64,000 nt of DNA. It comes from Hyalangium minutum. GTDB lineage: Bacteria; Myxococcota; Myxococcia; Myxococcales; Myxococcaceae. The stretch spans positions 434,001-498,000 of the forward strand of contig NZ_JMCB01000003.1 in assembly GCF_000737315.1 (NCBI RefSeq), written 5' to 3'. Of the stretch, positions 1 through 64,000 are shown one piece after another (positions within the stretch are counted from its first letter, which is position 1; each line of letters opens with the position of its first letter). Under the pieces are notes generated by a model, which had not been told where the DNA came from, did not search any database, and was given only the letters and a program-made list of their open reading frames with translations. A program made the position numbers and the translations under genes.

Positions 1-2
1 AG

Positions 3-368
3 GAGGTCCTCTCCAACTTGCTGCTGCTCGAGGGCTCGGCCACGGACCCGAAGAAGGTGTTCTTCACCTACAAGCAGATCGTCAGCGAGCGCACCACGAG
101 CACCACCACCCTGCAAGGCGTGGCCCTCATTTCGGAGGGGAAGCTCCAGCGGCTGGTGACCTTTGAAACGTCCCAGCATGAGATCGGTGAGGGCACGAGC
201 GAGGAAGTGGCCGTCAGTGTGCTGGTCCCTACTTACACCGGGGGCAAGGTGTCGAAGCTGGTGACCACCCGCCTCGAGGATGCCGAGCCCGTGTATGACA
301 TCTCGGAGGACACCCCCGGCGTCGAGCTGAAGGTGACGACACTGGTGCCTCCCCTCTCCGGTTCATGA
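3..368 (+). CDS. Partial hypothetical protein (3' end; start lies before the window)
   Basis: Frame open from base 3 to TGA at 366-368; stop overlaps the next start (ATGA), suggesting an operon. Confidence 0.7.
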   Translation, partial: EVLSNLLLLEGSATDPKKVFFTYKQIVSERTTSTTTLQGVALISEGKLQRLVTFETSQHEIGEGTSEEVAVSVLVPTYTGGKVSKLVTTRLEDAEPVYDISEDTPGVELKVTTLVPPLSGS

Positions 369-1405
369 GGATCGCGGTGCTTTGGGCGCTGCTGCTCCCA
401 GCGGCAGCGGGAGCCGAGCCGCCCTGGAACTTCGGCGCGTTCATGGATCCGGTGCGCATGCCCGCCACCTCGGCGGAGACGTGCGAGCCGTGCCACACCG
501 AGCAGTACGCCGCGTGGAGCCAGTCGCGCCACCGGCACAGCATGGGCAACGCCATCTTCCTGGATGGCTTCGCCGCAGAGCCCCATGCCCGCTGCGTCTA
601 CTGCCACGCGCCGCTCGAGTCCCAGGCGAAGGCGGTGCTCCGGTGGCGCCCCAAGGTGGTGCGCGAGCGCAGCCTGGCCTCGGTGCCCGAGGCCTCTCTG
701 GCGCACGAGGGCATCACCTGTGTGACGTGCCACGTCCGTGACGGCGTGGTGATGTCGCCCAACGCTGGAGCCTCTTCGGACGCCCACCCTGTGCGGTTCG
801 AGCCGAAGCTGCGGGAGGCCTCCTTCTGCTCGAACTGCCACGAGTTCATGGGGCACGACCTCGTGAACGGCAAGACCGTGCTCACGGATGAGAAGATGCA
901 GACGACCTGGAGCGAGTGGCTCGCGTGGCGCGCCCAGGGCGGCGAGGGCTCGTGCCAGGACTGTCACATGCCGGGCAAGTCGCACGCGTTCCGGGGGGCG
1001 TATGATCGAGACTACCTGCGTGGCGCGCTGTCTCTAAGCGTGGAGCGGGTGCAGGGAAAGCTCGTCGCGGTGGTCGCGTCTCGCGGGGTCGGACACGCGT
1101 TCCCTACGGGCGACGTGTTCCGCCACCTCATGTTGTGGGCCGATGACACGCTGGTGGCGCGCTTCGGGCAGACCTTCAAGCTCCAGACGACGGCCAGTGG
1201 CGAGCTCGGGCTGCGCCGGACCGGGAACACCAGCCTCCAGCCCTTCGAGCCCGCGCGGGTGGCTCTCCCCGCAGGGACGCGGCGGGTCCGGGTCACGTAC
1301 CACTTCGCCGATGACCGGCACGAGCAGCGTGGAACCGTCCCCTTGGATGACCTCATCGTCGAGCTGGCTGCCCTGGATGTGCCCGCGGCTCCCGAGATGC
1401 AGTGA
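365..1405 (+). CDS. Secreted multiheme c-type cytochrome (5 CxxCH; cytochrome c554-like N-terminal region)
   Basis: Signal peptide MRIAVLWALLLPAAAGA; motifs CEPCH, CVYCH, CVTCH, CSNCH, CQDCH. Confidence 0.88.
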   Translation: MRIAVLWALLLPAAAGAEPPWNFGAFMDPVRMPATSAETCEPCHTEQYAAWSQSRHRHSMGNAIFLDGFAAEPHARCVYCHAPLESQAKAVLRWRPKVVRERSLASVPEASLAHEGITCVTCHVRDGVVMSPNAGASSDAHPVRFEPKLREASFCSNCHEFMGHDLVNGKTVLTDEKMQTTWSEWLAWRAQGGEGSCQDCHMPGKSHAFRGAYDRDYLRGALSLSVERVQGKLVAVVASRGVGHAFPTGDVFRHLMLWADDTLVARFGQTFKLQTTASGELGLRRTGNTSLQPFEPARVALPAGTRRVRVTYHFADDRHEQRGTVPLDDLIVELAALDVPAAPEMQ

Positions 1406-1418
1406 GGCCCTGGCCTCC

Positions 1419-4010
1419 TCAGGGGGCACGTTCCGTGGGACGCAGGCAGTCCAGCTCCAGCTCCCGCAGGAAGGTCAGGAAGGTGTTGTCTCCCACCGCC
1501 GCGCGAGCCTGCTCGACAGAGGCTCGCGCCGCCTCCCAGTCCCTGTCCATCTTGAAGCGCGTGGACTCCAACACGTGCTGGTTCGCCTCGCGCTCTCGGG
1601 CCAGGCGCTGGGCCTCCAGACCCTCGGCCGGCGCCAGCCGCGCGCCCAGGGGCTCTCCCACCGCGAGCAGCTCCTCTGGGTGGAAGGGCCGGTCCGAGTT
1701 GAAGAGGAAGTACTCCACCCGAGGGTGGTCATCCGTCATCGCCGGGTAGCCCTGAGCGTAGCGGCGCAGGGCCTCCGTGCCCGCCACGTAGGTGCCCAGC
1801 AGGCCGTAGGGGCTGGTGAAGCCCACGTCCGCCAGCGAGCGCTCCACGGAAGGCTTGGCCCACTCTTGCTGCCAGCGCGCCCAGTCCACCGTGAGCGGCC
1901 GATCCGAGGCCACGAGGATCGCCTCGTAGTCGGAGGGAATCCACAACGTCACCTCGGAGAAGGCCTCCAGCAGCGAGGTGATCATCCCCCGCGTGAGGTT
2001 GTCCGGCTGCTGCTCCAAGGGGATCCACTGGGAGAGGATTCCGCCGGGCGCCAGCCGCTGCTTCACCAGCCGGTAGAACTCGGTGGTGTAGAGGTTCACC
2101 ACGCCGGCCGAGCGCGGTGGCGGCGGCTCGAAGGAGATGACGTCGAACTGGCGGCCCGCGGCGGCGAGCAGGAAGTGGCGCCCGTCATTGAAGACGACGT
2201 GGGTGCGGGGATCCTGGGCCACGTGGTGGTTGTGCTCGGCGAAGTGGGGCGCGGCCAGGAGCACATCCGGGTTGGTGTCCACGATGGTGAGCGAGCGCAG
2301 CTCGGGATAGCTGGCGAACGAGCCCGCGGTGCTGCCGGTGCCGAAGCACACCTGGAGCACCTCTCGGGGGCCGGAGTGCAGCAGCATGGGCAGGTGGGCC
2401 AGCGTGGCCATGTAGCGCTTCCGGGGCAGCACCGTGTTGGCGTAGCTCACCGAGCCGAAGAGGAGCTGCTGGTGGCGGAAGGATCGCTCGCGGCAGCCCG
2501 GCCCGCAGGCGTAGCGCCCCGAGTCACAAACGGTCTGGTTGTCGTACTCGAGCACCGCGAGCGAGCCGTCGATGCCCTCCTTGACGAAGAGGACGCGAGA
2601 GTCCACGTGCTCGGCGAAGCCGCGCACCAGGAGATCGCGAGGCACCAGGAGCACGCCCACCGCAAGCAACACCGCACCGGCCCACATGCTCCGCCGGGCC
2701 CGGGGCTGGGCGCTGGCATCCAGCGCCTGGACGCCCAGGGCCAGGGCCATGTTGAGCGCGCAGACGAGGACGAAGCTCCACTGAGTTCCGATGGTGGGGA
2801 CGAGCACGAAGCCCATCAGCAGCGAGCCCACGATGCCGCCCAGGGTGTTGACCGAGTACAGCAGGCCCACGTTGCTGGCAGCGGAGGCCACGTGCCTCGT
2901 GGTGAGTTGCACCACGAGCGGGAAGATGATGCCGATCAGCGAGGCGGGAATGAGGATGACGAGGGCCGCGTGGAGCAACATGCCCACGTAGGGTGCCTGG
3001 GGCCCCCAGCCGCTGAGCTGCGTGGTGAGGAGCCTCTCCACGGGCCGGGACAGGCCCAGCAGCGCCATGGAGATCAGCCCGGTGAAGGCCAGCAGGGACT
3101 CCACGGCAACGAACAGCTCCAATTCCCTCCCCCGCCCCGCCAGCCGCAGCGAGTACAGGAGCCCGCCGAGCACCAGTCCCAGCAGGAACGTGACGAGCAG
3201 GATGGTGAAGGCATAGGTCGAGGAGTCCAGCACCGTGGAGAGGACCCTGAACCAGAGCACCTCATAGGAGATGGAGCCGAACCCGCAGAGCGCGAACGCG
3301 GCCACGAGCAACTGGCTCTTCGTCCGGTTGAAGGTGGACGGAGACTCCGCAGCCGCGGCGGTGATGGTGGCGGCGGGCAGGGTCTGGGCGGGGAGCCGGG
3401 AGTGAAGCACCGCCACGACGACACCGATGAGCCCATTGAGCACCGCGGCAATGACGGCGGTGCGCCACAGCCCCACGGCTCCGATCAAATAGAAGCCCGC
3501 CACGCCACAGCCGAGCACCGCGCCCAGCGTGTTGAGCGCATAGAGGACGCCGAAGGAGCGGCCCAGGCCCTCCAGCTCGCGGGCGATGAAGCGCGTGAGG
3601 ACGGGCAGCGTGCCGCCCATGGCGAAGGTGGGCGGCAGCACGGCCAGGAACGAGAGCACCCCGCGCACCGGCAGCGGCCCTCCGCCCGCGAGCCCCACGG
3701 CATCCAGCAGCTCTGGCAGCCGCGAGAGCACCCAGGTGACGCCCAACGCGAGCACGGCGGTGGCGCCCTCCAGCAGGCCATAGACGAGCAGTGGCCGCTG
3801 GAGCCGATCCGCGAGCCGGCCGATCCACAGGCTGCCCAGGACGAGCCCCGCGAGGAACGAGGACACCACGAGGCTCACGGCGAACGTGGTGTGTCCCACG
3901 ACGAGGGTCAGGTAGCGGACCCAGATGACCTCGAAGACGAGGCCGCTCATTCCCGAGGCCACGAACAGCAGGCCCACCACGGCGAACAGTTTGGAGGAGA
4001 CGCGGCTCAC
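1419..4010 (-). CDS. Fused membrane (MFS-like) / spermidine synthase-like SAM-fold protein
   Basis: About 13 hydrophobic helices in two repeated halves (FEVIWVRYL...GHTTFAV / YEVLWFRVL...DSSTYAF), then QVCFGTGST, DGRHFL, FDVISFEPPPP, LYTTEFY motifs. Confidence 0.9.
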   Translation of the reverse strand: MSRVSSKLFAVVGLLFVASGMSGLVFEVIWVRYLTLVVGHTTFAVSLVVSSFLAGLVLGSLWIGRLADRLQRPLLVYGLLEGATAVLALGVTWVLSRLPELLDAVGLAGGGPLPVRGVLSFLAVLPPTFAMGGTLPVLTRFIARELEGLGRSFGVLYALNTLGAVLGCGVAGFYLIGAVGLWRTAVIAAVLNGLIGVVVAVLHSRLPAQTLPAATITAAAAESPSTFNRTKSQLLVAAFALCGFGSISYEVLWFRVLSTVLDSSTYAFTILLVTFLLGLVLGGLLYSLRLAGRGRELELFVAVESLLAFTGLISMALLGLSRPVERLLTTQLSGWGPQAPYVGMLLHAALVILIPASLIGIIFPLVVQLTTRHVASAASNVGLLYSVNTLGGIVGSLLMGFVLVPTIGTQWSFVLVCALNMALALGVQALDASAQPRARRSMWAGAVLLAVGVLLVPRDLLVRGFAEHVDSRVLFVKEGIDGSLAVLEYDNQTVCDSGRYACGPGCRERSFRHQQLLFGSVSYANTVLPRKRYMATLAHLPMLLHSGPREVLQVCFGTGSTAGSFASYPELRSLTIVDTNPDVLLAAPHFAEHNHHVAQDPRTHVVFNDGRHFLLAAAGRQFDVISFEPPPPRSAGVVNLYTTEFYRLVKQRLAPGGILSQWIPLEQQPDNLTRGMITSLLEAFSEVTLWIPSDYEAILVASDRPLTVDWARWQQEWAKPSVERSLADVGFTSPYGLLGTYVAGTEALRRYAQGYPAMTDDHPRVEYFLFNSDRPFHPEELLAVGEPLGARLAPAEGLEAQRLAREREANQHVLESTRFKMDRDWEAARASVEQARAAVGDNTFLTFLRELELDCLRPTERAP

Positions 4011-4017
4011 GTGGCCC

Positions 4018-4839
4018 CTACCCTACCTCGGCTGGACCGATCCGTCCCCAGTCGACATCCGTATGGCGGGAGCTGGGCTCTGGCTTGAGCCCCAGCTTCT
4101 TCAAGTCATCCGAGTACCGGGCCCCCTTGACGACCACCCAGCGCCGGGTGACGCGCCGGGCCTCCTGGAGTGCCTCGGGGGTCAGCGGAGCATGGTCGGC
4201 GAAGCGGCGAAGCACGTCGAAGCCCGGCTGCGCCTTGCGAGGCTTGGCGAACATCGGATCGAAGACCACGACATCAAAGGAGCGGGCGGGGAGCGTGCGC
4301 AGGTACGCGTGCGCGTCCGCGTGCACCACGTCGATGTGGCACGAGTCCGGCCCCAGCTCGTAGCGCTTCAGTCCCTCCGCCGCGAGGGCCGCCAGCGGAA
4401 GGCTCTTCTCCACTCCCACCACCCGCCCCTGAGGACCGACGGCCAGCGAGGCCACGAGCGCGTCCTGCGCCAGCCCCAGCGTGCAGTCGAGCACCGCGTC
4501 ACCTTTGCGCAGCTCCGTCACGCGGACGAAGGTGTCCGGCTCGCCCGTGGCCAGCCGGAGCCTGCGAAGGTGGGCCATGCCTCCGTGGAAGCCGTGGTGG
4601 CCCTCGCGATCCCACAGCGTCACGCCGTCATGGCCGAAGATGAGCAGGGCGTCCGCGCGCTCCTCGAGCCACTCGGAGATGCCCTCCTTGGGGTGGCGCA
4701 TGAAGAGCGGCACGCCCCACTGCCGCGAGGCGGCCTCGGCCTGGGCCCGCAGCTGGGGCTTGGGCCGGGCGCTGGTGGTGACGGCGAGTGGGACACGCAA
4801 GGGAACGGCAGGGTCCGTTGAAGTCACCACCCCAGGCAA
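4018..4839 (-). CDS. Class I SAM-dependent methyltransferase (RsmJ-like)
   Basis: VLDCTLGLAQDA SAM-binding motif, VVGVEKS, FDVVVFDPMF; start codon uncertain. Confidence 0.8.
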   Translation of the reverse strand: MPGVVTSTDPAVPLRVPLAVTTSARPKPQLRAQAEAASRQWGVPLFMRHPKEGISEWLEERADALLIFGHDGVTLWDREGHHGFHGGMAHLRRLRLATGEPDTFVRVTELRKGDAVLDCTLGLAQDALVASLAVGPQGRVVGVEKSLPLAALAAEGLKRYELGPDSCHIDVVHADAHAYLRTLPARSFDVVVFDPMFAKPRKAQPGFDVLRRFADHAPLTPEALQEARRVTRRWVVVKGARYSDDLKKLGLKPEPSSRHTDVDWGRIGPAEVG

Positions 4840-5179
4840 TCAGGAAATGGCCCCGTGGGATCCGCAGGAGCCTCACGCGGCAGGCGGGGCTGTTTGTGCT
4901 CTGGTGGACGCTGCCGTCCAGGGGGGCTTCCGGAAAAACAGGAGAGGAATGAATGTCAGAGTGTTCCGGTATTTAGAGTCTGAACACCGGAGAGGAGGTC
5001 CCCCGTGAAGCCCCAGTCCACCCCCGCAGCGCGTCGCAGCCCGGGCTCGCACCGCTCGATCTTCCAGATGCTCCTGGTGGCTGTGGCTTTTCTGTCCTGC
5101 CTCGTTCCCAGCGAGCGCACGAACTGAGGGATCCGCCGCGGTGCGTCGAGCGCAGGCGCTCGGCTATGTTCCCGGCACG

Positions 5180-6052
5180 ATGAAGACCACCTATCTGGGG
5201 ACGGCCACCCTCTTGCTGGAACTGGCGGGCTTGAGGCTCCTCACGGATCCCGCGTTTGATCCAGCGGGGACCGCGTACAACTTCGGTCCCTGGTACGCGC
5301 CGCGCTCCTGGTTCTCGTCGGAGAAGGGATACCGGACGCCGATCGGGCGTGGCGAGCTGGGGAAGGTCGATGCGGTTCTCCTGAGCCACGACCACCACGC
5401 GGACAACTTGGATCACGAGGGCCGCCAGCTGCTCACCGAGAGCTCCGTCTCTCGGATCATCACGACGCGAGCGGGGGCGGCCCGGCTCTCGAAGGAGGCG
5501 CCATCGGGCCGTCGCAGTGCCCCCGGTGAAGGCTTGGGCGTCGGTGGGAAGACGCAGGGCCTGGCATGGGGAGAGTCCACGCGGCTTGCGAATGGCGCCG
5601 ATGGGCTCAAGCTCACGGCCACACCCGCGAGGCACGGCCCGTGGGGGACGCCGCAAGTCCATGAGGTGATCGGGCTGCTCCTCGAGCCCGAGGCTGCTTC
5701 CGAGCCGACCGTGTGGATCTCCGGCGACACGGTGATGTTCCCGGAACTTCGGCGGTTCCTGACCCAGCAGCGGCAAAGCAGCCGGCGGGTCGACGTGGCC
5801 ATCATCCACTGTGGCGGTGTGAGCTTCCCGAAGGTTCCCGTCCTTGGGCGCTCGCGGTTCACCTTTGATGCGCAGCAGGTGATCGAGGTCTGCCGCCTGC
5901 TCGATCCGCGCGTGGTGATCCCCGTGCACCGCAGTGGGTGGACCCACTTCCGGGAGTCCGAGGATCAGCTGCGCGACACGCTGACGGGGGCCGGGTTCGC
6001 CGATCGCTGCCGGTTCCTCGGCTTGGGCGAGAGCACCGCCCTCACCTCCTGA
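5180..6052 (+). CDS. MBL-fold metallo-hydrolase
   Basis: LLTDPAF, SHDHHADNLD (HxHxDH-like), TPARHG, ISGDT, IPVHRSGWTHF; ATG at 5180 preferred over the ORF-track start. Confidence 0.88.
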   Translation: MKTTYLGTATLLLELAGLRLLTDPAFDPAGTAYNFGPWYAPRSWFSSEKGYRTPIGRGELGKVDAVLLSHDHHADNLDHEGRQLLTESSVSRIITTRAGAARLSKEAPSGRRSAPGEGLGVGGKTQGLAWGESTRLANGADGLKLTATPARHGPWGTPQVHEVIGLLLEPEAASEPTVWISGDTVMFPELRRFLTQQRQSSRRVDVAIIHCGGVSFPKVPVLGRSRFTFDAQQVIEVCRLLDPRVVIPVHRSGWTHFRESEDQLRDTLTGAGFADRCRFLGLGESTALTS

Positions 6053-6074
6053 GCAGCGCCGGGCGGCCTCTTCC

Positions 6075-8243
6075 CTACCCCGCCTCGGCGATCTGGAGCT
6101 TCTTCCCGTTGCTCTGCATCTGCGCCACCGTGACCGACTGGTTACGGCCGTGGCGCTTGGCGTAGTAGAGGCACTGGTCGGCCAGATCGATGAGGTGCTG
6201 CTTCTCGTAGCCGTAGTCCGGCCCGGAGGCGATGCCCAGCGACAGTGTCACCTTCAGCGGTCCCATCTCCGTCTGGAAGACCTCGGCCTTGATGGCCTCG
6301 CGGATGCGCTCGGCGATGACCTGAGCGCCCTTGGCGTCCGTCTCCGGCATGATGATGGCGAACTCCTCGCCGCCGTAGCGGGCGACGATGTCCGTGTCGC
6401 GCGCCTTGTCGCGGAGGATCTTCGCCACGCCGCGCAGCACCGCGTCGCCCGTGGGGTGGCCGTAGGTATCGTTGACGCTCTTGAAGTGGTCGATGTCCGT
6501 GAGGATGAGCGACACCTTGCGCTGGTAGCGCTTGGACTGCGCCAGGTACTCGTCCGCCTTGCTCTGGAACGTCCGGTGGTTGAGCAGCCCAGTGAGGCCG
6601 TCCGTGGTGGCCATGCGCTCCATCTGCTCGAAGAGCTGGGCGCGCAGCACCGCCTGGGCGGCCTGGATCGCCACCACCTCGAGCATCCGCAGCACGTCCT
6701 GATCCAGCGCCTTCTTGCGCGAGCCCGCCACCAGCGTGCCGAGGATCCGATCGCCCGCCGTGAGCGGGAAGATCTTCAGCGCGCCGAGGCCGCGGATCTG
6801 CGTCTCCTCGTCGAAGATGACCTGTCGATCCATGGCCTTGATGTCGCGGCCCGGCAGCGGCGCGCCGTAGCGCACCACATTGGCCACCAGCCCGTTGTTG
6901 TCCGCGAACGCGCGGCCCTCGAGCGCCTTGCCCGTGGCGGTGACACCCGTCATGCGCGCCACCTTGTGCACCCGCTTGCCCTCGACTTCGCTCACCAGCG
7001 TCACCGCGCAGAAGTCCAGGCTGCCCAGCTGCCGCGCGCTCTCGAGCACCGCGATGAACACCTGCTCCGGGCTGCCCGCGCGGTTCAGCTCCTCGATGGC
7101 GCGGAAGAACCGGTCCTTCTCATCGCGGCTCTTGCGGATGTACGTCATTACCCGCTCGACCTCGATGGAGCGCAGCACCTCGCCTGCGATGGTGGTCAGC
7201 AGCCGCTCGTCCTGATCGGAGAACGGCTCGTGCGTGACGCGATCGGCCACCAGCACGCCGCGCACCAGGCCGCTGGCCTCCAGGATGGGCACCGCGAGCA
7301 CCGCGTTCACCTGGGGGCCGCTGCCATCGTAGTAGGTGATGCCCTTGAGCCCGTGCGGCGAGTTCATCCGCACCGGGGCCTGGCGCTTGAGCACCCCGCC
7401 GATGATGCCCTCGCCGGCGTTGAAGCGCTCGCGCTGGATGCGCTCGGAGGTGGAGCGGCAGTCGTAGAGCTTGAGGCTGCGGTCATCCGAGGCCAGCAGG
7501 AAGGCCGCGCAGGTGTGGGTGCGCAGGGCCGTCTCGGCCACTTCCAGCGCCGCGCCCACCGCGCCCTCGATCTCCTTCACCGAGGCGACCAGCCACTTCT
7601 CGTCCTGGTTCATCCCCGAGAAGCTGTCCTGGGTGCCCGAGCTGACGAGGCGGAAGGTGCGCGCGCGCTCCTCCACCTCCTTGATGCGCTTCTGGACAGC
7701 GTCGTTCTCGGCGCGGCGGGCGGCCATGATCCGCGCGGCGAGCACCGAGTGGTACAGGCCCGCGAAGAGCGTCAGGAAGAGCGCGTGCATGGCGAACCCG
7801 GCCCAGTCGCCGCCCTTTCGTGCGCCCAGGGTGACGAGCCCGTCGAACACGAGCGCCGCGCCCAGCAGCGTCAGGCCGGCGTTGCGCGGCAGGAAGGCCA
7901 CCAGGAAGGCCATGAGCAGGTAGACCAGCGGGAAGAGCACCCCGCCGCCGATGGAGACCACGACGAAGGCGGCGGCGATGAGGCCTCCGCCCAGTTCCAG
8001 GTCATCGCGCAGCTCCACGGGAGCACCGAGGGCGCTGCGCCGGAACCGCCGCAAGCCGGACGCGCCCAGTCCCACGAGGAGGAAGAGGACGAGCAAGGCC
8101 TCGGTCCACCCCAGGCGGCTCAGGCCGCGGAAGCCATCGCGCGCCAGATGCACGAAGGTCAGGAGAATCGACGCCGCGGGCAGCGAGCGCACCGCGTGGC
8201 GGACGACCTTGGGCATCAACGGGATGGACGAGAGGGCGTTCAT
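6075..8243 (-). CDS. dmxA: Membrane diguanylate cyclase, TM-GAF-GAF-GGDEF (DmxA-like)
   Basis: N-terminal TM helices, two GAF-like regions, DGLTGLLN, DIDHFKSVNDTYGH, RDTD I-site, RYGGEEF; directly downstream of ftsB as in myxobacterial dmxA loci. Confidence 0.85.
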   Translation of the reverse strand: MNALSSIPLMPKVVRHAVRSLPAASILLTFVHLARDGFRGLSRLGWTEALLVLFLLVGLGASGLRRFRRSALGAPVELRDDLELGGGLIAAAFVVVSIGGGVLFPLVYLLMAFLVAFLPRNAGLTLLGAALVFDGLVTLGARKGGDWAGFAMHALFLTLFAGLYHSVLAARIMAARRAENDAVQKRIKEVEERARTFRLVSSGTQDSFSGMNQDEKWLVASVKEIEGAVGAALEVAETALRTHTCAAFLLASDDRSLKLYDCRSTSERIQRERFNAGEGIIGGVLKRQAPVRMNSPHGLKGITYYDGSGPQVNAVLAVPILEASGLVRGVLVADRVTHEPFSDQDERLLTTIAGEVLRSIEVERVMTYIRKSRDEKDRFFRAIEELNRAGSPEQVFIAVLESARQLGSLDFCAVTLVSEVEGKRVHKVARMTGVTATGKALEGRAFADNNGLVANVVRYGAPLPGRDIKAMDRQVIFDEETQIRGLGALKIFPLTAGDRILGTLVAGSRKKALDQDVLRMLEVVAIQAAQAVLRAQLFEQMERMATTDGLTGLLNHRTFQSKADEYLAQSKRYQRKVSLILTDIDHFKSVNDTYGHPTGDAVLRGVAKILRDKARDTDIVARYGGEEFAIIMPETDAKGAQVIAERIREAIKAEVFQTEMGPLKVTLSLGIASGPDYGYEKQHLIDLADQCLYYAKRHGRNQSVTVAQMQSNGKKLQIAEAG

Positions 8244-8524
8244 GGCTCCTCCTCCAGGTGGAAGACGATCTCACCCGGCTTGACGAAGCCGAGCTCTTCA
8301 CGGACGGCGCGCTCGAGGGCGGCGGGGTCCTTGCGCAGCGCGCTAATCTCGCGCCGGAGGGCCTCGTTCTGGTCGGAGAGCGCGCGGTTGCGCTCCTGAA
8401 GCGACTCCACGTCCTGCCGCAGCGACAGGTAGCGCCGGAAGCCCCGGGCATCGGCCACGGAGGCCAGGGACAGCACCCCCGCGAGCACCGCCGCCACCGC
8501 CAGGAACTTTCGCCGCGCTGTCAT
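8240..8524 (-). CDS. ftsB: Septum formation initiator FtsB/DivIC family
   Basis: Short TM segment plus leucine-zipper coiled coil, then ALERAVREELGFVKPGEIVF; start at ATG 8524; stop overlaps dmxA start. Confidence 0.88.
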   Translation of the reverse strand: MTARRKFLAVAAVLAGVLSLASVADARGFRRYLSLRQDVESLQERNRALSDQNEALRREISALRKDPAALERAVREELGFVKPGEIVFHLEEEP

Positions 8525-8649
8525 GAGCCCATGGAAGGTACCAGCGGTTCGAGTGCGGGCAAGAAAACTGCTCCAGACCTGTAGCACCCCCTCTTTCGGA
8601 GAACCCACGCTGCCTGGAAGAATGCCGGGACACTGAAGGAAGGCTCGAA

Positions 8650-9048
8650 ATGAGTGGCTCCAGTGGAGAGGTCGTCAGCCAGGTGCTGATGGCGGTGGCG
8701 AAGGTGAAGATCGGGCGGATCGTGCTGTGGATCCTGGCCACGTTGCTGGGGCTCATGGCGCTCGCGACCTGGGGGACCAAGGTGGCGGCGCCCCCGCTGT
8801 TCTTGTCTGTGATCCTCGCGGTGTTCGCGCTGATCGGAGCGTGGAAGGAGCGCAGGGAGAAGCGCTCCAGCGGCATCCTGGGGCTGCTGCCTCGGGTGGC
8901 ATTGGCGGCGGCCGGGTTGGGCATTGTCGCGCTGCTGTTCTGGCTGAGGAGCCGGAAGCGCCCAGCGGAGGCCTTGCCTCCCCCACCCTCTCCTGCGGAA
9001 ATCGACCAGCTGGCCAGCGTCGAGCGCGAAGGCGAGCGTGCGGCATGA
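8650..9048 (+). CDS. Hypothetical membrane protein (about 3 TM)
   Basis: RBS-like GAAGG upstream, hydrophobic helices, ATGA overlap with next gene. Confidence 0.7.
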   Translation: MSGSSGEVVSQVLMAVAKVKIGRIVLWILATLLGLMALATWGTKVAAPPLFLSVILAVFALIGAWKERREKRSSGILGLLPRVALAAAGLGIVALLFWLRSRKRPAEALPPPPSPAEIDQLASVEREGERAA

Positions 9049-9824
9049 GCACGGAGCTCGCGAAGACCGAGGAGCCCCTCTCCCCGTCGCTGTCCAAGCG
9101 GGAGCAGCTGGTGAAGGTGGCCCGGGCTGGGCTGAAGACCCTCGTGGGGGTGGTGCCCTCGCTGGTGGGGGCAGGCCTGTGGGGCGCGGTGAAGGGGGCG
9201 GTGATCTTTGGAACGGTGGGAGTGACGGTGGCGGTAGGCTACCTGCTGCTGCCGCGCTGGCTGCAGGGTGTGGAGATCCCCCTGTGGCTGAGCATCCTGA
9301 GCGGAGTGCTGCCGCCCGTGGCGCTGGGATTGGCGGGGGGCTACGCGCTCATGCTGCAGTCCGTGACTTCGAAGCTGGCGCAGCAGACACAGGAGCGCGG
9401 GCTGGTGGGCTACCTATACGCCATCATCAAGCCGGTGGCGGTGCAGGCGGCACGGCGGCTGCGGGGCACAGGGGCAGTGTCGAGGGCCGACCTTACCCGT
9501 GTCATTGATGACTCTCTGGCCGAGCGCCTCCGGGAGGCGGCCTCGGCCAGCGATCAGGAACCGGCCTCGCGCGCGGAGCGGCTTGAGCGCTTCCTGATGG
9601 AGCACTCCCGGCGCGTCCTGGGGCTGGTCGCCCTGCGCACGGCGCTGACGGCGCCGGATGTGCCCACGGCGGTGAAGAACCTGGAGACGCTGGGGATCGA
9701 TCGGCTGGCGGAGGCCCTGGCGGAGACGCTGGAGGACCTCTTCTTCTTCCAGATGATCGTGTCACTCGGCGCGGGCGTGCTGGCGTCGGCCATTCCCCCG
9801 CTGCTCATCTTGTTCCTGTACTGA
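9045..9824 (+). CDS. Hypothetical membrane protein
   Basis: Starts MSTELAKTEE at ATG 9045; several N-terminal TM helices and one C-terminal TM helix. Confidence 0.72.
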   Translation: MSTELAKTEEPLSPSLSKREQLVKVARAGLKTLVGVVPSLVGAGLWGAVKGAVIFGTVGVTVAVGYLLLPRWLQGVEIPLWLSILSGVLPPVALGLAGGYALMLQSVTSKLAQQTQERGLVGYLYAIIKPVAVQAARRLRGTGAVSRADLTRVIDDSLAERLREAASASDQEPASRAERLERFLMEHSRRVLGLVALRTALTAPDVPTAVKNLETLGIDRLAEALAETLEDLFFFQMIVSLGAGVLASAIPPLLILFLY

Positions 9825-9827
9825 GCC

Positions 9828-10346
9828 TCAGCGCTTCAGCGCCTTCTCGATGGCCTTGGCCAGGTCCTCGTGCCCGGCCACGCCCTGCCACGCGGCCACC
9901 GCGCGGCCCTGGCGATCCAGGATGAACGAGGTGGGAAGCGCGATGATCGGTCCGAACGCGCTCTGTCCCGAGATGATGCGCTCATCCGCTATCAGCAGCG
10001 GGTAGCGCAGCTCGTAGTGGTCCGCGAAGGGGCTCAACACCCTCGCCCCTTCCAGATCCATCCCCACGGCTACCACCTGGAGACCCTGCGACCCGTAGTC
10101 CCGCTGCAGCGCCTCCAGCGTCGGCATCTCCGCCACGCACGGGAAGCACCACGTGGCCATGAAGTTCACCAGCACCACGCGTCCGGACAGGTCCGCCGCC
10201 GCGGCTCGCTGAGGCCCCAGCGCAGGAAGCGCCAGCGCTCCCAGAAACCCAGCTCCGGGAGCCTCGACGGGCTCAGGGCCACTCTTGCACGCGGTCAGCC
10301 CCAGCAGCAGGGCGCACGCCAGGGCGCGGCCAACGAGCACGCTCAT
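9828..10346 (-). CDS. TlpA-family thiol-disulfide oxidoreductase lipoprotein
   Basis: Lipobox LTAC; VVLVNFMATWCFPCVAEMP; cis-Pro motif ALPTSFILDRQG. Confidence 0.9.
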   Translation of the reverse strand: MSVLVGRALACALLLGLTACKSGPEPVEAPGAGFLGALALPALGPQRAAAADLSGRVVLVNFMATWCFPCVAEMPTLEALQRDYGSQGLQVVAVGMDLEGARVLSPFADHYELRYPLLIADERIISGQSAFGPIIALPTSFILDRQGRAVAAWQGVAGHEDLAKAIEKALKR

Positions 10347-10804
10347 GCCTCGGTCTTGCGCTCAGAGGCAGTGCGCTGGCAGTCCTTGCACAGGCCGTAC
10401 AGCTCCATCTTGTGCGACGTCACGATGAAGCCGTGCTTGCGCGCCACCGCGTCCTGCATCGCCTCGATGCGATCGTTCTCGAACTCGACGATCTGCCCGC
10501 AGCGCGTGCAGATGAGGTGATCATGGTGCTCGCGTCCCGCGGCCGCCTCGTACCGCGTCTGCCCGTCGCCAAAGTTGCGCGCGTGCGCCAGCCCGCAGTC
10601 ATTCAGCAGCTTCATCGTCCGGTACACGGTGGCCACCGAGACCTTGGTGTCCTGCTCGCGGACCTTGCTCCAGAGCTCCTCGACGGACAGGTGCCCGCCC
10701 ACCGAGAAGAAGGTGTCGATGATGAGGCTGCGCTGGCGTGTGCTCTTCAGCCCGTGCTGCGCCATGTAGCGGTTGAGGACCGCATCCTTCGACTCCTTGT
10801 TCAC
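10343..10804 (-). CDS. fur: Fur-family transcriptional regulator
   Basis: GLKSTRQR, VSVATVYRTMKLL, HHDHLICTRCG, CKDC; GTG start at 10804 with GGAGG RBS. Confidence 0.9.
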   Translation of the reverse strand: MNKESKDAVLNRYMAQHGLKSTRQRSLIIDTFFSVGGHLSVEELWSKVREQDTKVSVATVYRTMKLLNDCGLAHARNFGDGQTRYEAAAGREHHDHLICTRCGQIVEFENDRIEAMQDAVARKHGFIVTSHKMELYGLCKDCQRTASERKTEA

Positions 10805-10987
10805 AGGTAACGCGCCTCCCTCGAGCAGGGGAACTTCCACCATTGGATGACGGGTTCTAAGCGCCATCGCGCCACCTCGCCCCACCCTGCGGACGGTACG
10901 CCGCCTGCCTGGGGTCCCTCCAGCCCCTGTTCGATCCTTGGACTTGCGCCGCCAAAGGGCTGTTTACATTGGAGTCTGTCAGGCTCA

Positions 10988-11017
10988 TTGACACCCGTCC
11001 GCACCGAAAGATAGAGG
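10988..11017 (+). promoter_or_regulatory. Possible sigma70-type promoter for the 11060 gene
   Basis: Perfect TTGACA at 10988-10993; weak -10 (TAGAGG) 18 bp downstream. Confidence 0.3.
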
Positions 11018-11059
11018 CAACCCGTCTCGTAAACGAGCATTTTTCCGCAAGTTTCTTCC

Positions 11060-12286
11060 ATGAATAGCCAGTGGCAGAGAAGACGGCAGCCTGATGATGT
11101 GCCGACCCCCGTGGCGGTGGCCGTCTCCGATTATTGTCGGCGCGCCAAGGCCGCCGCCTCCCCGACTGAAGTCCGCGAAGCGCTCGCCCTCCTCTCCGAG
11201 GAAGATGACTTCCGTGTTCGTACCTTGACCGACACCGAGCCGGAAGTATCACCGCTCGGGCCTTTTGGCGTCGTCGACATTCTGAGGGGGACGCCTCCCC
11301 CCCTGGCCGCCCAGCGCCAGGCGTGCGGCTACTACGAGGTGGCGCAGGAACTGGCCCGGGTGCGCGAGGAGAAGACCCCCGCCCCTGCCCCCGTTGCGCC
11401 GCAGGTTCCCAGTTTCGCTCCGCCTCCGCCGCGTCCGGCTCCGGCCGAGAGCGCCGCCGCCGAGCCCGCTGGCAAGGGCAAGGCCGCCCGTCAGCCCGCC
11501 GAGTCCGTGCAGGATCGCATCGCGCCTCGCAAGCGCACCGGGCCTGCGCTCGAGGCCGAGGAGCCGACTGAGACGGACTCTTCGCGCTTCCTCAAGCGGG
11601 ATCTGCCCAAGCCGCGGGGCCGCTACACGCAGGTGGCTGCTCCCAAGGGCAGCTACCAGACGCTGGTGCGCACCGAGGGCAAGGACATCCTGGAGCCCGC
11701 CCTCTCGCAGAACGAGCACCGCTTCGCGCTGCTGAAGTCGCTGGCCGAGCACTACAACGGGGCCAAGGGCGAATTGTCCCTGGTGGATCTGGAGAGCGTG
11801 CTGCGCAGCCACGAGCTGATGGATCGGCTGACCGCGAAGGAGCGCCAGGCGCTGTTGTCCGCGTACACGGATCAGAAGGGGGCGGCGGGCCGCGTGGCCT
11901 GGGCCCTGGGCCTGAGCCCCTCGGAGCTGCAGCGGCTCACCGCGACGCTCGGCATGCAGGCCGAGGTCGAGGAGCTGCGCGAGCGCTTCCGCCGCGACGT
12001 CCTCGGCGCGCGCCACCTCACGCAGCGGCTGGACACGCTCGGCCGCGACAAGTACCTGGCTGATCTCGGCATCAAGAAACGCTTCACGGATGCGCTCCGG
12101 CGGGAACTGGAGGGGCTCGTGCAGGAAGAGCTCTCGGGAGCGAACGATCTGCCGGGGCTCGCGCTCGCCGTTGCCCGCAAGCACGGCGCGCCGCAAGAGC
12201 TCGTCCTCCGTGCCCTGGATCGCCTGGGGATGGCGGGCAAGCTGCGCGAGCAGCTCGCGGCTCACTCTCATCACTCTTCGCCCTGA
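11060..12286 (+). CDS. Hypothetical protein with Pro-rich linker and possible C-terminal HTH-like segments
   Basis: 408-aa ORF with typical GC3-rich codons; AAGRVAWALGLSPSELQRL resembles an HTH. Confidence 0.78.
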   Translation: MNSQWQRRRQPDDVPTPVAVAVSDYCRRAKAAASPTEVREALALLSEEDDFRVRTLTDTEPEVSPLGPFGVVDILRGTPPPLAAQRQACGYYEVAQELARVREEKTPAPAPVAPQVPSFAPPPPRPAPAESAAAEPAGKGKAARQPAESVQDRIAPRKRTGPALEAEEPTETDSSRFLKRDLPKPRGRYTQVAAPKGSYQTLVRTEGKDILEPALSQNEHRFALLKSLAEHYNGAKGELSLVDLESVLRSHELMDRLTAKERQALLSAYTDQKGAAGRVAWALGLSPSELQRLTATLGMQAEVEELRERFRRDVLGARHLTQRLDTLGRDKYLADLGIKKRFTDALRRELEGLVQEELSGANDLPGLALAVARKHGAPQELVLRALDRLGMAGKLREQLAAHSHHSSP

Positions 12287-12298
12287 CGAGGTTCCATC

Positions 12299-12661
12299 AT
12301 GCCCATCTACGAGTATTCCTGTCAGAGCTGTGGAAAGACGATCGACGTGCTCCAGAAGGTGAGCGATCCGACTCCCGAGACGTGCTCCGCCTGCGGTGCC
12401 ACCGGCTCGCTGTCGAAGATCGTCAGCCGCTCCAGCTTCGTCCTCAAGGGCGGCGGCTGGTACTCGGATCTCTACAGCTCCACCAAGAAGGACGGCGCCA
12501 GCAGCAGCTCGGACTCGAGTTCGTCCTCCAGCTCCAGCTCCAACTCGACGCCCTCCAGCAGCACGCCGTCCGCGAGCAGCAGCACCTCCAGTACCTCCAG
12601 CACCTCCAGTTCCTCCTCCTCTGCGGCTCCGGCTGCGGCGTCGAGCGGCAGCAAGAGCTAG
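12299..12661 (+). CDS. FmdB-family zinc-ribbon protein with Ser-rich tail
   Basis: MPIYEYSCQSCG...CSACG...SFVLKGGGWYSDLY, then poly-Ser/Thr/Ala. Confidence 0.92.
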   Translation: MPIYEYSCQSCGKTIDVLQKVSDPTPETCSACGATGSLSKIVSRSSFVLKGGGWYSDLYSSTKKDGASSSSDSSSSSSSSSNSTPSSSTPSASSSTSSTSSTSSSSSSAAPAAASSGSKS

Positions 12662-12685
12662 GCGGGCCGGAAACTGGCGGAGGGT

Positions 12686-12719
12686 AAAGGGCCGACGCAC
12701 ACTCCGCGTCGTGCCCTTT
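12686..12719 (+). terminator. Stem-loop, putative intrinsic terminator
   Basis: AAAGGGC-CGACGC / GCGTCG-T-GCCCTTT inverted repeat 25 bp after the stop; short U tract. Confidence 0.45.
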
Positions 12720-12940
12720 CCACCGACCAAGCGCCCTCCCCGCCGCTGTGCTCTCTGTGGCCATCCGGAGCTGACGGACGCCCGTGGCCTGGGCCGCTTC
12801 CTGCTGGTGGCGGATCCCGATGGCCGTGGTCCCGTGTGCCCTCCTCAGCGGGGGTGCCAGGCGCTCGTTCGCACCACCGAACCGCTGACGCAGGCCAGCC
12901 GCTGAGCTAAGCAAGGCCTCTCACGTCTTGGGAGGCTTTG

Positions 12941-13690
12941 GTGAAGAGGCTGCTCGTCGTCCTGCTCGCCCTGCTCGCGCCGGGCTGCAAATCCCACACG
13001 CAGATCGCGCCGGAGGATCGCGCCGCGCTGGAGCACACGCTCTCCGGCCCGGAGGCGGATCGTTTCCTGCGCCAGTCCATGTACATCACCCCCTTCTTCG
13101 GGGATGCCTCCAAGCGGCTGCTCACGCCGTATCCGCCGCAGGAGGTGCTCCTGCTCAATGACACGAAGGGGCAGACGCTCAACCCCGGCCCCATCGAGGC
13201 CACGCTGCCCGCGGGCTCGAAGGCGCGCATCCGGAAGATCGAGTTCCCCACCGCGTGGGCGGTGACCGAGCGCATCCTCTACTCGCCGCGCACCCTGCCC
13301 TGGGTCTACGTGGACGTGGAGGGCGCGCCGAAGGGGCCGCCACTGGTGTTCGTGCTGCCTGGCAACCTCAAGACGCGCGAGGAGGTGCTCGCGGAGGTGG
13401 GGCGCACGCTGGCCACGCAGGATCCCGCCGCGCAGCTGACCGCCTTCCCCGAGCCCGTACGGGAGGCCATCCGCCAGAAGAAGTCCGTGCAGGACATGCC
13501 GGCCGAGGCGCTGGAGATGTCCTGGGGCCCGCCGGAGAAGGTCCGGCGCACGCTCGAGGGCACGCAGCGACACGAGGAGTGGATCTACCCCGGAGGCCTG
13601 CGCCACGCCTTCCTGACGGATGGTCGGCTGGTCAAGGTGGAGGAGACGTCCGCGCCCCCGCCCAACCTCACTCCGGGCTCGAAGCCTTGA
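12941..13690 (+). CDS. Hypothetical lipoprotein (C-terminus reminiscent of SmpA/BamE-like domain)
   Basis: GGAGG RBS + GTG; lipobox LAPGC; MSWGPPEKV...EEWIYPGG. Confidence 0.8.
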   Translation: MKRLLVVLLALLAPGCKSHTQIAPEDRAALEHTLSGPEADRFLRQSMYITPFFGDASKRLLTPYPPQEVLLLNDTKGQTLNPGPIEATLPAGSKARIRKIEFPTAWAVTERILYSPRTLPWVYVDVEGAPKGPPLVFVLPGNLKTREEVLAEVGRTLATQDPAAQLTAFPEPVREAIRQKKSVQDMPAEALEMSWGPPEKVRRTLEGTQRHEEWIYPGGLRHAFLTDGRLVKVEETSAPPPNLTPGSKP

Positions 13691-13702
13691 GCCCCCCGGC
13701 GA

Positions 13703-14443
13703 TCAGCGGCGACGGCGACGGTTTCCCCCGCCGCCCCCGCCGCCCCCGCCGCGCTTGCCTCCGCTCTTGCCGGCCTGGGCCTCGCCCGGCCGCGTGAGCC
13801 GGGGCAGCTCGCCTGCCATCACCGGCCAGTACTCGCCCTTGAGCAGCTCCGCCACGAGCTGCTCCTGCGTAGCGATGGGGCGCTTGAAGAGCGTGGCGCC
13901 GCGGCCCACCTCGTCCAGCGAGCCGCGCGCATCGCTGCCGCCCGTGCAGGGAAGCTTCAGGGACTCGGCGGCCTCCACGGCCAGATCATTGGCCGTCTGC
14001 TTCACCTTGGCGTTGTACCCCTCCACGCCGCTCAGCAGGTTCAGCGAGCGGATGAAGTCCATGGGAGGGTTCGGAAACTCCCGATCATACGGCCGCGCCG
14101 CGATGATGGCCGCGCCCATGGACTTCACCTTGGGCAGGCACTCGGCGGCGCTCCAGGGCTTCTCGCGGTTGCTGCCCCACAGCTGCACGGGCTCGGGCGC
14201 CAGCTCCGGCTTCGGGAAGAAGCACAGGTACTGGCCCTTGTCGGTGATCAGCTCCAGCCCGACGAACACCTTGAGCTTGGACTTGGCGCCCACGTCGAAC
14301 AGCTCATCACAGCCGTCCTGCGTGTTCGTCTCGGTGAAGGCCACCCCGTCCAGTCCGAACAGCGCCGCCCGCTCGAGCACGGCGCGGGGATCCAGATCGC
14401 AGCCCTTGGAGAGATGTGTGTGCGCGTGCAGGTCGATCAGCAT
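13703..14443 (-). CDS. PHP-domain metal-dependent phosphoesterase
   Basis: IDLHAHT, FTETN, GLELIT, VEGYN, GGSDAR; Gly/Arg-rich C-terminal tail. Confidence 0.9.
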   Translation of the reverse strand: MLIDLHAHTHLSKGCDLDPRAVLERAALFGLDGVAFTETNTQDGCDELFDVGAKSKLKVFVGLELITDKGQYLCFFPKPELAPEPVQLWGSNREKPWSAAECLPKVKSMGAAIIAARPYDREFPNPPMDFIRSLNLLSGVEGYNAKVKQTANDLAVEAAESLKLPCTGGSDARGSLDEVGRGATLFKRPIATQEQLVAELLKGEYWPVMAGELPRLTRPGEAQAGKSGGKRGGGGGGGGGNRRRRR

Positions 14444-14506
14444 GGGCGCCGCTCCCTAACAGGCTCGCCGGAGCCTGTCGAGTCTCGACGCCCGTACTGG
14501 AGCCGG

Positions 14507-14782
14507 TTACGCGTAGGCGTAGCTCTGGAAGAGGCCCTTCTGGGTGGAGTTGTTCTTCTCCTCGTAAGTGCGGATGAGGTAGCCCATCAGCATCAGCGAA
14601 GAGGTGTTCTCCAGCACCCGGGAGGGGTCCTTCGAGATGAGGTTGGCGCTGTAGTTGAGGAAGAACTGGGCCAGATCTTCGCCCGCTTCCTTGACGATCA
14701 GCGCGTTGAGCGCGGCCGGATCCATGGTCCGGATCGCATTGATGAAATCGACCGCCAGGTCCTTCTTGGTCTTCACGTCCAC
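14507..14782 (-). CDS. Small hypothetical protein (91 aa)
   Basis: Protein-like helical composition; GTG start preceded by GGGGAT. Confidence 0.75.
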   Translation of the reverse strand: MDVKTKKDLAVDFINAIRTMDPAALNALIVKEAGEDLAQFFLNYSANLISKDPSRVLENTSSLMLMGYLIRTYEEKNNSTQKGLFQSYAYA

Positions 14783-14905
14783 GTACCCATCCCCCGTCGC
14801 CCGCCCTCCCCGGGACCCGTTTCCCGGGCTCGCTCCTGATGCGACTCCGAAAATCTAGGCACTTTCTCCTACCTGCAAACCCCCAGCACAAGGCGAGCAG
14901 GCTTT

Positions 14906-14935
14906 TTGACACCCTGTAACGGCATGTGCGATAAC
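14906..14935 (+). promoter_or_regulatory. Possible sigma70 promoter for the 14972 gene
   Basis: TTGACA at 14906-14911; TG-n-GATAAC extended -10-like element at 14927-14935. Confidence 0.35.
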
Positions 14936-14971
14936 TGGATCACGCGACGTCGCATCAATCAGGAGGGGACG

Positions 14972-15166
14972 ATGTTCACGGGCGTGAAGGTTTTTTCGGC
15001 GACCAAGGCCAAAGAGCGCGAGGAGCTGGGTGAGAACGTCACCCGCTGGATCAAGAGCAACTCGGATCTGGAGATCGTCGACCGGGTGGTCTGCCAGTCC
15101 AGCGACAACGAGTTCCACTGCTACACGTTGGTGCTCTTCTACAAGCACGCGAAGGCGCAGCCATAG
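14972..15166 (+). CDS. Small hypothetical protein (64 aa)
   Basis: AGGAGG RBS then MFTGVKVFSATKAKEREELGENVTRWIKS...QSSDNEFHCYTLVLFY. Confidence 0.82.
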   Translation: MFTGVKVFSATKAKEREELGENVTRWIKSNSDLEIVDRVVCQSSDNEFHCYTLVLFYKHAKAQP

Positions 15167-15244
15167 GGCTGCGTCCCTGGCTGTAGAGCCACCCAGCGTA
15201 CGAGCGCCATCCGTCCGAGGCCGCCCTTCTTCGCGGTCTCCGGA

Positions 15245-16585
15245 TCAGTCGTCCTTGCTGTCCTTGGCGGTTCCGTGATCCCGGCCCTTCCCGTTCCGTA
15301 CCTGGGCCAGGTCGCGGATGTTCAGCAGCGTCTGGAAGTCCGCCACGCGGGGCCCGCTGGAGCTCAGCTCCTGGGCGAGGAAGGCGGAGAGCTGCGAGGC
15401 GCTGCCCACCTCTCGTAAGCGCACGTGGAGGAAGTTCGTTCCCGTCTCGGACTTGTGGCACCCGCTGCACGTGGCCTGGGCGAAGGCCTTGCGCACCTGC
15501 TCGGAGACGCCTGGGACGCTCCAGGCCAGGTCTTCCGGTACAGGCGCGGCGGCGGCCAAGAAGTCCCGGCCCTGCCATGTCCGGGGGACTTCATGCTGGC
15601 CGGCGAGGATGTCCCTCGCGTTGGAGCTCACCCAGGTGCCGAGCGTGGTGGTGCCGTTGAGCTCGGCGTTCACCTCCTGCTTCACGGTGGTGGTCCTCAA
15701 GAATCCCGACTGGGAGAGGACGAACTCGCGCATCTCCCAGAGCCCCGGGGTCACGGGAGACAAGGGCACTTCATTGGTGCGGATCTGCAGCAACGCGCTG
15801 CCGTTCACCCGGCGGGGCGCCGCGTTCCACTTGGTGAACTCGCGCGTCACCTTGACGAGCTTCGAGTTGTAGCGCTCGCCAAAGGGCTGGCTGCCCAGCT
15901 GGTGCCAGCGCTGCGCCCACGTGAGGGTGGTGACCTTCTCGGAGACGGGGAGCTCGTACTCGAAGATGATGGTGAAGGGCAGCTTCTGCCCTTGAGCGCC
16001 CAGCGCGCCGAAGATGAAGCGCCCCTGCCCCCCCAGCCCCGCGGACGTATTCGAGGCCACCTGGCGCAGGTCTGGCCGGTTCACGATGGCCAGCAGCCGG
16101 AAGGGAGCGCGAGCCATGTCCAGCACGCAGGAATCGTCGGGCCCCCTGCAGCCGCTGGCCGTGCGCCAGGGGTCGATGATCACGGAGCGGATCAGCGGCC
16201 GGGCCGGGATGACTTGCCCATTCACCGTCTCGCTCTGCTCCCACGACTTCAGCCAGCGCAGGATGAACTGAGAGCGTCCGTAGGGCGTCCGCAGCCAATC
16301 CGGCAGCATGTCGTCGATGAGCTGCCCGAAGGACCACGCTCCCTCGGACTCGGTGTTCTTCCGGGAGGGCCATGCGGTGTACCGCGTGTCATCCACCACT
16401 TTGACATCCGTGATGAAGAGCTCACGCGCTGGATCAATGGGGGTGTTCTGCTTCTCGGACTGGCGCAGGGTGCCTAGCTCCTCTGGCTCCTCTGGCTCAG
16501 GAGGCGCACACGCGGCGAGCGCCGCCAGGGCGCCAATGCACAGCCAGGGTCCCAGCACCTCGGTGCCCTTGCGGACGATGCGCAT
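15245..16585 (-). CDS. Lipoprotein with a single C-terminal CxxCH (putative monoheme)
   Basis: GGAGG RBS + ATG 16585; lipobox LAALAAC; APFRLLAIVNRPDL; ATCSGCH. Confidence 0.8.
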   Translation of the reverse strand: MRIVRKGTEVLGPWLCIGALAALAACAPPEPEEPEELGTLRQSEKQNTPIDPARELFITDVKVVDDTRYTAWPSRKNTESEGAWSFGQLIDDMLPDWLRTPYGRSQFILRWLKSWEQSETVNGQVIPARPLIRSVIIDPWRTASGCRGPDDSCVLDMARAPFRLLAIVNRPDLRQVASNTSAGLGGQGRFIFGALGAQGQKLPFTIIFEYELPVSEKVTTLTWAQRWHQLGSQPFGERYNSKLVKVTREFTKWNAAPRRVNGSALLQIRTNEVPLSPVTPGLWEMREFVLSQSGFLRTTTVKQEVNAELNGTTTLGTWVSSNARDILAGQHEVPRTWQGRDFLAAAAPVPEDLAWSVPGVSEQVRKAFAQATCSGCHKSETGTNFLHVRLREVGSASQLSAFLAQELSSSGPRVADFQTLLNIRDLAQVRNGKGRDHGTAKDSKDD

Positions 16586-16847
16586 GTCTACCTCCAGACT
16601 GCTTGATGAGCGGGGCTCGCGCACTCGGCGAGCGCGAAGGCCTTCGCAATCGGCAGGAGAGGTATCCACGGCGGACCCAGAAGCAATCGGCCACGACCTG
16701 CCCTGCGGCCGTATCAGGGCCCCTCCGACTTTCAACCACTGATCATCCGGGGCAGGGGCGCGTTGGATGGTGGAAGGACTGCCCGAAAGGGCGAGGCATG
16801 TAGGACTTGCCGTGCCTGCCAGCATGCACAGCGTTCGGACCGAAACC

Positions 16848-18872
16848 ATGCGCCCTGTGCACCGACGCATTCTCGGGGTCCTCGTTACCGCCTGCACACT
16901 CGTGGGGGCGGGCTTCGCCACGCTCAAACTGGAGGAACGTGGACAGAAGGTGGCCCAGACGCGCTCAGCGCAGATGGTGGGCGTGGCGCTCACCGGGGCC
17001 CGCGAGTCGCTCACCCGCCGGCTGCGGGGCGTGGAGGCCCGGGCCGCGGCGGGTGCTTCCTTGAATCCCGTGCGCGCGCTGGTCGCCGAGCACGTGGACT
17101 CCGCCACCCTCCAGGATGCCTTTGGCACGGAGAGCTGGTGGAAGGCGTTCCGGGACGAGTTCTCCCTCCACGTGCTCCTCAAAGGACGCGAGCGCTTCGA
17201 CTTCACTCCGGATGGGGTCTCCCGGCCGATGGAGCTCTCGCCGCTGCTGGCTGCGGCGGAGGGCCGCTCGCTGGCTTCGAGCCTGCTCCTGGTGGGAGAC
17301 GTGCCGTACCTGGCCGCAGCGGCGGAGGTGGAGGTGCCTCCCTCGGCGGTGGCTGGGCGGGCCCTGCTGGTGCTCGCACGGCCCTTGAGCAGTGTGGAGC
17401 TGGGGGCTCTGGCACAGGAGGTCCATGCGGCGCTCGTTCTCGCCGATGCCCGGGGCGTGTCCCTGGCGCAGGCGTGGGGCGCGAGCTCGCAGCAATTGCC
17501 TTCCCCCGACTTGCAGGAGGCCCCCCTCACGGGAGCGAAGGGTGAGTGGTCCGTGGCTCGGGCCGAGGTGGGGCCGGGCCTGTTTCTCTGGGCCCGGGTG
17601 GACAGCCGGGCCGAGGCCGCTCAGGCGCGCGGCGCGGCGCGGGCGCTGATGTTGCCCGTGGGGTTCACGGCCCTGCTGATCTCGGGCATCGCGCTCTGGC
17701 TCGGGCTGCGCTCTCAGCGGGACACGGCCACGGCGGAGCTGCTGGCCGAGGCGACGGAGCGGCTCGCCGCGGCGGAGGCCCAGATTCAGCGCCTGTCTCG
17801 CTCGCTGCCGGCCATCCGGGATCAGGACATTCCGAGCGCCACCCTTCCCTCTCCCCTGCCGCGCATCGAGCCGTCGCTCGCGGCGCCAGTGCCCTTTGGC
17901 CGCTACGAGCTGCTGCGCCCGCTGGGCGAGGGCGGCATGGCGCGGGTGTACCTGGCGCTCGCCCGGAGCGATGGCGGCTTCGAGCGCCTGTTTGTCATCA
18001 AGCGGCTGCATGAGCCGCTCACGCGCAAGCCGGACTCGGTGACGCAGTTCATGGACGAGGCCCGGCTGGGCGCCAGCCTCATCCACTCGAATGTGGTCCC
18101 CGTCTATGACTTCGGCCAGGTGGACGGCGAGTATTACATGGCCTCGGAGTACATCCTGGGCCGGGATCTCGACACGGTGTTGCGCCGCTCCTTCGAGCTC
18201 GAGGGTGGCCCCCTGGAGCCCGCCACCGTCTTCTTCGTGGCGCAGGAGGTCCTCAAGGCGCTCGGGTACGCGCACACGAAGCAGGATGCGCAGGGCCAGC
18301 CGCTGGGGATCGTCCACCGCGACGTGTCGCCGATGAACGTCCTGGCCTCAGCTCGCGGAGAGGTGAAGCTGCTGGACTTTGGCATCGCCAAGAGCGCGCA
18401 CCGCTCCACGCAGACACGGGCGGGGTTGGTGAAGGGCAACGTGAACTTCATGGCCCCGGAGCAGGCGCGAGGACACGAGGTGGATGCGCGCGCGGATCTC
18501 TTCTCACTGGGCCTGACGCTCTTCTGGTGCCTCACCGGAGAGCATCTCTACGACGCGCAGAGCGACTTCGAGCGGATCCTGCAGGCTGCCGAGGGCCCCA
18601 GCGAGCCGCACTGGGAGCGCATCTCCCGGCTGCCCACGCCCTCGGTGGCGATCCTCGAGCGGGCCCTGCAGCCCCACCCAACGGATCGCTTCCAGTCGGC
18701 CGAGGAGTTCGCCCGGGCCCTGCCTGCGATCCAGCCCGAGGACACCCTGAGCTTGGAGCGCGCCATGCTGCGCCTCTTTGGCGAGGAGCTGCGCGCCGAG
18801 GCCGCCTACCGCTCCGCTCTGGCTGCCGTCTCGGAGTCGCCCACCTCGCTTGGCCACGCCTTCACGGGCTGA
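16848..18872 (+). CDS. Membrane Ser/Thr protein kinase with N-terminal extracytoplasmic domain
   Basis: TM-periplasmic-TM, then LGEGGMARVY, FVIKRL, VHRDVSPMNVL, DFGIAK, FMAPEQ, DLFSLG; start uncertain (16767-16848). Confidence 0.92.
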   Translation: MRPVHRRILGVLVTACTLVGAGFATLKLEERGQKVAQTRSAQMVGVALTGARESLTRRLRGVEARAAAGASLNPVRALVAEHVDSATLQDAFGTESWWKAFRDEFSLHVLLKGRERFDFTPDGVSRPMELSPLLAAAEGRSLASSLLLVGDVPYLAAAAEVEVPPSAVAGRALLVLARPLSSVELGALAQEVHAALVLADARGVSLAQAWGASSQQLPSPDLQEAPLTGAKGEWSVARAEVGPGLFLWARVDSRAEAAQARGAARALMLPVGFTALLISGIALWLGLRSQRDTATAELLAEATERLAAAEAQIQRLSRSLPAIRDQDIPSATLPSPLPRIEPSLAAPVPFGRYELLRPLGEGGMARVYLALARSDGGFERLFVIKRLHEPLTRKPDSVTQFMDEARLGASLIHSNVVPVYDFGQVDGEYYMASEYILGRDLDTVLRRSFELEGGPLEPATVFFVAQEVLKALGYAHTKQDAQGQPLGIVHRDVSPMNVLASARGEVKLLDFGIAKSAHRSTQTRAGLVKGNVNFMAPEQARGHEVDARADLFSLGLTLFWCLTGEHLYDAQSDFERILQAAEGPSEPHWERISRLPTPSVAILERALQPHPTDRFQSAEEFARALPAIQPEDTLSLERAMLRLFGEELRAEAAYRSALAAVSESPTSLGHAFTG

Positions 18873-18921
18873 CGCCGGGCGCTTCCCCGCTCACCTCCGT
18901 CGCTCCCCACGCGAGGCCCCC

Positions 18922-20184
18922 ATGCCGTCCGCCCCCATCGTGCTGCTGCGCCTGGCGATCATCGTCGGCATGCCCTGGCTGGCCATGGCCTGTGGCTCCT
19001 CGGGGCAGGGCTCCGCGCCGGCGCCTCATGTCTGGACGCTTGGCCAGATTCGGGAGGCGGCGCTCTTCCAGGGCTCCATCGCCGGGTACTCCGCCAGCGA
19101 GTGGGTTACGCCCCGGAGCCAGCCGATCCCCCAGTGGTCGCCGCCGTTCTCTCCAACGCCGTTGCTCCAGTCGGCGGAGCAGGACGGGCTGAACGTGCTG
19201 CCCGCCTTCAGCGAGGGCCGTCCCGCGGCGTTCGCCGTGGCGGAGGTCTGGGAGCGCGTCCCGGAGGTGTGGGTTCAGCCCTGGTACGTGCTCGTCACCG
19301 CGTACGAGCCCTCCAACCCCATGCAGTACCGGTTGAAGGACTCGTTGCCGGTGGTGGACATCGAGGAGACGAGTCTCTTCTACAGCCCCTTCTGGGAGCT
19401 CCTCTACGTGGTCGTCCCCGAGGACACGCCGCTGGATCGCTACACGAGCGCCACGGCGATCCTGTCCGCCGGGCTGCCCATGCACCGAGGTGGTGGGCTG
19501 CTCGCGCCGCTGGCACCCGCGGACGTCATGCCTGCGCTCTCCGAGGGCCTCACGGGGCCGATTCGCCCGCTCACGGGAGACGCGGTGGGCAGCGCGAGGC
19601 AGGGAGAGACGTGGCTGCACGGGCGGCAGGTGCCGTACCTGAACTTCGGCCCGAGCACCTTCACCTGGAGCACCGAGGCCAGCCGCGCGGGCATCATCGA
19701 CGAGTCCGTGCTGTACGTCTTTGCTCGCGCGGGCTCCGAGGGGCAACCCACGCCGCTGGGGCTGCCGGCGGTGATCGGCACGGGGCCTCGGGGGGCGGGC
19801 CGAGGGGCACGGGTGTCCGCGACCGGCGTACCGCAGTTCGGAGCGCTCAGCCGCCCTCACCTTGCACTGCTGCCCTCCTCCGCGGGCCCCTTTGTCCCAA
19901 GCACGATGGAGCTCCTCAAGGACACGTTGCGCACTCAGGGCGGCGTCACCGTGGTGGACGTTCACCCAGACATTGAGGCCCGAGCGGATGCGAAGGACTA
20001 CGTGCTCCGGGTCGCGCTCGAGCCGGACTGCTTCCAGGATCCCGAGAAGTTCCCGGCGGCGTGCCGCTGGCTGGACTCGCAGGCGGCGGTGGAGGCGAAC
20101 CTCGCGCCATCGAGCCTCCTGCCCCAGGACATTCTCTTCACCTCCCCTGTCCTCTTCTATGACGGAAAGAAGGTCGGTCGATGA
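18922..20184 (+). CDS. Hypothetical lipoprotein
   Basis: Lipobox LAMAC; YSPFWELLYVVVP motif; stop overlaps next start (ATGA). Confidence 0.8.
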   Translation: MPSAPIVLLRLAIIVGMPWLAMACGSSGQGSAPAPHVWTLGQIREAALFQGSIAGYSASEWVTPRSQPIPQWSPPFSPTPLLQSAEQDGLNVLPAFSEGRPAAFAVAEVWERVPEVWVQPWYVLVTAYEPSNPMQYRLKDSLPVVDIEETSLFYSPFWELLYVVVPEDTPLDRYTSATAILSAGLPMHRGGGLLAPLAPADVMPALSEGLTGPIRPLTGDAVGSARQGETWLHGRQVPYLNFGPSTFTWSTEASRAGIIDESVLYVFARAGSEGQPTPLGLPAVIGTGPRGAGRGARVSATGVPQFGALSRPHLALLPSSAGPFVPSTMELLKDTLRTQGGVTVVDVHPDIEARADAKDYVLRVALEPDCFQDPEKFPAACRWLDSQAAVEANLAPSSLLPQDILFTSPVLFYDGKKVGR

Positions 20185-21485
20185 GCGCGCGCAGGGTGTT
20201 CGCCCCAGCGCTCGCGCTGCTGCTCTTGGGCGCGGCTCGCACGGCCGCGGAGCCTGAGCCCGAGGTCACCTCCAGCTCCGCTCCCAGCGGGTACACACCA
20301 GAGGCCGAGTCCTCTTCACCGTTCCGGGTGTCCGGCTACGTGGACGTGGGTTTCGCCAAGGCCCAGGGGCGTGGCAGCTCCTTTCACCCGGACGACACGC
20401 GCGTGCCCGCGGACTACGGAGCGGATGCTTTCGCTCCGGCAGTGAACTCGCGCGGCGAGGTGGCCTCGCTGGATGCCGGGGGACGCTTCGTCAACGGCTT
20501 CCTGCCACGCACGGTGGACATCGGGGGGCACGCATCCTTCCTGCTCAACACGGCCAGCCTGGACCTCTTCTATGAGCCCGCGTCGGCGCCAGTGCTCGTC
20601 TTCGCTCGGGCGCAGTTCCTGCCGCGCTTCGAGAAAGGCAGCGGCGGCACGCGGCTGTTGCTCCAGCAGGCGTTTGGCCGCGTCACCCCGTTCTCGGGGC
20701 ATGAGCTCACGATCTCCGTGGGGCGCTTCGACTCCGTCGTTGGCATCGAGTACCTGGAGAACGAGTCCCCGCTCCGCACGGGCATCACGCCGTCCCTGAT
20801 GGCCCGCTACACCACGGGGCACCAACTCGGGGTGAAGTCCTTCTACCGGCGGCAGTTGCCTTCCCTGTCCTCGGCGGTGTCGCTGAACGTGGCCGTCACC
20901 AACGGCAGCAGCCGCGTGGAGAGCCTCCAGACGGCGGACCTGAGCCTGACGGGATTGCCCTTCGTGAGCGCGCGGCTCGGCTACGAGCTTCAGTTGTTGC
21001 GGCTGCAGATGAAGCTGGGCCTGAGCGGACAGACGGGCGCACGCAACGATCAGAACGATGCGCATGTGCACCAGACACAGCTCGGAGCCGACGCGCGCCT
21101 CACGGCTGGGTGGTTCAGCCTGGCCGCCGAGTACGTGCGCGGACGTGACGAGGCGGGCTCGGCACCTGGGAAGCACACGGGCGTGGGGGACTTCTTCTAT
21201 GCCTCGGGCTTCGCGGTGGATGGCTTCTACGGGACGCTGGCGCTCGCGGTGCCAGTGCAGGCCGAGGCACTGCGCACCACCACCGTGTACGGCCGCTATG
21301 ACCGGCGCGCCGCCGAGTTCCAGGGCTTCGGGGGCATCCTGACGTCGCGCTACACCGTGGGCACGCGGCTGGATTTCTGGAGCGTGCTCTCGATCAAGGC
21401 CGAGTACCTCTTCAACCGGGAGAACGCGGGCGCGCCCCGGGTGGACAACGACGTGTTCACGGCCTCGGCCATTTACGTCTTCTGA
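20181..21485 (+). CDS. Outer-membrane beta-barrel (porin-like) protein
   Basis: Signal peptide; alternating amphipathic beta-strands (SGYVDV, GRFDSVVG, SIKAEY); C-terminal ASAIYVF. Confidence 0.82.
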   Translation: MSARRVFAPALALLLLGAARTAAEPEPEVTSSSAPSGYTPEAESSSPFRVSGYVDVGFAKAQGRGSSFHPDDTRVPADYGADAFAPAVNSRGEVASLDAGGRFVNGFLPRTVDIGGHASFLLNTASLDLFYEPASAPVLVFARAQFLPRFEKGSGGTRLLLQQAFGRVTPFSGHELTISVGRFDSVVGIEYLENESPLRTGITPSLMARYTTGHQLGVKSFYRRQLPSLSSAVSLNVAVTNGSSRVESLQTADLSLTGLPFVSARLGYELQLLRLQMKLGLSGQTGARNDQNDAHVHQTQLGADARLTAGWFSLAAEYVRGRDEAGSAPGKHTGVGDFFYASGFAVDGFYGTLALAVPVQAEALRTTTVYGRYDRRAAEFQGFGGILTSRYTVGTRLDFWSVLSIKAEYLFNRENAGAPRVDNDVFTASAIYVF

Positions 21486-21503
21486 GTGAGCCCCTGACCT
21501 GGA

Positions 21504-22322
21504 GTGACGTTGCTCATGCTCTCGCACCTTCGCGCCGCGCTGGCGCTCCCCATCGCGCTCCTGCTCGCCCTGCCCTCCTGGGCGGAAGAGCCATCCGAGC
21601 TGGAGTTGCCCATGCCTCCTCCTCCTTCAGGGTATCGCCTGCTTCCGATGTCTCCCGTGGAGCCCGGCCTCCCAACACCCGCGCTGGATGCCTCGCAGGT
21701 GGACGTGCGGAAGTCCCGGGCGATGCCCTCGGGGGTACTCGAAGGCACGGTGCGGGGAGGCCCCTCCGGAGCGGGAGGCGCGGTGGTGTGGCTGACGCGC
21801 GCGCAGGGAACCACGCCGAAAGCGAAGCCTGCGGCGCGTCAAGTCGTGGTCCAGCGGGGCAAGCGCTTCCTGCCGCACGTGCTCGTGATCCCCACAGGCA
21901 CCGAGGTCGCCTTCGTGAACGAGGACAAGATGTTCCACAACGTGTTCTCGCTCAGCCGGCCCAGCGCGTTCGATCTGGGCCTCTATGGAGAAGGTGTGGC
22001 GCGCAGCCAGGTGTTCTCCGAGCCCGGCCCGGTGCGGCTGCTGTGCAACATCCACGCGTCCATGTCCGCCTTCATTTACGTGGTGGACTCGCCCTGGTAC
22101 GCGCAGGCGGACGCGGCGGGCCGGTTCGAGCTGCGCTGGCTTCCCCCAGGCGAGTACGTGCTGCACACCTGGCACGAGACCTCCGCGAAGCCGAGCACCC
22201 AGCGCGTGACCGTGGGCGAAGGCCGCGTCGTCGTGGCGGCCACCGTGACGGGCGACGCCGAGCGCTCCGTGTTCGTTCCAGACAAGGCGGGGCGCCCCAG
22301 GCAACCGCAGATCGGCTATTGA
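21504..22322 (+). CDS. Secreted cupredoxin-like / carboxypeptidase-regulatory-like domain protein
   Basis: Signal peptide; FLPHVLVI, NEDKMFHNVFS, CNIHASM (His...Cys-x2-His-x2-Met); ADAAGRFEL...LPPGEYVLHTWH. Confidence 0.82.
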   Translation: MTLLMLSHLRAALALPIALLLALPSWAEEPSELELPMPPPPSGYRLLPMSPVEPGLPTPALDASQVDVRKSRAMPSGVLEGTVRGGPSGAGGAVVWLTRAQGTTPKAKPAARQVVVQRGKRFLPHVLVIPTGTEVAFVNEDKMFHNVFSLSRPSAFDLGLYGEGVARSQVFSEPGPVRLLCNIHASMSAFIYVVDSPWYAQADAAGRFELRWLPPGEYVLHTWHETSAKPSTQRVTVGEGRVVVAATVTGDAERSVFVPDKAGRPRQPQIGY

Positions 22323-22331
22323 GGCGTTCTC

Positions 22332-22682
22332 ATGAGCGAAGACGCGGCATGGCAGCCCTACGAGGGCGGGAGCACCCTGGGCATGCAGGGCTCCCAAGGC
22401 GGGACGATCACCTGGGACGAGGCGTACGCCGAGCAGCTGCGGCTCACGCTGGAGCAGGACGAGAGCCGCTCCTTCCACGCGATCACCTGTGGCGTCTCCG
22501 GGTGGATGGTCCACACCCGCTTCTTCGGCAGCGCCACCGAGGCCATTGCCGCCTTCGAAGAGATGCGGCCAGCGCTGGTGGAGCTGCTCTCGAAGTTACC
22601 CCCGAGCGAGCCCAAGCCCCCACGCGAAGCGCTGCGTGAGGGGGGCGCCCTGCTCTCGGGGTTCATCGCGCGCTTCCCCTGA
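22332..22682 (+). CDS. Hypothetical protein (116 aa)
   Basis: GAGG RBS; AITCGVSGWMVHTRFF motif. Confidence 0.75.
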   Translation: MSEDAAWQPYEGGSTLGMQGSQGGTITWDEAYAEQLRLTLEQDESRSFHAITCGVSGWMVHTRFFGSATEAIAAFEEMRPALVELLSKLPPSEPKPPREALREGGALLSGFIARFP

Positions 22683-22699
22683 CGGGGGGCTCGCGCGGC

Positions 22700-23659
22700 T
22701 CAGTACACGACGAGCGGATGCGGGATGTAGTAGCTGACGATGCTCAGCACGGGGACGCGCGGCCCCTCATCGTCCTCGTCCAGGGCGCCGGAGGTGGTCC
22801 GCATCCCATCGAACCGCGCGAGGATGACGAAGTCCCGGCCCGGCGACAGGAACGGATCGGCCTTCGGCAGCCGCCCGAGCGCCTCGCGGCCCGTGTCGCT
22901 GGAGATGTTGTCGTAGCGGAGCACCGTCTTGCTGTCCCGGGTCGTCTTGTCCTTGGACAGCGAGCCGTTGACGTTGCCACCCACCAGCGTCGTCTCTCCG
23001 GTCAGGTTGCCGGCGGTCGTCGACCGGGCGTCCCGCCGGGAAGCGATGCCCACCTGCTGCTCGGTGCCGACAGAGCCGAGCCCCTGCTCGACGAGCCACA
23101 CCGTGGGCTTCTCCTCCGCGATGCGAACATCCCCCACCTGGGCCCGGACGAGGATGAAGCGCCCCTTGTACGTGTCCGGCTGAGCCATGGCCGCGGCCAG
23201 GGAGAAGATGGGCAGCCGCTGCTCGTTCAGCAGGCGGAGATCGCCCTCCACGCTGCCGCCCCGCTGGGCCACCACCTTGGCGATCAGCGCCGCGGCACCC
23301 GGACGGGAGCGCAGCTCCTGGCTCCACGTGCCGCTCATCAGCGCCTGGAGCGAGGTGAACGGCGTGCCATCCACACAGGCCTTGAGCGCCGTCCACGCGT
23401 CATCGCGCGAGAGGGGCAGGTAGCGCCGGGCTTGGCGCTCGCACTCGTTGGGGTTCGGGTACTGCGCGGCGAACCTCTGCGCGTTGAGGGGATCCGGAGG
23501 GAGCTCGGAGGTGCGCGGGGCCACTTCGGACGGCTGCTCGCGGACATCCTCCACCTGGGTCCGGGAGGACGCGCACCCCGACAGGGCGAGTGCGCAGAGC
23601 AGAGTCCAGGCCTGACGGGAGGCCGGCTTCTTCGAAGGCATGAAGGTATCTCGGTACAT
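22700..23659 (-). CDS. Hypothetical lipoprotein
   Basis: GAGG RBS; lipobox ALSGC; OB-fold-like YKGRFILVRAQV segment. Confidence 0.78.
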   Translation of the reverse strand: MYRDTFMPSKKPASRQAWTLLCALALSGCASSRTQVEDVREQPSEVAPRTSELPPDPLNAQRFAAQYPNPNECERQARRYLPLSRDDAWTALKACVDGTPFTSLQALMSGTWSQELRSRPGAAALIAKVVAQRGGSVEGDLRLLNEQRLPIFSLAAAMAQPDTYKGRFILVRAQVGDVRIAEEKPTVWLVEQGLGSVGTEQQVGIASRRDARSTTAGNLTGETTLVGGNVNGSLSKDKTTRDSKTVLRYDNISSDTGREALGRLPKADPFLSPGRDFVILARFDGMRTTSGALDEDDEGPRVPVLSIVSYYIPHPLVVY

Positions 23660-23679
23660 GGAAACCTCTTTCCCGTGGA

Positions 23680-24204
23680 CTACAGGGAGGCCGAGCCACG
23701 GCTCGGCGGAGACTTGGGAGCGGGAACCGCGGTCTTGCCCACGGAGGCCGCCATCTGGGTCTCCTGCAGCACCCCTGAGATGGCGCGGTAGCAGGCCCGC
23801 GCGGCCGGAGCAAAGCGCCCCTTCGCGTCAACGATGGGCGAGGTGCCCTCCAGGCCGCACCGCTCCGCGGCGGCGGCGTACTTCTTCTCGCACGTGGTGG
23901 CGAGGTTGCGATCCGGCTTGCCCTCGGTCGACGAGGACTTCGAGGACTCGGCGCACAGCGTCCGGGCCATGTCCTGGATCGTGCGGATGTTGCTGGCAGC
24001 CTGATCCTTGTTGGGCTCGGCGGGCGTCAGCTCGGCTTCGAAGACGCACTCCTTGCCGGACCGCAGCGTGTCCGCGGTGCAGGACCAGGCGGTGGGAGAC
24101 TCGTCGGCCACCGGAGGGGCCTCGAGGGACTGAGCAGAAGCGGCGCCCGAGCCATCATTCGGCGCCGCGCCCAACAGCAGCGAGAGGAACACAACGGAGA
24201 TCAT
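23680..24204 (-). CDS. Secreted Cys-rich hypothetical protein
   Basis: Signal peptide; six Cys (WSC, KECVF, TLCAE, TCEK, RCGL, ACYR). Confidence 0.75.
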   Translation of the reverse strand: MISVVFLSLLLGAAPNDGSGAASAQSLEAPPVADESPTAWSCTADTLRSGKECVFEAELTPAEPNKDQAASNIRTIQDMARTLCAESSKSSSTEGKPDRNLATTCEKKYAAAAERCGLEGTSPIVDAKGRFAPAARACYRAISGVLQETQMAASVGKTAVPAPKSPPSRGSASL

Positions 24205-24385
24205 GGAGCGACAGCGTAGGCCCGGCCCGGCCCGCGCTCAATCGCCTCGGCCGCAGAGTGTTGCTCCGACGTCTCGCAGGTTTGCTCACACCAGAGCTTT
24301 CCAGTGGGCAAGCAGGCAGGCGAGTTGGAGCGTGTCGGAGCCGGGTGCCATACTCGCCGTCTCAGCTCGTTTCCAAGGAGGCACC

Positions 24386-24739
24386 ATGGCGACGTTCAAG
24401 GAAGCGCTTCAGGGCCTGGCCAACGCGACGGCGGACCTCAGCTCGCTCCAGGTGTACACCTACTCGGGAGATGTGAACTCGGTGCTGACGGGGGATGGCG
24501 GCGGGATCGACTGGGATCAGCTCTTCACCAAGTCCAAGGCGAACAGCGGCACGCTGAAGCTGGTGGCGGCCACCAAGGTCCAGTTCGACGGGGACACGGT
24601 GAACTTTCAGACCTCGGAGAAGCTGGATCGGATCGAGGAGATGCTGCGGTTGCACGAGCAGTCGGTGAACAACAGCCGAATGGCCCGGCAGTCGCTGGTC
24701 CAGTTCTTCATGGACGGCCTGAAGAACGCGGTGAAGTAA
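24386..24739 (+). CDS. Small hypothetical protein (117 aa)
   Basis: AAGGAGG RBS + ATG 24386; LSSLQVYTYSGD...VAATKVQFDGD...LHEQSV. Confidence 0.82.
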   Translation: MATFKEALQGLANATADLSSLQVYTYSGDVNSVLTGDGGGIDWDQLFTKSKANSGTLKLVAATKVQFDGDTVNFQTSEKLDRIEEMLRLHEQSVNNSRMARQSLVQFFMDGLKNAVK

Positions 24740-24752
24740 GGGGCTCTGCGCC

Positions 24753-26627
24753 GTGATGGGGCCCCTCTGGGATGCCGTCCTCGACGAGTTCTCCCAGGAG
24801 AGCCGTCGCCGAGGCACACAGCCGCTCCACCTCCACGAGCCCGAGCGTCCGGACGGGGTGTTGCCCGATCCGTACCAACGGCTCCAGGGGTTGTTGGATC
24901 GGCTGACGCAGGCCGAGCGCGAGCTCGAGCTGGCCCCGCTCCCCGCGGGTGACACGCGCTGGGGAGACGAGGTGCGCCCGGGCAACCGGGAGCACAACCT
25001 GCGGAAGAAGGCGGTGAGGGCCCGGCTCGAGCTGCTGGGCTACGCCCCGGGTCCCGAGGGCGACAGCAGCACCCTGCGTCAGGCCGTGCTCCAGTTCCAG
25101 CAAGAGGCGGGGCTGGACGTGGACGGTTGGGTCGGAAAGCAGACGTGGTCGGCGCTGGATGAGTTCATCACCCTGGAGCCGCCGCTGCAGCTCGGGCTCT
25201 GGTACCCGGAGGGAGCGGCGCCCCTCCCTGCCCTGGTCCGAGCCACGGGCCTCCGCTTGAAGATGTTGGGCTTCGAGGCCACGGCCTCCACCGATAAGAG
25301 GGCGCTGGTGGAGCCGCTGGCGGCGTTCCGGAAGGCGGCGCTGGAACTGGGGCTGGACGCGGGGCCCACTGTTCCGGATCGACAGGTGGTGGGACTCCTG
25401 TTCGATGACGAGCTCCTCTTCTCGATCGCGAAGCAGGCCCTGAAGGTGCAGCCCGGTCCTGGGCCGTTGAGCCTGGATGAGCCGGAGGACGGCGCAACGG
25501 CTCGGATGCTGCGGCGGATGGTGCGCAACGAGCTGTGGCTGCACGGGTACGAGGTCGGCGATCTGCGCGGTACGACCCAGGTGGTTCCCGGACAGAAGGG
25601 CCTGGCCGATGGGCTTCGGGTCTACTGGAGCCAGCGCGGGCTGCCGCCTGGAGAGACGATCGAGCAGCGCTCGAAGCGGGTTGACGCCCTGCTGCTCCAG
25701 GCGCTTTTGGAGGATCACCACGCCCCGGTGGCGCCATCGGCGGACGAGCACGAACAGGTGTCGCGCTTCATGGCCACCCACCTGGATGCGTTCCGCCAAG
25801 CGTGGGAGCGGACCATTCCCTGCCGTCCTGTGTTCTTCATCTGGGATGGGGTGAAGCGCGGGGGGCAGTGGCTGCGGCAGCAGATCTCGAAGCTCTCCTC
25901 CCTGGCCGACGTCGTGGTGAAGGGGCTGGAGTTCACGAAGACCTTCGTGTGGAACATGGTCCGCTACGTGTTCCAGCAAGGGTCGAAGGTGTTCTCCACG
26001 GTGCGCAGGGCCATCGCCGCGATGATCTATGGTGTGCAGCCCTTCCTGGATGGAGGCATTCGTGCGGGCCAGGGCCAGGGGCGCGTGGAGTGCCAGATCG
26101 CGCTGAACGGCAACCTGGGGGTGTTCATCGGCCGCGAGGCCACTCCCGAGGCGGCGGATGCGCTGTCGACCCGGCTGCGGCAGATGGCGCAATGCCTCAA
26201 CGCAAGCTCGCTCATCTTCGCGGAGATCCTGCGCGCGGAGCAGAAGCTCGTCCGAGGTCCCTCGGGCTGGATGGCCCTGCTCTCCCATCTGGTCCAGGAG
26301 GCGCCACGCTGGAAGATGTACCTGTCCAAGGTGGCGGACTTGCCGGATCTGCCCGCGCCTACGGCCACCGCGGCCATCCTCGCAGACGGCGGCGAGATCG
26401 AGGCACAGTCGGTGGTGAACTGGCCCCGGCGGATCGCGATCATGGGCGCCGGATCCCTGATACTCGGCGGCGCCGGTCTGGTGGCCTGGCAGATGGGAGC
26501 ACTGGCCCGGCCCTCGGAGCCAGCGCACTGGCTCCTGTTCGCGGGCAGTGTCCTGGGCCTGCCGCTGCTGGGGGGACTGGTCACCTGGGGCGTGAAGAAG
26601 TGGCTCCAGTCCCGCCTTCAGACGTAG
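24753..26627 (+). CDS. Peptidoglycan-binding-domain protein with C-terminal TM helices
   Basis: LELLGY...AVLQFQQEAGLDVDGWVGKQTWSAL (PG_binding_1-like); two C-terminal hydrophobic helices. Confidence 0.8.
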   Translation: MMGPLWDAVLDEFSQESRRRGTQPLHLHEPERPDGVLPDPYQRLQGLLDRLTQAERELELAPLPAGDTRWGDEVRPGNREHNLRKKAVRARLELLGYAPGPEGDSSTLRQAVLQFQQEAGLDVDGWVGKQTWSALDEFITLEPPLQLGLWYPEGAAPLPALVRATGLRLKMLGFEATASTDKRALVEPLAAFRKAALELGLDAGPTVPDRQVVGLLFDDELLFSIAKQALKVQPGPGPLSLDEPEDGATARMLRRMVRNELWLHGYEVGDLRGTTQVVPGQKGLADGLRVYWSQRGLPPGETIEQRSKRVDALLLQALLEDHHAPVAPSADEHEQVSRFMATHLDAFRQAWERTIPCRPVFFIWDGVKRGGQWLRQQISKLSSLADVVVKGLEFTKTFVWNMVRYVFQQGSKVFSTVRRAIAAMIYGVQPFLDGGIRAGQGQGRVECQIALNGNLGVFIGREATPEAADALSTRLRQMAQCLNASSLIFAEILRAEQKLVRGPSGWMALLSHLVQEAPRWKMYLSKVADLPDLPAPTATAAILADGGEIEAQSVVNWPRRIAIMGAGSLILGGAGLVAWQMGALARPSEPAHWLLFAGSVLGLPLLGGLVTWGVKKWLQSRLQT

Positions 26628-26630
26628 CGG

Positions 26631-28469
26631 CTACTGCACCAGCCGCTTGATGTCTCCGCAGGCGATGTACGAGCCGCCGCCCGAGGCCTCGATCACCTCG
26701 TCCACCACATAGAGGATGCCCTCCTCGCGGATGTCTCGCGGGAAGCGCATGTTGAAGTTGGGATCGTACCCATCGGAGACGACGCGGGCCCGCAGCTTGC
26801 TCCCCTCCTTCACGCACTGCACGAGGACGCCCGCGCCCACGCTGTTCGTTGTGGGCAGATCGTTCGCCGAGCCCGTCACCTTGGATGCCTTGCCCGTCTT
26901 CCTCGGAGCGGCTGCGCCGCCGGAGGACGCCCGCGCTGCCCGCTCCTGGCCCGGCGTCACCAGCCGCTTGAGGGTGCCCTGTGCCCGGTAGAACCCCCCA
27001 TCCGCCGACGGCACCAGCTTCTCCACCACGTACGTCACGCCCTCCTCACGGGCGCTGCGGGGGAACTGGATGTTGAAGTTGGGATCGTAGCCCTCGGAGA
27101 CCGCGCGGACGCGCAGCTTGCCGCCCTCGCGCTCGCACTTCACGATGACGCCGCCCTCGGCGCTGGAGACGGCCCCCAGTTCGTCTGCGGAGCCGCCCGC
27201 CGTGCCGCGCAGGGCCAGATCGTTCCGGCTGCGAGTGCCGGCCTGGTACGACTGGTCGCGCATCTCCTTGCGGATCACCGCGTCGTACTTCTTGGACTCC
27301 AGCCGCTTCGCGTAGTGCTCGAGCTGATCCACCTCCTCGATCAGCTCGAAGGAGCTCTTGTCGAGGCTCGCCGACAGCTCCGCGATCGTGCTCCGCAACT
27401 GCTGCGAAGCCCCCTTCAGATCGCCGCTGTCCGCCAGCGTCACCGCCTTGTCCTTCACCTGGGCGATGCGCAGCCGGTTCGTCTGCGCCAGCACGTTCTT
27501 GTCCGCCGAGAGGGCGCTGGCCTCCTCCTCCGAGCCCAGCGTCACCGCCACCGGCAGCTCGCCCGAGAACTCCTTCAGCGCGCCGTCCACTACGGCCTGA
27601 TACTTGTAGGTCAATGTGGCGAGAGGAATGCTCCCGGTCGCCGTGCCCGGCTCCACCGAGAGCTCCACCGCCAACTGCCGATCCTCCGTGCTGTAGACCT
27701 CGCCCAGCCCCACCTCTACCTGCTGGCCGCGTGCCTCGAAGCGGTAGCGGTTCAGCACGCTGGCCACCTTCACGTTGGGCGCCGGCTGGATCGTCACCAC
27801 CAGGTTCTGCCCGGCCACCGAGGACAGGCCCTCCATCTCGATGCCGAACACGCCCTCGGCGTCATCCGGAGACTGGATGAAGTAGAAGTGGCCCTCGCCT
27901 GCTCCGGCCATGCCGATCAGCAGATCCTCATTGAAGTTGCTGCCGAACCCGAGCGTCGTGGTGGTGATCCCCGCGCCCGTTACCTCCTTCACCTTGGAGA
28001 GGATCTCGTCCGGCCGGGTGATGCCCACGTTGGCCTGACCGTCCGTCAGCAGGAGCACCCGGTTGATGCGCTCCTGGGACTGCTGGGTCTTCACGTGGTT
28101 CACGCCCTGCTGCCAGCCCCCCGTCAGGTTGGTACAGCCCGCGGGCCCGACCTTGGAGAGCGCCTTCTCGATGGCCGCGCGATCCCGCACCTGCTGAGGC
28201 GCCAGCACCGTCATCGGCGAGTCGTCGTACGCGACGATGGAGATCCAGTCCTCTGAGCCCATGCGCTCGACCAGGTTCCGCGAGGCCTGGAGCGCATGTT
28301 TCAAGGGCGGACCCGCCATGGAACCTGATCGGTCGATGACCAGGCTCAGGTTGAGCGCTCGTCTTGACGGCCCCTGGGAAGCTTCTGCCCGGAAGGACAC
28401 CAGGAGGTCTACCTTAGAGGGTGTGCCTCCGGGAATGACGCTGCGACTCAGTGTATAGACGGCTTTCAT
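26631..28469 (-). CDS. vWA-domain protein with two tandem C-terminal ~63-aa repeats
   Basis: MIDAS IDRSGSM, GCTNLTGG, VLLLTDGQAN, TLGFG; repeats KCEREGGKLRVR...GYDPNFN and QCVKEGSKLRAR...GYDPNFN. Confidence 0.9.
   Translation of the reverse strand: MKAVYTLSRSVIPGGTPSKVDLLVSFRAEASQGPSRRALNLSLVIDRSGSMAGPPLKHALQASRNLVERMGSEDWISIVAYDDSPMTVLAPQQVRDRAAIEKALSKVGPAGCTNLTGGWQQGVNHVKTQQSQERINRVLLLTDGQANVGITRPDEILSKVKEVTGAGITTTTLGFGSNFNEDLLIGMAGAGEGHFYFIQSPDDAEGVFGIEMEGLSSVAGQNLVVTIQPAPNVKVASVLNRYRFEARGQQVEVGLGEVYSTEDRQLAVELSVEPGTATGSIPLATLTYKYQAVVDGALKEFSGELPVAVTLGSEEEASALSADKNVLAQTNRLRIAQVKDKAVTLADSGDLKGASQQLRSTIAELSASLDKSSFELIEEVDQLEHYAKRLESKKYDAVIRKEMRDQSYQAGTRSRNDLALRGTAGGSADELGAVSSAEGGVIVKCEREGGKLRVRAVSEGYDPNFNIQFPRSAREEGVTYVVEKLVPSADGGFYRAQGTLKRLVTPGQERAARASSGGAAAPRKTGKASKVTGSANDLPTTNSVGAGVLVQCVKEGSKLRARVVSDGYDPNFNMRFPRDIREEGILYVVDEVIEASGGGSYIACGDIKRLVQ
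26634..27150 (-). repeat. Intragenic duplicated domain (about 26634-26828 and 26958-27150)
   Basis: Near-identical DNA core ATGTTGAAGTTGGGATCGTA in both copies; conserved FPR..REEG..YVV and G..KRLV. Confidence 0.85.
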
Positions 28470-28649
28470 GGGAAACCCCTCCTAAAAATCGCACCGGGAG
28501 CGTTGGGGAACCTACCCACGGAGTCACTTCCCTGGTGTATGAAGGCTGATGTAGACAAACTCAAACGGCTAGGAGTTCAAGGCGGATCGCATCACAGATC
28601 CACTGCTCCTACCTGGCAAGGCTATAGTCCTCGCCGCACCGGAGGTGAG

Positions 28650-29807
28650 ATGCGTCCGTCTCGAATGATGCGCGTGGTGGGGTTCAACGTCGACCGGGTG
28701 GTTTCTGACGCCACCTTGGATCCCGAGGTGCTCCGCCTGGACAACTTCGGCACGGATCTGGCGCCACCGCCGGAAGCCGTGGCCGCGACGCGCGAGTCCG
28801 TAGGAACCAATGAGGCCAACAGCTACACGCCCTTCACGGGAGCGTCGAGCCTGCGGCAGGCGGTGGCCCAGCGTCTGAAGAAGCAGTGCAACCTCTCGTA
28901 CGATCCGGATCGGCAGATCGTGATCACGGCGGGAGGTACACAGGGGTTGATCTCGGCGCTGCTGGCGGTGATTGAGCCGGGCGACGAGGTGCTGCTCACG
29001 GATCCGACGTACGCGGGGATGATTCACCGCGTCACGTTCGCGGGCGGCGTGCCGATGTTCGTGCCGATGAAGGTGGTGGATCGGCGCTGGCGGCTGGACC
29101 TGGACATGTTGCGCGCGATGGTGACGAGCCGCACGCGGGCGATGGTGCTGTCCAACCCGAACATGCCTGCGGGGCACGTGCTGTCGGAGGCCGAGTGGAT
29201 GGCCATCCGCGAGCTGTGCGTGACGCGCAACCTGTGGCTGCTGTACGACGCCGCGCTGGAGAACGTGCTGTACGACGGCCACACGCTGCGCCACCCGGCG
29301 ACGCTGACGGGCATGCCGGAGCGGACGCTGATCGTGGGCTCGGTGTCGAAGGAGTACCGGATGATCGGCTGGCGCATCGGCTGGATCGCCGGCCCGCCGA
29401 AGGTGATGGCGGACGTGTTCTACACGCACAGCTACCTGGTGATTGCTCCGCCGGGCATCGCGCAGAAGGGCGCGGAGGTGGCGCTGCGGGCCGAGGACGC
29501 GGGTGTCCCCGCGGCATTGGCCGAGTGGAAGGCGCGGCGAGACCTGGTGCTGGAGCAGCTCGATGGGCTGCCGATCGTCATCCCGGATGGTGGCTGGAGC
29601 ATGCTGCTGGACGCGCACGCGCTGGGCTACAGCGCCACGGACGCGGCCTCGATCCTGATGTCCCAGGCGAAGGTGGCGGCGACGCCGATGACGAACTGGG
29701 GTTCATCGGTGGCCGAGCGCTACATCCGCCTCGTGTTCAGCTACGAGCCGCAGGAGCGGCTGAAGATGCTGCGCGATCGCCTGCGCCGCACCTCGCTGCT
29801 CCCGTAA
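28650..29807 (+). CDS. PLP-dependent aminotransferase class I/II
   Basis: GGAGGT RBS; ITAGGTQG, DPTYAG, SNPNMPAG, YDAALE, GSVSKEYRMIGWRIGW (PLP Lys). Confidence 0.92.
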   Translation: MRPSRMMRVVGFNVDRVVSDATLDPEVLRLDNFGTDLAPPPEAVAATRESVGTNEANSYTPFTGASSLRQAVAQRLKKQCNLSYDPDRQIVITAGGTQGLISALLAVIEPGDEVLLTDPTYAGMIHRVTFAGGVPMFVPMKVVDRRWRLDLDMLRAMVTSRTRAMVLSNPNMPAGHVLSEAEWMAIRELCVTRNLWLLYDAALENVLYDGHTLRHPATLTGMPERTLIVGSVSKEYRMIGWRIGWIAGPPKVMADVFYTHSYLVIAPPGIAQKGAEVALRAEDAGVPAALAEWKARRDLVLEQLDGLPIVIPDGGWSMLLDAHALGYSATDAASILMSQAKVAATPMTNWGSSVAERYIRLVFSYEPQERLKMLRDRLRRTSLLP

Positions 29808-29831
29808 CTGGGAGCGCGGCCTGAAGTTCTC

Positions 29832-29865
29832 AGGAGGGTCCTCGGTCCGAGGGCCCTCCTTTTTT
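29832..29865 (+). terminator. Rho-independent terminator
   Basis: AGGAGGGTCCTCGG / CCGAGGGCCCTCCT stem followed by a T run. Confidence 0.85.
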
Positions 29866-29876
29866 AGTGCCCGCTC

Positions 29877-30470
29877 TCAGTCAGGAGGTTCTCCGAGCAG
29901 CGCCGCGAGCTTCTCCAGTGCCAGACGGGCTCGTGTCTTCACCGTGCCCAGCGGATCGCCCGTGCGTTCGGCGATCTCCCGTTGGGATAGGCCCTCGAAG
30001 TAGGCCAGCTCCACCACCTTGCGCTGGTCCGGCGGCAGCGCTCGCAGCGCGGCGGCCACCCGGGCCTGATCTTGCCCTCTCACCGCCGCCTCCGAAGGAT
30101 CCACTGGCGTGGCACTCACCGGAGGGGGCTGGTGCACGGCGTCCTCCGTGATCCGCGCCACGGTCCCCATCGCCCGCTTCCGATCGATCGCCCGCGTCCG
30201 TGCGATCGTCGTCACCCACGTCTCCATGCCGCCCCGGCTCGGATCGAACTCCCGCGCCCGGCGCCACACCTCCAGGAACGTCTCCTGGAGCACCTCTTCG
30301 GCGTCGGCTCGCGAGTTCAGCACCCTCGACGCCACCGCCCAGGCTCGGCCTGCGCAGCGCTCGTAGACCGCACGCATTGCCTGACCGCTGCCCAAGGCCA
30401 CCTGCTGCAAGAGGGCCCGGTCGGCCGCTGGATCGCTCGCTTGCGTAGCGGGGGGATCAGAAGGCACCAC
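29877..30470 (-). CDS. ECF sigma factor (sigma-70 group 4)
   Basis: DAEEVLQETFLEVWRRA, WVTTIARTRAIDR, LAYFEGLSQREIAERTGDPLGTVKTR. Confidence 0.92.
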   Translation of the reverse strand: MVPSDPPATQASDPAADRALLQQVALGSGQAMRAVYERCAGRAWAVASRVLNSRADAEEVLQETFLEVWRRAREFDPSRGGMETWVTTIARTRAIDRKRAMGTVARITEDAVHQPPPVSATPVDPSEAAVRGQDQARVAAALRALPPDQRKVVELAYFEGLSQREIAERTGDPLGTVKTRARLALEKLAALLGEPPD

Positions 30471-30676
30471 TGGCTCCCGGATACCGCAACCACGGGTAGG
30501 GCCCCACCTTTTAGCACCGATGACCGTGCCCGCTCACAGGCCAGGGACCGTCTCCCGGCTCCGCCAGAACGTTCACTCGCCAACGGCCCAAGGCACGAAG
30601 CCGTCCAGCATCAACGTACTCGCGTCAACCTCCCCGGAAGTTCCCACTCGTCCCTCTATAAGGGCCCGCTGTTCTT

Positions 30677-32674
30677 ATGAACTCACGAATCGGAAGTGTG
30701 GTCATCGAGAGCGTCCGCCCCGAGCTGGATGGCGGCCGCTTCGCCGTCAAACGCGTCGCCGGCGACACCTTCAAGGTCGAGGCTGATCTCTTCAAGGAAG
30801 GCCACGACGTCCTGGTCGCCATCGTCCGCTGGCGCCAGTCCGGCCCCTCGGGCCAGGAGACCCAATGGGCCGAAGTGCCCATGAAGGCGCTCGGCAATGA
30901 TCTCTGGGTCGCCGACTTCCCCCTCGCCCGCAACGGCCGCTACCAGTACACCGTGGAGGCCTGGCCCGATCTCTTCGCCACCTGGGCCTCCGAGCTCAAG
31001 CGCAAGGTGGATGTCGGCCGGGACGTGCGCAGCGAGCTGCTCGAGGGCTCCGGGCTCCTGGAGGGTGCCGCCGAGCGAGCCCGCACCTTCGGCGGCGAGG
31101 AAGAGAGCCGGCTCCTGGCCGAGGCTGCCACCAAGCTGAAGCAGCCCCCCTCGCCCGAGCTCATCGTCACCGCGCTGTCACCCGATCTGGCGCGGATCGC
31201 CGGCAAGTACGCGGATCGCTCGCTGGCCACCCAGTACGATCGCGTCCTTGAGATCTTCGTCGATCGCGAGCGAGCCCGCACCAGCGCCTGGTACGAGTTC
31301 TTCCCGCGCTCGGCCGTGCGCGACGGCAAGACCCACGGCACCTTCAAGGACGCCGAGGCCTGGCTGCCCTACATCCAGTCGCTCGGGTTCGACACCATCT
31401 ACCTACCGCCCATCCACCCCATCGGGCGCACCGCGCGCAAGGGCAAGAACAACAGCCTCCGCGCCGAGCCTGATGACGTGGGCAGCCCCTGGGCCATCGG
31501 CGGCGCCGAGGGCGGCCACAAGGCGATCCACCCGCAGCTCGGCACGCCGGAAGAATTCCGACGCTTCCTCAAGGCCGCGGAGCAGCACGGCATCGAGGTG
31601 GCGCTGGATCTCGCCTTCCAGTGCTCCCCGGATCACCCCTACGTCAAGGAGCACCCCGAGTGGTTCCTCCGGCGCCCGGACGGCACCATCAAGACGGCCG
31701 AGAACCCGCCCAAGCGCTACGAGGACATCGTCAACTTCGACTGGATGGGCCCGGGCCGTGACACGCTCTGGCCGGAGCTCGAGTCCGTGGTGCTGCACTG
31801 GGTGCAGCAGGGCGTGAAGATCTTCCGCGTGGACAACCCGCACACCAAGCCCCTCCAGTTCTGGGCCTGGCTCATCCGCCACGTGCAGGACAAGCACCCG
31901 GAGGTGGTGTTCCTCTCCGAGGCCTTCACCCGTCCCAAGGTGATGAAGGCGCTGGCGAAGATCGGCTTCACCCAGTCGTACACGTACTTCACGTGGCGCA
32001 ACTTCAAGCAGGAGATCGAGGAGTACCTCACCGAGATCACCCACCCCCCCGTGTCCGACTACTTCCGGGGCAACCTCTGGCCCAACACGCCGGACATTCT
32101 CCCGGAGCTGCTCCAGCGCAGCGGCCCGGCCGGCTTCCGCCTCCGCGTGGCACTGGCCGCCACCCTCTCCTCCTCGTACGGCATCTACTGCGGCTACGAG
32201 CTGTGCGAGGGCCGCGCCCTGCCCGGCAAGGAGGAGTACCTGGACTCGGAGAAGTACCAACTGGTGGCGTGGGATCTGGAGCGGCCCGGCCACATCCGCG
32301 ACTGGATCCGCAAGCTCAACGCGGCGCGCAAGCAGCACCCCGCGCTCCAGCTCTACGGCAACCTGCGCTTCTTCCGCTCGGACAACGATCGCGTCCTCTT
32401 CTACGGCAAGCGCACGCCGGACGGCTCCAGCCAGGTGCTCGTCGCCGTGAGCCTGGATCCGCACTCCCCCCAGGAGGCCCTGCTCCACGTGCCGCTGAAA
32501 GAGCTGGGCATCCCACCCGACGAGACGTACCAGGTGCACGAGTTGATGACAGATGAGCGCAGGCTCTGGCAGGGTCCACATGCCCAGATCCGCCTCACGC
32601 CCGATCAGCCCGCCGCCATCTGGGCCGTGTACCGCTTCCGTCGCACCGAGCAGGCGTTCGACTACTACGAGTGA
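30677..32674 (+). CDS. glgE: Alpha-1,4-glucan:maltose-1-phosphate maltosyltransferase
   Basis: [54 protein letters not shown]. Confidence 0.97.
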
Positions 32675-32688
32675 CACCCGAGAGGCGT

Positions 32689-34340
<1,652 letters not shown>

Positions 34341-34344
<4 letters not shown>

Positions 34345-35672
34345 CACCCGTGGATCTCGCCCGGCTGCCCGAATTTCTGAAGCAGCAGCGCTGGTTCAGC
34401 GGCAAGGCCTGGCCCATCAAGTCCGTCTCCGTGGTGGATCACGCCACCCTGGACTTTGGCCCCTGCGCGTTCAGCCTCGCCATCGTCGAGGTGCTGTACG
34501 AGCTGGGCAAGTCCGAGCGCTACCTGCTGCCCGTCAAGCCCTCCTCGGAGGGCGTTCAGGATGCGCTCGAGGACGTGGAGTGCCTGCGAGCCCTCTTCCG
34601 CTTGATCCGCGAGCAGAAAGAGGCCTCCTCCGCCTCCGGCCGCGTGCACGGAGAGTGGCTCCCCACCGAGGAGGGCCGCCTGTCGCTGCCCGAGCCCATC
34701 ACCGTGCGCCGGCTCATGGTGGAGCAGAGCAACACCTCCGTGGTCTTCGGGGAGAAGGTCATCCTCAAGATCATCCGCAAGCTGGAGGTGGGGGTGAACC
34801 CAGAGCACGAGATGGGGCGCTTCCTCGCCACGCGCACCTCCTTCCGCGCCATGCCCACGCTGCTCGGCGCGCTCCTCCTGGAGGGCGCTTCCGGCGCCAC
34901 GCTCGGGCTGGTGCACCGCTTCGTCCCCAACGCCGTGGATGGCTGGAAGTACACGCTGGATCGGTTCCGCAAGGCCGAGCCGCTGGACGCCTCCTTCCTG
35001 GAGGAGATGAAGGAGATGGGGCGCCGCCTGGGCGAGCTGCACAAGGCCCTGGCCTCGGACGCCAGTGATCCCGTCTTCGCCCCGGAGCCGGTGCTCCAGG
35101 AGGATCTGCAGCGCTGGAGCGCCTCCATCATGGGCGAGCTGGGCGTGACGCTGGCGGACGCGGGCCGGCTGCATGTGGATCTGGAGCGCCAGCGCGAGCG
35201 CCTGCTGGAGCACGCGCGGCGGCTGGCCCACGTGACTCCGTCCGGGCAGAAGATCCGCATCCACGGTGATCTCCACCTGGGCCAGGTGCTGCGCTCCGAG
35301 GACCAGTGGCTCATCTTCGACTTCGAGGGTGAGCCGTCCCGCACCTTCACCCAGCGCCGGGAGAAGTACTCGCCGCTGCGGGACGTGGCGGGCATGCTGC
35401 GCTCGTTCGACTACGCCGAGGCCACGGTGCTGCTCGAGGGCAATCCGCCCGCGCCGCGCATGGCTCCCTCTCGCGATGCGTTCCTCGCGGGCTACCGGGA
35501 GGTGACCCGGGGTGCCGCCTTCCTCCCGGCGGATGAAGAGACGTTCTGGGTGATGTTGCGCGCATTCGAATTGGAGAAGCTCCTCTACGAAGTGCGCTAT
35601 GAGCTGGCGAACCGCCCGGATTGGGTCCGAATCCCCGTCCAGGCCCTCTTGCGCATGGAGGATCCGAAGTGA
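34341..35672 (+). CDS. mak: Maltokinase (Pep2/Mak)
   Basis: [46 protein letters not shown]; ATGA overlap with treS. Confidence 0.93.
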
Positions 35673-37948
35673 AGAAGCCCGCCGACCGGCAGCAGATCGA
35701 CGCGGAGATCCAGCTTGTCACCGAGCTGCGGCACCCGGAGCCGCACCGGGTGCTCGGTATTCACCCGGATGGGGATGGCGTGGTGATCCGCGCCTTCCGG
35801 CCGGATGCCGCCGCCATTCATGTCATCCCCGACTTCGGGGGCCGCATCTCCATGGAGCATCGCAAGGGCGGCGTCTTCGAGGCGCGGCTCAACGGGCGCG
35901 ATCAGGTCTTCAACTACCTGATCGAAGTGGAGTACCCGGGTGGCAAGGTCTTCACCCTGAGGGATCCGTACAGCTACACGCCCACCCTCGGCGAGCTGGA
36001 CCTGTACTACGCGGGCGAGGGCCGCCACGAGAAGCTCTGGGATCGCATGGGCGCCCACCTGATCCACCACCACGGGGTGGCCGGTGTGTCCTTCGCGGTC
36101 TGGGCCCCCACGGCGGCCGGCGTGTCCGTGGTGGGTGACTTCAACAGCTGGGATGGGCGGCTGCACACCATGCGGCGCATGGGCGCCTCCGGCATCTGGG
36201 AGCTGTTCATCCCCGAGGTCGGCGAGGGCACGCGCTACAAGTTCGAGATCCGGCCCAACGGTAGCGGCCCGGCCATGCTCAAGGCGGACCCGTTCGCCTT
36301 CCGCACCGAGGTTCCGCCCGCCACCGCGTCCGTGGTGCACGATCTGCGCCGCTTCACGTGGTCGGACGAGAAGTGGCTGTCCTCCCGCGGCGAAGGCGTC
36401 CCCGCGCAGAAGCCGTGGAGCGTGTACGAAGTGCACCTGGGCTCGTGGCGGCGCGTCGTGGAGGACGGCGACCGGCCGATGACGTACCGCGAGCTGGCCC
36501 CCGCCCTGAGCGACTACCTCAAGCGCGTGGGCTTCACGCACGTGGAGTTCCTGCCCGTGGCGGAGCACCCGTATGGGCCCTCGTGGGGCTATCAGGTGGG
36601 CAACTACTACGCGCCCAGCGCCCGGTTCGGCCACCCGGATGACTTCCGCTTCCTGGTGAACCACCTGCACGAGGAGGGCATCGGCGTCATCGTCGACTGG
36701 GTGCCCGGGCACTTCCCCAAGGACGCGCACGCGCTGGGCAAGTTCGACGGCACGGCGCTCTACGAGCACGCCGATCCCCGCCAGGGCACGCAGCCCGACT
36801 GGGGCACGTTGGTCTTCAACTTCGGCCGCAACGAGGTGCGCAACTTCCTCATCGCCAACGCCCTGTTCTGGATCGAGGAGTACCACGTGGACGGCCTGCG
36901 CGTGGACGCAGTGGCCTCCATGCTCTACCTCGACTACAGCCGCCGCGCGGGCGAGTGGGTCCCCAACCGATGGGGCGGCCGCGAGAACGAGGAGGCCATC
37001 GCCTTCCTGCGCGAGCTCAATGAAGTCATCCGCCGCAAGCACCCGGGCGTGGTGATGATCGCCGAGGAGTCCACCGCATGGCCCAAGGTGAGCCAGCCCG
37101 TGAGCGAGGGCGGCCTGGGCTTCCACTTCAAGTGGAACATGGGGTGGATGCACGACACCCTGCGCTACTTCTCCAAGGATCCCGTCTACCGGCAGCACCA
37201 CCACAACGACATGACGTTCGGCCTGCTCTACGCCTTCAGCGAGCACTTCATGCTCCCGCTGAGCCACGACGAGGTGGTGCACGGCAAGGGCTCGCTCTAC
37301 GGGAAGATGCCGGGCGATCCGTGGCAGAAGCGCGCCAACCTGCGCGCGCTGCTCGCGTGGATGTGGGCCCACCCGGGCAAGAAGTTGCTCTTCATGGGCG
37401 GCGAGTTCGGCCAGCATGCCGAGTGGAACAGCGATCGCAGCCTGGACTGGCACCTGCTCGAGGATTCCGGCCACAAGGGCATCCAGACGCTGATGAGCGA
37501 TCTCAACCGCCTCTACAAGGACATCCCCGCGCTCTACGACGCGGACAGCGAGCCCATCGGCTTCCAGTGGCTGCAGCCGGACGCGGCGGCCTCCAGCGTG
37601 TTCGCGTTCATCCGCCGCTCGCGGACGCCGGGGCGCCACGTGGTGTGCGTGGCCAACCTCACGCCCATCCCTCGCGAGGGCTACCGTCTCGGCTTCCCCC
37701 GTGTGGGCACCTACGTCGAGGTGCTCAACACGGACGCCGCCACCTACGGCGGCTCTGGCCTGGGCAACATGGGGCAGATCCAGACGGAGGCACGCCCCTG
37801 GGATGGCCAGGAAGCCTCCGCCGTGCTCACGCTCCCGCCGCTGTCCGTGCTCTGGTTCAGCACGGGCGTGCCCGCCTCCCCGGCGATCTCAGCGACCGAG
37901 CCCTCGGCCGCCGAGGCCCCGCCGGAGCGTCTACTCTCCTCGGCGTAG
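35669..37948 (+). CDS. glgB: 1,4-alpha-glucan branching enzyme
   Basis: FAVWAP, YEVHLGSW, WGYQV, DWVPGHFP, LRVDAVASMLY, IAEESTAWP, LSHDEVVHGK; GTG start overlaps mak stop. Confidence 0.97.
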   Translation: MKKPADRQQIDAEIQLVTELRHPEPHRVLGIHPDGDGVVIRAFRPDAAAIHVIPDFGGRISMEHRKGGVFEARLNGRDQVFNYLIEVEYPGGKVFTLRDPYSYTPTLGELDLYYAGEGRHEKLWDRMGAHLIHHHGVAGVSFAVWAPTAAGVSVVGDFNSWDGRLHTMRRMGASGIWELFIPEVGEGTRYKFEIRPNGSGPAMLKADPFAFRTEVPPATASVVHDLRRFTWSDEKWLSSRGEGVPAQKPWSVYEVHLGSWRRVVEDGDRPMTYRELAPALSDYLKRVGFTHVEFLPVAEHPYGPSWGYQVGNYYAPSARFGHPDDFRFLVNHLHEEGIGVIVDWVPGHFPKDAHALGKFDGTALYEHADPRQGTQPDWGTLVFNFGRNEVRNFLIANALFWIEEYHVDGLRVDAVASMLYLDYSRRAGEWVPNRWGGRENEEAIAFLRELNEVIRRKHPGVVMIAEESTAWPKVSQPVSEGGLGFHFKWNMGWMHDTLRYFSKDPVYRQHHHNDMTFGLLYAFSEHFMLPLSHDEVVHGKGSLYGKMPGDPWQKRANLRALLAWMWAHPGKKLLFMGGEFGQHAEWNSDRSLDWHLLEDSGHKGIQTLMSDLNRLYKDIPALYDADSEPIGFQWLQPDAAASSVFAFIRRSRTPGRHVVCVANLTPIPREGYRLGFPRVGTYVEVLNTDAATYGGSGLGNMGQIQTEARPWDGQEASAVLTLPPLSVLWFSTGVPASPAISATEPSAAEAPPERLLSSA

Positions 37949-38452
37949 CCGCTCTACATAGTCCGCCGGGAGCCCCGCGCTCTCGGCGCCTCGCACCAGC
38001 GCCTCGATGAAGCGCGGGCTGATGGGCCCGTCTTTCGAGGCGCGCCGGGGCGACGTCGTGAACGCGGTGGCCTCCTGCTCCTTCCCGTCCACCCGGACGC
38101 GCACGGGGCGCTCGATGCACATCCCCGTCACGAAGCCCTCCTTGTGCTGGACGATGGGCCAGTCCTTGCCGGCGATCTCGAAGAGCCGCCCGAACACGCT
38201 CTGGCCCGGCACATCCGCCAGTCCCGCCACTCGCCCGCCCCACCAGCGAGAGGGAAAGTCGTACACCAGCCCTACGCCTACTGCCTCGGCCAGCTTCCCC
38301 TCAGGCAACTGGAAGAACTCATAGCTGTGCTGCGAGCGCCACTCCTCGAACGCCGCCCGGTCGAGGATCGTCGAGTAGCCGAAGTACAGCCGCGTGGCCG
38401 AGGCGTCCGCTGCCTCCCGTGCCTTCATCACCTGGTCGTAGTGCGCGTCCAT
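37931..38452 (-). CDS. Gamma-glutamylcyclotransferase-family protein
   Basis: LYFGYS, GRVAGL, VFGRLFEI, KEG, PRFIEALVRGAESAGLPADYV. Confidence 0.8.
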   Translation of the reverse strand: MDAHYDQVMKAREAADASATRLYFGYSTILDRAAFEEWRSQHSYEFFQLPEGKLAEAVGVGLVYDFPSRWWGGRVAGLADVPGQSVFGRLFEIAGKDWPIVQHKEGFVTGMCIERPVRVRVDGKEQEATAFTTSPRRASKDGPISPRFIEALVRGAESAGLPADYVERLRRGE

Positions 38453-38685
38453 GAGTTGGGTCCTCGTTCTCTGTCTCTCAAAAAATGGGGATCTTTGCCG
38501 CCCAGCATTTGTCTACATCTGGACCATAGGTAGTACTGTTCGCCATTTGAATTTTACTTGGTGCTCATGGTACGCGTTGTCGGTGAGGTCAGTGTTCGTC
38601 GTACCTAGAGACTTCCCTCACCGGATCCACCTCGAGCGCGGGTGGGGCTCGTTGATCGCAGCGCTCGCATGTCGGGGCAAAACAC

Positions 38686-41600
38686 ATGAAGAACTCAGTA
38701 ACCCGGGTGCCCAAGAAGGGCATTCGCGCTCGGGGCACTCGCGTGCTCGGGCTGGCCAGCATGTTGTCGGTGCTGGCATGCGGACAGCAGAGTGGTCCCA
38801 CCGCGAAGCCCGAAGCCGAGGGTCTCCGCTCGAGCCTCAAGTTCCACAAGGTTCAGCTTAGCGCGAAGCAGGCGCAGGAGCTGAAAGAGCGTGGCGCGAA
38901 GCTCGAGGTGATTGGCGACTACGGCAGCTTCACGCTGGTGAACGTGGATGACAAGGCGCTGGCTTCGCTGCCCCAGGGCGCGGAGGTTCGCGACGAGCTC
39001 AACGACATCCTGCTGAACGCTGGCACCATCAACACGCTGTCCGAGCACGGCCAGTCCCTGCGTGGCATGAAGCAGACCCCGGACAAGGCGGCCGCCGCGG
39101 GCAAGCGCTTCTACCTGGTGCAGTTCGCCGGCCCCGTGAAGGCTGAGTGGTACAAGCAGCTGGAGGCCACGGGCGTCAAGGTGGTGACGTACATCCCGAA
39201 CAACGCCTACCTCGTGTACGGCGAGGACAGCTCGCTCAACTCGCTGCAGGGCCTGATCAACAACAAGGACAAGGACTCTGCCGCTTCGGTTCAGTGGGAT
39301 GGCGAGTACCTGAACGACTACAAGCTCAACCGCTCCGTCCACACGTCCAACTCGGAGACGTTCGAGGTTCAGCTCATCAAGGACGAGCAGGCCAACGAGG
39401 CGACGCTGTCCCTCATCCAGCGCCTGCAGTCCAAGAGCGGAACGATCCAGGAGGCCTTCGGCTACGTGAACGTGAACACGTACCTGACGGTGAACGATCT
39501 CTATGAGATCGCCTCCCGTCCGGACGTGCTGTCCATTCAGCCGCGCCCGATGCCGCGCAAGTTCGACGAGCGGCAGAACATGATCGTGTCGGGTCACCTG
39601 AATGGTAACCAGATCACCGGTCCGGGCTGGCTCCAGTGGCTGGCCTCCAAGGGCTTCACGCAGGAGCAGTTCGCTGCGTCCGGCTTCGGCGTGGACGTGA
39701 CGGACAGCGGCGTGGACAACGCCACCCCGGCGGCGCCCAACCACATGGGCCTCTACGTGGGCGGCAACGTCAACAGCACCAGCCGCCTGGTGTACTCGCG
39801 CCTCGAGGGCACGCCGCACTCGGGCAGCACCATCCAGGGCTGCGACGGCCACGGTAACCTGAACGCGCACATCATCGCGGGCTACAGCAACGAGTCCGGT
39901 GCGCCGTTCGAGGACACCGAGGGCTACAACTACGGCCTCGGCGTGGCGCCCTTCGTGAAGGTGGGCTCCTCCGTCATCTTCGACCCGGGCACCTTCACCA
40001 GCCCGGACTACGAGGATCTGCAGTCGCGCGCGTACCGCGACGGCATGCGCATCAGCTCCAACAGCTGGGGCGCTAGCACCCCTTCGTACACCTCGGATGC
40101 TCAGCGCTACGACTTCCTGGCTCGCGACGCGCAGCCGGAAGGCTCGGCGGTGGCCAACCCGGGTAACCAGGAAATGGTCATCGTCTTCGCCGCGGGCAAC
40201 GACGGCTCCGGCGCGAGCACGGTGGGCAGCCCGGGTACCGCGAAGAACATCATCACCGCGGGCGCCTCCAAGAACGTCCACGTGTTCGGCGCGGCGGATC
40301 AGTGCAACGTGCCTGACAGCGACGCCAACGACGCGATGGGCATCGTGGGCTTCTCCAGCCGCGGCCCGGCCGCGGACGGCCGCAAGAAGCCGGAGATCAT
40401 GGCCCCTGGCACGCACGTGTCCGGCGGCGTGGCTCAGGCGAACCTGGCCACCAACCCGCCGAGCGGCAACGGCCAGGCGCTGAGCTGCTTCGACGCCTCG
40501 GGCGTGTGCGCCGGCCCCGGCACCAGCAACTTCTGGCCCGTGGGCCAGCAGTGGTACACGGCCTCCTCCGGTACGTCGCACTCCACCCCGGCCGTCGCCG
40601 GTGGCGCGGCGCTGGTGCGCCAGTACTTCATCAACCAGGGCTTCAACACGCCGAGCGCGGCGATGACGAAGGCCTACCTGATGAACTCGACCCGTTACAT
40701 GACGGGCACGGGCGCCAACGACAACCTCTGGTCCAACAACCAGGGTATGGGCCTGATGGACCTGGCCCTGGCGTTCGACGGCACCCCGCGCACGCTGGAT
40801 GACCAGAACCCGGCCAACCTCTTCACCGCTACGGGCCAGACGCGCACCTTCACCGGCGCGGGCGGCGATCCGACCAAGCCGTTCCGCGTCACCCTGGCGT
40901 GGACGGACGCTCCGGGCTCCACCACCGGTAGCGCCTGGAAGAACGACCTGAACCTCGAGGTGACGTTCAACGGTACCACCTACAAGGGCAACGTCTTCAC
41001 CGGCGCCAACTCCACGACGGGTGGCACGGCGGACGCTCAGAACAACGTGGAGAGCGTGTTCCTGCCCGCGGGCACCTCCGGTCCCTTCACCATCACGGTG
41101 ACGGCGGCCAACATCAACTCGGACGGCGTGCCGGGCAACGACAGCGCGATCGACCAGGACTTCGCCCTGGTGGCCTACAACACCTGCGGTGATACCCCGG
41201 CTCCGGTCACGGACGCGGCGATCTCCATCCCGGGTGACAACCAGGTCCAGATCGCGTGGACGGACATCTCTGGCGCCACCTCGTACAACGTCTACCGCGC
41301 CAGCACCGCGGGCGGCCCGTACACCAAGCTGGGCAGCGTGGCCCACTCGCCGTTCGTGGACACCACGGTCTCCGGCGGCAGCACCTACTACTACGTGGTG
41401 AAGAGCAACATCTGCGTCGAGGCGGCTCCCTCCAACGAGGTCAGCATCACCGCCACCGGCGCGTGCACCCTGCTGCCCACGTTCGCGGGTCTCACCAGCG
41501 CGAGCAACGCGGCGGCGGCCACCTGCGGCACCACCCTGGCCTGGTCTGCGGCCACGCCGGCGTGCAGCGGCACGGTGACCTACTCGGTCTACCGCTCCAC

Positions 41601-44600
41601 CACCGCGGGCTTCACCCCGTCCATCGCCAACAAGATCGCCACGGGCATCACGGGCTCCAGCTTCTCGGATGACCTGAACCTGACCGAGCGGACGACGTAC
41701 TACTACGTGGTGCGCGCCACGGAGACGGCCGGTGCCGTCACCGAGGAGCAGAACACCGTGCAGAAGTCCGCGACGCCGACGGGCGCTGTCAACCCGGGCG
41801 CTCGGTTCTTCGACGACCTGGATGGCAACCGTCCCCCGAACGCGGCCGCGTACTACATCGCGACCACCACGGGCACCTCGGGCACGATCAACCAGACCAC
41901 GGGCTGCCACTGGCAGTCGTCCAACAAGTCCTACCGCTTCGGCGCGGCCAGCACGGCGTGCGCTGGCACCTACCCGGCCAGCGCGACCGGCACCCTGTTG
42001 CTGGGCGGCAACGGCTCCACGGCGGGCGTGAACGGCTTCGCGATTCCGGCTGGCACGTACGGCTCGGCGCTGACGTTCAACATCTGGTACAGCTTCGAGA
42101 CGCGCTACGACGGCGCTTGGCTGCAGTACAGCACCACGGGCGCCACTGGCACCTTCATCAACGTGGGTGACACGGCGTCCACGACGGCTCCGTACATCTC
42201 CGCGGGTGGCTACGACAACACGCTGTCCAGCGCCACGACGACCCGCATCTGGACGGGCAACAACCAGGGTCCCAACGCCGGCCTGAAGGCCGTCACGGTG
42301 AACCTGGACGCGCTGGCCGGCCAGACGGTGTGGTTCGCCTACAAGTTCTCCACGGACAGCTCCGTCAACAACGAGGGCTTCTATGTGGACGACATCCGCG
42401 TCAACGCGGATACGATCTCGAGCTGCACCACCAACACGCCTCCTCCGGGTCCTGCCGTCTCCTACCGGGTGACGAACCTGGCGGCCACGGCGACCGCGGG
42501 CACGCCGACGACGTTCGACATCACCGCGCTGGACGCGCTGGGTCAGACGGCGAGCAGCTACTCCGGTAGCGCGACCATCACCAGCTCGGACACGACGGCG
42601 GTGCTGCCGGGTCCTGCGGCGTTCACCGCGGGCCAGGCCACGGGCGTGAGCATCGAGTTCCGCAAGGCGGGCGCGCAGACCGTCACGGCGAGCGACTCGG
42701 CCGACCCGTCCATCCAGGGCCGTGCCTCCACCACGGTCACCGCGGGCGCGCCGGCCAGCCTGATCTTCAGCACGCAGCCTTCGAACAGCGTGGCGGGTAG
42801 CTCCATCGCCCCGCCGGTGAAGGTGAGCATGGCGGATCAGTTCGGCAACGCGGTCACCACGGGCTCCACCAGCGTCACGGTGGCCCTGGGTGCCAACCCG
42901 GGCGGCAGCACGCTCTCGGGCACCACCACGGTGAACGCCTCCAACGGCGTGGCGACGTTCAGCAACCTGTCGCTGCAGAAGGTGGCGACGGGCTACACGC
43001 TGACGGCCAGCGCGGACGGTCTGACGGGCACCACCAGCAACGCCTTCGCGATCACTCCGGCGGCTGCGGCCAAGATGGCCATCCTGACCCAGCCCTCCAA
43101 CACGGTCGCGGGTACGAGCATCACCCCGGCGGTGGAGGTGACGATCCTCGACCGGTTCGACAACCAGACGACCTCGACGGCGAACGTGACGGCGACGCTG
43201 ACCGGCACGCCGCGCGGCGGCACTCTGTCCGGCACCACCACGGTGGCGGCGGTCGCGGGCCGTGCGTCGTTCGGTAACCTGTCGGTGGACAAGGCGGCCA
43301 CGGGCTACACGCTGACCCTGAGCTCTACGGGCCTCACCGCCCTGGAGACCTCTGCGTTCGACATCAGCGCGGCGGCCCCGCACCACGTGCTCATCAACCC
43401 GGACCGCCAGCCGACGGACACGGAGAAGAACCGCGTCATCACGCCGGCGGTGCAGGCGACCATCTACGACCGGTTCGGCAACGTGGCCACGCAGGCCACC
43501 ACCAAGGTCTCCGCGGCGCTCGCCAGCAACCCGAAGGGCGCGACGCTGCGCGGGACGACCTCGGTCAACCCGGTCAGCGGTGTGGCGACCTTCAGCGATC
43601 TGTCGATCAACAAGGAAGGCCCGAACTACACCCTCATCATCGGTGCGAGCGGGCTGCGCTCCGACACCAGCGTGGGCTTCGATGTCACGGGCCGCGGCAA
43701 CAACGCCCAGGACCAGCTGAAGTTCCACACCCTCTCGAACACGCTCGAGGCGGGCACGACGTTCACCGCCCTCGAGGTGGAGCTGCAGGATGACCTGGGC
43801 AACCGGGTGGACAGCTCGGATGTCGTGACGCTGAGCCTCGGCGAGAACACGACGGGGGGCCAGCTGCTGGGCACCACGTCCGTGGCCGCGGTCAACGGCG
43901 TGGCGAAGTTCGAGAACATCACCCTGCACAAGGCCGGCAGCGCCTACTCGCTGGTGGCCAAGGCGGCGGGCTTCGTGGATGCCACGAGCTCGGCGTTCGC
44001 GGTGACCCCGGGTGCGGTGGCTCGCTTCGAGGTGACGGTGCCGACGACGGTGTCCGCGGGTGAGGAGACCTCGATCTCCGCCACCGCGTACGACGCTTAC
44101 GGCAACGTGGCGGCCAACTACGGCGGCGCGGTCAAGGTGACCAGCTCCGACGCGGGCGCTGCGTACTCGGCCAACGCGACGTTCGTCGAGGGCAAGCTGA
44201 ACAACTTCAAGGTGACGTTCAAGAGCAGCGGCACCAAGACGATCACCTTCACGGACGCGACCAACGCGAGCCTGGCCAGCACGAGCCAGACCAGCGTGAT
44301 CGCGTTCGGCCAGCCGCGGGCGGAGATCACCAGCCCCACGGGTGGCACGGACGTCGAGGGCTCGGTCACCATCAACGCGACGGCGGCGGTGGCTGCGGGC
44401 AACACGCTGGCGAAGCTCCAGATCCTCGTGGATGGGGCGGAGATCGCCAGCGGCTCTGAGAGCTCGCTGACCGGTACCTGGAAGAGCGACAACGCCGAGC
44501 CGGGCGCGCACATCATCACCGCTGTCGTCACCGATGGTGCCGGCAATGTGGTGACGTCTTCCCCGGTGATCGTCTCCGTGGCTGGCGGTTGCGGCTGCGG

Positions 44601-44694
44601 TGCGACCTCGGGCACGGACGCAGCGGTGTACCTGGGCCTGCTGGTCCTGGCGCGCTACCTGCTGGGCCGCCGCCGGGCGAACACGGCGGTCTGA
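38686..44694 (+). CDS. Large secreted S8 serine peptidase with Fn3/Ig-like repeats and MYXO-CTERM sorting signal
   Basis: Triad motifs VTDSG, GHGNLNAH, FAAGND, SGTSHSTP; SYNVYR Fn3-like modules; C-terminal GGCGCGATSG + TM + RRR. Confidence 0.95.
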   Translation: MKNSVTRVPKKGIRARGTRVLGLASMLSVLACGQQSGPTAKPEAEGLRSSLKFHKVQLSAKQAQELKERGAKLEVIGDYGSFTLVNVDDKALASLPQGAEVRDELNDILLNAGTINTLSEHGQSLRGMKQTPDKAAAAGKRFYLVQFAGPVKAEWYKQLEATGVKVVTYIPNNAYLVYGEDSSLNSLQGLINNKDKDSAASVQWDGEYLNDYKLNRSVHTSNSETFEVQLIKDEQANEATLSLIQRLQSKSGTIQEAFGYVNVNTYLTVNDLYEIASRPDVLSIQPRPMPRKFDERQNMIVSGHLNGNQITGPGWLQWLASKGFTQEQFAASGFGVDVTDSGVDNATPAAPNHMGLYVGGNVNSTSRLVYSRLEGTPHSGSTIQGCDGHGNLNAHIIAGYSNESGAPFEDTEGYNYGLGVAPFVKVGSSVIFDPGTFTSPDYEDLQSRAYRDGMRISSNSWGASTPSYTSDAQRYDFLARDAQPEGSAVANPGNQEMVIVFAAGNDGSGASTVGSPGTAKNIITAGASKNVHVFGAADQCNVPDSDANDAMGIVGFSSRGPAADGRKKPEIMAPGTHVSGGVAQANLATNPPSGNGQALSCFDASGVCAGPGTSNFWPVGQQWYTASSGTSHSTPAVAGGAALVRQYFINQGFNTPSAAMTKAYLMNSTRYMTGTGANDNLWSNNQGMGLMDLALAFDGTPRTLDDQNPANLFTATGQTRTFTGAGGDPTKPFRVTLAWTDAPGSTTGSAWKNDLNLEVTFNGTTYKGNVFTGANSTTGGTADAQNNVESVFLPAGTSGPFTITVTAANINSDGVPGNDSAIDQDFALVAYNTCGDTPAPVTDAAISIPGDNQVQIAWTDISGATSYNVYRASTAGGPYTKLGSVAHSPFVDTTVSGGSTYYYVVKSNICVEAAPSNEVSITATGACTLLPTFAGLTSASNAAAATCGTTLAWSAATPACSGTVTYSVYRSTTAGFTPSIANKIATGITGSSFSDDLNLTERTTYYYVVRATETAGAVTEEQNTVQKSATPTGAVNPGARFFDDLDGNRPPNAAAYYIATTTGTSGTINQTTGCHWQSSNKSYRFGAASTACAGTYPASATGTLLLGGNGSTAGVNGFAIPAGTYGSALTFNIWYSFETRYDGAWLQYSTTGATGTFINVGDTASTTAPYISAGGYDNTLSSATTTRIWTGNNQGPNAGLKAVTVNLDALAGQTVWFAYKFSTDSSVNNEGFYVDDIRVNADTISSCTTNTPPPGPAVSYRVTNLAATATAGTPTTFDITALDALGQTASSYSGSATITSSDTTAVLPGPAAFTAGQATGVSIEFRKAGAQTVTASDSADPSIQGRASTTVTAGAPASLIFSTQPSNSVAGSSIAPPVKVSMADQFGNAVTTGSTSVTVALGANPGGSTLSGTTTVNASNGVATFSNLSLQKVATGYTLTASADGLTGTTSNAFAITPAAAAKMAILTQPSNTVAGTSITPAVEVTILDRFDNQTTSTANVTATLTGTPRGGTLSGTTTVAAVAGRASFGNLSVDKAATGYTLTLSSTGLTALETSAFDISAAAPHHVLINPDRQPTDTEKNRVITPAVQATIYDRFGNVATQATTKVSAALASNPKGATLRGTTSVNPVSGVATFSDLSINKEGPNYTLIIGASGLRSDTSVGFDVTGRGNNAQDQLKFHTLSNTLEAGTTFTALEVELQDDLGNRVDSSDVVTLSLGENTTGGQLLGTTSVAAVNGVAKFENITLHKAGSAYSLVAKAAGFVDATSSAFAVTPGAVARFEVTVPTTVSAGEETSISATAYDAYGNVAANYGGAVKVTSSDAGAAYSANATFVEGKLNNFKVTFKSSGTKTITFTDATNASLASTSQTSVIAFGQPRAEITSPTGGTDVEGSVTINATAAVAAGNTLAKLQILVDGAEIASGSESSLTGTWKSDNAEPGAHIITAVVTDGAGNVVTSSPVIVSVAGGCGCGATSGTDAAVYLGLLVLARYLLGRRRANTAV
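42760..44020 (+). repeat. Four tandem ~100-aa Ig-like repeats within the S8 protease
   Basis: Recurring (TQP)SN..AG...V...D.FGN ... L.GTT.V....GVA.F.NL...K....Y.L pattern. Confidence 0.8.
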
Positions 44695-44787
44695 TGACCG
44701 ACGCGGCCCCGGGCGCCTGAACGAGGCGCCCCGGGGCTGACCGGGCGGAGAAGCACGTTCCGCCCGGGTGCTTCGCAGAGACGCTCG

Positions 44788-44836
44788 AAAAAAGAATGCG
44801 CCGGCGAGGAGTTCTCCCGCCGGCGCATTTTCTTTT
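44788..44836. terminator. Bidirectional intrinsic terminator
   Basis: AAAAAAGAATGCGCCGGCG...CGCCGGCGCATTTTCTTTT between convergent genes; a second GC hairpin lies at about 44707-44737. Confidence 0.85.
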
Positions 44837-44851
44837 GGGGGTGAGTGCTTG

Positions 44852-45448
44852 TTAGCGGGCCTTCTTGCGGGCCCCGCTGCTGTCGTCGCGGAAGGCGCTG
44901 AGCACCCCGCCCACGTCCAGCCGCGCCGTCTTGATGAAGAGGCGAATGGCCTTCTCCACGTGCTCCGCCAGGGTGGCCATCTTCTCCAGCCGCTGGAGCC
45001 GCTCGGTGTCCACCCCACCCGCCTGCTGGGCCAGCCGGCGCGCCTCGGCGAGATCGGCGCGGATGCGCGCGACGAAGCCCGCCTCGCGCTCCTCGATGAC
45101 GTGCGTCACCATGCGGACCAGATCCGTCTCCGCCCCGTAGCGCCAGACGGTGTCCGAGGGCTGGCGGACGCGCTGGATGACGCCCCAGCGCTCCAGGTCT
45201 CTCAGGAGCATGGAGACACCGCCCTTGGAGAGATCCAGCTCGCGCTCGATCTCACCAGCGGTGAGCGGCTCACCGCGCAGGTACAGCAGGGCCCAGACGC
45301 GGCCCTGATTGCGCTTGAACCCCCAGAACTCGATGACGTTGCCCACGGCCTCCACGGCCATGGTCTCCCACGGCTGCAAGGGGCCTTGCGCCGGGAGCGT
45401 CTGCGGGCCCGGCGGGGACTCGCCACCTGTCCAGAGGTAGCCCTTCAT
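44852..45448 (-). CDS. GbsR/MarR-family transcriptional regulator
   Basis: WGFKRNQGRVWALLYL...LTAGEIERELDLSKGGVSMLLRDLERWG. Confidence 0.88.
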   Translation of the reverse strand: MKGYLWTGGESPPGPQTLPAQGPLQPWETMAVEAVGNVIEFWGFKRNQGRVWALLYLRGEPLTAGEIERELDLSKGGVSMLLRDLERWGVIQRVRQPSDTVWRYGAETDLVRMVTHVIEEREAGFVARIRADLAEARRLAQQAGGVDTERLQRLEKMATLAEHVEKAIRLFIKTARLDVGGVLSAFRDDSSGARKKAR

Positions 45449-46443
45449 GCAACGCGGCTCCGGACCTGATCGGTGATGCCGGCGGACAGCTTGCGCGCCC
45501 AGCTCACCAGCTCCTGGCCGCCCGGGGTGTTCGCGAAAGGCCCGAGCCGATCCAGCGCCGCCTCGAGCTCCACGTTCAGCTTGGCCAGCGACTGGTCCAC
45601 CGCACCGGTGGCGATGATGCCCGCGCCCAGCTCCTGAGCGCGCTCTGGGGAGATGCTGGAGAAGGCCCAGGCGTCGCGCAGCTTGCGGCGCAGCCCGTCG
45701 TCCTGCGCCAGGGCCAGGAGCATGGGCATCGAGGGCGTGCGCGAGTGCAGATCCGCGTACTGCGGCTTGCCCACATCCGTGCCGAGGATGTCGCGGATGT
45801 CGTCGGCGATCTGGAAGGCCACGCCCAGGTGGCGGCCGAAGCCGTCGAAGCGCTGCACGGCGTCAGGCTCCACGCCGATCAGCGCGGCGGCCTGGCCGCA
45901 CCAGCCGAACAGAGAGCCCGTCTTGCCCTCGGCGATGTAGCGCAGGCGGGGCAGGGACAGATCCAGAGCGCCACGCGCCTCCACCTCGGCGATGGCCGCG
46001 CGGGTCATCTCGGAGACGACGGCCAGGGCGCTCTGGGCCAGGCGCGCGTCCATCTCCACCAGCCGCAGCAGCGTGGAGGACAGGATGAGGTCGCCGCTCA
46101 TGACCGCGACGATGTTGCCCCAGCGGGCGTTCACCGTGGGCCGGCCGCGGCGGGACATGCCGCCGTCCACCACGTCATCGTGCAGGAGACTGGCTGAGTG
46201 GATAAGCTCGGCGGCCACGGCGATGTCGACGAGCCGGTCCGGGGGCACGCCCACCGCGTCTCCGAAGAGGCGCACCAGCATGGGACGGGCGCGCTTGCCG
46301 CCGCCGCCCAGGACGAGGTGTCGCGCCGCCGCCATCAACGGGTCGCCCTGCACGCCCGGCCCGGCGTCTCCGTCTACCAGCGCGGCGCCAATGCGCTGCT
46401 CCACCATCCCCAGAAAGTCCGACAGCTCGTGAGCCAGTTCCAT
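45445..46443 (-). CDS. Polyprenyl diphosphate synthase (likely long-chain, IspB-like)
   Basis: GGKRARP, ASLLHDDVVD (FARM), RRGRPT, KTGSLF, AFQIADDIRD (SARM). Confidence 0.92.
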   Translation of the reverse strand: MELAHELSDFLGMVEQRIGAALVDGDAGPGVQGDPLMAAARHLVLGGGGKRARPMLVRLFGDAVGVPPDRLVDIAVAAELIHSASLLHDDVVDGGMSRRGRPTVNARWGNIVAVMSGDLILSSTLLRLVEMDARLAQSALAVVSEMTRAAIAEVEARGALDLSLPRLRYIAEGKTGSLFGWCGQAAALIGVEPDAVQRFDGFGRHLGVAFQIADDIRDILGTDVGKPQYADLHSRTPSMPMLLALAQDDGLRRKLRDAWAFSSISPERAQELGAGIIATGAVDQSLAKLNVELEAALDRLGPFANTPGGQELVSWARKLSAGITDQVRSRVA

Positions 46444-46643
46444 GAGCGACCTTATCTCCCTCGTCCGTTCATATAGTTCAAGACCGCGTGAACAGCACAG
46501 GGAAACCTTCGGGGTTTTCACGGCGTGTCCTTGCGAGGTGATGCGAGGTATCAGCAGAGCCGGTGTAGGAGAACCGAGGCCTGGCTGCCCCCCGAGCGTC
46601 CTGTCGCAGTGCGTCGAGGTGGGTTTGAGTCCGAGGGAGGTGC

Positions 46644-48191
46644 ATGAGACAGAGAGGGAGGCCTCTCACCCCGCCTGTGGATCGCGTGTCTCCCACCGCC
46701 TCACGTCGCCCGTTCCTGCGCAGCCTCTCCACCCTCGCCACCGCCATCCCGCTGTTCCGTCCCGGTGGCTCCGTCCCGGGGGCCAACGCCCCGCTGCTCA
46801 GCGGCCCGCTTCCGGACGAGTCCCCCTCGTCCCCTCGTGAGCGCCCGGGGCTGCGCCTGTCGCTGCGGACCTCCGTGGTGGAGGGCATGTTCGCGGAGGT
46901 GTTCACCGCGTGCGCCGGAGCCACGGTGCTCACGGCGTGGGCCATCGCGCTGAAGCTGGGGCCCTTCCTGGTGGGGGTGATGACCTCCATCTCCTTCTTC
47001 GCCCAGTTCGTGCAGTTCCCAGCGGCGTGGCTGACCTCCGCGTTCGGGCACCGGCGGGTGGCGCTTACGGCGGTGTGCCTGTCCCGGCTGCTGATGCTGC
47101 CGCTGTGCCTGGTGCCGTGGCTGCCGCTGACACTGGCCGGGCAGCAACGCCTGCTGGTGGCGATCGCCGCGGGCTCGGCTGTGCTGGGGGTGGTGGGCAA
47201 CAACGCATGGGTGGCGTGGATGAGCGAGCTCGTCCCCCGCCCACTCCGAGGCCGCTTCTTCGGCCGGCGCACCGCTCTGTGCACCCTGGCGGGCACGCTG
47301 GCGTCGCTGGTGGCCGGGGTGTTCCTGGACCAGGGCCGTCAGCTTCAGGCGGTGGGCGCCGCGCTGCCGCTGCTCGCCGCGGTGGCGTGTGTCATGGGCG
47401 TCATCACCACGCTGCTGCTGGCCCGGCAGCACGATCCGGCGCCCGGGAGCACGCCGCTCCGGCTGGATCTCGAGGCCGCGAGGATGCCGCTGCGCGATCC
47501 GCGCGCGCGCCGGGTGTTGATCTACCAGGTGGTGTGGAACGCGGCGATCGGCCTGTCCGGGCCCTACTTCACGCTGCACATGCTCCAGAACCTGAAGATG
47601 ACGTTCGTCGTCATGGCGATCTACTCCGCGGCGGTGGCGGCGGTGCGCATGCTGCTGGCGCCGGTCTGGGGGCGGATCATCGATCGGGTGGGAGCGCAGC
47701 CGGTGGTGCTCGGGTGCTCGCTGGCGCTCGTGCTGGTGCCGCTGGTCTGGCTGGTGCCCACCGCGGATCTGCTGTGGCCGCTGGTGTTCGACGTCCTGCT
47801 CGCGGGCGCGCTCTGGAGCGGGCATGGGCTCGCGGTGTTCGCGCTGCCGCTGTCGGTGGCTCCCCGCGAGGGCCGTCCCTTCTACCTGGCGGCCTTCGCC
47901 ACCGCGGGCGGGCTGGCCTATGCGGCGGCCTCGGCGCTCGGCGGCGGCCTGGCGAGCGTCCTGCCCTCCCAGTTCATCCTCGGGAGCCATGCCTGGGTGA
48001 ACCTGCAGGTCCTCTTCGTGCTCTCGTCGGTGGTCCGGCTCGCGGCGGCCTTCCTCGCCGCTCGCATCATCGAGCCGGATGCGCGCACGATCTGCTCCAT
48101 CGGCGCCTTGCTGGAGCTGCTGTGGCGGCGTGCCCGCCCGGAGCCCGCGCCCGTGCTGGCCGAGGCCCGGACGGGCGCCCGCGAGCCCTGA
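46644..48191 (+). CDS. MFS transporter
   Basis: About 12 TM helices; RGRFFGRR and WGRIIDRVG loop motifs; start uncertain. Confidence 0.88.
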   Translation: MRQRGRPLTPPVDRVSPTASRRPFLRSLSTLATAIPLFRPGGSVPGANAPLLSGPLPDESPSSPRERPGLRLSLRTSVVEGMFAEVFTACAGATVLTAWAIALKLGPFLVGVMTSISFFAQFVQFPAAWLTSAFGHRRVALTAVCLSRLLMLPLCLVPWLPLTLAGQQRLLVAIAAGSAVLGVVGNNAWVAWMSELVPRPLRGRFFGRRTALCTLAGTLASLVAGVFLDQGRQLQAVGAALPLLAAVACVMGVITTLLLARQHDPAPGSTPLRLDLEAARMPLRDPRARRVLIYQVVWNAAIGLSGPYFTLHMLQNLKMTFVVMAIYSAAVAAVRMLLAPVWGRIIDRVGAQPVVLGCSLALVLVPLVWLVPTADLLWPLVFDVLLAGALWSGHGLAVFALPLSVAPREGRPFYLAAFATAGGLAYAAASALGGGLASVLPSQFILGSHAWVNLQVLFVLSSVVRLAAAFLAARIIEPDARTICSIGALLELLWRRARPEPAPVLAEARTGAREP

Positions 48192-48203
48192 GCCGGCCCA
48201 AGA

Positions 48204-49745
48204 TTAGAGCCGGTAGCCGCGAACCACCTGGGAGACGCGCTCGGACAGGGCCTGGAGCGATTCCACCGAGGAGGTGGTGGCGGTGATGCGCTCCAGGGTG
48301 CCGTTCATCAGCGAGTTCAGATCGTTCACGGCGTTGGAGATCTGCTCGATGCCGGTGGTCTGCTGGCTCACGGTGGTGGCGATCTGCCGCACCGAGGCCG
48401 AGCTGTCCCGGACGATGTCCGACAGGGCCTGGAGGTTCTCACCGGACTCGCGGATCTTCGCGATCCCCTCCTCCATGCGGAGGGTGCCCTCCTCGGAGAT
48501 CTGCACGGTGGTGGCGATGGCCTCGCTCACCCCTCCGAGCAGATCCCGCACTTGAGAAGTCGCCCGGATGGACTGATCGGCCAGGGCGCGGATCTCTCGG
48601 GCCACCACGGCGAAGCCCTTTCCATGCTCGCCGCTGCGCACGGCCTCGATGGCGGCGTTGAGCGCGAGCATGTGGGACTGGTCCGCCAGATCCTTCACCG
48701 TCTGGGTAATGCCGCCGATCTGCCGGGTGCGCTCGCCCAGCGAGGTGATCTGCGCGCCGACCTGCTTCACCTGCCCGAGCATCTCCACCAGGCCGTGGAT
48801 GCTCTCGCTGATGGCGGCGCCGCCCGTCTTGCCCAGCTCGTCGGCGCGCGCGGCCACCTGGAGCACGGACTCCGCCGTCCGGGAGGCATCCGAGGCCGTC
48901 CGGTGGAGCTCCTGCGTGGTCGCCTGCGTCTCGTGGAGGGCGCTGGCGTAGCGGGTGGCCATGCGGCTCTGCTCCTCGGCGGAGTGGCTGAGCACGCGCA
49001 CGGACTGGGTCATCAGCTCCGAGGAGAACTGGAGCTCATGGAGCACCTCCTTGAGCCGGTTCACCATGGCGGCGAAGGCCAGGGAGAGCTGGCCGATCTC
49101 GTCCTGGGAGTTCACCTCGATGGGCTCGCGCAGATCGCCCTGGTCGGCGATGCGCCGGGCCACCTCGGTGAGCCGCAGCAGCGGCGCCACCAGCCTCCGG
49201 CTGAAGAGGTAGCCCACGAGGCTGAAGCCCACCAAGGCGAGCACGAGCGCGCTGCCGAACCGCACGCTGAGCGTCCGGAGCTGCTGGAGCGTGTCAGTGC
49301 GGTCGAACCCCACGTGGACATGCCCGAGCTCCCCTCCGTTCACCGGGGCGTGCAGGGAGAGGATCGCGGCGCCATCGATCTGCAGGGGCTGGGAGCCCAG
49401 AATGGGGCTGAGCAGGCGATGGCGGATGCGGATCTCGTCCTTGAGCTTCCCCGAGAGGGCAAGCGGATCGCCGTTCTTGTCCAGCACGGCGATGTAGACG
49501 ACGCGGGACTTGTCGGTGACCTCGTCGATGGCCTTTTGGACCCTGGCGGTCTGCTGGGTCTGGATCGGCTCCGCCAGCATGGAGGCCAGAGCGGCCGGCA
49601 ACCCGGCGCCGATCTCCTGGCCCTGCGCGTCAAAGCCGTCCTGCATGCGCGGGAGGAGATAACCAAACGTGAGGAGCCCCGAGAGGACCGCCACACTGAG
49701 CGGGCCCAAGCTGAGCTTTTGGGAGAGAGAGAGGGAGAGGCGCAT
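48204..49745 (-). CDS. Methyl-accepting chemotaxis protein
   Basis: TM-periplasmic-TM-HAMP (DEIGQL); signalling hairpin LALNAAIEAVRSGEHGKGFAVVAREIRALA. Confidence 0.95.
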   Translation of the reverse strand: MRLSLSLSQKLSLGPLSVAVLSGLLTFGYLLPRMQDGFDAQGQEIGAGLPAALASMLAEPIQTQQTARVQKAIDEVTDKSRVVYIAVLDKNGDPLALSGKLKDEIRIRHRLLSPILGSQPLQIDGAAILSLHAPVNGGELGHVHVGFDRTDTLQQLRTLSVRFGSALVLALVGFSLVGYLFSRRLVAPLLRLTEVARRIADQGDLREPIEVNSQDEIGQLSLAFAAMVNRLKEVLHELQFSSELMTQSVRVLSHSAEEQSRMATRYASALHETQATTQELHRTASDASRTAESVLQVAARADELGKTGGAAISESIHGLVEMLGQVKQVGAQITSLGERTRQIGGITQTVKDLADQSHMLALNAAIEAVRSGEHGKGFAVVAREIRALADQSIRATSQVRDLLGGVSEAIATTVQISEEGTLRMEEGIAKIRESGENLQALSDIVRDSSASVRQIATTVSQQTTGIEQISNAVNDLNSLMNGTLERITATTSSVESLQALSERVSQVVRGYRL

Positions 49746-49819
49746 CACAGTAGGGCCTGGGGGGGGCCCTCTCCGGGAGGATGGCTTTTCCCGGATTTTG
49801 CCCGGCTTGGGGCCCGGAG

Positions 49820-50569
49820 TCATGTAACCGGCGGTGGAGATCTTCCCCGGATCATGAAATCCCAGGCCTCCAAGCGGCGATCCAGGGCAGTCAGGGCCCA
49901 CAAATCGGCCGTATTTTCAGGGTCCAAGGCAGCGAGCGCCCGCCGCAGGGGCTCTCGGGCCTCAACCACCCCCCACTCCGAGAGCACGCGGAGCGCCATG
50001 ATCGAGGAGCGCTCCTGGAGCAGCCCGAGCAGCGCGGCCACCACCCGCTCACTGTGCTCGGCGGAGAGCCGCTGCACGGCCTCGTGGCGCTCCTCGGGGG
50101 TGGAGTCGGGCTCGGCGAGCACTTGTGAGAGCGACTGGAAGCGCTCCGCCTCCAACAGCTCCCGAGGGCCACTGCGGACCCATTGCTCCACGGTGACGCT
50201 GGTGGGCCCGAACGAGACGCAGTCGCGCCCCACCCCATCGTCTCCGAAGAGGCCGAGGATGCGCTCCGGGGCGGGGGTGCCGCCCTCGATCAGCCCTCGG
50301 GCACGGGCCACGAGCCCCGAGGAGTCTCCAATCAGGTGGACACGGAGGACGGAGGCCTCGGTGTCGGGGCTCTGCTCGGGGGGGACCCTGCCCCACTTGA
50401 GGAAGATCTCGGCGAGCCCACGCTCGTGCACGTACCAGCGGTACTCGAGCCAGACGGCGCTGGGGCGGTCCGCGAAGCGCGGATCTCCGGGCTCGTAGAG
50501 GCGTGCGGCGCCCTCGGGGACACCCGCGAAGCAGCGGTCCACGAGGGCTTGGGCATCCTTGAGGCGCAT
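49820..50569 (-). CDS. Hypothetical protein with C-terminal HEAT-like repeats
   Basis: ERHEAVQRL...VVAALLGLL...ALRVLSEWG...EPLRRAL helical repeats. Confidence 0.7.
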   Translation of the reverse strand: MRLKDAQALVDRCFAGVPEGAARLYEPGDPRFADRPSAVWLEYRWYVHERGLAEIFLKWGRVPPEQSPDTEASVLRVHLIGDSSGLVARARGLIEGGTPAPERILGLFGDDGVGRDCVSFGPTSVTVEQWVRSGPRELLEAERFQSLSQVLAEPDSTPEERHEAVQRLSAEHSERVVAALLGLLQERSSIMALRVLSEWGVVEAREPLRRALAALDPENTADLWALTALDRRLEAWDFMIRGRSPPPVT

Positions 50570-50686
50570 GGCACGGCGCAGCGTGTGACAGAGGGCCGCT
50601 CCATTCAAGCCTGCCCTCTAGGCTTGGCTTCCTCGGGCTTGGACCTGTAGAAGGTGGCCAGCCAAGCCCTCCCTCCTGGGTCACCC

Positions 50687-52756
50687 ATGTCCGAAACCGC
50701 CTCAGCCCCCGTAGCTCCGAAGGAAGCCGAGTTTCAGCCCTACATCTCCGCGGACCGAAGCGATGTCGCCGAGTTCACCCCCAAGGCCATCATCATCGGG
50801 GTGGTGTTCGGCATCATCTTCGGCGCCGCGACGGTGTACCTGGCCCTGAAAGCGGGCCTGACCGTGTCGGCCTCGATTCCGATCGCGGTGCTCGCCATCT
50901 CCCTGCTGAAGAAGCTGGGAGGCTCGACGATCCTCGAGAACAACGTGGTGCAGACCATCGGCTCGGCGGGCGAGTCCATCGCCGCGGGCGTGGTGTTCAC
51001 CCTGCCGGGCTTCCTCTTCCTGAGCACGGAGAGCAACGGCGCCAGCTTCTTCGACTACTGGACCATCTTCACGCTGGCGCTGCTGGGCGGGGTGCTGGGC
51101 ACGCTGATGATGGTGCCGCTGCGGCGCTCGCTGATCGTCAAGGAGCACGGCAACCTGCCCTACCCCGAGGGCACGGCATGCGCGTCGGTGCTCATCGCCG
51201 GTGAGAAGGGCGGCAACCTGGCGAAGATCGCCTTCCAGGGCGTGGGCTTCGCGTTCGCGTACGCCCTCCTCCAGAAGATCGCGAAGCTGATCGCCGAGAC
51301 GCCCGCGCTGGTGACGGCGCAGACGAACAAGTACTTCCCGTCCGCCACGCTGAACGGCGAGATCACCCCCGAGTACATGGGCGTGGGCTACATCATCGGG
51401 CCGAAGATCGGTGGGGTGCTGGTGGCCGGTGGCGTGCTGGCGTGGCTGGGGATCATCCCGCTGCTGTCCTCGCTGGTGCCGCCGGACCTCATCGCCGCGC
51501 AGCTGGTGAAGCTGAGCTACCTCTCGAGCCTCACCACCGCGGGCGGCAAGGGCGGGTGGGATCCGGCGACGCACACGTTCGCCAGCACGGCGACGGCGGT
51601 CTACTTCGCGTATGTCCGGCAGATCGGCGCGGGCGCGGTGGCGGCCGGCGGCTTCATCACCCTGCTGAAGACGCTGCCGACGATCATCTCGGCCTTCAAG
51701 GAGAGCCTGGCCTCCCTGCGTGAGGGGGCCTCGGCGGCCGCCGCCAAGCGCACCGAGCGCGATCTGCCCATCACCGTGGTGCTGGCGGGCAGCGTGGGCC
51801 TCGTGGTGGTGATGGCGCTGCTGCCCTTCCTGCCGGGGACGATCTTCGGCCGGCTGCTGCTGGGCGTGCTCATCGTGGTGTTCGGCTTCTTCTTCGTGAC
51901 GGTGGCCTCGCGCATCGTGGGCATCATCGGCTCGTCGTCCAACCCCATCTCGGGCATGACGATCGCCACGCTGATGGCCACCTGCCTCATCTTCATCGGC
52001 ATCGGGTGGACGGGCGACGTGTACCAGCCCATGGCGCTGTGCGTGGGCGGCATGGTGTGCATCGCGGCGGCGAACGCCGGTGCCACCTCGCAGGACCTCA
52101 AGACGGGCTACCTGGTGGGCGCCACGCCTCGGGCGCAGCAGATCGGTCTGATGATCGGCGCGGTGGCGGCGTCCGTGGTGATCGGGCTCACCATCAAGCT
52201 GCTGGACACGCCCACCCCGGAGATGCAGGCCCAGGGCATCCAGCACATGATCGGCAGCGAGAAGTTCCCCGCGCCACAGGGAACGCTGATGGCCACGCTC
52301 ATCAAGGGCCTGCTGGCCTTCAACCTGGACTGGCAGTTCGTCCTGGTGGGCGTGTTCCTGTCCGTGACGATGGAGCTGTGCGGCGTGAAGGCCCTGTCCT
52401 TCGCGGTGGGCGCGTATCTGCCCCTGTCCACCACGGCGCCCATCTTCGCGGGCGGCGTCATCAAGGGGCTGGCGGACTACGTGGCGCACCGCAAGGGCGA
52501 GAAGGTGGAGGAGTCCGAGCTGGGGCCCGGCAACCTGTTCGCCACGGGCCTGGTGGCCGGCGGCGCGCTGGCGGGCGTGCTGGTGGCCATCCTCTCGGTG
52601 AACGAGGGCATCTCCAAGGAGCTCGCGAAGATCAACCTGGAGCCGCGGCTCGAGCACGCGCTGGGCGCGGGCGGCTATCAGCTGCTCGGCGTCTTCTTCT
52701 TCGCGTTGATGGGCTTCGTGCTCTACCGCATCTCGCGCCGGCCGTCGGAGGTGTAG
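50687..52756 (+). CDS. OPT-family oligopeptide transporter
   Basis: YLALKAGLTVSASIP, ENNVVQTIGS, YPEGTAC, SSNPISGMT, QDLKTG, FPAPQGTLMA. Confidence 0.95.
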   Translation: MSETASAPVAPKEAEFQPYISADRSDVAEFTPKAIIIGVVFGIIFGAATVYLALKAGLTVSASIPIAVLAISLLKKLGGSTILENNVVQTIGSAGESIAAGVVFTLPGFLFLSTESNGASFFDYWTIFTLALLGGVLGTLMMVPLRRSLIVKEHGNLPYPEGTACASVLIAGEKGGNLAKIAFQGVGFAFAYALLQKIAKLIAETPALVTAQTNKYFPSATLNGEITPEYMGVGYIIGPKIGGVLVAGGVLAWLGIIPLLSSLVPPDLIAAQLVKLSYLSSLTTAGGKGGWDPATHTFASTATAVYFAYVRQIGAGAVAAGGFITLLKTLPTIISAFKESLASLREGASAAAAKRTERDLPITVVLAGSVGLVVVMALLPFLPGTIFGRLLLGVLIVVFGFFFVTVASRIVGIIGSSSNPISGMTIATLMATCLIFIGIGWTGDVYQPMALCVGGMVCIAAANAGATSQDLKTGYLVGATPRAQQIGLMIGAVAASVVIGLTIKLLDTPTPEMQAQGIQHMIGSEKFPAPQGTLMATLIKGLLAFNLDWQFVLVGVFLSVTMELCGVKALSFAVGAYLPLSTTAPIFAGGVIKGLADYVAHRKGEKVEESELGPGNLFATGLVAGGALAGVLVAILSVNEGISKELAKINLEPRLEHALGAGGYQLLGVFFFALMGFVLYRISRRPSEV

Positions 52757-52765
52757 TCCGCGGCC

Positions 52766-58066
<5,301 letters not shown>

Positions 58067-58282
58067 GTGAGCCCCCCTGTCGATACCGGCCCCGACAGCC
58101 GGCCTGCATCGGCGCCCCCATCTTATGCCCTCAGGGCATCGGCGAGCGCCCTGGATCTGCCCGCGAACTGTGCAAAAGAGGATGACCCGATGGGATTCCT
58201 GGGAAACCTGAGAATCTCCGAAACGGCCCTTCTGCTCAGGGCACGAAGTTTCCCTTACGACCGGAAATTTCCGCGCTGCACG

Positions 58283-59440
58283 CTACCCCCCGCGTGCCCG
58301 CCGATCCGACGGCGGGTTCGCGTCCCGGACGAGCTCGTTGTACTGGTCGAGCAGATACTGTGAGAGCTGCCGGATATCCGAATGCGTGTTCTCAATCTGG
58401 TTCCACTCGACCTTCCGCCCTGCCCCGAAGTCCCAGAACCCACTGGTCCACCGGCAGATACGCTTCAGCGGCATCAGGTCCAGAGCGAACATGTCTCGCT
58501 TGAGGTGGATCCTGTTCCGATGCCGATCCGCGATGGCATCCATGAGCAGGCCCATGCTCTGGATTCCGGCGCCATGCATGAGGCGCGACTTCTTCGGTGA
58601 GATCCGCCAATCATCGGGGAAAACATCACTCACGGCGCCCCAGTAAGCGCAGAGGACGGTGACCATGGCATCAATGGCCCCCCCTGCCCCATCCTCCGAG
58701 CGGAACCGGTACAACACGCCCTCGTTTAGGCTGGTCTCCAGCATCTTCAAGATGGAGTTGTCCTTGATAATGCCGCTCGGGTTTGTCGGTGTCTGGATGA
58801 GCCCACGGAAGGGCGAGTGCCTCTTAGCGTTGAGGATGGTGAGGAGTTGGGACGGGAACCGCTTCTTGAGTAGATTCGACGGAAGCCGCGACTCCGTGTT
58901 GGGGAGCAACTCGTAGACAAGCCCCTTCGCGAGCGGCTTGGTGGAGTTGACCAGGATGAACTGGTCGGTCTGCTCGGCCACGTCGTCCGTGATGAAGGCC
59001 ACAACGCTCAGCGGAAACGAGTCGACGTTCGAGTCGCGAACAGCGGCCAGCCGCTGCTGCCCATCCACGACGAACGCGGGCTTGTCCTCGTCAAGCATCT
59101 CCTCTTCGAAAGGAACGCGCAGGGTTCCAGTCCGGGAGTACCCCTCGGGGTGGAACTCCGTGTCTGCGGGCTCGAAATGGACGCTTGAGTTGAAGGCCAG
59201 CACCACGGCGTTGGGGATCATCGGGTTGGGGCCTTCGATGAATCGCCGTATCTCGTCGATGTGCGAGAAAACCTCGGGCCGCTGATAGCCGCGAAGCGCC
59301 CCTTCTTCGTCCCTTCTCACACGGGAAATGGTCGCGAAGCGGTGGACCAACTTCCCGTCGACGGAGAAGACGTACAGCATCCGTTTCGGCCCTTGTTTCA
59401 CCTGAAGCGCGGGAAGCCGAAGCTCACGCTTTTTCGCCAT
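58283..59440 (-). CDS. dpdB: DGQHR-domain protein (DndB/DpdB-like)
   Basis: GYQR, IPNAVVLAF, FVVDGQQRLAA, QFILVNSTKPL; GGAGG RBS; directly downstream of dpdA. Confidence 0.82.
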   Translation of the reverse strand: MAKKRELRLPALQVKQGPKRMLYVFSVDGKLVHRFATISRVRRDEEGALRGYQRPEVFSHIDEIRRFIEGPNPMIPNAVVLAFNSSVHFEPADTEFHPEGYSRTGTLRVPFEEEMLDEDKPAFVVDGQQRLAAVRDSNVDSFPLSVVAFITDDVAEQTDQFILVNSTKPLAKGLVYELLPNTESRLPSNLLKKRFPSQLLTILNAKRHSPFRGLIQTPTNPSGIIKDNSILKMLETSLNEGVLYRFRSEDGAGGAIDAMVTVLCAYWGAVSDVFPDDWRISPKKSRLMHGAGIQSMGLLMDAIADRHRNRIHLKRDMFALDLMPLKRICRWTSGFWDFGAGRKVEWNQIENTHSDIRQLSQYLLDQYNELVRDANPPSDRRARGG

Positions 59441-59478
59441 GACAACACCCTCCAATGCCCACAGAAAGCCGCATCCCG

Positions 59479-60765
59479 CTAGGCGGCATCTTCCAAACCC
59501 AGACCCAGTTCGCTCCGAAGCTTTCGGTAGAAGACCCAGACGTTATGAAAGCCGCGCCGCCGGTTGCGCTCGGCCCCACGGAAGAGAATGACGTGGTGCC
59601 CGATGGAGCGGCAGACTTCGCACCCGCACTTCTTCCAGGGTTGGTCGGATAGGACCTCGCGGTACACCTCTGCCCTGCTGGTCCGTTTCTTGGCCGCACC
59701 CGCTTTCTTTTCCTGGGGCGAGCTCTCGGCGCACAGTTCCTCATAGTCGGTCAGGGCTGCGATCGATGCATTGATGTCCAACTTCCCCTTGTCGAAAGCT
59801 GCCATGGCCGCGAGCGCGGCTTTCTCCAGCTTGCGGGCCGTCTCCTGCCGGATGACACCGGAGGAGATTTTCTTTTGGAGCTTCGCGTTCCCCTCGACCT
59901 GGGGAATACGGATCGCGCTGTAAGTCCGGCTCAAGGTGTAATAGTTGTCCGAGGCATCCTTGAAGGCCTGTCTCAGCGGAGACGTGCCGTCGATGCTTGC
60001 CACGCCCAGGTCCGCAAATGCGTTCATGTGGTCGAGCCGGGTCACCCCCAGAAGATGAAGGCGGGTCTTCGGCTTCCGGACCTCTGCGATCTTCTCGAGC
60101 GACGCGAGGACCTCCGCCGTCTTGAGCGGAACCATGCCTCCAAGCGCGATATAGGAATAACCGATCGCCTGGAGTTCCTTGACCGCGTGAGCGTAGGACT
60201 TCGGGCTCCACCCCTGAGCGACACCAATGGGGGTAAAGCCCTCCTTCCGTGCCTTGCATCGGGTCCAGAACTGCTCCGCGAGGCTCAGGGTGATGGCCTG
60301 CCGCTCCTTGACCTCCTCTGGGGGCTGTTCACCCTTGGCGTCCCAGTCGGGCTGGTAGGCCAGGATCACATGATCCACCGACACCCCATAGTCGAAGCGG
60401 CAGTCGGAGTAGAAGTTGATGACTTCGTCAGCGGTGTACGGGGGGACCTTCTCCTTGACGTAGGTGAAGGCGCCACAGTCCCCCATGACCTCAAGGGGAT
60501 AAGGCACCTCCTCGATGCGCAGGAACTCCTTCACTCCGTTGCGCAAGAGCCGGTGCTTCTGGCCAATGGTGTAGCGGCTGCCCACCTGGCCGTAGCCATC
60601 GACGATGCCCTTGGAGACCAGCAAGCCGTCATAGGCGCGCGAGCGGAAGACTTCGTGGGCGTACAGATCGTCACGTTGCCTGACCCGGAGATCGTCCCGC
60701 CGTTCGGTCTCGAAGTCGAAGCTTGGGTCGACTAGGTCTTGGCTGTCAGGGAAGAAGAACTTCAT
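59479..60765 (-). CDS. dpdA: TGT-like DNA 7-deazaguanine transglycosylase DpdA
   Basis: MKFFFPDSQD, GDCGAFTY, SVDHVI, GVAQGW, ALGGMVP, HLLGV, SIDGTSP, Zn-site CGCEVC, RRRGFHN; context of que genes plus DGQHR. Confidence 0.88.
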   Translation of the reverse strand: MKFFFPDSQDLVDPSFDFETERRDDLRVRQRDDLYAHEVFRSRAYDGLLVSKGIVDGYGQVGSRYTIGQKHRLLRNGVKEFLRIEEVPYPLEVMGDCGAFTYVKEKVPPYTADEVINFYSDCRFDYGVSVDHVILAYQPDWDAKGEQPPEEVKERQAITLSLAEQFWTRCKARKEGFTPIGVAQGWSPKSYAHAVKELQAIGYSYIALGGMVPLKTAEVLASLEKIAEVRKPKTRLHLLGVTRLDHMNAFADLGVASIDGTSPLRQAFKDASDNYYTLSRTYSAIRIPQVEGNAKLQKKISSGVIRQETARKLEKAALAAMAAFDKGKLDINASIAALTDYEELCAESSPQEKKAGAAKKRTSRAEVYREVLSDQPWKKCGCEVCRSIGHHVILFRGAERNRRRGFHNVWVFYRKLRSELGLGLEDAA

Positions 60766-61709
60766 GGAGCTTTCCGTTGCGTGTCGTAGAGGCGATTGAA
60801 GCGCTCCATCTGGCACTTCTGCCCCGAGTTTCGGAACCTCTGGAGCAAGCCGCTGCGCGACTGCCGGGGGTTTTCTTCAAGTTCGTTCCGGATAAACTGC
60901 AGCACCTCGCCATCAGTGACGGGACTCCGGAGATTCTCAGGCCAGCCCCCCGTCTTGCGGGAGAGTTCGGCGACTCGTTCTCGCACGGCTGAGAGTTCCA
61001 AGCCCGTCCTGCGGGCTTCGAGCAGCACATGGCGTGCGACACGGGCGTAGAGCGAGGCCACCCCACCGCCCAGCGCGAAGACCAGCGCCCCCGGGCATTT
61101 GATCCAATGGGCACCAAGCGGCCCGGTCTGCAAAGGTGAGTCACTCGAGATGACGAAGAGCTTCTGCTGGGAGTGTCCAAGTTGGCTGGCGCGGACCAGA
61201 TCGGGCTCCATTGCGTCAACATAGGTGGAAGGAGCCACAATCATGAGGACGGCGTTCCGGTTGTTCTCGACCAACTCAGCGAGCGAGCGCGGCGTCTTCT
61301 TGGGCCGGTGTTCTCCCTGGGACAGCGCCTCCCACCAAGCCTGACGCTCGGCTTGGCCGCTCTTTCCAGCGGGAGCCACCGCGTCCTCCGACTTGCCCGT
61401 GAAGGTCGCCGAATAAGCATGAGCGGACCAGTTGCAGTTCCACAGGCCGTAGCCCGCAGAGGCCACCCATAGTTGGACCTCAAGCCCGGCCTCACGCCCA
61501 TCCGCGGGGAGCGAGCGGATCACCGACCAGTGCTGCCCGCCGTACAGGTCCAAGGCGGCAACCTCCCGCGTCTTCGAGGTCGCGAGCCGCTGACACCAAG
61601 CCGCAGCGCGGGTGGAAATCTCCCCTGCCGGAACTCGGGACAAGCGGAGTTCTGAAGGCACTTCCAGGAACTTCTTGTACGTGCAACTGGCAACCACGTG
61701 AACCTGCAT
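60762..61709 (-). CDS. Hypothetical protein, YaaA/DUF328-like (candidate DpdC counterpart)
   Basis: VASCTYKK...ALDLYGGQHW...VASAGYGL resembles YaaA/DUF6884-type motifs; stop overlaps dpdA start (ATGA). Family call is inference. Confidence 0.7.
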   Translation of the reverse strand: MQVHVVASCTYKKFLEVPSELRLSRVPAGEISTRAAAWCQRLATSKTREVAALDLYGGQHWSVIRSLPADGREAGLEVQLWVASAGYGLWNCNWSAHAYSATFTGKSEDAVAPAGKSGQAERQAWWEALSQGEHRPKKTPRSLAELVENNRNAVLMIVAPSTYVDAMEPDLVRASQLGHSQQKLFVISSDSPLQTGPLGAHWIKCPGALVFALGGGVASLYARVARHVLLEARRTGLELSAVRERVAELSRKTGGWPENLRSPVTDGEVLQFIRNELEENPRQSRSGLLQRFRNSGQKCQMERFNRLYDTQRKAP

Positions 61710-61730
61710 GGAGCAGCGAGGGAGCAGCGT

Positions 61731-62102
61731 CTAGCCGCGCCCCTCATCCTCCCCAGCATAGATGCACCCACTCGTGCAGGTCTCCCGCACCACGACGCTG
61801 CTCAGTTCCGGGAGGCTTGGCTTGAGCCGTTGCCAGATCCAGCGCGCCAGATTCTCGCTGGTGGGGTTTTCCAGCCCGGGGACCTCGTTGAGGTAGTGGT
61901 GATCGAGCGTCTCATGCAAGGGCTGGAACGCCGCCTTGAGATCCGCGAAGTCCCGGATCCAACCCACCTGGGGATCCACCGCTCCCCGGATATGGATCTC
62001 TACCGAGAAGGAGTGGCCGTGCAACCGTCGGCACTTGTGTCCCTCGGGAGTGAAGGGGAGCCGGTGTGCAGCCTCGAAGGTGAACGCCTTAAAGATCTCC
62101 AT
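61731..62102 (-). CDS. queD: 6-carboxy-5,6,7,8-tetrahydropterin synthase
   Basis: [50 protein letters not shown]. Confidence 0.95.
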
Positions 62103-62110
62103 GCGCCACC

Positions 62111-62752
62111 TTAGGGGATACCGAGGAGTTTGTGGGTCTGCAAGGACAGCCTCCAGCGCGGATGCGCGAGGCAGTACTCGACACAGGACTGGGTGTGTCG
62201 CTCACGGTCGGGACCATCGAGCGGCTGCAGGAAGAAGTGGGAGAACTCCAGGGACTCGAAGTTCTCGGGAGGCATGCCCGCCTGGGGATAGACCAGCTTG
62301 AGTTCCTGGCCCGCGCGCAGGGCAAGCTGAGTGTTCGCCTTAGGGCTGACGCAGATCCAGTCAATGCCCGGCGGTGGCAGGAGCGTCCCATTGGTCTCGA
62401 TCGCTATCTCGAACGACCGGCGGTGGAGTTCCTCGAGGAGGCTCACATCGAGTTGCAGGAGCGGCTCGCCTCCGGTGCAGACCACGAGCCTCTTGCCGTG
62501 CCGCCCGCGCCAAGTGGCCTCTACCGCCGCAGCCAGTTCTTCAGCATTCCGGAAACTGCCACCTCCTGCGCCATTGGTGCCGACAAAATCGGTATCGCAC
62601 CACCGCGAGCAGCCACCGGCTCCGTGAGGCCGGTCCGCCTCGCGGCCGCTCCAGAGGTTGCAGCCGGCAAACCGCAGGAAAACAGCGGCCCGGCCTGCCT
62701 GACCGCCCTCTCCCTGAAGAGTATAGAAGATCTCCTTGACTGCGTACGCCAT
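62111..62752 (-). CDS. queE: 7-carboxy-7-deazaguanine synthase (radical SAM)
   Basis: [52 protein letters not shown]. Confidence 0.95.
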
Positions 62753-62755
62753 CCC

Positions 62756-63457
62756 CTACTCCGCCCGGTACCGTGCTGGATCTTTCGCACCGGCTTCGCG
62801 GAATCCCTTGAGCCGAAGCTGGCAGGAATCGCAGTGGCCACAGGCCTCGCCCAGGGGCGACGGATCGTAACAACTCAAGGTGATCCCATAGTTCACCCCC
62901 AGCGTGAGTCCAGCGCGGATGATCTCGGCCTTGCTCAGCGAAATAAGGGGGGTATGAATCCGGAGCCGCTGGTGCCCTTCTACTCCGGCCTTGGTAGCCA
63001 AGTTCGCCAGTCGCTCATAGGCCTCGATGTACTCCGGGCGGCAGTCCGGGTAGCCCGAGTAATCGAGCGCGTTGACTCCGATGAAGACATCGCTCGCGCC
63101 GAGCACCTCGGCCCAGGCCAGCGCGAAGGACAGGAAGATGGTGTTGCGCGCCGGCACATAGGTGACCGGAATCCCTTGGGATATCTCGGACGCGGGCCGA
63201 TCCTTGGGCACAGCGATGTCCGCCGTCAGGGCTGAGCTCCCGAACATGCTCAGATCGATCTGAGTGATCTCATGCCGGACGGCACCCAGGCTAGCGGCCA
63301 CGCGCTTTGCCGCCTCAAGTTCCACCTCGTGCCGCTGGCCGTAGCGAAAGCTGAGAGCATAGGGCATGAACCCCTCGGACTGGGCCATGGCGAGTGCCGT
63401 GGCTGAGTCGAGACCACCACTGAGGAGCACCACCGCCGTGCGTTCCGTGCCGGACAT
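62756..63457 (-). CDS. queC: 7-cyano-7-deazaguanine synthase
   Basis: [45 protein letters not shown]; ATG 63457 with GGAG RBS. Confidence 0.96.
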
Positions 63458-63663
63458 GCCATCTCCCAACCGCGCTCGTCGGATCCACACGAACCACGGC
63501 TACCCGCCGTTAGGCGGGCACCCGATAGCACACGCGTTCGCTGTTTCACAGGCGCGGTCGCCATCCTACGTGACGATCCTACTGTGCAGGTAGATAGCAC
63601 CCTGGGCGTTTTAGGCAACTTAACAGGTTGTATCTGGAGTGCTCCGCCGCTCGCTTCCCAGGC

Positions 63664-64000
63664 TTACGAAGCGCAGTGCCCGTCCTCTGCAACTCCTGTA
63701 AACTGCGCGTCGCGGTCCTTACGGTGCTTCTCCGGGGCTTGGCGAGCCCCGGGGCCGGAACGCGGGACTTGACTCGCGGCGCGAACTCGCGTCTCAGGTA
63801 GTACCCCCACACATCTTAGTATGAGGCGGCCCTCGACGGGCCGAGCATATGCCTCGGCCAGCTTGACACCCCAGGGGATTCCGCGGAGGCGCTCCTGGGA
63901 TGCCGAAGCCGCCTCAAGGTGGGCGGGCCCGCCCTGCCCATTCCAAGCAGAAGTGCTCAACAGGTTGATTGCACCCGCGACGGTGCCTCGATAATGTCGG
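63664..64000 (-). CDS. Possible 3' end of a gene entering from beyond the window
   Basis: Minus-strand frame of the 63664..63960 ORF stays open to the window edge (RHYRGTVAGAINLLSTSAW...); no recognisable motif. Confidence 0.25.
   Translation of the reverse strand, partial: RHYRGTVAGAINLLSTSAWNGQGGPAHLEAASASQERLRGIPWGVKLAEAYARPVEGRLILRCVGVLPETRVRAASQVPRSGPGARQAPEKHRKDRDAQFTGVAEDGHCAS

Follow-up and report, generated by a model that had tools for sequence, protein, structure and literature searches.

A Dpd-type DNA-modification operon in Hyalangium minutum and the candidate restriction arm at its side

Relation to described 7-deazaguanine systems

Dpd systems exchange some guanines of the cell's own DNA for a 7-deazaguanine mark. 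For the one known from Salmonella enterica serovar Montevideo (DpdA-K; PMC10164549, PMC5699537), the modification chemistry has been reconstituted in vitro. The locus described here belongs to a myxobacterium, as the initial annotation had supposed, namely Hyalangium minutum. It resembles the Salmonella system in its DpdA, DpdB and DpdC orthologues, its dpdC-dpdA-dpdB order and clustered preQ0 genes, as well as in its location in an apparently horizontally acquired island at a tRNA gene, with a YprA-like helicase and a predicted nuclease in an adjoining operon. It differs in lacking DpdD, E, F, G, H, I and K: a 1049-aa protein, predicted to be of the Dna2-like PD-(D/E)XK type, is found where the PLD nuclease DpdK stands in Salmonella, DpdE-I give way to a pair of unrelated P-loop NTPases and a pair of proteins of unknown kind, and the helicase is DpdJ-like over the N-terminal motor region only, with a weak MZB/DUF1998 match.

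Actinobacterial, acidobacterial and planctomycete loci (L004-L081) with the arrangement queC-queE-queD-(folE2)-dpdC-dpdB1-dpdA-dpdB2 share order and orientation with Hyalangium, and their DpdA and DpdB2 are 50-62% and 45-60% identical to its own. Hyalangium, however, has neither B1, lost by a precise deletion, nor folE2, and it differs from the majority of these loci in having no DpdD/K/J or DpdE/F as neighbours. Dpd islands “lacking the restriction operon”, with dpdA, dpdB and dpdC but without dpdD-K as in Hyalangium, were listed in the GATOR-GC survey (PMC11888242), among them that of Archangium, from the same family; this survey scored canonical dpd genes only, whereas the Hyalangium island has a candidate non-canonical restriction arm.

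The BRIGADE systems of haloarchaea (bioRxiv 10.1101/2025.09.15.676423) likewise combine a 7-deazaguanine biosynthesis cluster with a YprA-family helicase; their nuclease is sometimes of the PD-(D/E)XK type, and type I often comes with a large DNA2-like nuclease/helicase fusion. BRIGADE is reported in halophilic archaea only and usually has two YprA helicases together with DpdG and DpdHI/BrxC, whereas the Hyalangium system is bacterial, has one YprA-like helicase and gave no PADLOC match to DpdG, DpdH, DpdI or Brx. In phages, DpdA/preQ0 clusters (PMC6884629, PMC10516641) also associate a DpdA-family transglycosylase with QueC, QueD and QueE, but these are anti-restriction devices generally devoid of DpdB and DpdC, unlike the Hyalangium operon. 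A search of 50,697 phage records with the Hyalangium DpdA gave a single match, 42% identical.

The modification operon and its predicted mark

In the window (the whole 64-kb stretch of DNA that was analysed), six genes are found on the minus strand at positions 58283-63457 in the order queC-queE-queD-dpdC-dpdA-dpdB (Table 1), separated by 3, 8, 21, -4 (an ATGA overlap) and 38 bp. The six co-oriented genes and the gaps first annotated were reproduced to the exact coordinate, and all ORFs are intact, each starting with ATG and none containing an internal stop. Each gene scored above the cut-off of a curated model, which excludes chance by a wide margin, and the identity assigned to the six modification genes from their sequences can be considered almost certain. 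The order queC-queE-queD-dpdC-...-dpdA-dpdB was found in most of 80 related loci and spans Actinomycetota, Acidobacteriota, Planctomycetota and Myxococcota; this operon type is already well described, and alone the Hyalangium operon is one more member of a well-populated family. Its composition differs from its surroundings, with 62.6% (G + C) versus 68.4% in the rest of the window, and a GC3 of 0.75-0.81 versus 0.91 in the adjoining kinase gene.

Table 1. Features of the modification operon and of the region upstream of it (positions are those of the window).
Feature	Position	Strand	Description
queC	62756..63457	-	7-cyano-7-deazaguanine (preQ0) synthase, 233 aa; intact; TIGR00364 198.9 bits (cut-off 150.3); Pfam QueC 246 bits
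queE	62111..62752	-	7-carboxy-7-deazaguanine synthase, radical SAM, Cx14CxxC type, 213 aa; TIGR04508 331.5 bits (cut-off 240), full length
queD	61731..62102	-	6-carboxytetrahydropterin synthase, 123 aa; TIGR03367 111.1 bits (cut-off 89.25); Pfam PTPS 132.8 bits
dpdC (initially an unnamed ORF)	60762..61709	-	315 aa; PADLOC PDLC02817 216.6 bits, E 1e-64; PDLC02818 167.7 bits; residues 1-311 covered
dpdA	59479..60765	-	Predicted DNA-guanine transglycosylase, 428 aa; NF041059 574.4 bits (cut-off 200); PADLOC DpdA 591 bits
dpdB	58283..59440	-	385-aa ATPase of the DGQHR/ParB-like type, acting with DpdA; NF041060 467.6 bits (cut-off 300); TIGR03187 (DGQHR domain) 211 bits; Pfam DndB 88.6 bits
Deletion junction, dpdB1 loss	60779..60793	-	~1.15 kb second DGQHR gene gone
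Divergent intergenic region	63458..64000 in the window, to 64080 (623 bp in all)	.	Between queC and U461, first gene of the partner cluster
Promoter-like element	63936..63993	+	..CAGGTTGATTGCACCC..GCCTCGATA..; ~90 bp upstream of U461

The QueC, QueD and QueE equivalogs expected from the initial annotation were all three found. The lack of folE and queF in the cluster, also proposed there, was the outcome of profile searches as well: no QueF, amidinotransferase or FolE domain was detected among the six operon genes with Pfam and NCBIfam profiles, and neither folE nor folE2 occurs in the cluster or in the 64-kb window. In many relatives a FolE2 gene lies between queD and dpdC, and it is missing in the Hyalangium operon. 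With no folE in the cluster, FolE would have to come from elsewhere in the Hyalangium genome. If the steps are transferred by homology from the system reconstituted for Salmonella Montevideo, host FolE would provide dihydroneopterin triphosphate, from which QueD, QueE and QueC would produce preQ0, and DpdA, aided by the ATPase DpdB, would put preQ0 in the place of specific guanines of double-stranded DNA.

The TGT-like protein, anticipated to act on DNA rather than on tRNA, matched DpdA: besides its equivalog score of 574 bits, the whole protein could be aligned with PDB 7UI4 (S. Montevideo DpdA; E 4e-131), its sole PDB sequence match, and no tRNA-TGT chain of the PDB was matched at E<=0.001. 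Residues D96, F100, D131, L239, D259 and F268 are kept, as is the Zn motif C380-x-C382-xx-C385...H407, and the counterparts of Asp95, Asp256, Asp130 and Phe99, shown to be essential or proposed to be catalytic in Salmonella DpdA (PMC10164549), are all conserved. Sequence comparisons thereby identify the protein as a predicted DNA-guanine transglycosylase, DpdA, and not a tRNA-TGT. At the position of His181 the Hyalangium protein has Q184; a DpdA defect caused by this change was considered and rejected, Gln being the majority state (50 of 54 relatives). The genes might alternatively serve a tRNA modification of the queuosine or archaeosine type, or a deazapurine secondary metabolite, instead of DNA, as QueC, QueD and QueE are common to the queuosine pathway and TGT is the only Pfam match of the transglycosylase; but this match lies below threshold (21.4 bits for a cut-off of 26.3), the DNA-system-specific partners DpdB and DpdC adjoin, no queF, queA or toyocamycin-type genes are present, and together with the equivalog and PDB results this makes such a function extremely improbable.

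The ORF upstream of dpdA was recognised as dpdC by its PADLOC matches, and its position is syntenic. Its product is 26% identical (E 5e-25) to that of the dpdC-position gene in a canonical Enterobacter plasmid dpd cluster, and shares 75% identity with the DpdC found in Myxococcus sp. Y35. Neither Pfam nor NCBIfam gave a match for it; DpdC has been assigned to DUF6884 (PMC11888242). A PDB search returned a single weak match, judged irrelevant. By homology, DpdC would convert dPreQ0 in DNA into dADG, and the predicted final mark is dADG because DpdC is present. The product was initially given as dPreQ0 and/or dADG: dADG stands as the expected end product, while dPreQ0 becomes an intermediate. 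The presence of dADG in Hyalangium DNA is accordingly a prediction that we regard as probable.

The DGQHR gene, already taken for dpdB, matched NF041060, was called DpdB by PADLOC as well, and is an orthologue of canonical DpdB, sharing 46% identity with the DpdB annotated on plasmid pPOL9A versus 35% for the B1 paralogue. The protein carries a DGQQR motif at residue 126, and its gene occupies the “B2” position, 38 bp downstream of dpdA. Most close relatives carry the second DGQHR paralogue (B1). In a DNA alignment of L001 and L002, positions 9973-9987 of the former correspond to 8835-9987 of the latter; DpdC ends with ...ERFNRLYDTQRKAP in the window, and B1 of L002 with ...AQHQRKAS. As judged from this alignment, the final dpdC codons (..QRKAP*) come from the dpdB1 tail, which makes the DpdC tail chimeric, and the compactness of the operon is derived, the layout being compact because the second DGQHR paralogue was removed by a precise deletion of ~1.15 kb.

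This deletion and the chimeric C-terminus, together with the missing FolE2, could also be the signs of a decaying remnant in which DNA modification has been lost, and queC and queD have indeed decayed by internal deletions in the closest relative, Myxococcus sp. Y35. We consider decay improbable in Hyalangium, where the six ORFs are intact with full-length profile coverage, and the catalytic residues and the ATGA coupling to dpdA are kept; moreover, the retained DGQHR gene is the canonical DpdB orthologue, the annotated Enterobacter plasmid cluster has a single DpdB, and two other loci (L020 and L049) likewise show the C-A-B order without B1.

The intergenic region upstream of queC presumably carries the promoters of both arms. 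No Rfam riboswitch family and no sigma-70 or terminator consensus were found upstream of queC. The promoter-like element on the U461 side shows 88% identity over 58 bp to the corresponding site of M. xanthus and is also conserved over 34 bp in Logan contig L087, with diverging flanks in both. A sub-threshold CRISPR-DR20 match inside queE was taken as chance.

The island and its divergent gene cluster

The operon had been viewed as a possibly mobile and minimal module. The region looks horizontally acquired; the module is not minimal, the dpd operon forming one arm, for modification, of a lower-GC island that extends over ~24.5 kb and adjoins tRNA-Pro. The GC of the cluster side is 0.62-0.67 versus ~0.69 in the flanks. 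The 64-kb window itself contains no tRNA gene, and att-type direct repeats shared by the two island ends are 10-mers at most. The other arm begins 81 bp past the window end, is divergently transcribed and comprises six genes in the order U461-U343-U957-U1080-hel1607-nuc1049, followed by an nSTAND1 fragment and tRNA-Pro.

U461 and U343 are proteins of unknown kind and U957 and U1080 are P-loop NTPases; none of the four has a recognisable link to Dpd proteins. U957 and U1080 were also considered as divergent DpdH/BrxC, and no similarity was obtained by PADLOC, phmmer or BLASTP. The AlphaFold model of U461, computed from 6 close homologues, had a pLDDT of 34.8 and was unusable.

The 1607-aa hel1607 is a YprA/DpdJ-like SF2 helicase. 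It contains DEAD and Helicase_C domains, matches MZB weakly and keeps the GTGFGKT and DEMH motifs intact. Its M. xanthus orthologue (82% identical) has DpdJ as best PADLOC match (221 bits, model positions 51-453 of 1487), and the likeness of hel1607 to DpdJ (26% identity by BLASTP) is confined to the motor region. For the predicted model of nuc1049 (1049 aa; pLDDT 73.9), Foldseek ranked Dna2 (5EAN) first, with E 2.6e-23 and a TM of 0.49; this fold likeness came from the structure search, the family profile giving nothing significant against PDB sequences. In the family alignment, a PD..(E/D)xK..Q..Y motif and seven Cys are invariant while a Walker A GKT is missing, and nuc1049 is predicted to be a Dna2-like nuclease in which the PD-(D/E)XK site is intact, a cysteine cluster of the Fe-S type is present and the SF1B ATPase domain is dead. 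Members of this family are rare, numbering 89 representatives among 1.84 billion.

Canonical dpdD-K genes are absent both from the window and from the 10-kb vicinity. PADLOC gave no match to DpdD, E, F, G, H, I or K among the operon neighbours or their M. xanthus orthologues, tblastn with family representatives recovered none of them in the window, and phmmer recovered none either.

Recurrence of the cluster beside dpd genes and a proposed restriction arm

The cluster, or its helicase-nuclease pair, adjoins dpd modification genes in 6 of the 12 contexts examined, five further contexts ending at contig edges and being uninformative on dpd adjacency. These six come from at least two phyla and show three relative arrangements: the cluster is divergent from the dpd genes in Hyalangium, in tandem with them in Logan contig L084, and convergent in Corallococcus exercitus (L006) and in a Pirellulaceae locus (L029), as well as in Logan contig L085 and a JGI contig. 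U461 and U343 precede the NTPase-helicase-nuclease block in readable close relatives. The single clear exception is M. xanthus, where the cluster sits beside CBASS and dpd genes are absent over 10 kb; the U1080 orthologue of this species is split by a frameshift.

Because it recurs beside dpd genes in differing orientations, the cluster is read as an alternative restriction arm. We favour, with some reserve, a Dpd-type defence island resembling a restriction-modification system, with the six operon genes as its modification arm and the neighbour cluster as its restriction arm; a coupling of the operon to this cluster, suggested by the recurrent gene neighbourhood, is given the same measured preference. 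The six divergent genes would then stand in for the canonical DpdD-K, the helicase and NTPases surveying DNA and the nuclease degrading DNA that lacks the mark.

The operon may alternatively be an orphan modification module, producing dADG for epigenetics or for protection from other restriction enzymes, and the neighbour cluster an independent defence system sharing the island. Dpd islands without a restriction operon yet with dpdC are on record, Archangium being named (PMC11888242), 9 of 47 long DpdA loci have no restriction genes within 10 kb, and the cluster itself occurs without dpd genes beside CBASS in M. xanthus and beside a type III R-M system in L087. The M. xanthus copy is however damaged, two rare gene sets are adjacent in half of the contexts across phyla and arrangements, and a DpdJ-like helicase with a nuclease corresponds to the activity classes of canonical Dpd restriction operons; independence of the two arms thus seems rather unlikely, if clearly less so than decay.

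Under the restriction-arm explanation, the NTPase-NTPase-YprA-like helicase-Dna2-like nuclease block could represent a class of bacterial Dpd-like systems not described before. An Fe-S PD-(D/E)XK nuclease whose SF1B domain is dead would there replace the PLD nuclease DpdK and read the absence of DpdABC 7-deazaguanine marks, a proposal to which we give even chances. If true, a second, simpler restriction arm with mostly unrelated components would act on the same DpdABC mark and allow a comparison, wherein the features common to both arms (a YprA-type helicase and a nuclease) would be the likely core of mark-dependent restriction, and some dpd islands surveyed as “restriction-less” may be complete systems.

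Against a coupling of the two arms, unrelated systems are often side by side in defence islands, as L082 shows for CBASS and L087 for a type III R-M system.

Operon structure and predicted chemistry

The six co-oriented genes of the initial annotation were recovered on the minus strand, in frames exactly at the positions it had given and with the same spacers (3, 8, 21, -4 and 38 bp in the order queC to dpdB), and no internal stop was present in any of the six ORFs. The operon has a GC content of 62.6% (68.4% in the remaining window) and a third-position GC of 0.75-0.81, compared with 0.91 for the adjoining 1766-aa kinase gene. A sub-threshold match to the Rfam family CRISPR-DR20 within the queE coding sequence (26.6 bits, gathering score 42) was considered as a chance match, in view of the lack of a repeat array.

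Features of the operon, of its island and of compared loci (window positions unless a locus is named; partner cluster genes in order, transcribed divergently from the operon)
Feature	Position	Strand	Description
queC	62756-63457	-	intact ORF, ATG start
queE	62111-62752	-	intact ORF, ATG start
queD	61731-62102	-	intact ORF, ATG start
dpdC	60762-61709	-	intact ORF, ATG start; unnamed in the initial annotation
dpdA	59479-60765	-	intact ORF, ATG start; TGT-like gene
dpdB	58283-59440	-	intact ORF, ATG start; DGQHR gene
1766-aa gene	52766-58066	-	Ser/Thr-kinase/AAA_16/GAF/histidine-kinase (HATPase_c)
CRISPR-DR20 match	62610-62646	+	within queE
~58-bp element	63936-63993	+	5' of U461
U461	starts at window-equivalent 64081		first partner cluster gene
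U343			second gene
U957			third gene; Walker A GEWGHGKS, weak AAA_22/AAA_16 matches
U1080			fourth gene; weak AAA_22 match
hel1607			fifth gene; 1607-aa helicase
nuc1049			sixth gene; 1049-aa protein
Far island end	L083 14240-15653		truncated nSTAND1 NTPase gene, then tRNA-Pro(GGG)
Myxococcus sp. Y35 queC and queD	L002 6749-7894		internal deletions
M. xanthus CP017169.1 locus	L082 1-3984, 10001-13242		CBASS operon and IS fragments beside the partner cluster; split U1080 orthologue
Logan ERR9903773 R-M pair	L087 66-5426		type III-like

Gene identities were assessed using NCBIfam equivalog models, whose curated cut-offs were exceeded by QueC (TIGR00364, 198.9 bits for a cut-off of 150.3), QueE (TIGR04508, 331.5 for 240), QueD (TIGR03367, 111.1 for 89.25), DpdA (NF041059, 574.4 for 200) and DpdB (NF041060, 467.6 for 300), the latter with a DGQQR motif at residue 126. 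The gene that had been left unnamed is intact and has no match in Pfam or NCBIfam, but it can be named DpdC, as it was matched over its full length by PADLOC DpdC models (PDLC02817, 216.6 bits, E 1e-64) and is similar (26% identity, E 5e-25) to the gene at the dpdC position in a dpd cluster annotated on an Enterobacter plasmid.

The proposal that the TGT-like gene belongs to a DNA-directed DpdA system was borne out by homology. Besides its NF041059 score, sequence comparison with the PDB matched a single chain, 7UI4, the S. Montevideo DNA-guanine transglycosylase (full length, E 4e-131), and the Pfam TGT threshold was not reached (21.4 bits for a cut-off of 26.3); by homology, the transglycosylase is DpdA and not a tRNA enzyme. 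Among the residues with roles described in Salmonella DpdA (PMC10164549), Asp95, Phe99, Asp130, Leu236, Asp256 and Phe265 are kept as D96, F100, D131, L239, D259 and F268, and the zinc motif CxCxxC...H is kept as C380, C382, C385 and H407. His181 is replaced by Gln, as in 50 of the 54 relatives with a recognisable motif, among which His is found in the Vibrio copies only. By the membership tests on DpdA, DpdB and DpdC, the modification arm classifies as Dpd.

Host FolE would supply dihydroneopterin triphosphate, to be converted to preQ0 by QueD, QueE and QueC; DpdA, with the ATPase DpdB, would exchange guanine in DNA for preQ0, and DpdC would convert dPreQ0 to dADG, these Dpd roles having been reconstituted in vitro with Salmonella proteins (PMC10164549). 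The product, initially given as dPreQ0 and/or dADG, can be narrowed to dADG as the expected final mark because DpdC is present. No folE was found in the operon; in 31 related loci, queCDE has a neighbouring gene of some 275 aa, mostly between queD and dpdC, that encodes FolE2 (PF02649, 318 bits), which is absent from the window.

Recurrence of the operon and loss of a DGQHR paralogue

When a single genome was scanned for each species, 80 DpdA loci were obtained, with the order queC-queE-queD-(folE2)-dpdC-...-dpdA-dpdB repeated across Actinomycetota, Acidobacteriota, Planctomycetota, Gemmatimonadota and Myxococcota. The closest relatives by DpdA identity are Myxococcus sp. Y35 (89%) and a Myxococcaceae MAG (81%). 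DpdA-DpdB pairs were also found on 26 plasmids, and a DpdA match in one phage record. The operon alone is therefore a further member of the Dpd kind already known. In Vibrio breoganii and another Vibrio sp. (L063 and L064), two divergent DpdA-DpdB pairs (B<A<C< then A>B>) are followed by queE, queC and DpdE/DpdF, so that each of these islands has two different transglycosylases.

Most relatives have two DGQHR genes around dpdA, B1 upstream and B2 downstream, which form two orthologous groups with a mutual identity of about 38%; extra dpdB copies are on record (n=801, PMC11888242). Only B2 is present in the window. B2 is 46% and B1 35% identical to the Enterobacter DpdB as annotated, and dpdB comes after dpdA in that canonical cluster; by sequence and position, B2 is orthologous to canonical DpdB. 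When the DNA was aligned with that of Myxococcus sp. Y35, B1 (1.15 kb) proved to be exactly missing from the window. Because the last residues of the window DpdC (...ERFNRLYDTQRKAP) match the tail of the Y35 B1 (...AQHQRKAS), the deletion must have joined the body of dpdC to the final B1 codons, preserving the ATGA overlap with dpdA. The compactness of the operon, which had been read as that of a minimal module, is thus secondary. In Myxococcus sp. Y35, internal stretches of queC (residues 25-145) and queD (residues 28-97) have been deleted while dpdC-B1-dpdA-B2 and a divergent DpdE/DpdF are intact, and this strain presumably depends on housekeeping preQ0 synthesis.

The low-GC island and its partner cluster

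The operon is also not a stand-alone module, being one part of a low-GC island of about 24.5 kb (counted from the dpdB stop codon through an nSTAND1 fragment). The host-like kinase gene 3' of dpdB, with normal GC, marks the near boundary. On the other side, a 623-bp divergent spacer separates queC from the six co-oriented genes of the partner cluster, with which the island runs on outside the window. In the Hyalangium minutum assembly (GCA_000737315.1, contig JMCB01000003.1, where the window begins at position 434001), the cluster spans about 498081-514576. At the far end of the island, the match of the nSTAND1 fragment (385 aa) is confined to the first 165 of 379 profile positions; the tRNA gene is followed by housekeeping genes (HU, pheT, pheS, rplT, rpmI, infC, thrS). 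Neither an att-like repeat nor an integrase was found at the island. The element preceding U461 (..CAGGTTGATTGCACCC..GCCTCGATA..) recurs in M. xanthus and in one Logan contig amid diverged flanks, and looks like a putative promoter or operator.

No homologue of DpdD-K, the canonical restriction operon, was found anywhere in the window; the PADLOC models of DpdD-I and DpdK had no match among the operon neighbours or their M. xanthus orthologues, and of the six partner proteins, taken directly or via these orthologues, five had no match in PADLOC v2. In the helicase hel1607, DEAD and Helicase_C domains are present together with intact GTGFGKT and DEMH motifs, and an MrfA-Zn-binding (DUF1998) domain is matched below threshold. 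The top PADLOC match of its M. xanthus orthologue (82% identical) is DpdJ (221 bits, motor region only). These features fit the YprA helicases that bioRxiv 10.1101/2025.09.15.676423 describes as "deeper-branching Dpd-like".

The protein nuc1049 has no Pfam match of its own, and its relatives bear PF12705 (PDDEXK_1) or PF13087 (AAA_12). Its AlphaFold model (12 homologues; mean pLDDT 73.9, pTM 0.68) had as top PDB match the Dna2 nuclease-helicase 5EAN (E 2.6e-23, full-length TM 0.49), with Upf1-type SF1B helicases next. In the family alignment, a PD...(E/D)xK...Q..Y nuclease motif and seven cysteines are invariant, and GK[T/S] is missing at the Walker A position (DAPGRSALR) in every member; nuc1049 is read as a predicted active nuclease built on a helicase scaffold with a dead ATPase. 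Members of the family are rare (12 clusters in a search of 5.8 billion proteins; in a set of 1.84 billion, 89 representatives at E<=1e-3).

Linkage to dpd and comparison with known systems

Linkage was counted in 12 independent readable contexts of the partner cluster or its helicase-nuclease pair. The dpd modification genes lie directly beside it in six: divergent in Hyalangium, tandem in Logan SRR9290677 (...1606-1049-dpdC-B1-dpdA-B2), and convergent in Corallococcus exercitus, a Pirellulaceae MAG (helicase 44% and nuclease 40% identical to those of M. xanthus), Logan SRR19214166 and a JGI contig, the latter with FolE2. Five others break off at contig edges, being uninformative on linkage, and one, M. 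xanthus CP017169, is clearly without dpd within 10 kb. There, the cluster sits between a CBASS operon (DncV-like NTase, E1/E2, JAB) and an integrase fragment adjoining a tRNA-Leu, with IS fragments also beside the cluster, and the U1080 orthologue is frameshifted into ORFs of 680 and 342 aa. The place held by the dpd operon in Hyalangium is taken in Logan ERR9903773 by a type III-like R-M pair (N6_N4_Mtase, 955 aa; ResIII, 829 aa), divergent from the partner cluster. Of the DpdA loci, 47 extend over at least 19 kb, and their flanks held DpdD/K/J in 25 cases, DpdE/F in 10, nothing recognisable in nine and this partner cluster in three. Because two rare gene sets adjoin in differing orientations and in different phyla, their neighbourhood argues for functional coupling of the partner cluster to dpd, as a candidate alternative restriction arm.

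The partner cluster does not classify as a canonical DpdD-K operon, a YprA-type helicase and a nuclease being the only resemblance. Among described systems with a Dna2-like fusion, BRIGADE type I comes nearest; BRIGADE is reported only in haloarchaea, with two YprA helicases and DpdG/HI. No published description of the cluster was found in the literature, of which coverage was incomplete. Myxobacterial (Archangium) dpd islands were scored as without a restriction operon in surveys of canonical genes only (PMC11888242), and the Hyalangium island shows that such "restriction-less" islands can bear a different candidate restriction arm. Overall, the initial reading stands in part: the DpdA system is DNA-directed, now with a named DpdC, and the operon is neither minimal nor stand-alone; what is notable is the alternative restriction arm that we infer, which lies mostly outside the window.

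Among the helicases of canonical-type loci, the closest to hel1607 (153-174 bits) are DpdJ-like proteins of 1633-1776 aa in L007, L020 and L049, three loci which may form a further Dpd-like subclass; the B1 paralogue is also missing in L020 and L049.

Follow-up and report, generated by a model that had tools for sequence, protein, structure and literature searches.

The question raised by this locus is whether the protein of 315 residues encoded between queD and dpdA in Hyalangium minutum can be identified as DpdC, third of the modification enzymes in the Dpd 7-deazaguanine DNA-modification module, and, if so, what kind of DpdC it is. A first-pass annotation of the window (the whole stretch of 64,000 nucleotides analysed here) had put it forward as a candidate divergent DpdC coupled to dpdA, possibly with an added DNA-binding domain. 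The gene is the fourth in a six-gene operon, queC-queE-queD-dpdC-dpdA-dpdB, in which all six ORFs are intact (Table 1). queD ends 21 nt upstream of the dpdC ATG, and the position of the gene between queD and dpdA, with its stop overlapping the dpdA start, was confirmed: the junction is an ATGA on the minus strand (t-c-a-t on the plus strand, 60762-60765) in which the dpdC stop codon TGA occupies 60764-60762 and the dpdA ATG 60765-60763. The dpdA start (MKFFFPDSQ) aligns from position 1 of the NCBIfam DpdA model. The recorded gene call for dpdC in H. minutum begins at a TTG (L53) and, at 263 residues, is 52 residues too short. The 315-residue form is supported by the N-termini of the homologues, which open with M-x-V-x-V-V-A-S-C; since the recorded call is the 263-residue one, an exact-sequence look-up of the longer form returned no record. 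The gene is not a chance ORF, as 2619 representative clusters match the family profile, nearly all of them about 315 residues long and matched end to end.

Table 1. Features of the six-gene operon and of DpdC in H. minutum (window positions)
Feature	Coordinates	Strand	Description and basis
dpdC	60762..61709	(-)	315 aa + stop, ATG start; ORF list, PADLOC, hhalign
dpdA	59479..60765	(-)	428 aa, DNA guanine transglycosylase; NCBIfam NF041059 E=1.1e-172, PADLOC DpdA E=2.2e-178
dpdB	58283..59440	(-)	385 aa from ATG at 59440 (= gene call); DGQHR/ParB-like ATPase, DpdA partner
queD	61731..62102	(-)	123 aa; Pfam PTPS E=8e-39, TIGR03367 QueD E=2.6e-32
queE	62111..62752	(-)	213 aa, radical-SAM 7-carboxy-7-deazaguanine synthase; named by position in the queC-queE-queD block and size
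queC	62756..63457	(-)	233 aa, preQ0 synthase; precomputed Pfam QueC PF06508
N-terminal alpha/beta domain, ~residues 1-230	61020..61709	(-)	DUF6884/YaaA-like, presumed catalytic; hhalign, Foldseek
CxxxK motif, C9-T-Y-K-K13	61671..61685	(-)	alignment of relatives; definition PMC11701544
(L/A)SAxxG motif, A83-S-A-G-Y-G88	61446..61463	(-)	reverse complement GCC TCT GCG GGC TAC GGC
C-terminal helical domain, ~residues 231-315	60765..61019	(-)	PADLOC models, Enterobacter DpdC alignment, relatives
Last five dpdC codons (Q-R-K-A-P)	60765..60779	(-)	derived from the 3' end of the deleted dpdB'; DNA alignment, DpdB' tails

The products of the neighbouring genes are largely assigned by strong profile matches, including that of dpdB (NCBIfam NF041060 DpdB, E=2.2e-140; PADLOC DpdB, E=1.5e-144). 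For queE a weak precomputed Radical_SAM match is on record, with no stronger domain match; copies 59-86% identical to it sit between queC and queD in related dpd loci. The queC product is 92% identical to that of H. gracile. Scans of 57900-64000 found no promoter-like site, a single terminator-like site (fewer than in shuffles) and no preQ1 riboswitch in Rfam, where the sole match was a sub-threshold CRISPR-DR20 inside queE; no tRNA was found in the whole window.

The identity of the 315-residue protein rests on full-length family models. PADLOC DpdC model PDLC02817 matches residues 2-311 against positions 3-293 of 299 (E=1.1e-64) and PDLC02818 matches residues 1-310 against 2-313 of 319 (E=9.2e-50); in all, nine DpdC models besides PDLC02817 match the protein. 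When a profile built from 74 relatives was aligned with the Enterobacter DpdC by hhalign, residues 3-314 were covered at a probability of 99.94% (E=2.5e-36). Neither the Pfam and NCBIfam scans (E<=1) nor a profile search against PDB sequences gave a match. The gathering threshold of DUF6884 (PF21818), 30 bits, is reached by a plasmid R27 protein (32 bits), whereas DpdC relatives score 24.6-27.6 bits and the canonical Enterobacter DpdC 23.3. As that canonical protein also lies below the threshold, the missing Pfam match is uninformative on the H. minutum DpdC. Genomic context was judged from 32 genome loci, 29 of which have enough flanking sequence; DpdA and DpdB adjoin the DpdC relative in every one of these 29, in line with the co-occurrence that the first reading had proposed to look for, and queC, queE and queD usually lie upstream. 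Taken as a whole, this evidence makes it very probable that the gene is a regular family member, the dpdC of a Dpd module; that degree of confidence applies to the joint reading, in which dpdC encodes the third modification enzyme and the entire preQ0-to-dADG pathway runs as proposed below. The identification made at first pass is a correct call of an already known family, and the gene itself would not surprise a specialist. The word 'divergent' does not fit, as the protein sits in a well-populated subfamily, that of PDLC02817.

The enterobacterial type of DpdC, as found in Salmonella enterica serovar Montevideo, was sampled from the Enterobacter cloacae plasmid pPOL9A (NZ_CP086409.1 57365-58315). 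In this cluster PGAP names dpdA, B, D, K, J, H, G and F, and the gene in the dpdC position, just upstream of dpdA, matches PADLOC DpdC at E=3.3e-158. Like the H. minutum protein, its product is about 315 residues long, has two domains that are matched end to end, carries the CxxxK and SAxxG motifs, adjoins dpdA-dpdB and matches both PDLC02817 and PDLC02818. The two differ in their best PADLOC subfamily (PDLC02817 for H. minutum, PDLC02818 for Enterobacter) and are only about 25% identical; C299, invariant in the myxobacterial and actinobacterial set, is replaced by Phe in Enterobacter. The H. minutum locus also differs from the enterobacterial one in having queC, queE and queD in the same operon and in being without dpdD-K.

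The DpdC model produced by AlphaFold2 (pLDDT 92.8) places an alpha/beta domain ahead of a helical C-terminus. All the family-invariant columns are kept in H. minutum. C9 and K13 of the CxxxK motif are invariant in all 74 aligned relatives, and their equivalents are kept in Enterobacter DpdC (TTCTNGK) and in the R27 protein (SCTKGK). Position 11 inside the motif is Tyr in H. minutum; among the 74 aligned sequences, 70 carry D, E, Q or N there. S84, A85, G86, Y87 and G88 are likewise invariant (74/74). The motifs quoted at first pass are all present: S8-C9-T-Y-K12-K13, A52-L-D-L-Y56-G-G58 and S84-A-G-Y-G-L89 at the N-terminus, and DGEVLQFIRNEL (from residue 266), SRSGLLQRFR and RFNRLY at the C-terminus.

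The resemblance of these N-terminal motifs to DUF6884 and YaaA, noted in the same annotation, is real. DUF6884 was defined by Pfam's authors by its CxxxK and LSAxxG motifs and was related by them to YaaA, both being assigned to a common 'cantaloupe' fold whose cleft is positively charged (PMC11701544). GATOR-GC gives DUF6884 as the dpdC domain (PMC11888242), and DpdC had been linked to DUF328 in a 2016 review (PMC5699537). Both motifs are common to DpdC and DUF6884 proteins such as Bacillus subtilis YfjM and the R27 protein WP_001395532.1; the latter is homologous to the N-domain of DpdC (hhalign 99.4%, E=2.8e-21, residues 20-230) but is without the C-terminal helical domain and has no adjacent dpdA/B. 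Among viral structures (BFVD), the best matches of the DpdC model are phage DUF6884/YaaA proteins. A Foldseek comparison with YaaA, suggested at first pass, did return Escherichia coli YaaA (DUF328/UPF0246, PF03883; 5caj) as the best PDB match (prob 0.97, E=0.013), with LSGLYG aligned in the same region as ASAGYG, although the similarity is weak (TM 0.33-0.39, 11% identity). Alignment of the DpdC profile with E. coli YaaA by hhalign was not significant (E=0.38), and DpdC relatives match PF03883 below threshold (E=5e-4 to 0.02), the H. minutum protein itself having no Pfam match. YaaA also differs from DpdC in its C-terminal half, and yaaA has no dpd context. The H. minutum DpdC is probably a remote relative of YaaA/DUF328 rather than a member of that family.

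The C-terminus was correctly described at first pass as basic and helical: the model shows helices over residues 228-315, a mildly basic stretch in which 17 K/R stand against 12 D/E. It is not an addition. This domain is matched in nearly all of the best 150 representatives of the 2619 clusters and in Enterobacter DpdC, and by these alignments it is standard family architecture. When it was modelled alone the pLDDT was 76, and a Foldseek search with the isolated domain gave no significant match, the top ranks being occupied by HTH and winged-helix proteins (E>=2.6); a PDB sequence search with its profile found no match. Given this moderate model and the lack of a significant Foldseek match, a DNA-binding HTH is only suggested.

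In the proposed pathway QueD, QueE and QueC, encoded directly upstream in the same operon, would take the product of the housekeeping GTP cyclohydrolase I and convert it into preQ0. DpdA, powered by the ATPase DpdB, would exchange DNA guanines for preQ0, and DpdC alone would hydrate the nitrile of dPreQ0 in DNA to a carboxamide, giving dADG. The enzymology of the exchange and of the hydration is that of the literature on Salmonella Montevideo, and the assignments of family, operon, motifs, fold and selection are from H. minutum. It has been shown with the Salmonella enzyme that DpdC turns preQ0-DNA into ADG-DNA without the need for DpdA/B (PMC10164549). The cleft of the N-domain, the part that resembles DUF6884 and YaaA, would receive the flipped-out modified base, and Cys9 may attack the nitrile there. 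As with QueF and nitrilases, a thioimidate would form, which water would then convert to the amide. A supporting part may fall to Lys13 and the ASAGYG loop, and the C-domain may help to hold the DNA. The catalytic role of Cys9 is putative; no published account of the mechanism by which DpdC hydrates a nitrile on DNA was found in the literature searched, and the invariant Cys-x3-Lys and the ASAGYG loop are obvious targets for mutation. The naming of dpdC would complete, for a myxobacterium, a DNA-modification operon that is self-sufficient from preQ0 to dADG.

On an alternative reading the chemistry of the myxobacterial and actinobacterial subfamily would differ from that of the Salmonella enzyme: a DpdC-family enzyme of this kind might turn dPreQ0 in DNA into something else than dADG, or act on another DNA lesion, as has been proposed for the DUF6884 protein YfjM. 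The low identity to enterobacterial DpdC is consistent with such a change, as is the presence of DUF6884 members in IncHI plasmids and phages, where there is no dpd context. Rates of evolution point the same way, dN/dS being 0.15-0.22 for DpdC against 0.05-0.12 for its operon partners, so that its rate is two to three times theirs. Against this stand the full-length homology, the invariance of CxxxK and SAGYG and the strict adjacency to dpdA/dpdB and the preQ0 genes; furthermore, PMC11888242 quotes the validation of 7-deazapurine DNA modification not only in Salmonella but also in an actinobacterium, Kineococcus radiotolerans. A different chemistry is very unlikely.

The overlap of dpdC with dpdA has its own history. 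DNA alignment shows that it arose when a second dpdB gene (dpdB') was deleted in frame: in loci L037, L038 and L002 the tail of DpdB' reads ...Q[Y/H]QRKA[P/S]* and is joined to dpdA by the same ATGA, and the last five dpdC codons are the remains of that tail. The functional coupling to dpdA that had been read from the overlap is accordingly not upheld, the overlap being a by-product of the deletion. The loss of dpdB', together with that of the restriction genes dpdE-H, could also mark the locus as a decaying remnant in which modification is no longer required and dpdC drifts. The H. gracile copy of DpdC is only 74% identical, compared with 93% for DpdA, and the Tyr at position 11 of the CxxxK motif is unusual. 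However, dpdC is under purifying selection: compared with three sister loci its dN/dS is 0.21, no different from the values between loci with complete Dpd systems (0.15-0.22). The deletion, which is exact and keeps the frame, is also present in a 79%-identical relative (P0002), from which it follows that the arrangement without dpdB' has persisted. With the six ORFs intact and the invariant columns all retained, decay is highly improbable.

That the protein instead lacks catalytic activity and serves DpdA/DpdB as a DNA-binding or regulatory accessory, such as a targeting factor, is barely credible: the basic helical C-domain, the HTH and winged-helix proteins heading its non-significant Foldseek list and the annotation of YaaA as a DNA-binding protein are in keeping with it, but an enzyme is indicated by the invariant Cys and Lys together with the conserved motifs of the cleft, Salmonella DpdC is catalytic on its own, and the overlap with dpdA, inherited from dpdB', is no conserved dpdC-dpdA feature.

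With dpdC taken as the gene of the dADG-forming enzyme, the restriction side of the system may be considered. In tblastn searches with DpdD, E, F, G, H, I, J and K none was found in the window, in the 7.5 kb beyond it or in L001. A single DpdE match proved to be an artefact of an ORF overlapping the end of dpdB in L007. Islands that bear dpdC but lack a restriction operon have been reported before, Archangium being one example, and form a recognised class (PMC11888242), so the absence of dpdD-K does not tell against the identity of DpdC. Just outside the window, and divergent from queC, lies a six-gene cassette (L041 7852-22874) that occupies the place of dpdE-H in sister loci. Its proteins of 374, 343, 957, 1080, 1607 and 1049 residues include two AAA-type ATPases and a DpdJ-like helicase; a possible PD-(D/E)XK nuclease is below the Pfam threshold and is seen only in the Myxococcus xanthus orthologue. 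In M. xanthus CP017169.1 the cassette adjoins CBASS. It is conceivable, though improbable, that dpdC-dpdA-dpdB now partners this cassette and no longer the canonical DpdD-K restriction proteins, in which case the cassette would be a new restriction module reading dADG/dPreQ0 marks. Four genes beside queC were considered as conserved partners of dpdC and were rejected, having no homologues in the 32 related dpd loci.

The practical value of the assignment lies in annotation, the gene being on record as a truncated hypothetical protein without a Pfam or NCBIfam match. Even the canonical Enterobacter dpdC is labelled 'hypothetical protein' by PGAP.

The gene under study encodes the DpdC of its cluster; both the family and the type of island were already known, so that this further member brings little that is new. 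Two PADLOC DpdC models match the protein end to end (PDLC02817, E=1.1e-64, residues 2-311 against model positions 3-293 of 299; PDLC02818, E=9.2e-50, residues 1-310 against 2-313 of 319) and eight more also match it. When plasmids were searched by tblastn a single full-length match was found, on pPOL9A of Enterobacter cloacae, to a 'hypothetical protein' directly upstream of dpdA-dpdB in a cluster in which PGAP names dpdD, K, J, H, G and F. That gene is DpdC according to PADLOC (PDLC02818, 3.3e-158) and was recovered by a 74-sequence DpdC profile with 99.94% probability (E=2.5e-36, residues 3-314). Pfam and NCBIfam scans of the window protein returned no match. The canonical pPOL9A dpdC likewise has no PGAP name and scores 23 bits against Pfam DUF6884 (threshold 30), so this silence is a gap in the libraries. 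The first-pass annotation was thus right to place the protein in the DpdC role but not to call it divergent. It had also proposed co-occurrence with dpdA as a check; in a sample of 32 loci from species-representative genomes (Myxococcota, Actinomycetota and one MAG each of Gemmatimonadaceae, Thermoanaerobaculia and Eisenbacteria), DpdA and DpdB adjoin the DpdC relative in all 29 loci with enough flank, most of which carry queC-queE-queD upstream. The analysis also yielded a corrected dpdC start, a deletion history for the locus, a short set of invariant residues and a neighbouring cassette.

The 315-residue reading frame is a genuine gene and a conserved one. At the 50% identity level a profile from 18 relatives hit 2619 representative clusters with E<=1e-3, of which 1070 reached E<=1e-30; of the 150 best representatives nearly all have lengths of 300-335 residues, and their matches span positions ~3 to ~315. 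An AlphaFold2 model (74-sequence alignment) reached a pLDDT of 92.8 and a pTM of 0.82. Against three sister loci dpdC has a dN/dS of 0.21, compared with 0.05-0.12 for its operon partners, and DpdC is 74% identical to the H. gracile copy where the other operon proteins show 86-93%. Between loci with complete systems the dN/dS of dpdC is 0.15-0.22. DpdC is therefore faster-evolving than its partners in those loci too, and this comparison gave no sign of relaxed selection peculiar to the H. minutum gene.

Coordinates of the dpd operon, the plasmid relative and the neighbouring cassette
Feature	Position	Strand	Remark
queC	62756-63457	-	head of six-gene run
queE	62111-62752	-	between queC and queD
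queD	61731-62102	-	its end at 61731 is 21 nt 5' of the dpdC ATG
dpdC	60762..61709	-	315 aa, ATG start
dpdA	59479-60765	-	NCBIfam DpdA E=1.1e-172
dpdB	58283-59440	-	last of six-gene run
R27 DUF6884 gene	NC_002305.1 147044-147694		L035, Salmonella Typhi plasmid
Six-gene cassette	L041 7852-22874 (= L001 1-7212 + further sequence)	divergent from queC	JMCB01000003.1, beyond 64000; L041 and L001 run past the window end

The six minus-strand genes queC-queE-queD-dpdC-dpdA-dpdB lie head to tail, no more than about 40 nt apart. The recorded gene call for dpdC has only 263 residues, starting at a TTG at L53 and leaving out 61554-61709; among the 52 missing residues is the invariant CxxxK, the best-conserved motif of the N-terminus. 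Homologues near and far all start approximately M-x-V-x-V-V-A-S-C, and the 315-residue form, from the ATG at 61709, is therefore correct. All of the motif strings cited in the first-pass annotation occur in it. The operon (58283-63457) and the cassette past queC are 60-65% GC, compared with 68-70% on the dpdB side, the single flank examined, as would fit an island gained by horizontal transfer. The window as a whole contains no tRNA gene, and an Rfam scan found no preQ1 riboswitch upstream of queC. A CRISPR-DR20 match inside queE (62610-62646, plus strand) stayed below threshold, with 26.6 bits where the gathering score is 42 (E=0.024), and was taken as chance. The gene directly 3' of dpdB (52766-58066) is also on the minus strand, 216 nt away; it encodes 1766 residues with Ser/Thr kinase, AAA_16, GAF and histidine-kinase ATPase domains and has host-like GC. 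Related dpd loci gave weak domain matches to it only.

DUF6884 was defined by Pfam's authors on CxxxK and LSAxxG motifs and described as a distant relative of YaaA with a 'cantaloupe' fold and a positively charged cleft, and base flipping by YfjM was modelled in the same work (PMC11701544). The dpdC domain is given as DUF6884 by GATOR-GC (PMC11888242), and DpdC had earlier been linked to DUF328 (PMC5699537). The likeness to both families noted at first pass is borne out by the window protein, in which C9-x3-K13 and A83-S-A-G-Y-G88 are both present; C9, K13 and S84-G88 are invariant in 74/74 aligned sequences. Several DpdC relatives give matches below threshold over residues ~47-107, at E=4e-6 to 3e-5 for DUF6884 and at E=5e-4 to 0.02 for YaaA/H2O2_YaaD. 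The DpdC profile matches a 'DUF6884 domain-containing protein' of R27 at 99.4% (E=2.8e-21, residues 20-230); comparison of sequence profiles with YaaA was not significant. In the suggested structural comparison E. coli YaaA (5caj) was the best PDB match of the model and phage DUF6884 and 'YaaA' proteins were the best viral matches (E=2e-4 to 8e-3), but the YaaA match is weak (prob 0.97, E=0.013, TM 0.33-0.39).

The N-terminal two-thirds of DpdC is matched in 1825 plasmid records, which are enterobacterial for the most part (Klebsiella, Escherichia, Salmonella, Enterobacter). The matches listed, that on the IncHI1 plasmid R27 among them, fall on genes that are annotated as DUF6884 and lack the C-terminal domain. 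No dpdA or dpdB lies near the gene in R27, the single plasmid context examined. The R27 gene appears to be annotated with too late a start: from an ATG further upstream it gains MAASRITHLITSCTKGKH, within which lies a CxxxK motif.

Residues ~231-315 of DpdC are predicted to be helical and are mildly basic (17 K/R and 12 D/E in residues 228-315). The PADLOC models, the Enterobacter DpdC and almost all family representatives span this region, and only the plasmid DUF6884 relatives are without it; judged from these alignments it is standard DpdC architecture and no addition. Modelled on its own (pLDDT 76) it gave no significant Foldseek match, the top of the list being HTH, paired-domain and winged-helix proteins at E>=2.6. 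The earlier proposal of an added DNA-binding domain is thus not upheld, although DNA binding by this region is plausible, the substrate of the enzyme being DNA.

In Salmonella, DpdC turns preQ0-DNA into ADG-DNA without needing DpdA/B (PMC10164549). PreQ0 is made from the product of GTP cyclohydrolase I by QueD, QueE and QueC, and the operon therefore covers all steps from the pterin intermediate to dADG. Precedents for nitrile chemistry are the Cys-thioimide of QueF and the Cys-Glu-Lys nitrilases. By analogy, dPreQ0 may be flipped out and enter the cleft of the DpdC N-terminal domain, where Cys9 would attack the nitrile to give a thioimidate that water would then resolve to the amide, possibly with help from Lys13 and the ASAGYG loop.

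The stop/start overlap of dpdC and dpdA is real: plus-strand 60762-60765 reads tcat, ATGA on the coding strand, so that the dpdC stop (60764-60762) overlaps the dpdA start (60765-60763), with which the NCBIfam DpdA alignment begins at position 1 (MKFFFPDSQ...). It is, however, no evidence for a special relationship between the two proteins. In the sister loci L037 (H. gracile), L038 (a metagenome contig) and L002 (Myxococcus sp. Y35) the order is queC-E-D-dpdC-dpdB'-dpdA-dpdB, where dpdB' is a second DpdB paralogue, and dpdB is the most often duplicated dpd gene according to GATOR-GC (PMC11888242). In all three DpdB' ends ...Q[Y/H]QRKA[P/S]* and meets dpdA at an identical ATGA; the C-terminus of the window DpdC is ...RLYDT-QRKAP*. 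DNA alignment (sister-locus region ~12050-12086) switches from dpdC-like to dpdB'-3'-end-like at 60779/60780, and the last five dpdC codons (QRKAP, 60765-60779) match the dpdB' 3' end. Together these features indicate that these codons and the overlap are what remains of a dpdB' deleted precisely and in frame. The tail recurs in P0002, a relative of 79% identity.

In L037 and L038 queC is flanked by dpdE, F, G and an H-sized gene, and in a Sorangium locus (L007) DpdE, F and G follow dpdB. No homologues of DpdD-K were found by tblastn in the window or the adjoining 7.5 kb (L001). Islands with dpdC and without the restriction operon are known, for example in Archangium (PMC11888242). Where sister loci carry dpdE-H, H. 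minutum has a six-gene cassette (374, 343, 957, 1080, 1607 and 1049 aa). The 1607-residue protein is a DEAD helicase that matches PADLOC DpdJ over its N-terminal 440 residues (6.6e-68) and Enterobacter dpdJ (tblastn, 2e-19). The 957- and 1080-residue proteins have P-loops of AAA_22/AAA_16 type, and the M. xanthus orthologue of the 1049-residue protein, a candidate nuclease, has a weak PD-(D/E)XK match. PADLOC gave no match for the 374-, 343-, 957- and 1049-residue proteins and weak LmuB-like matches only (E=0.003-0.005) for that of 1080 residues. The same cassette occurs in a metagenome contig and, at 74-85% identity, beside a CBASS operon in Myxococcus xanthus CP017169.1, where no dpdABC lies within 10 kb. 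This makes it an independent module, and one that is probably defensive.
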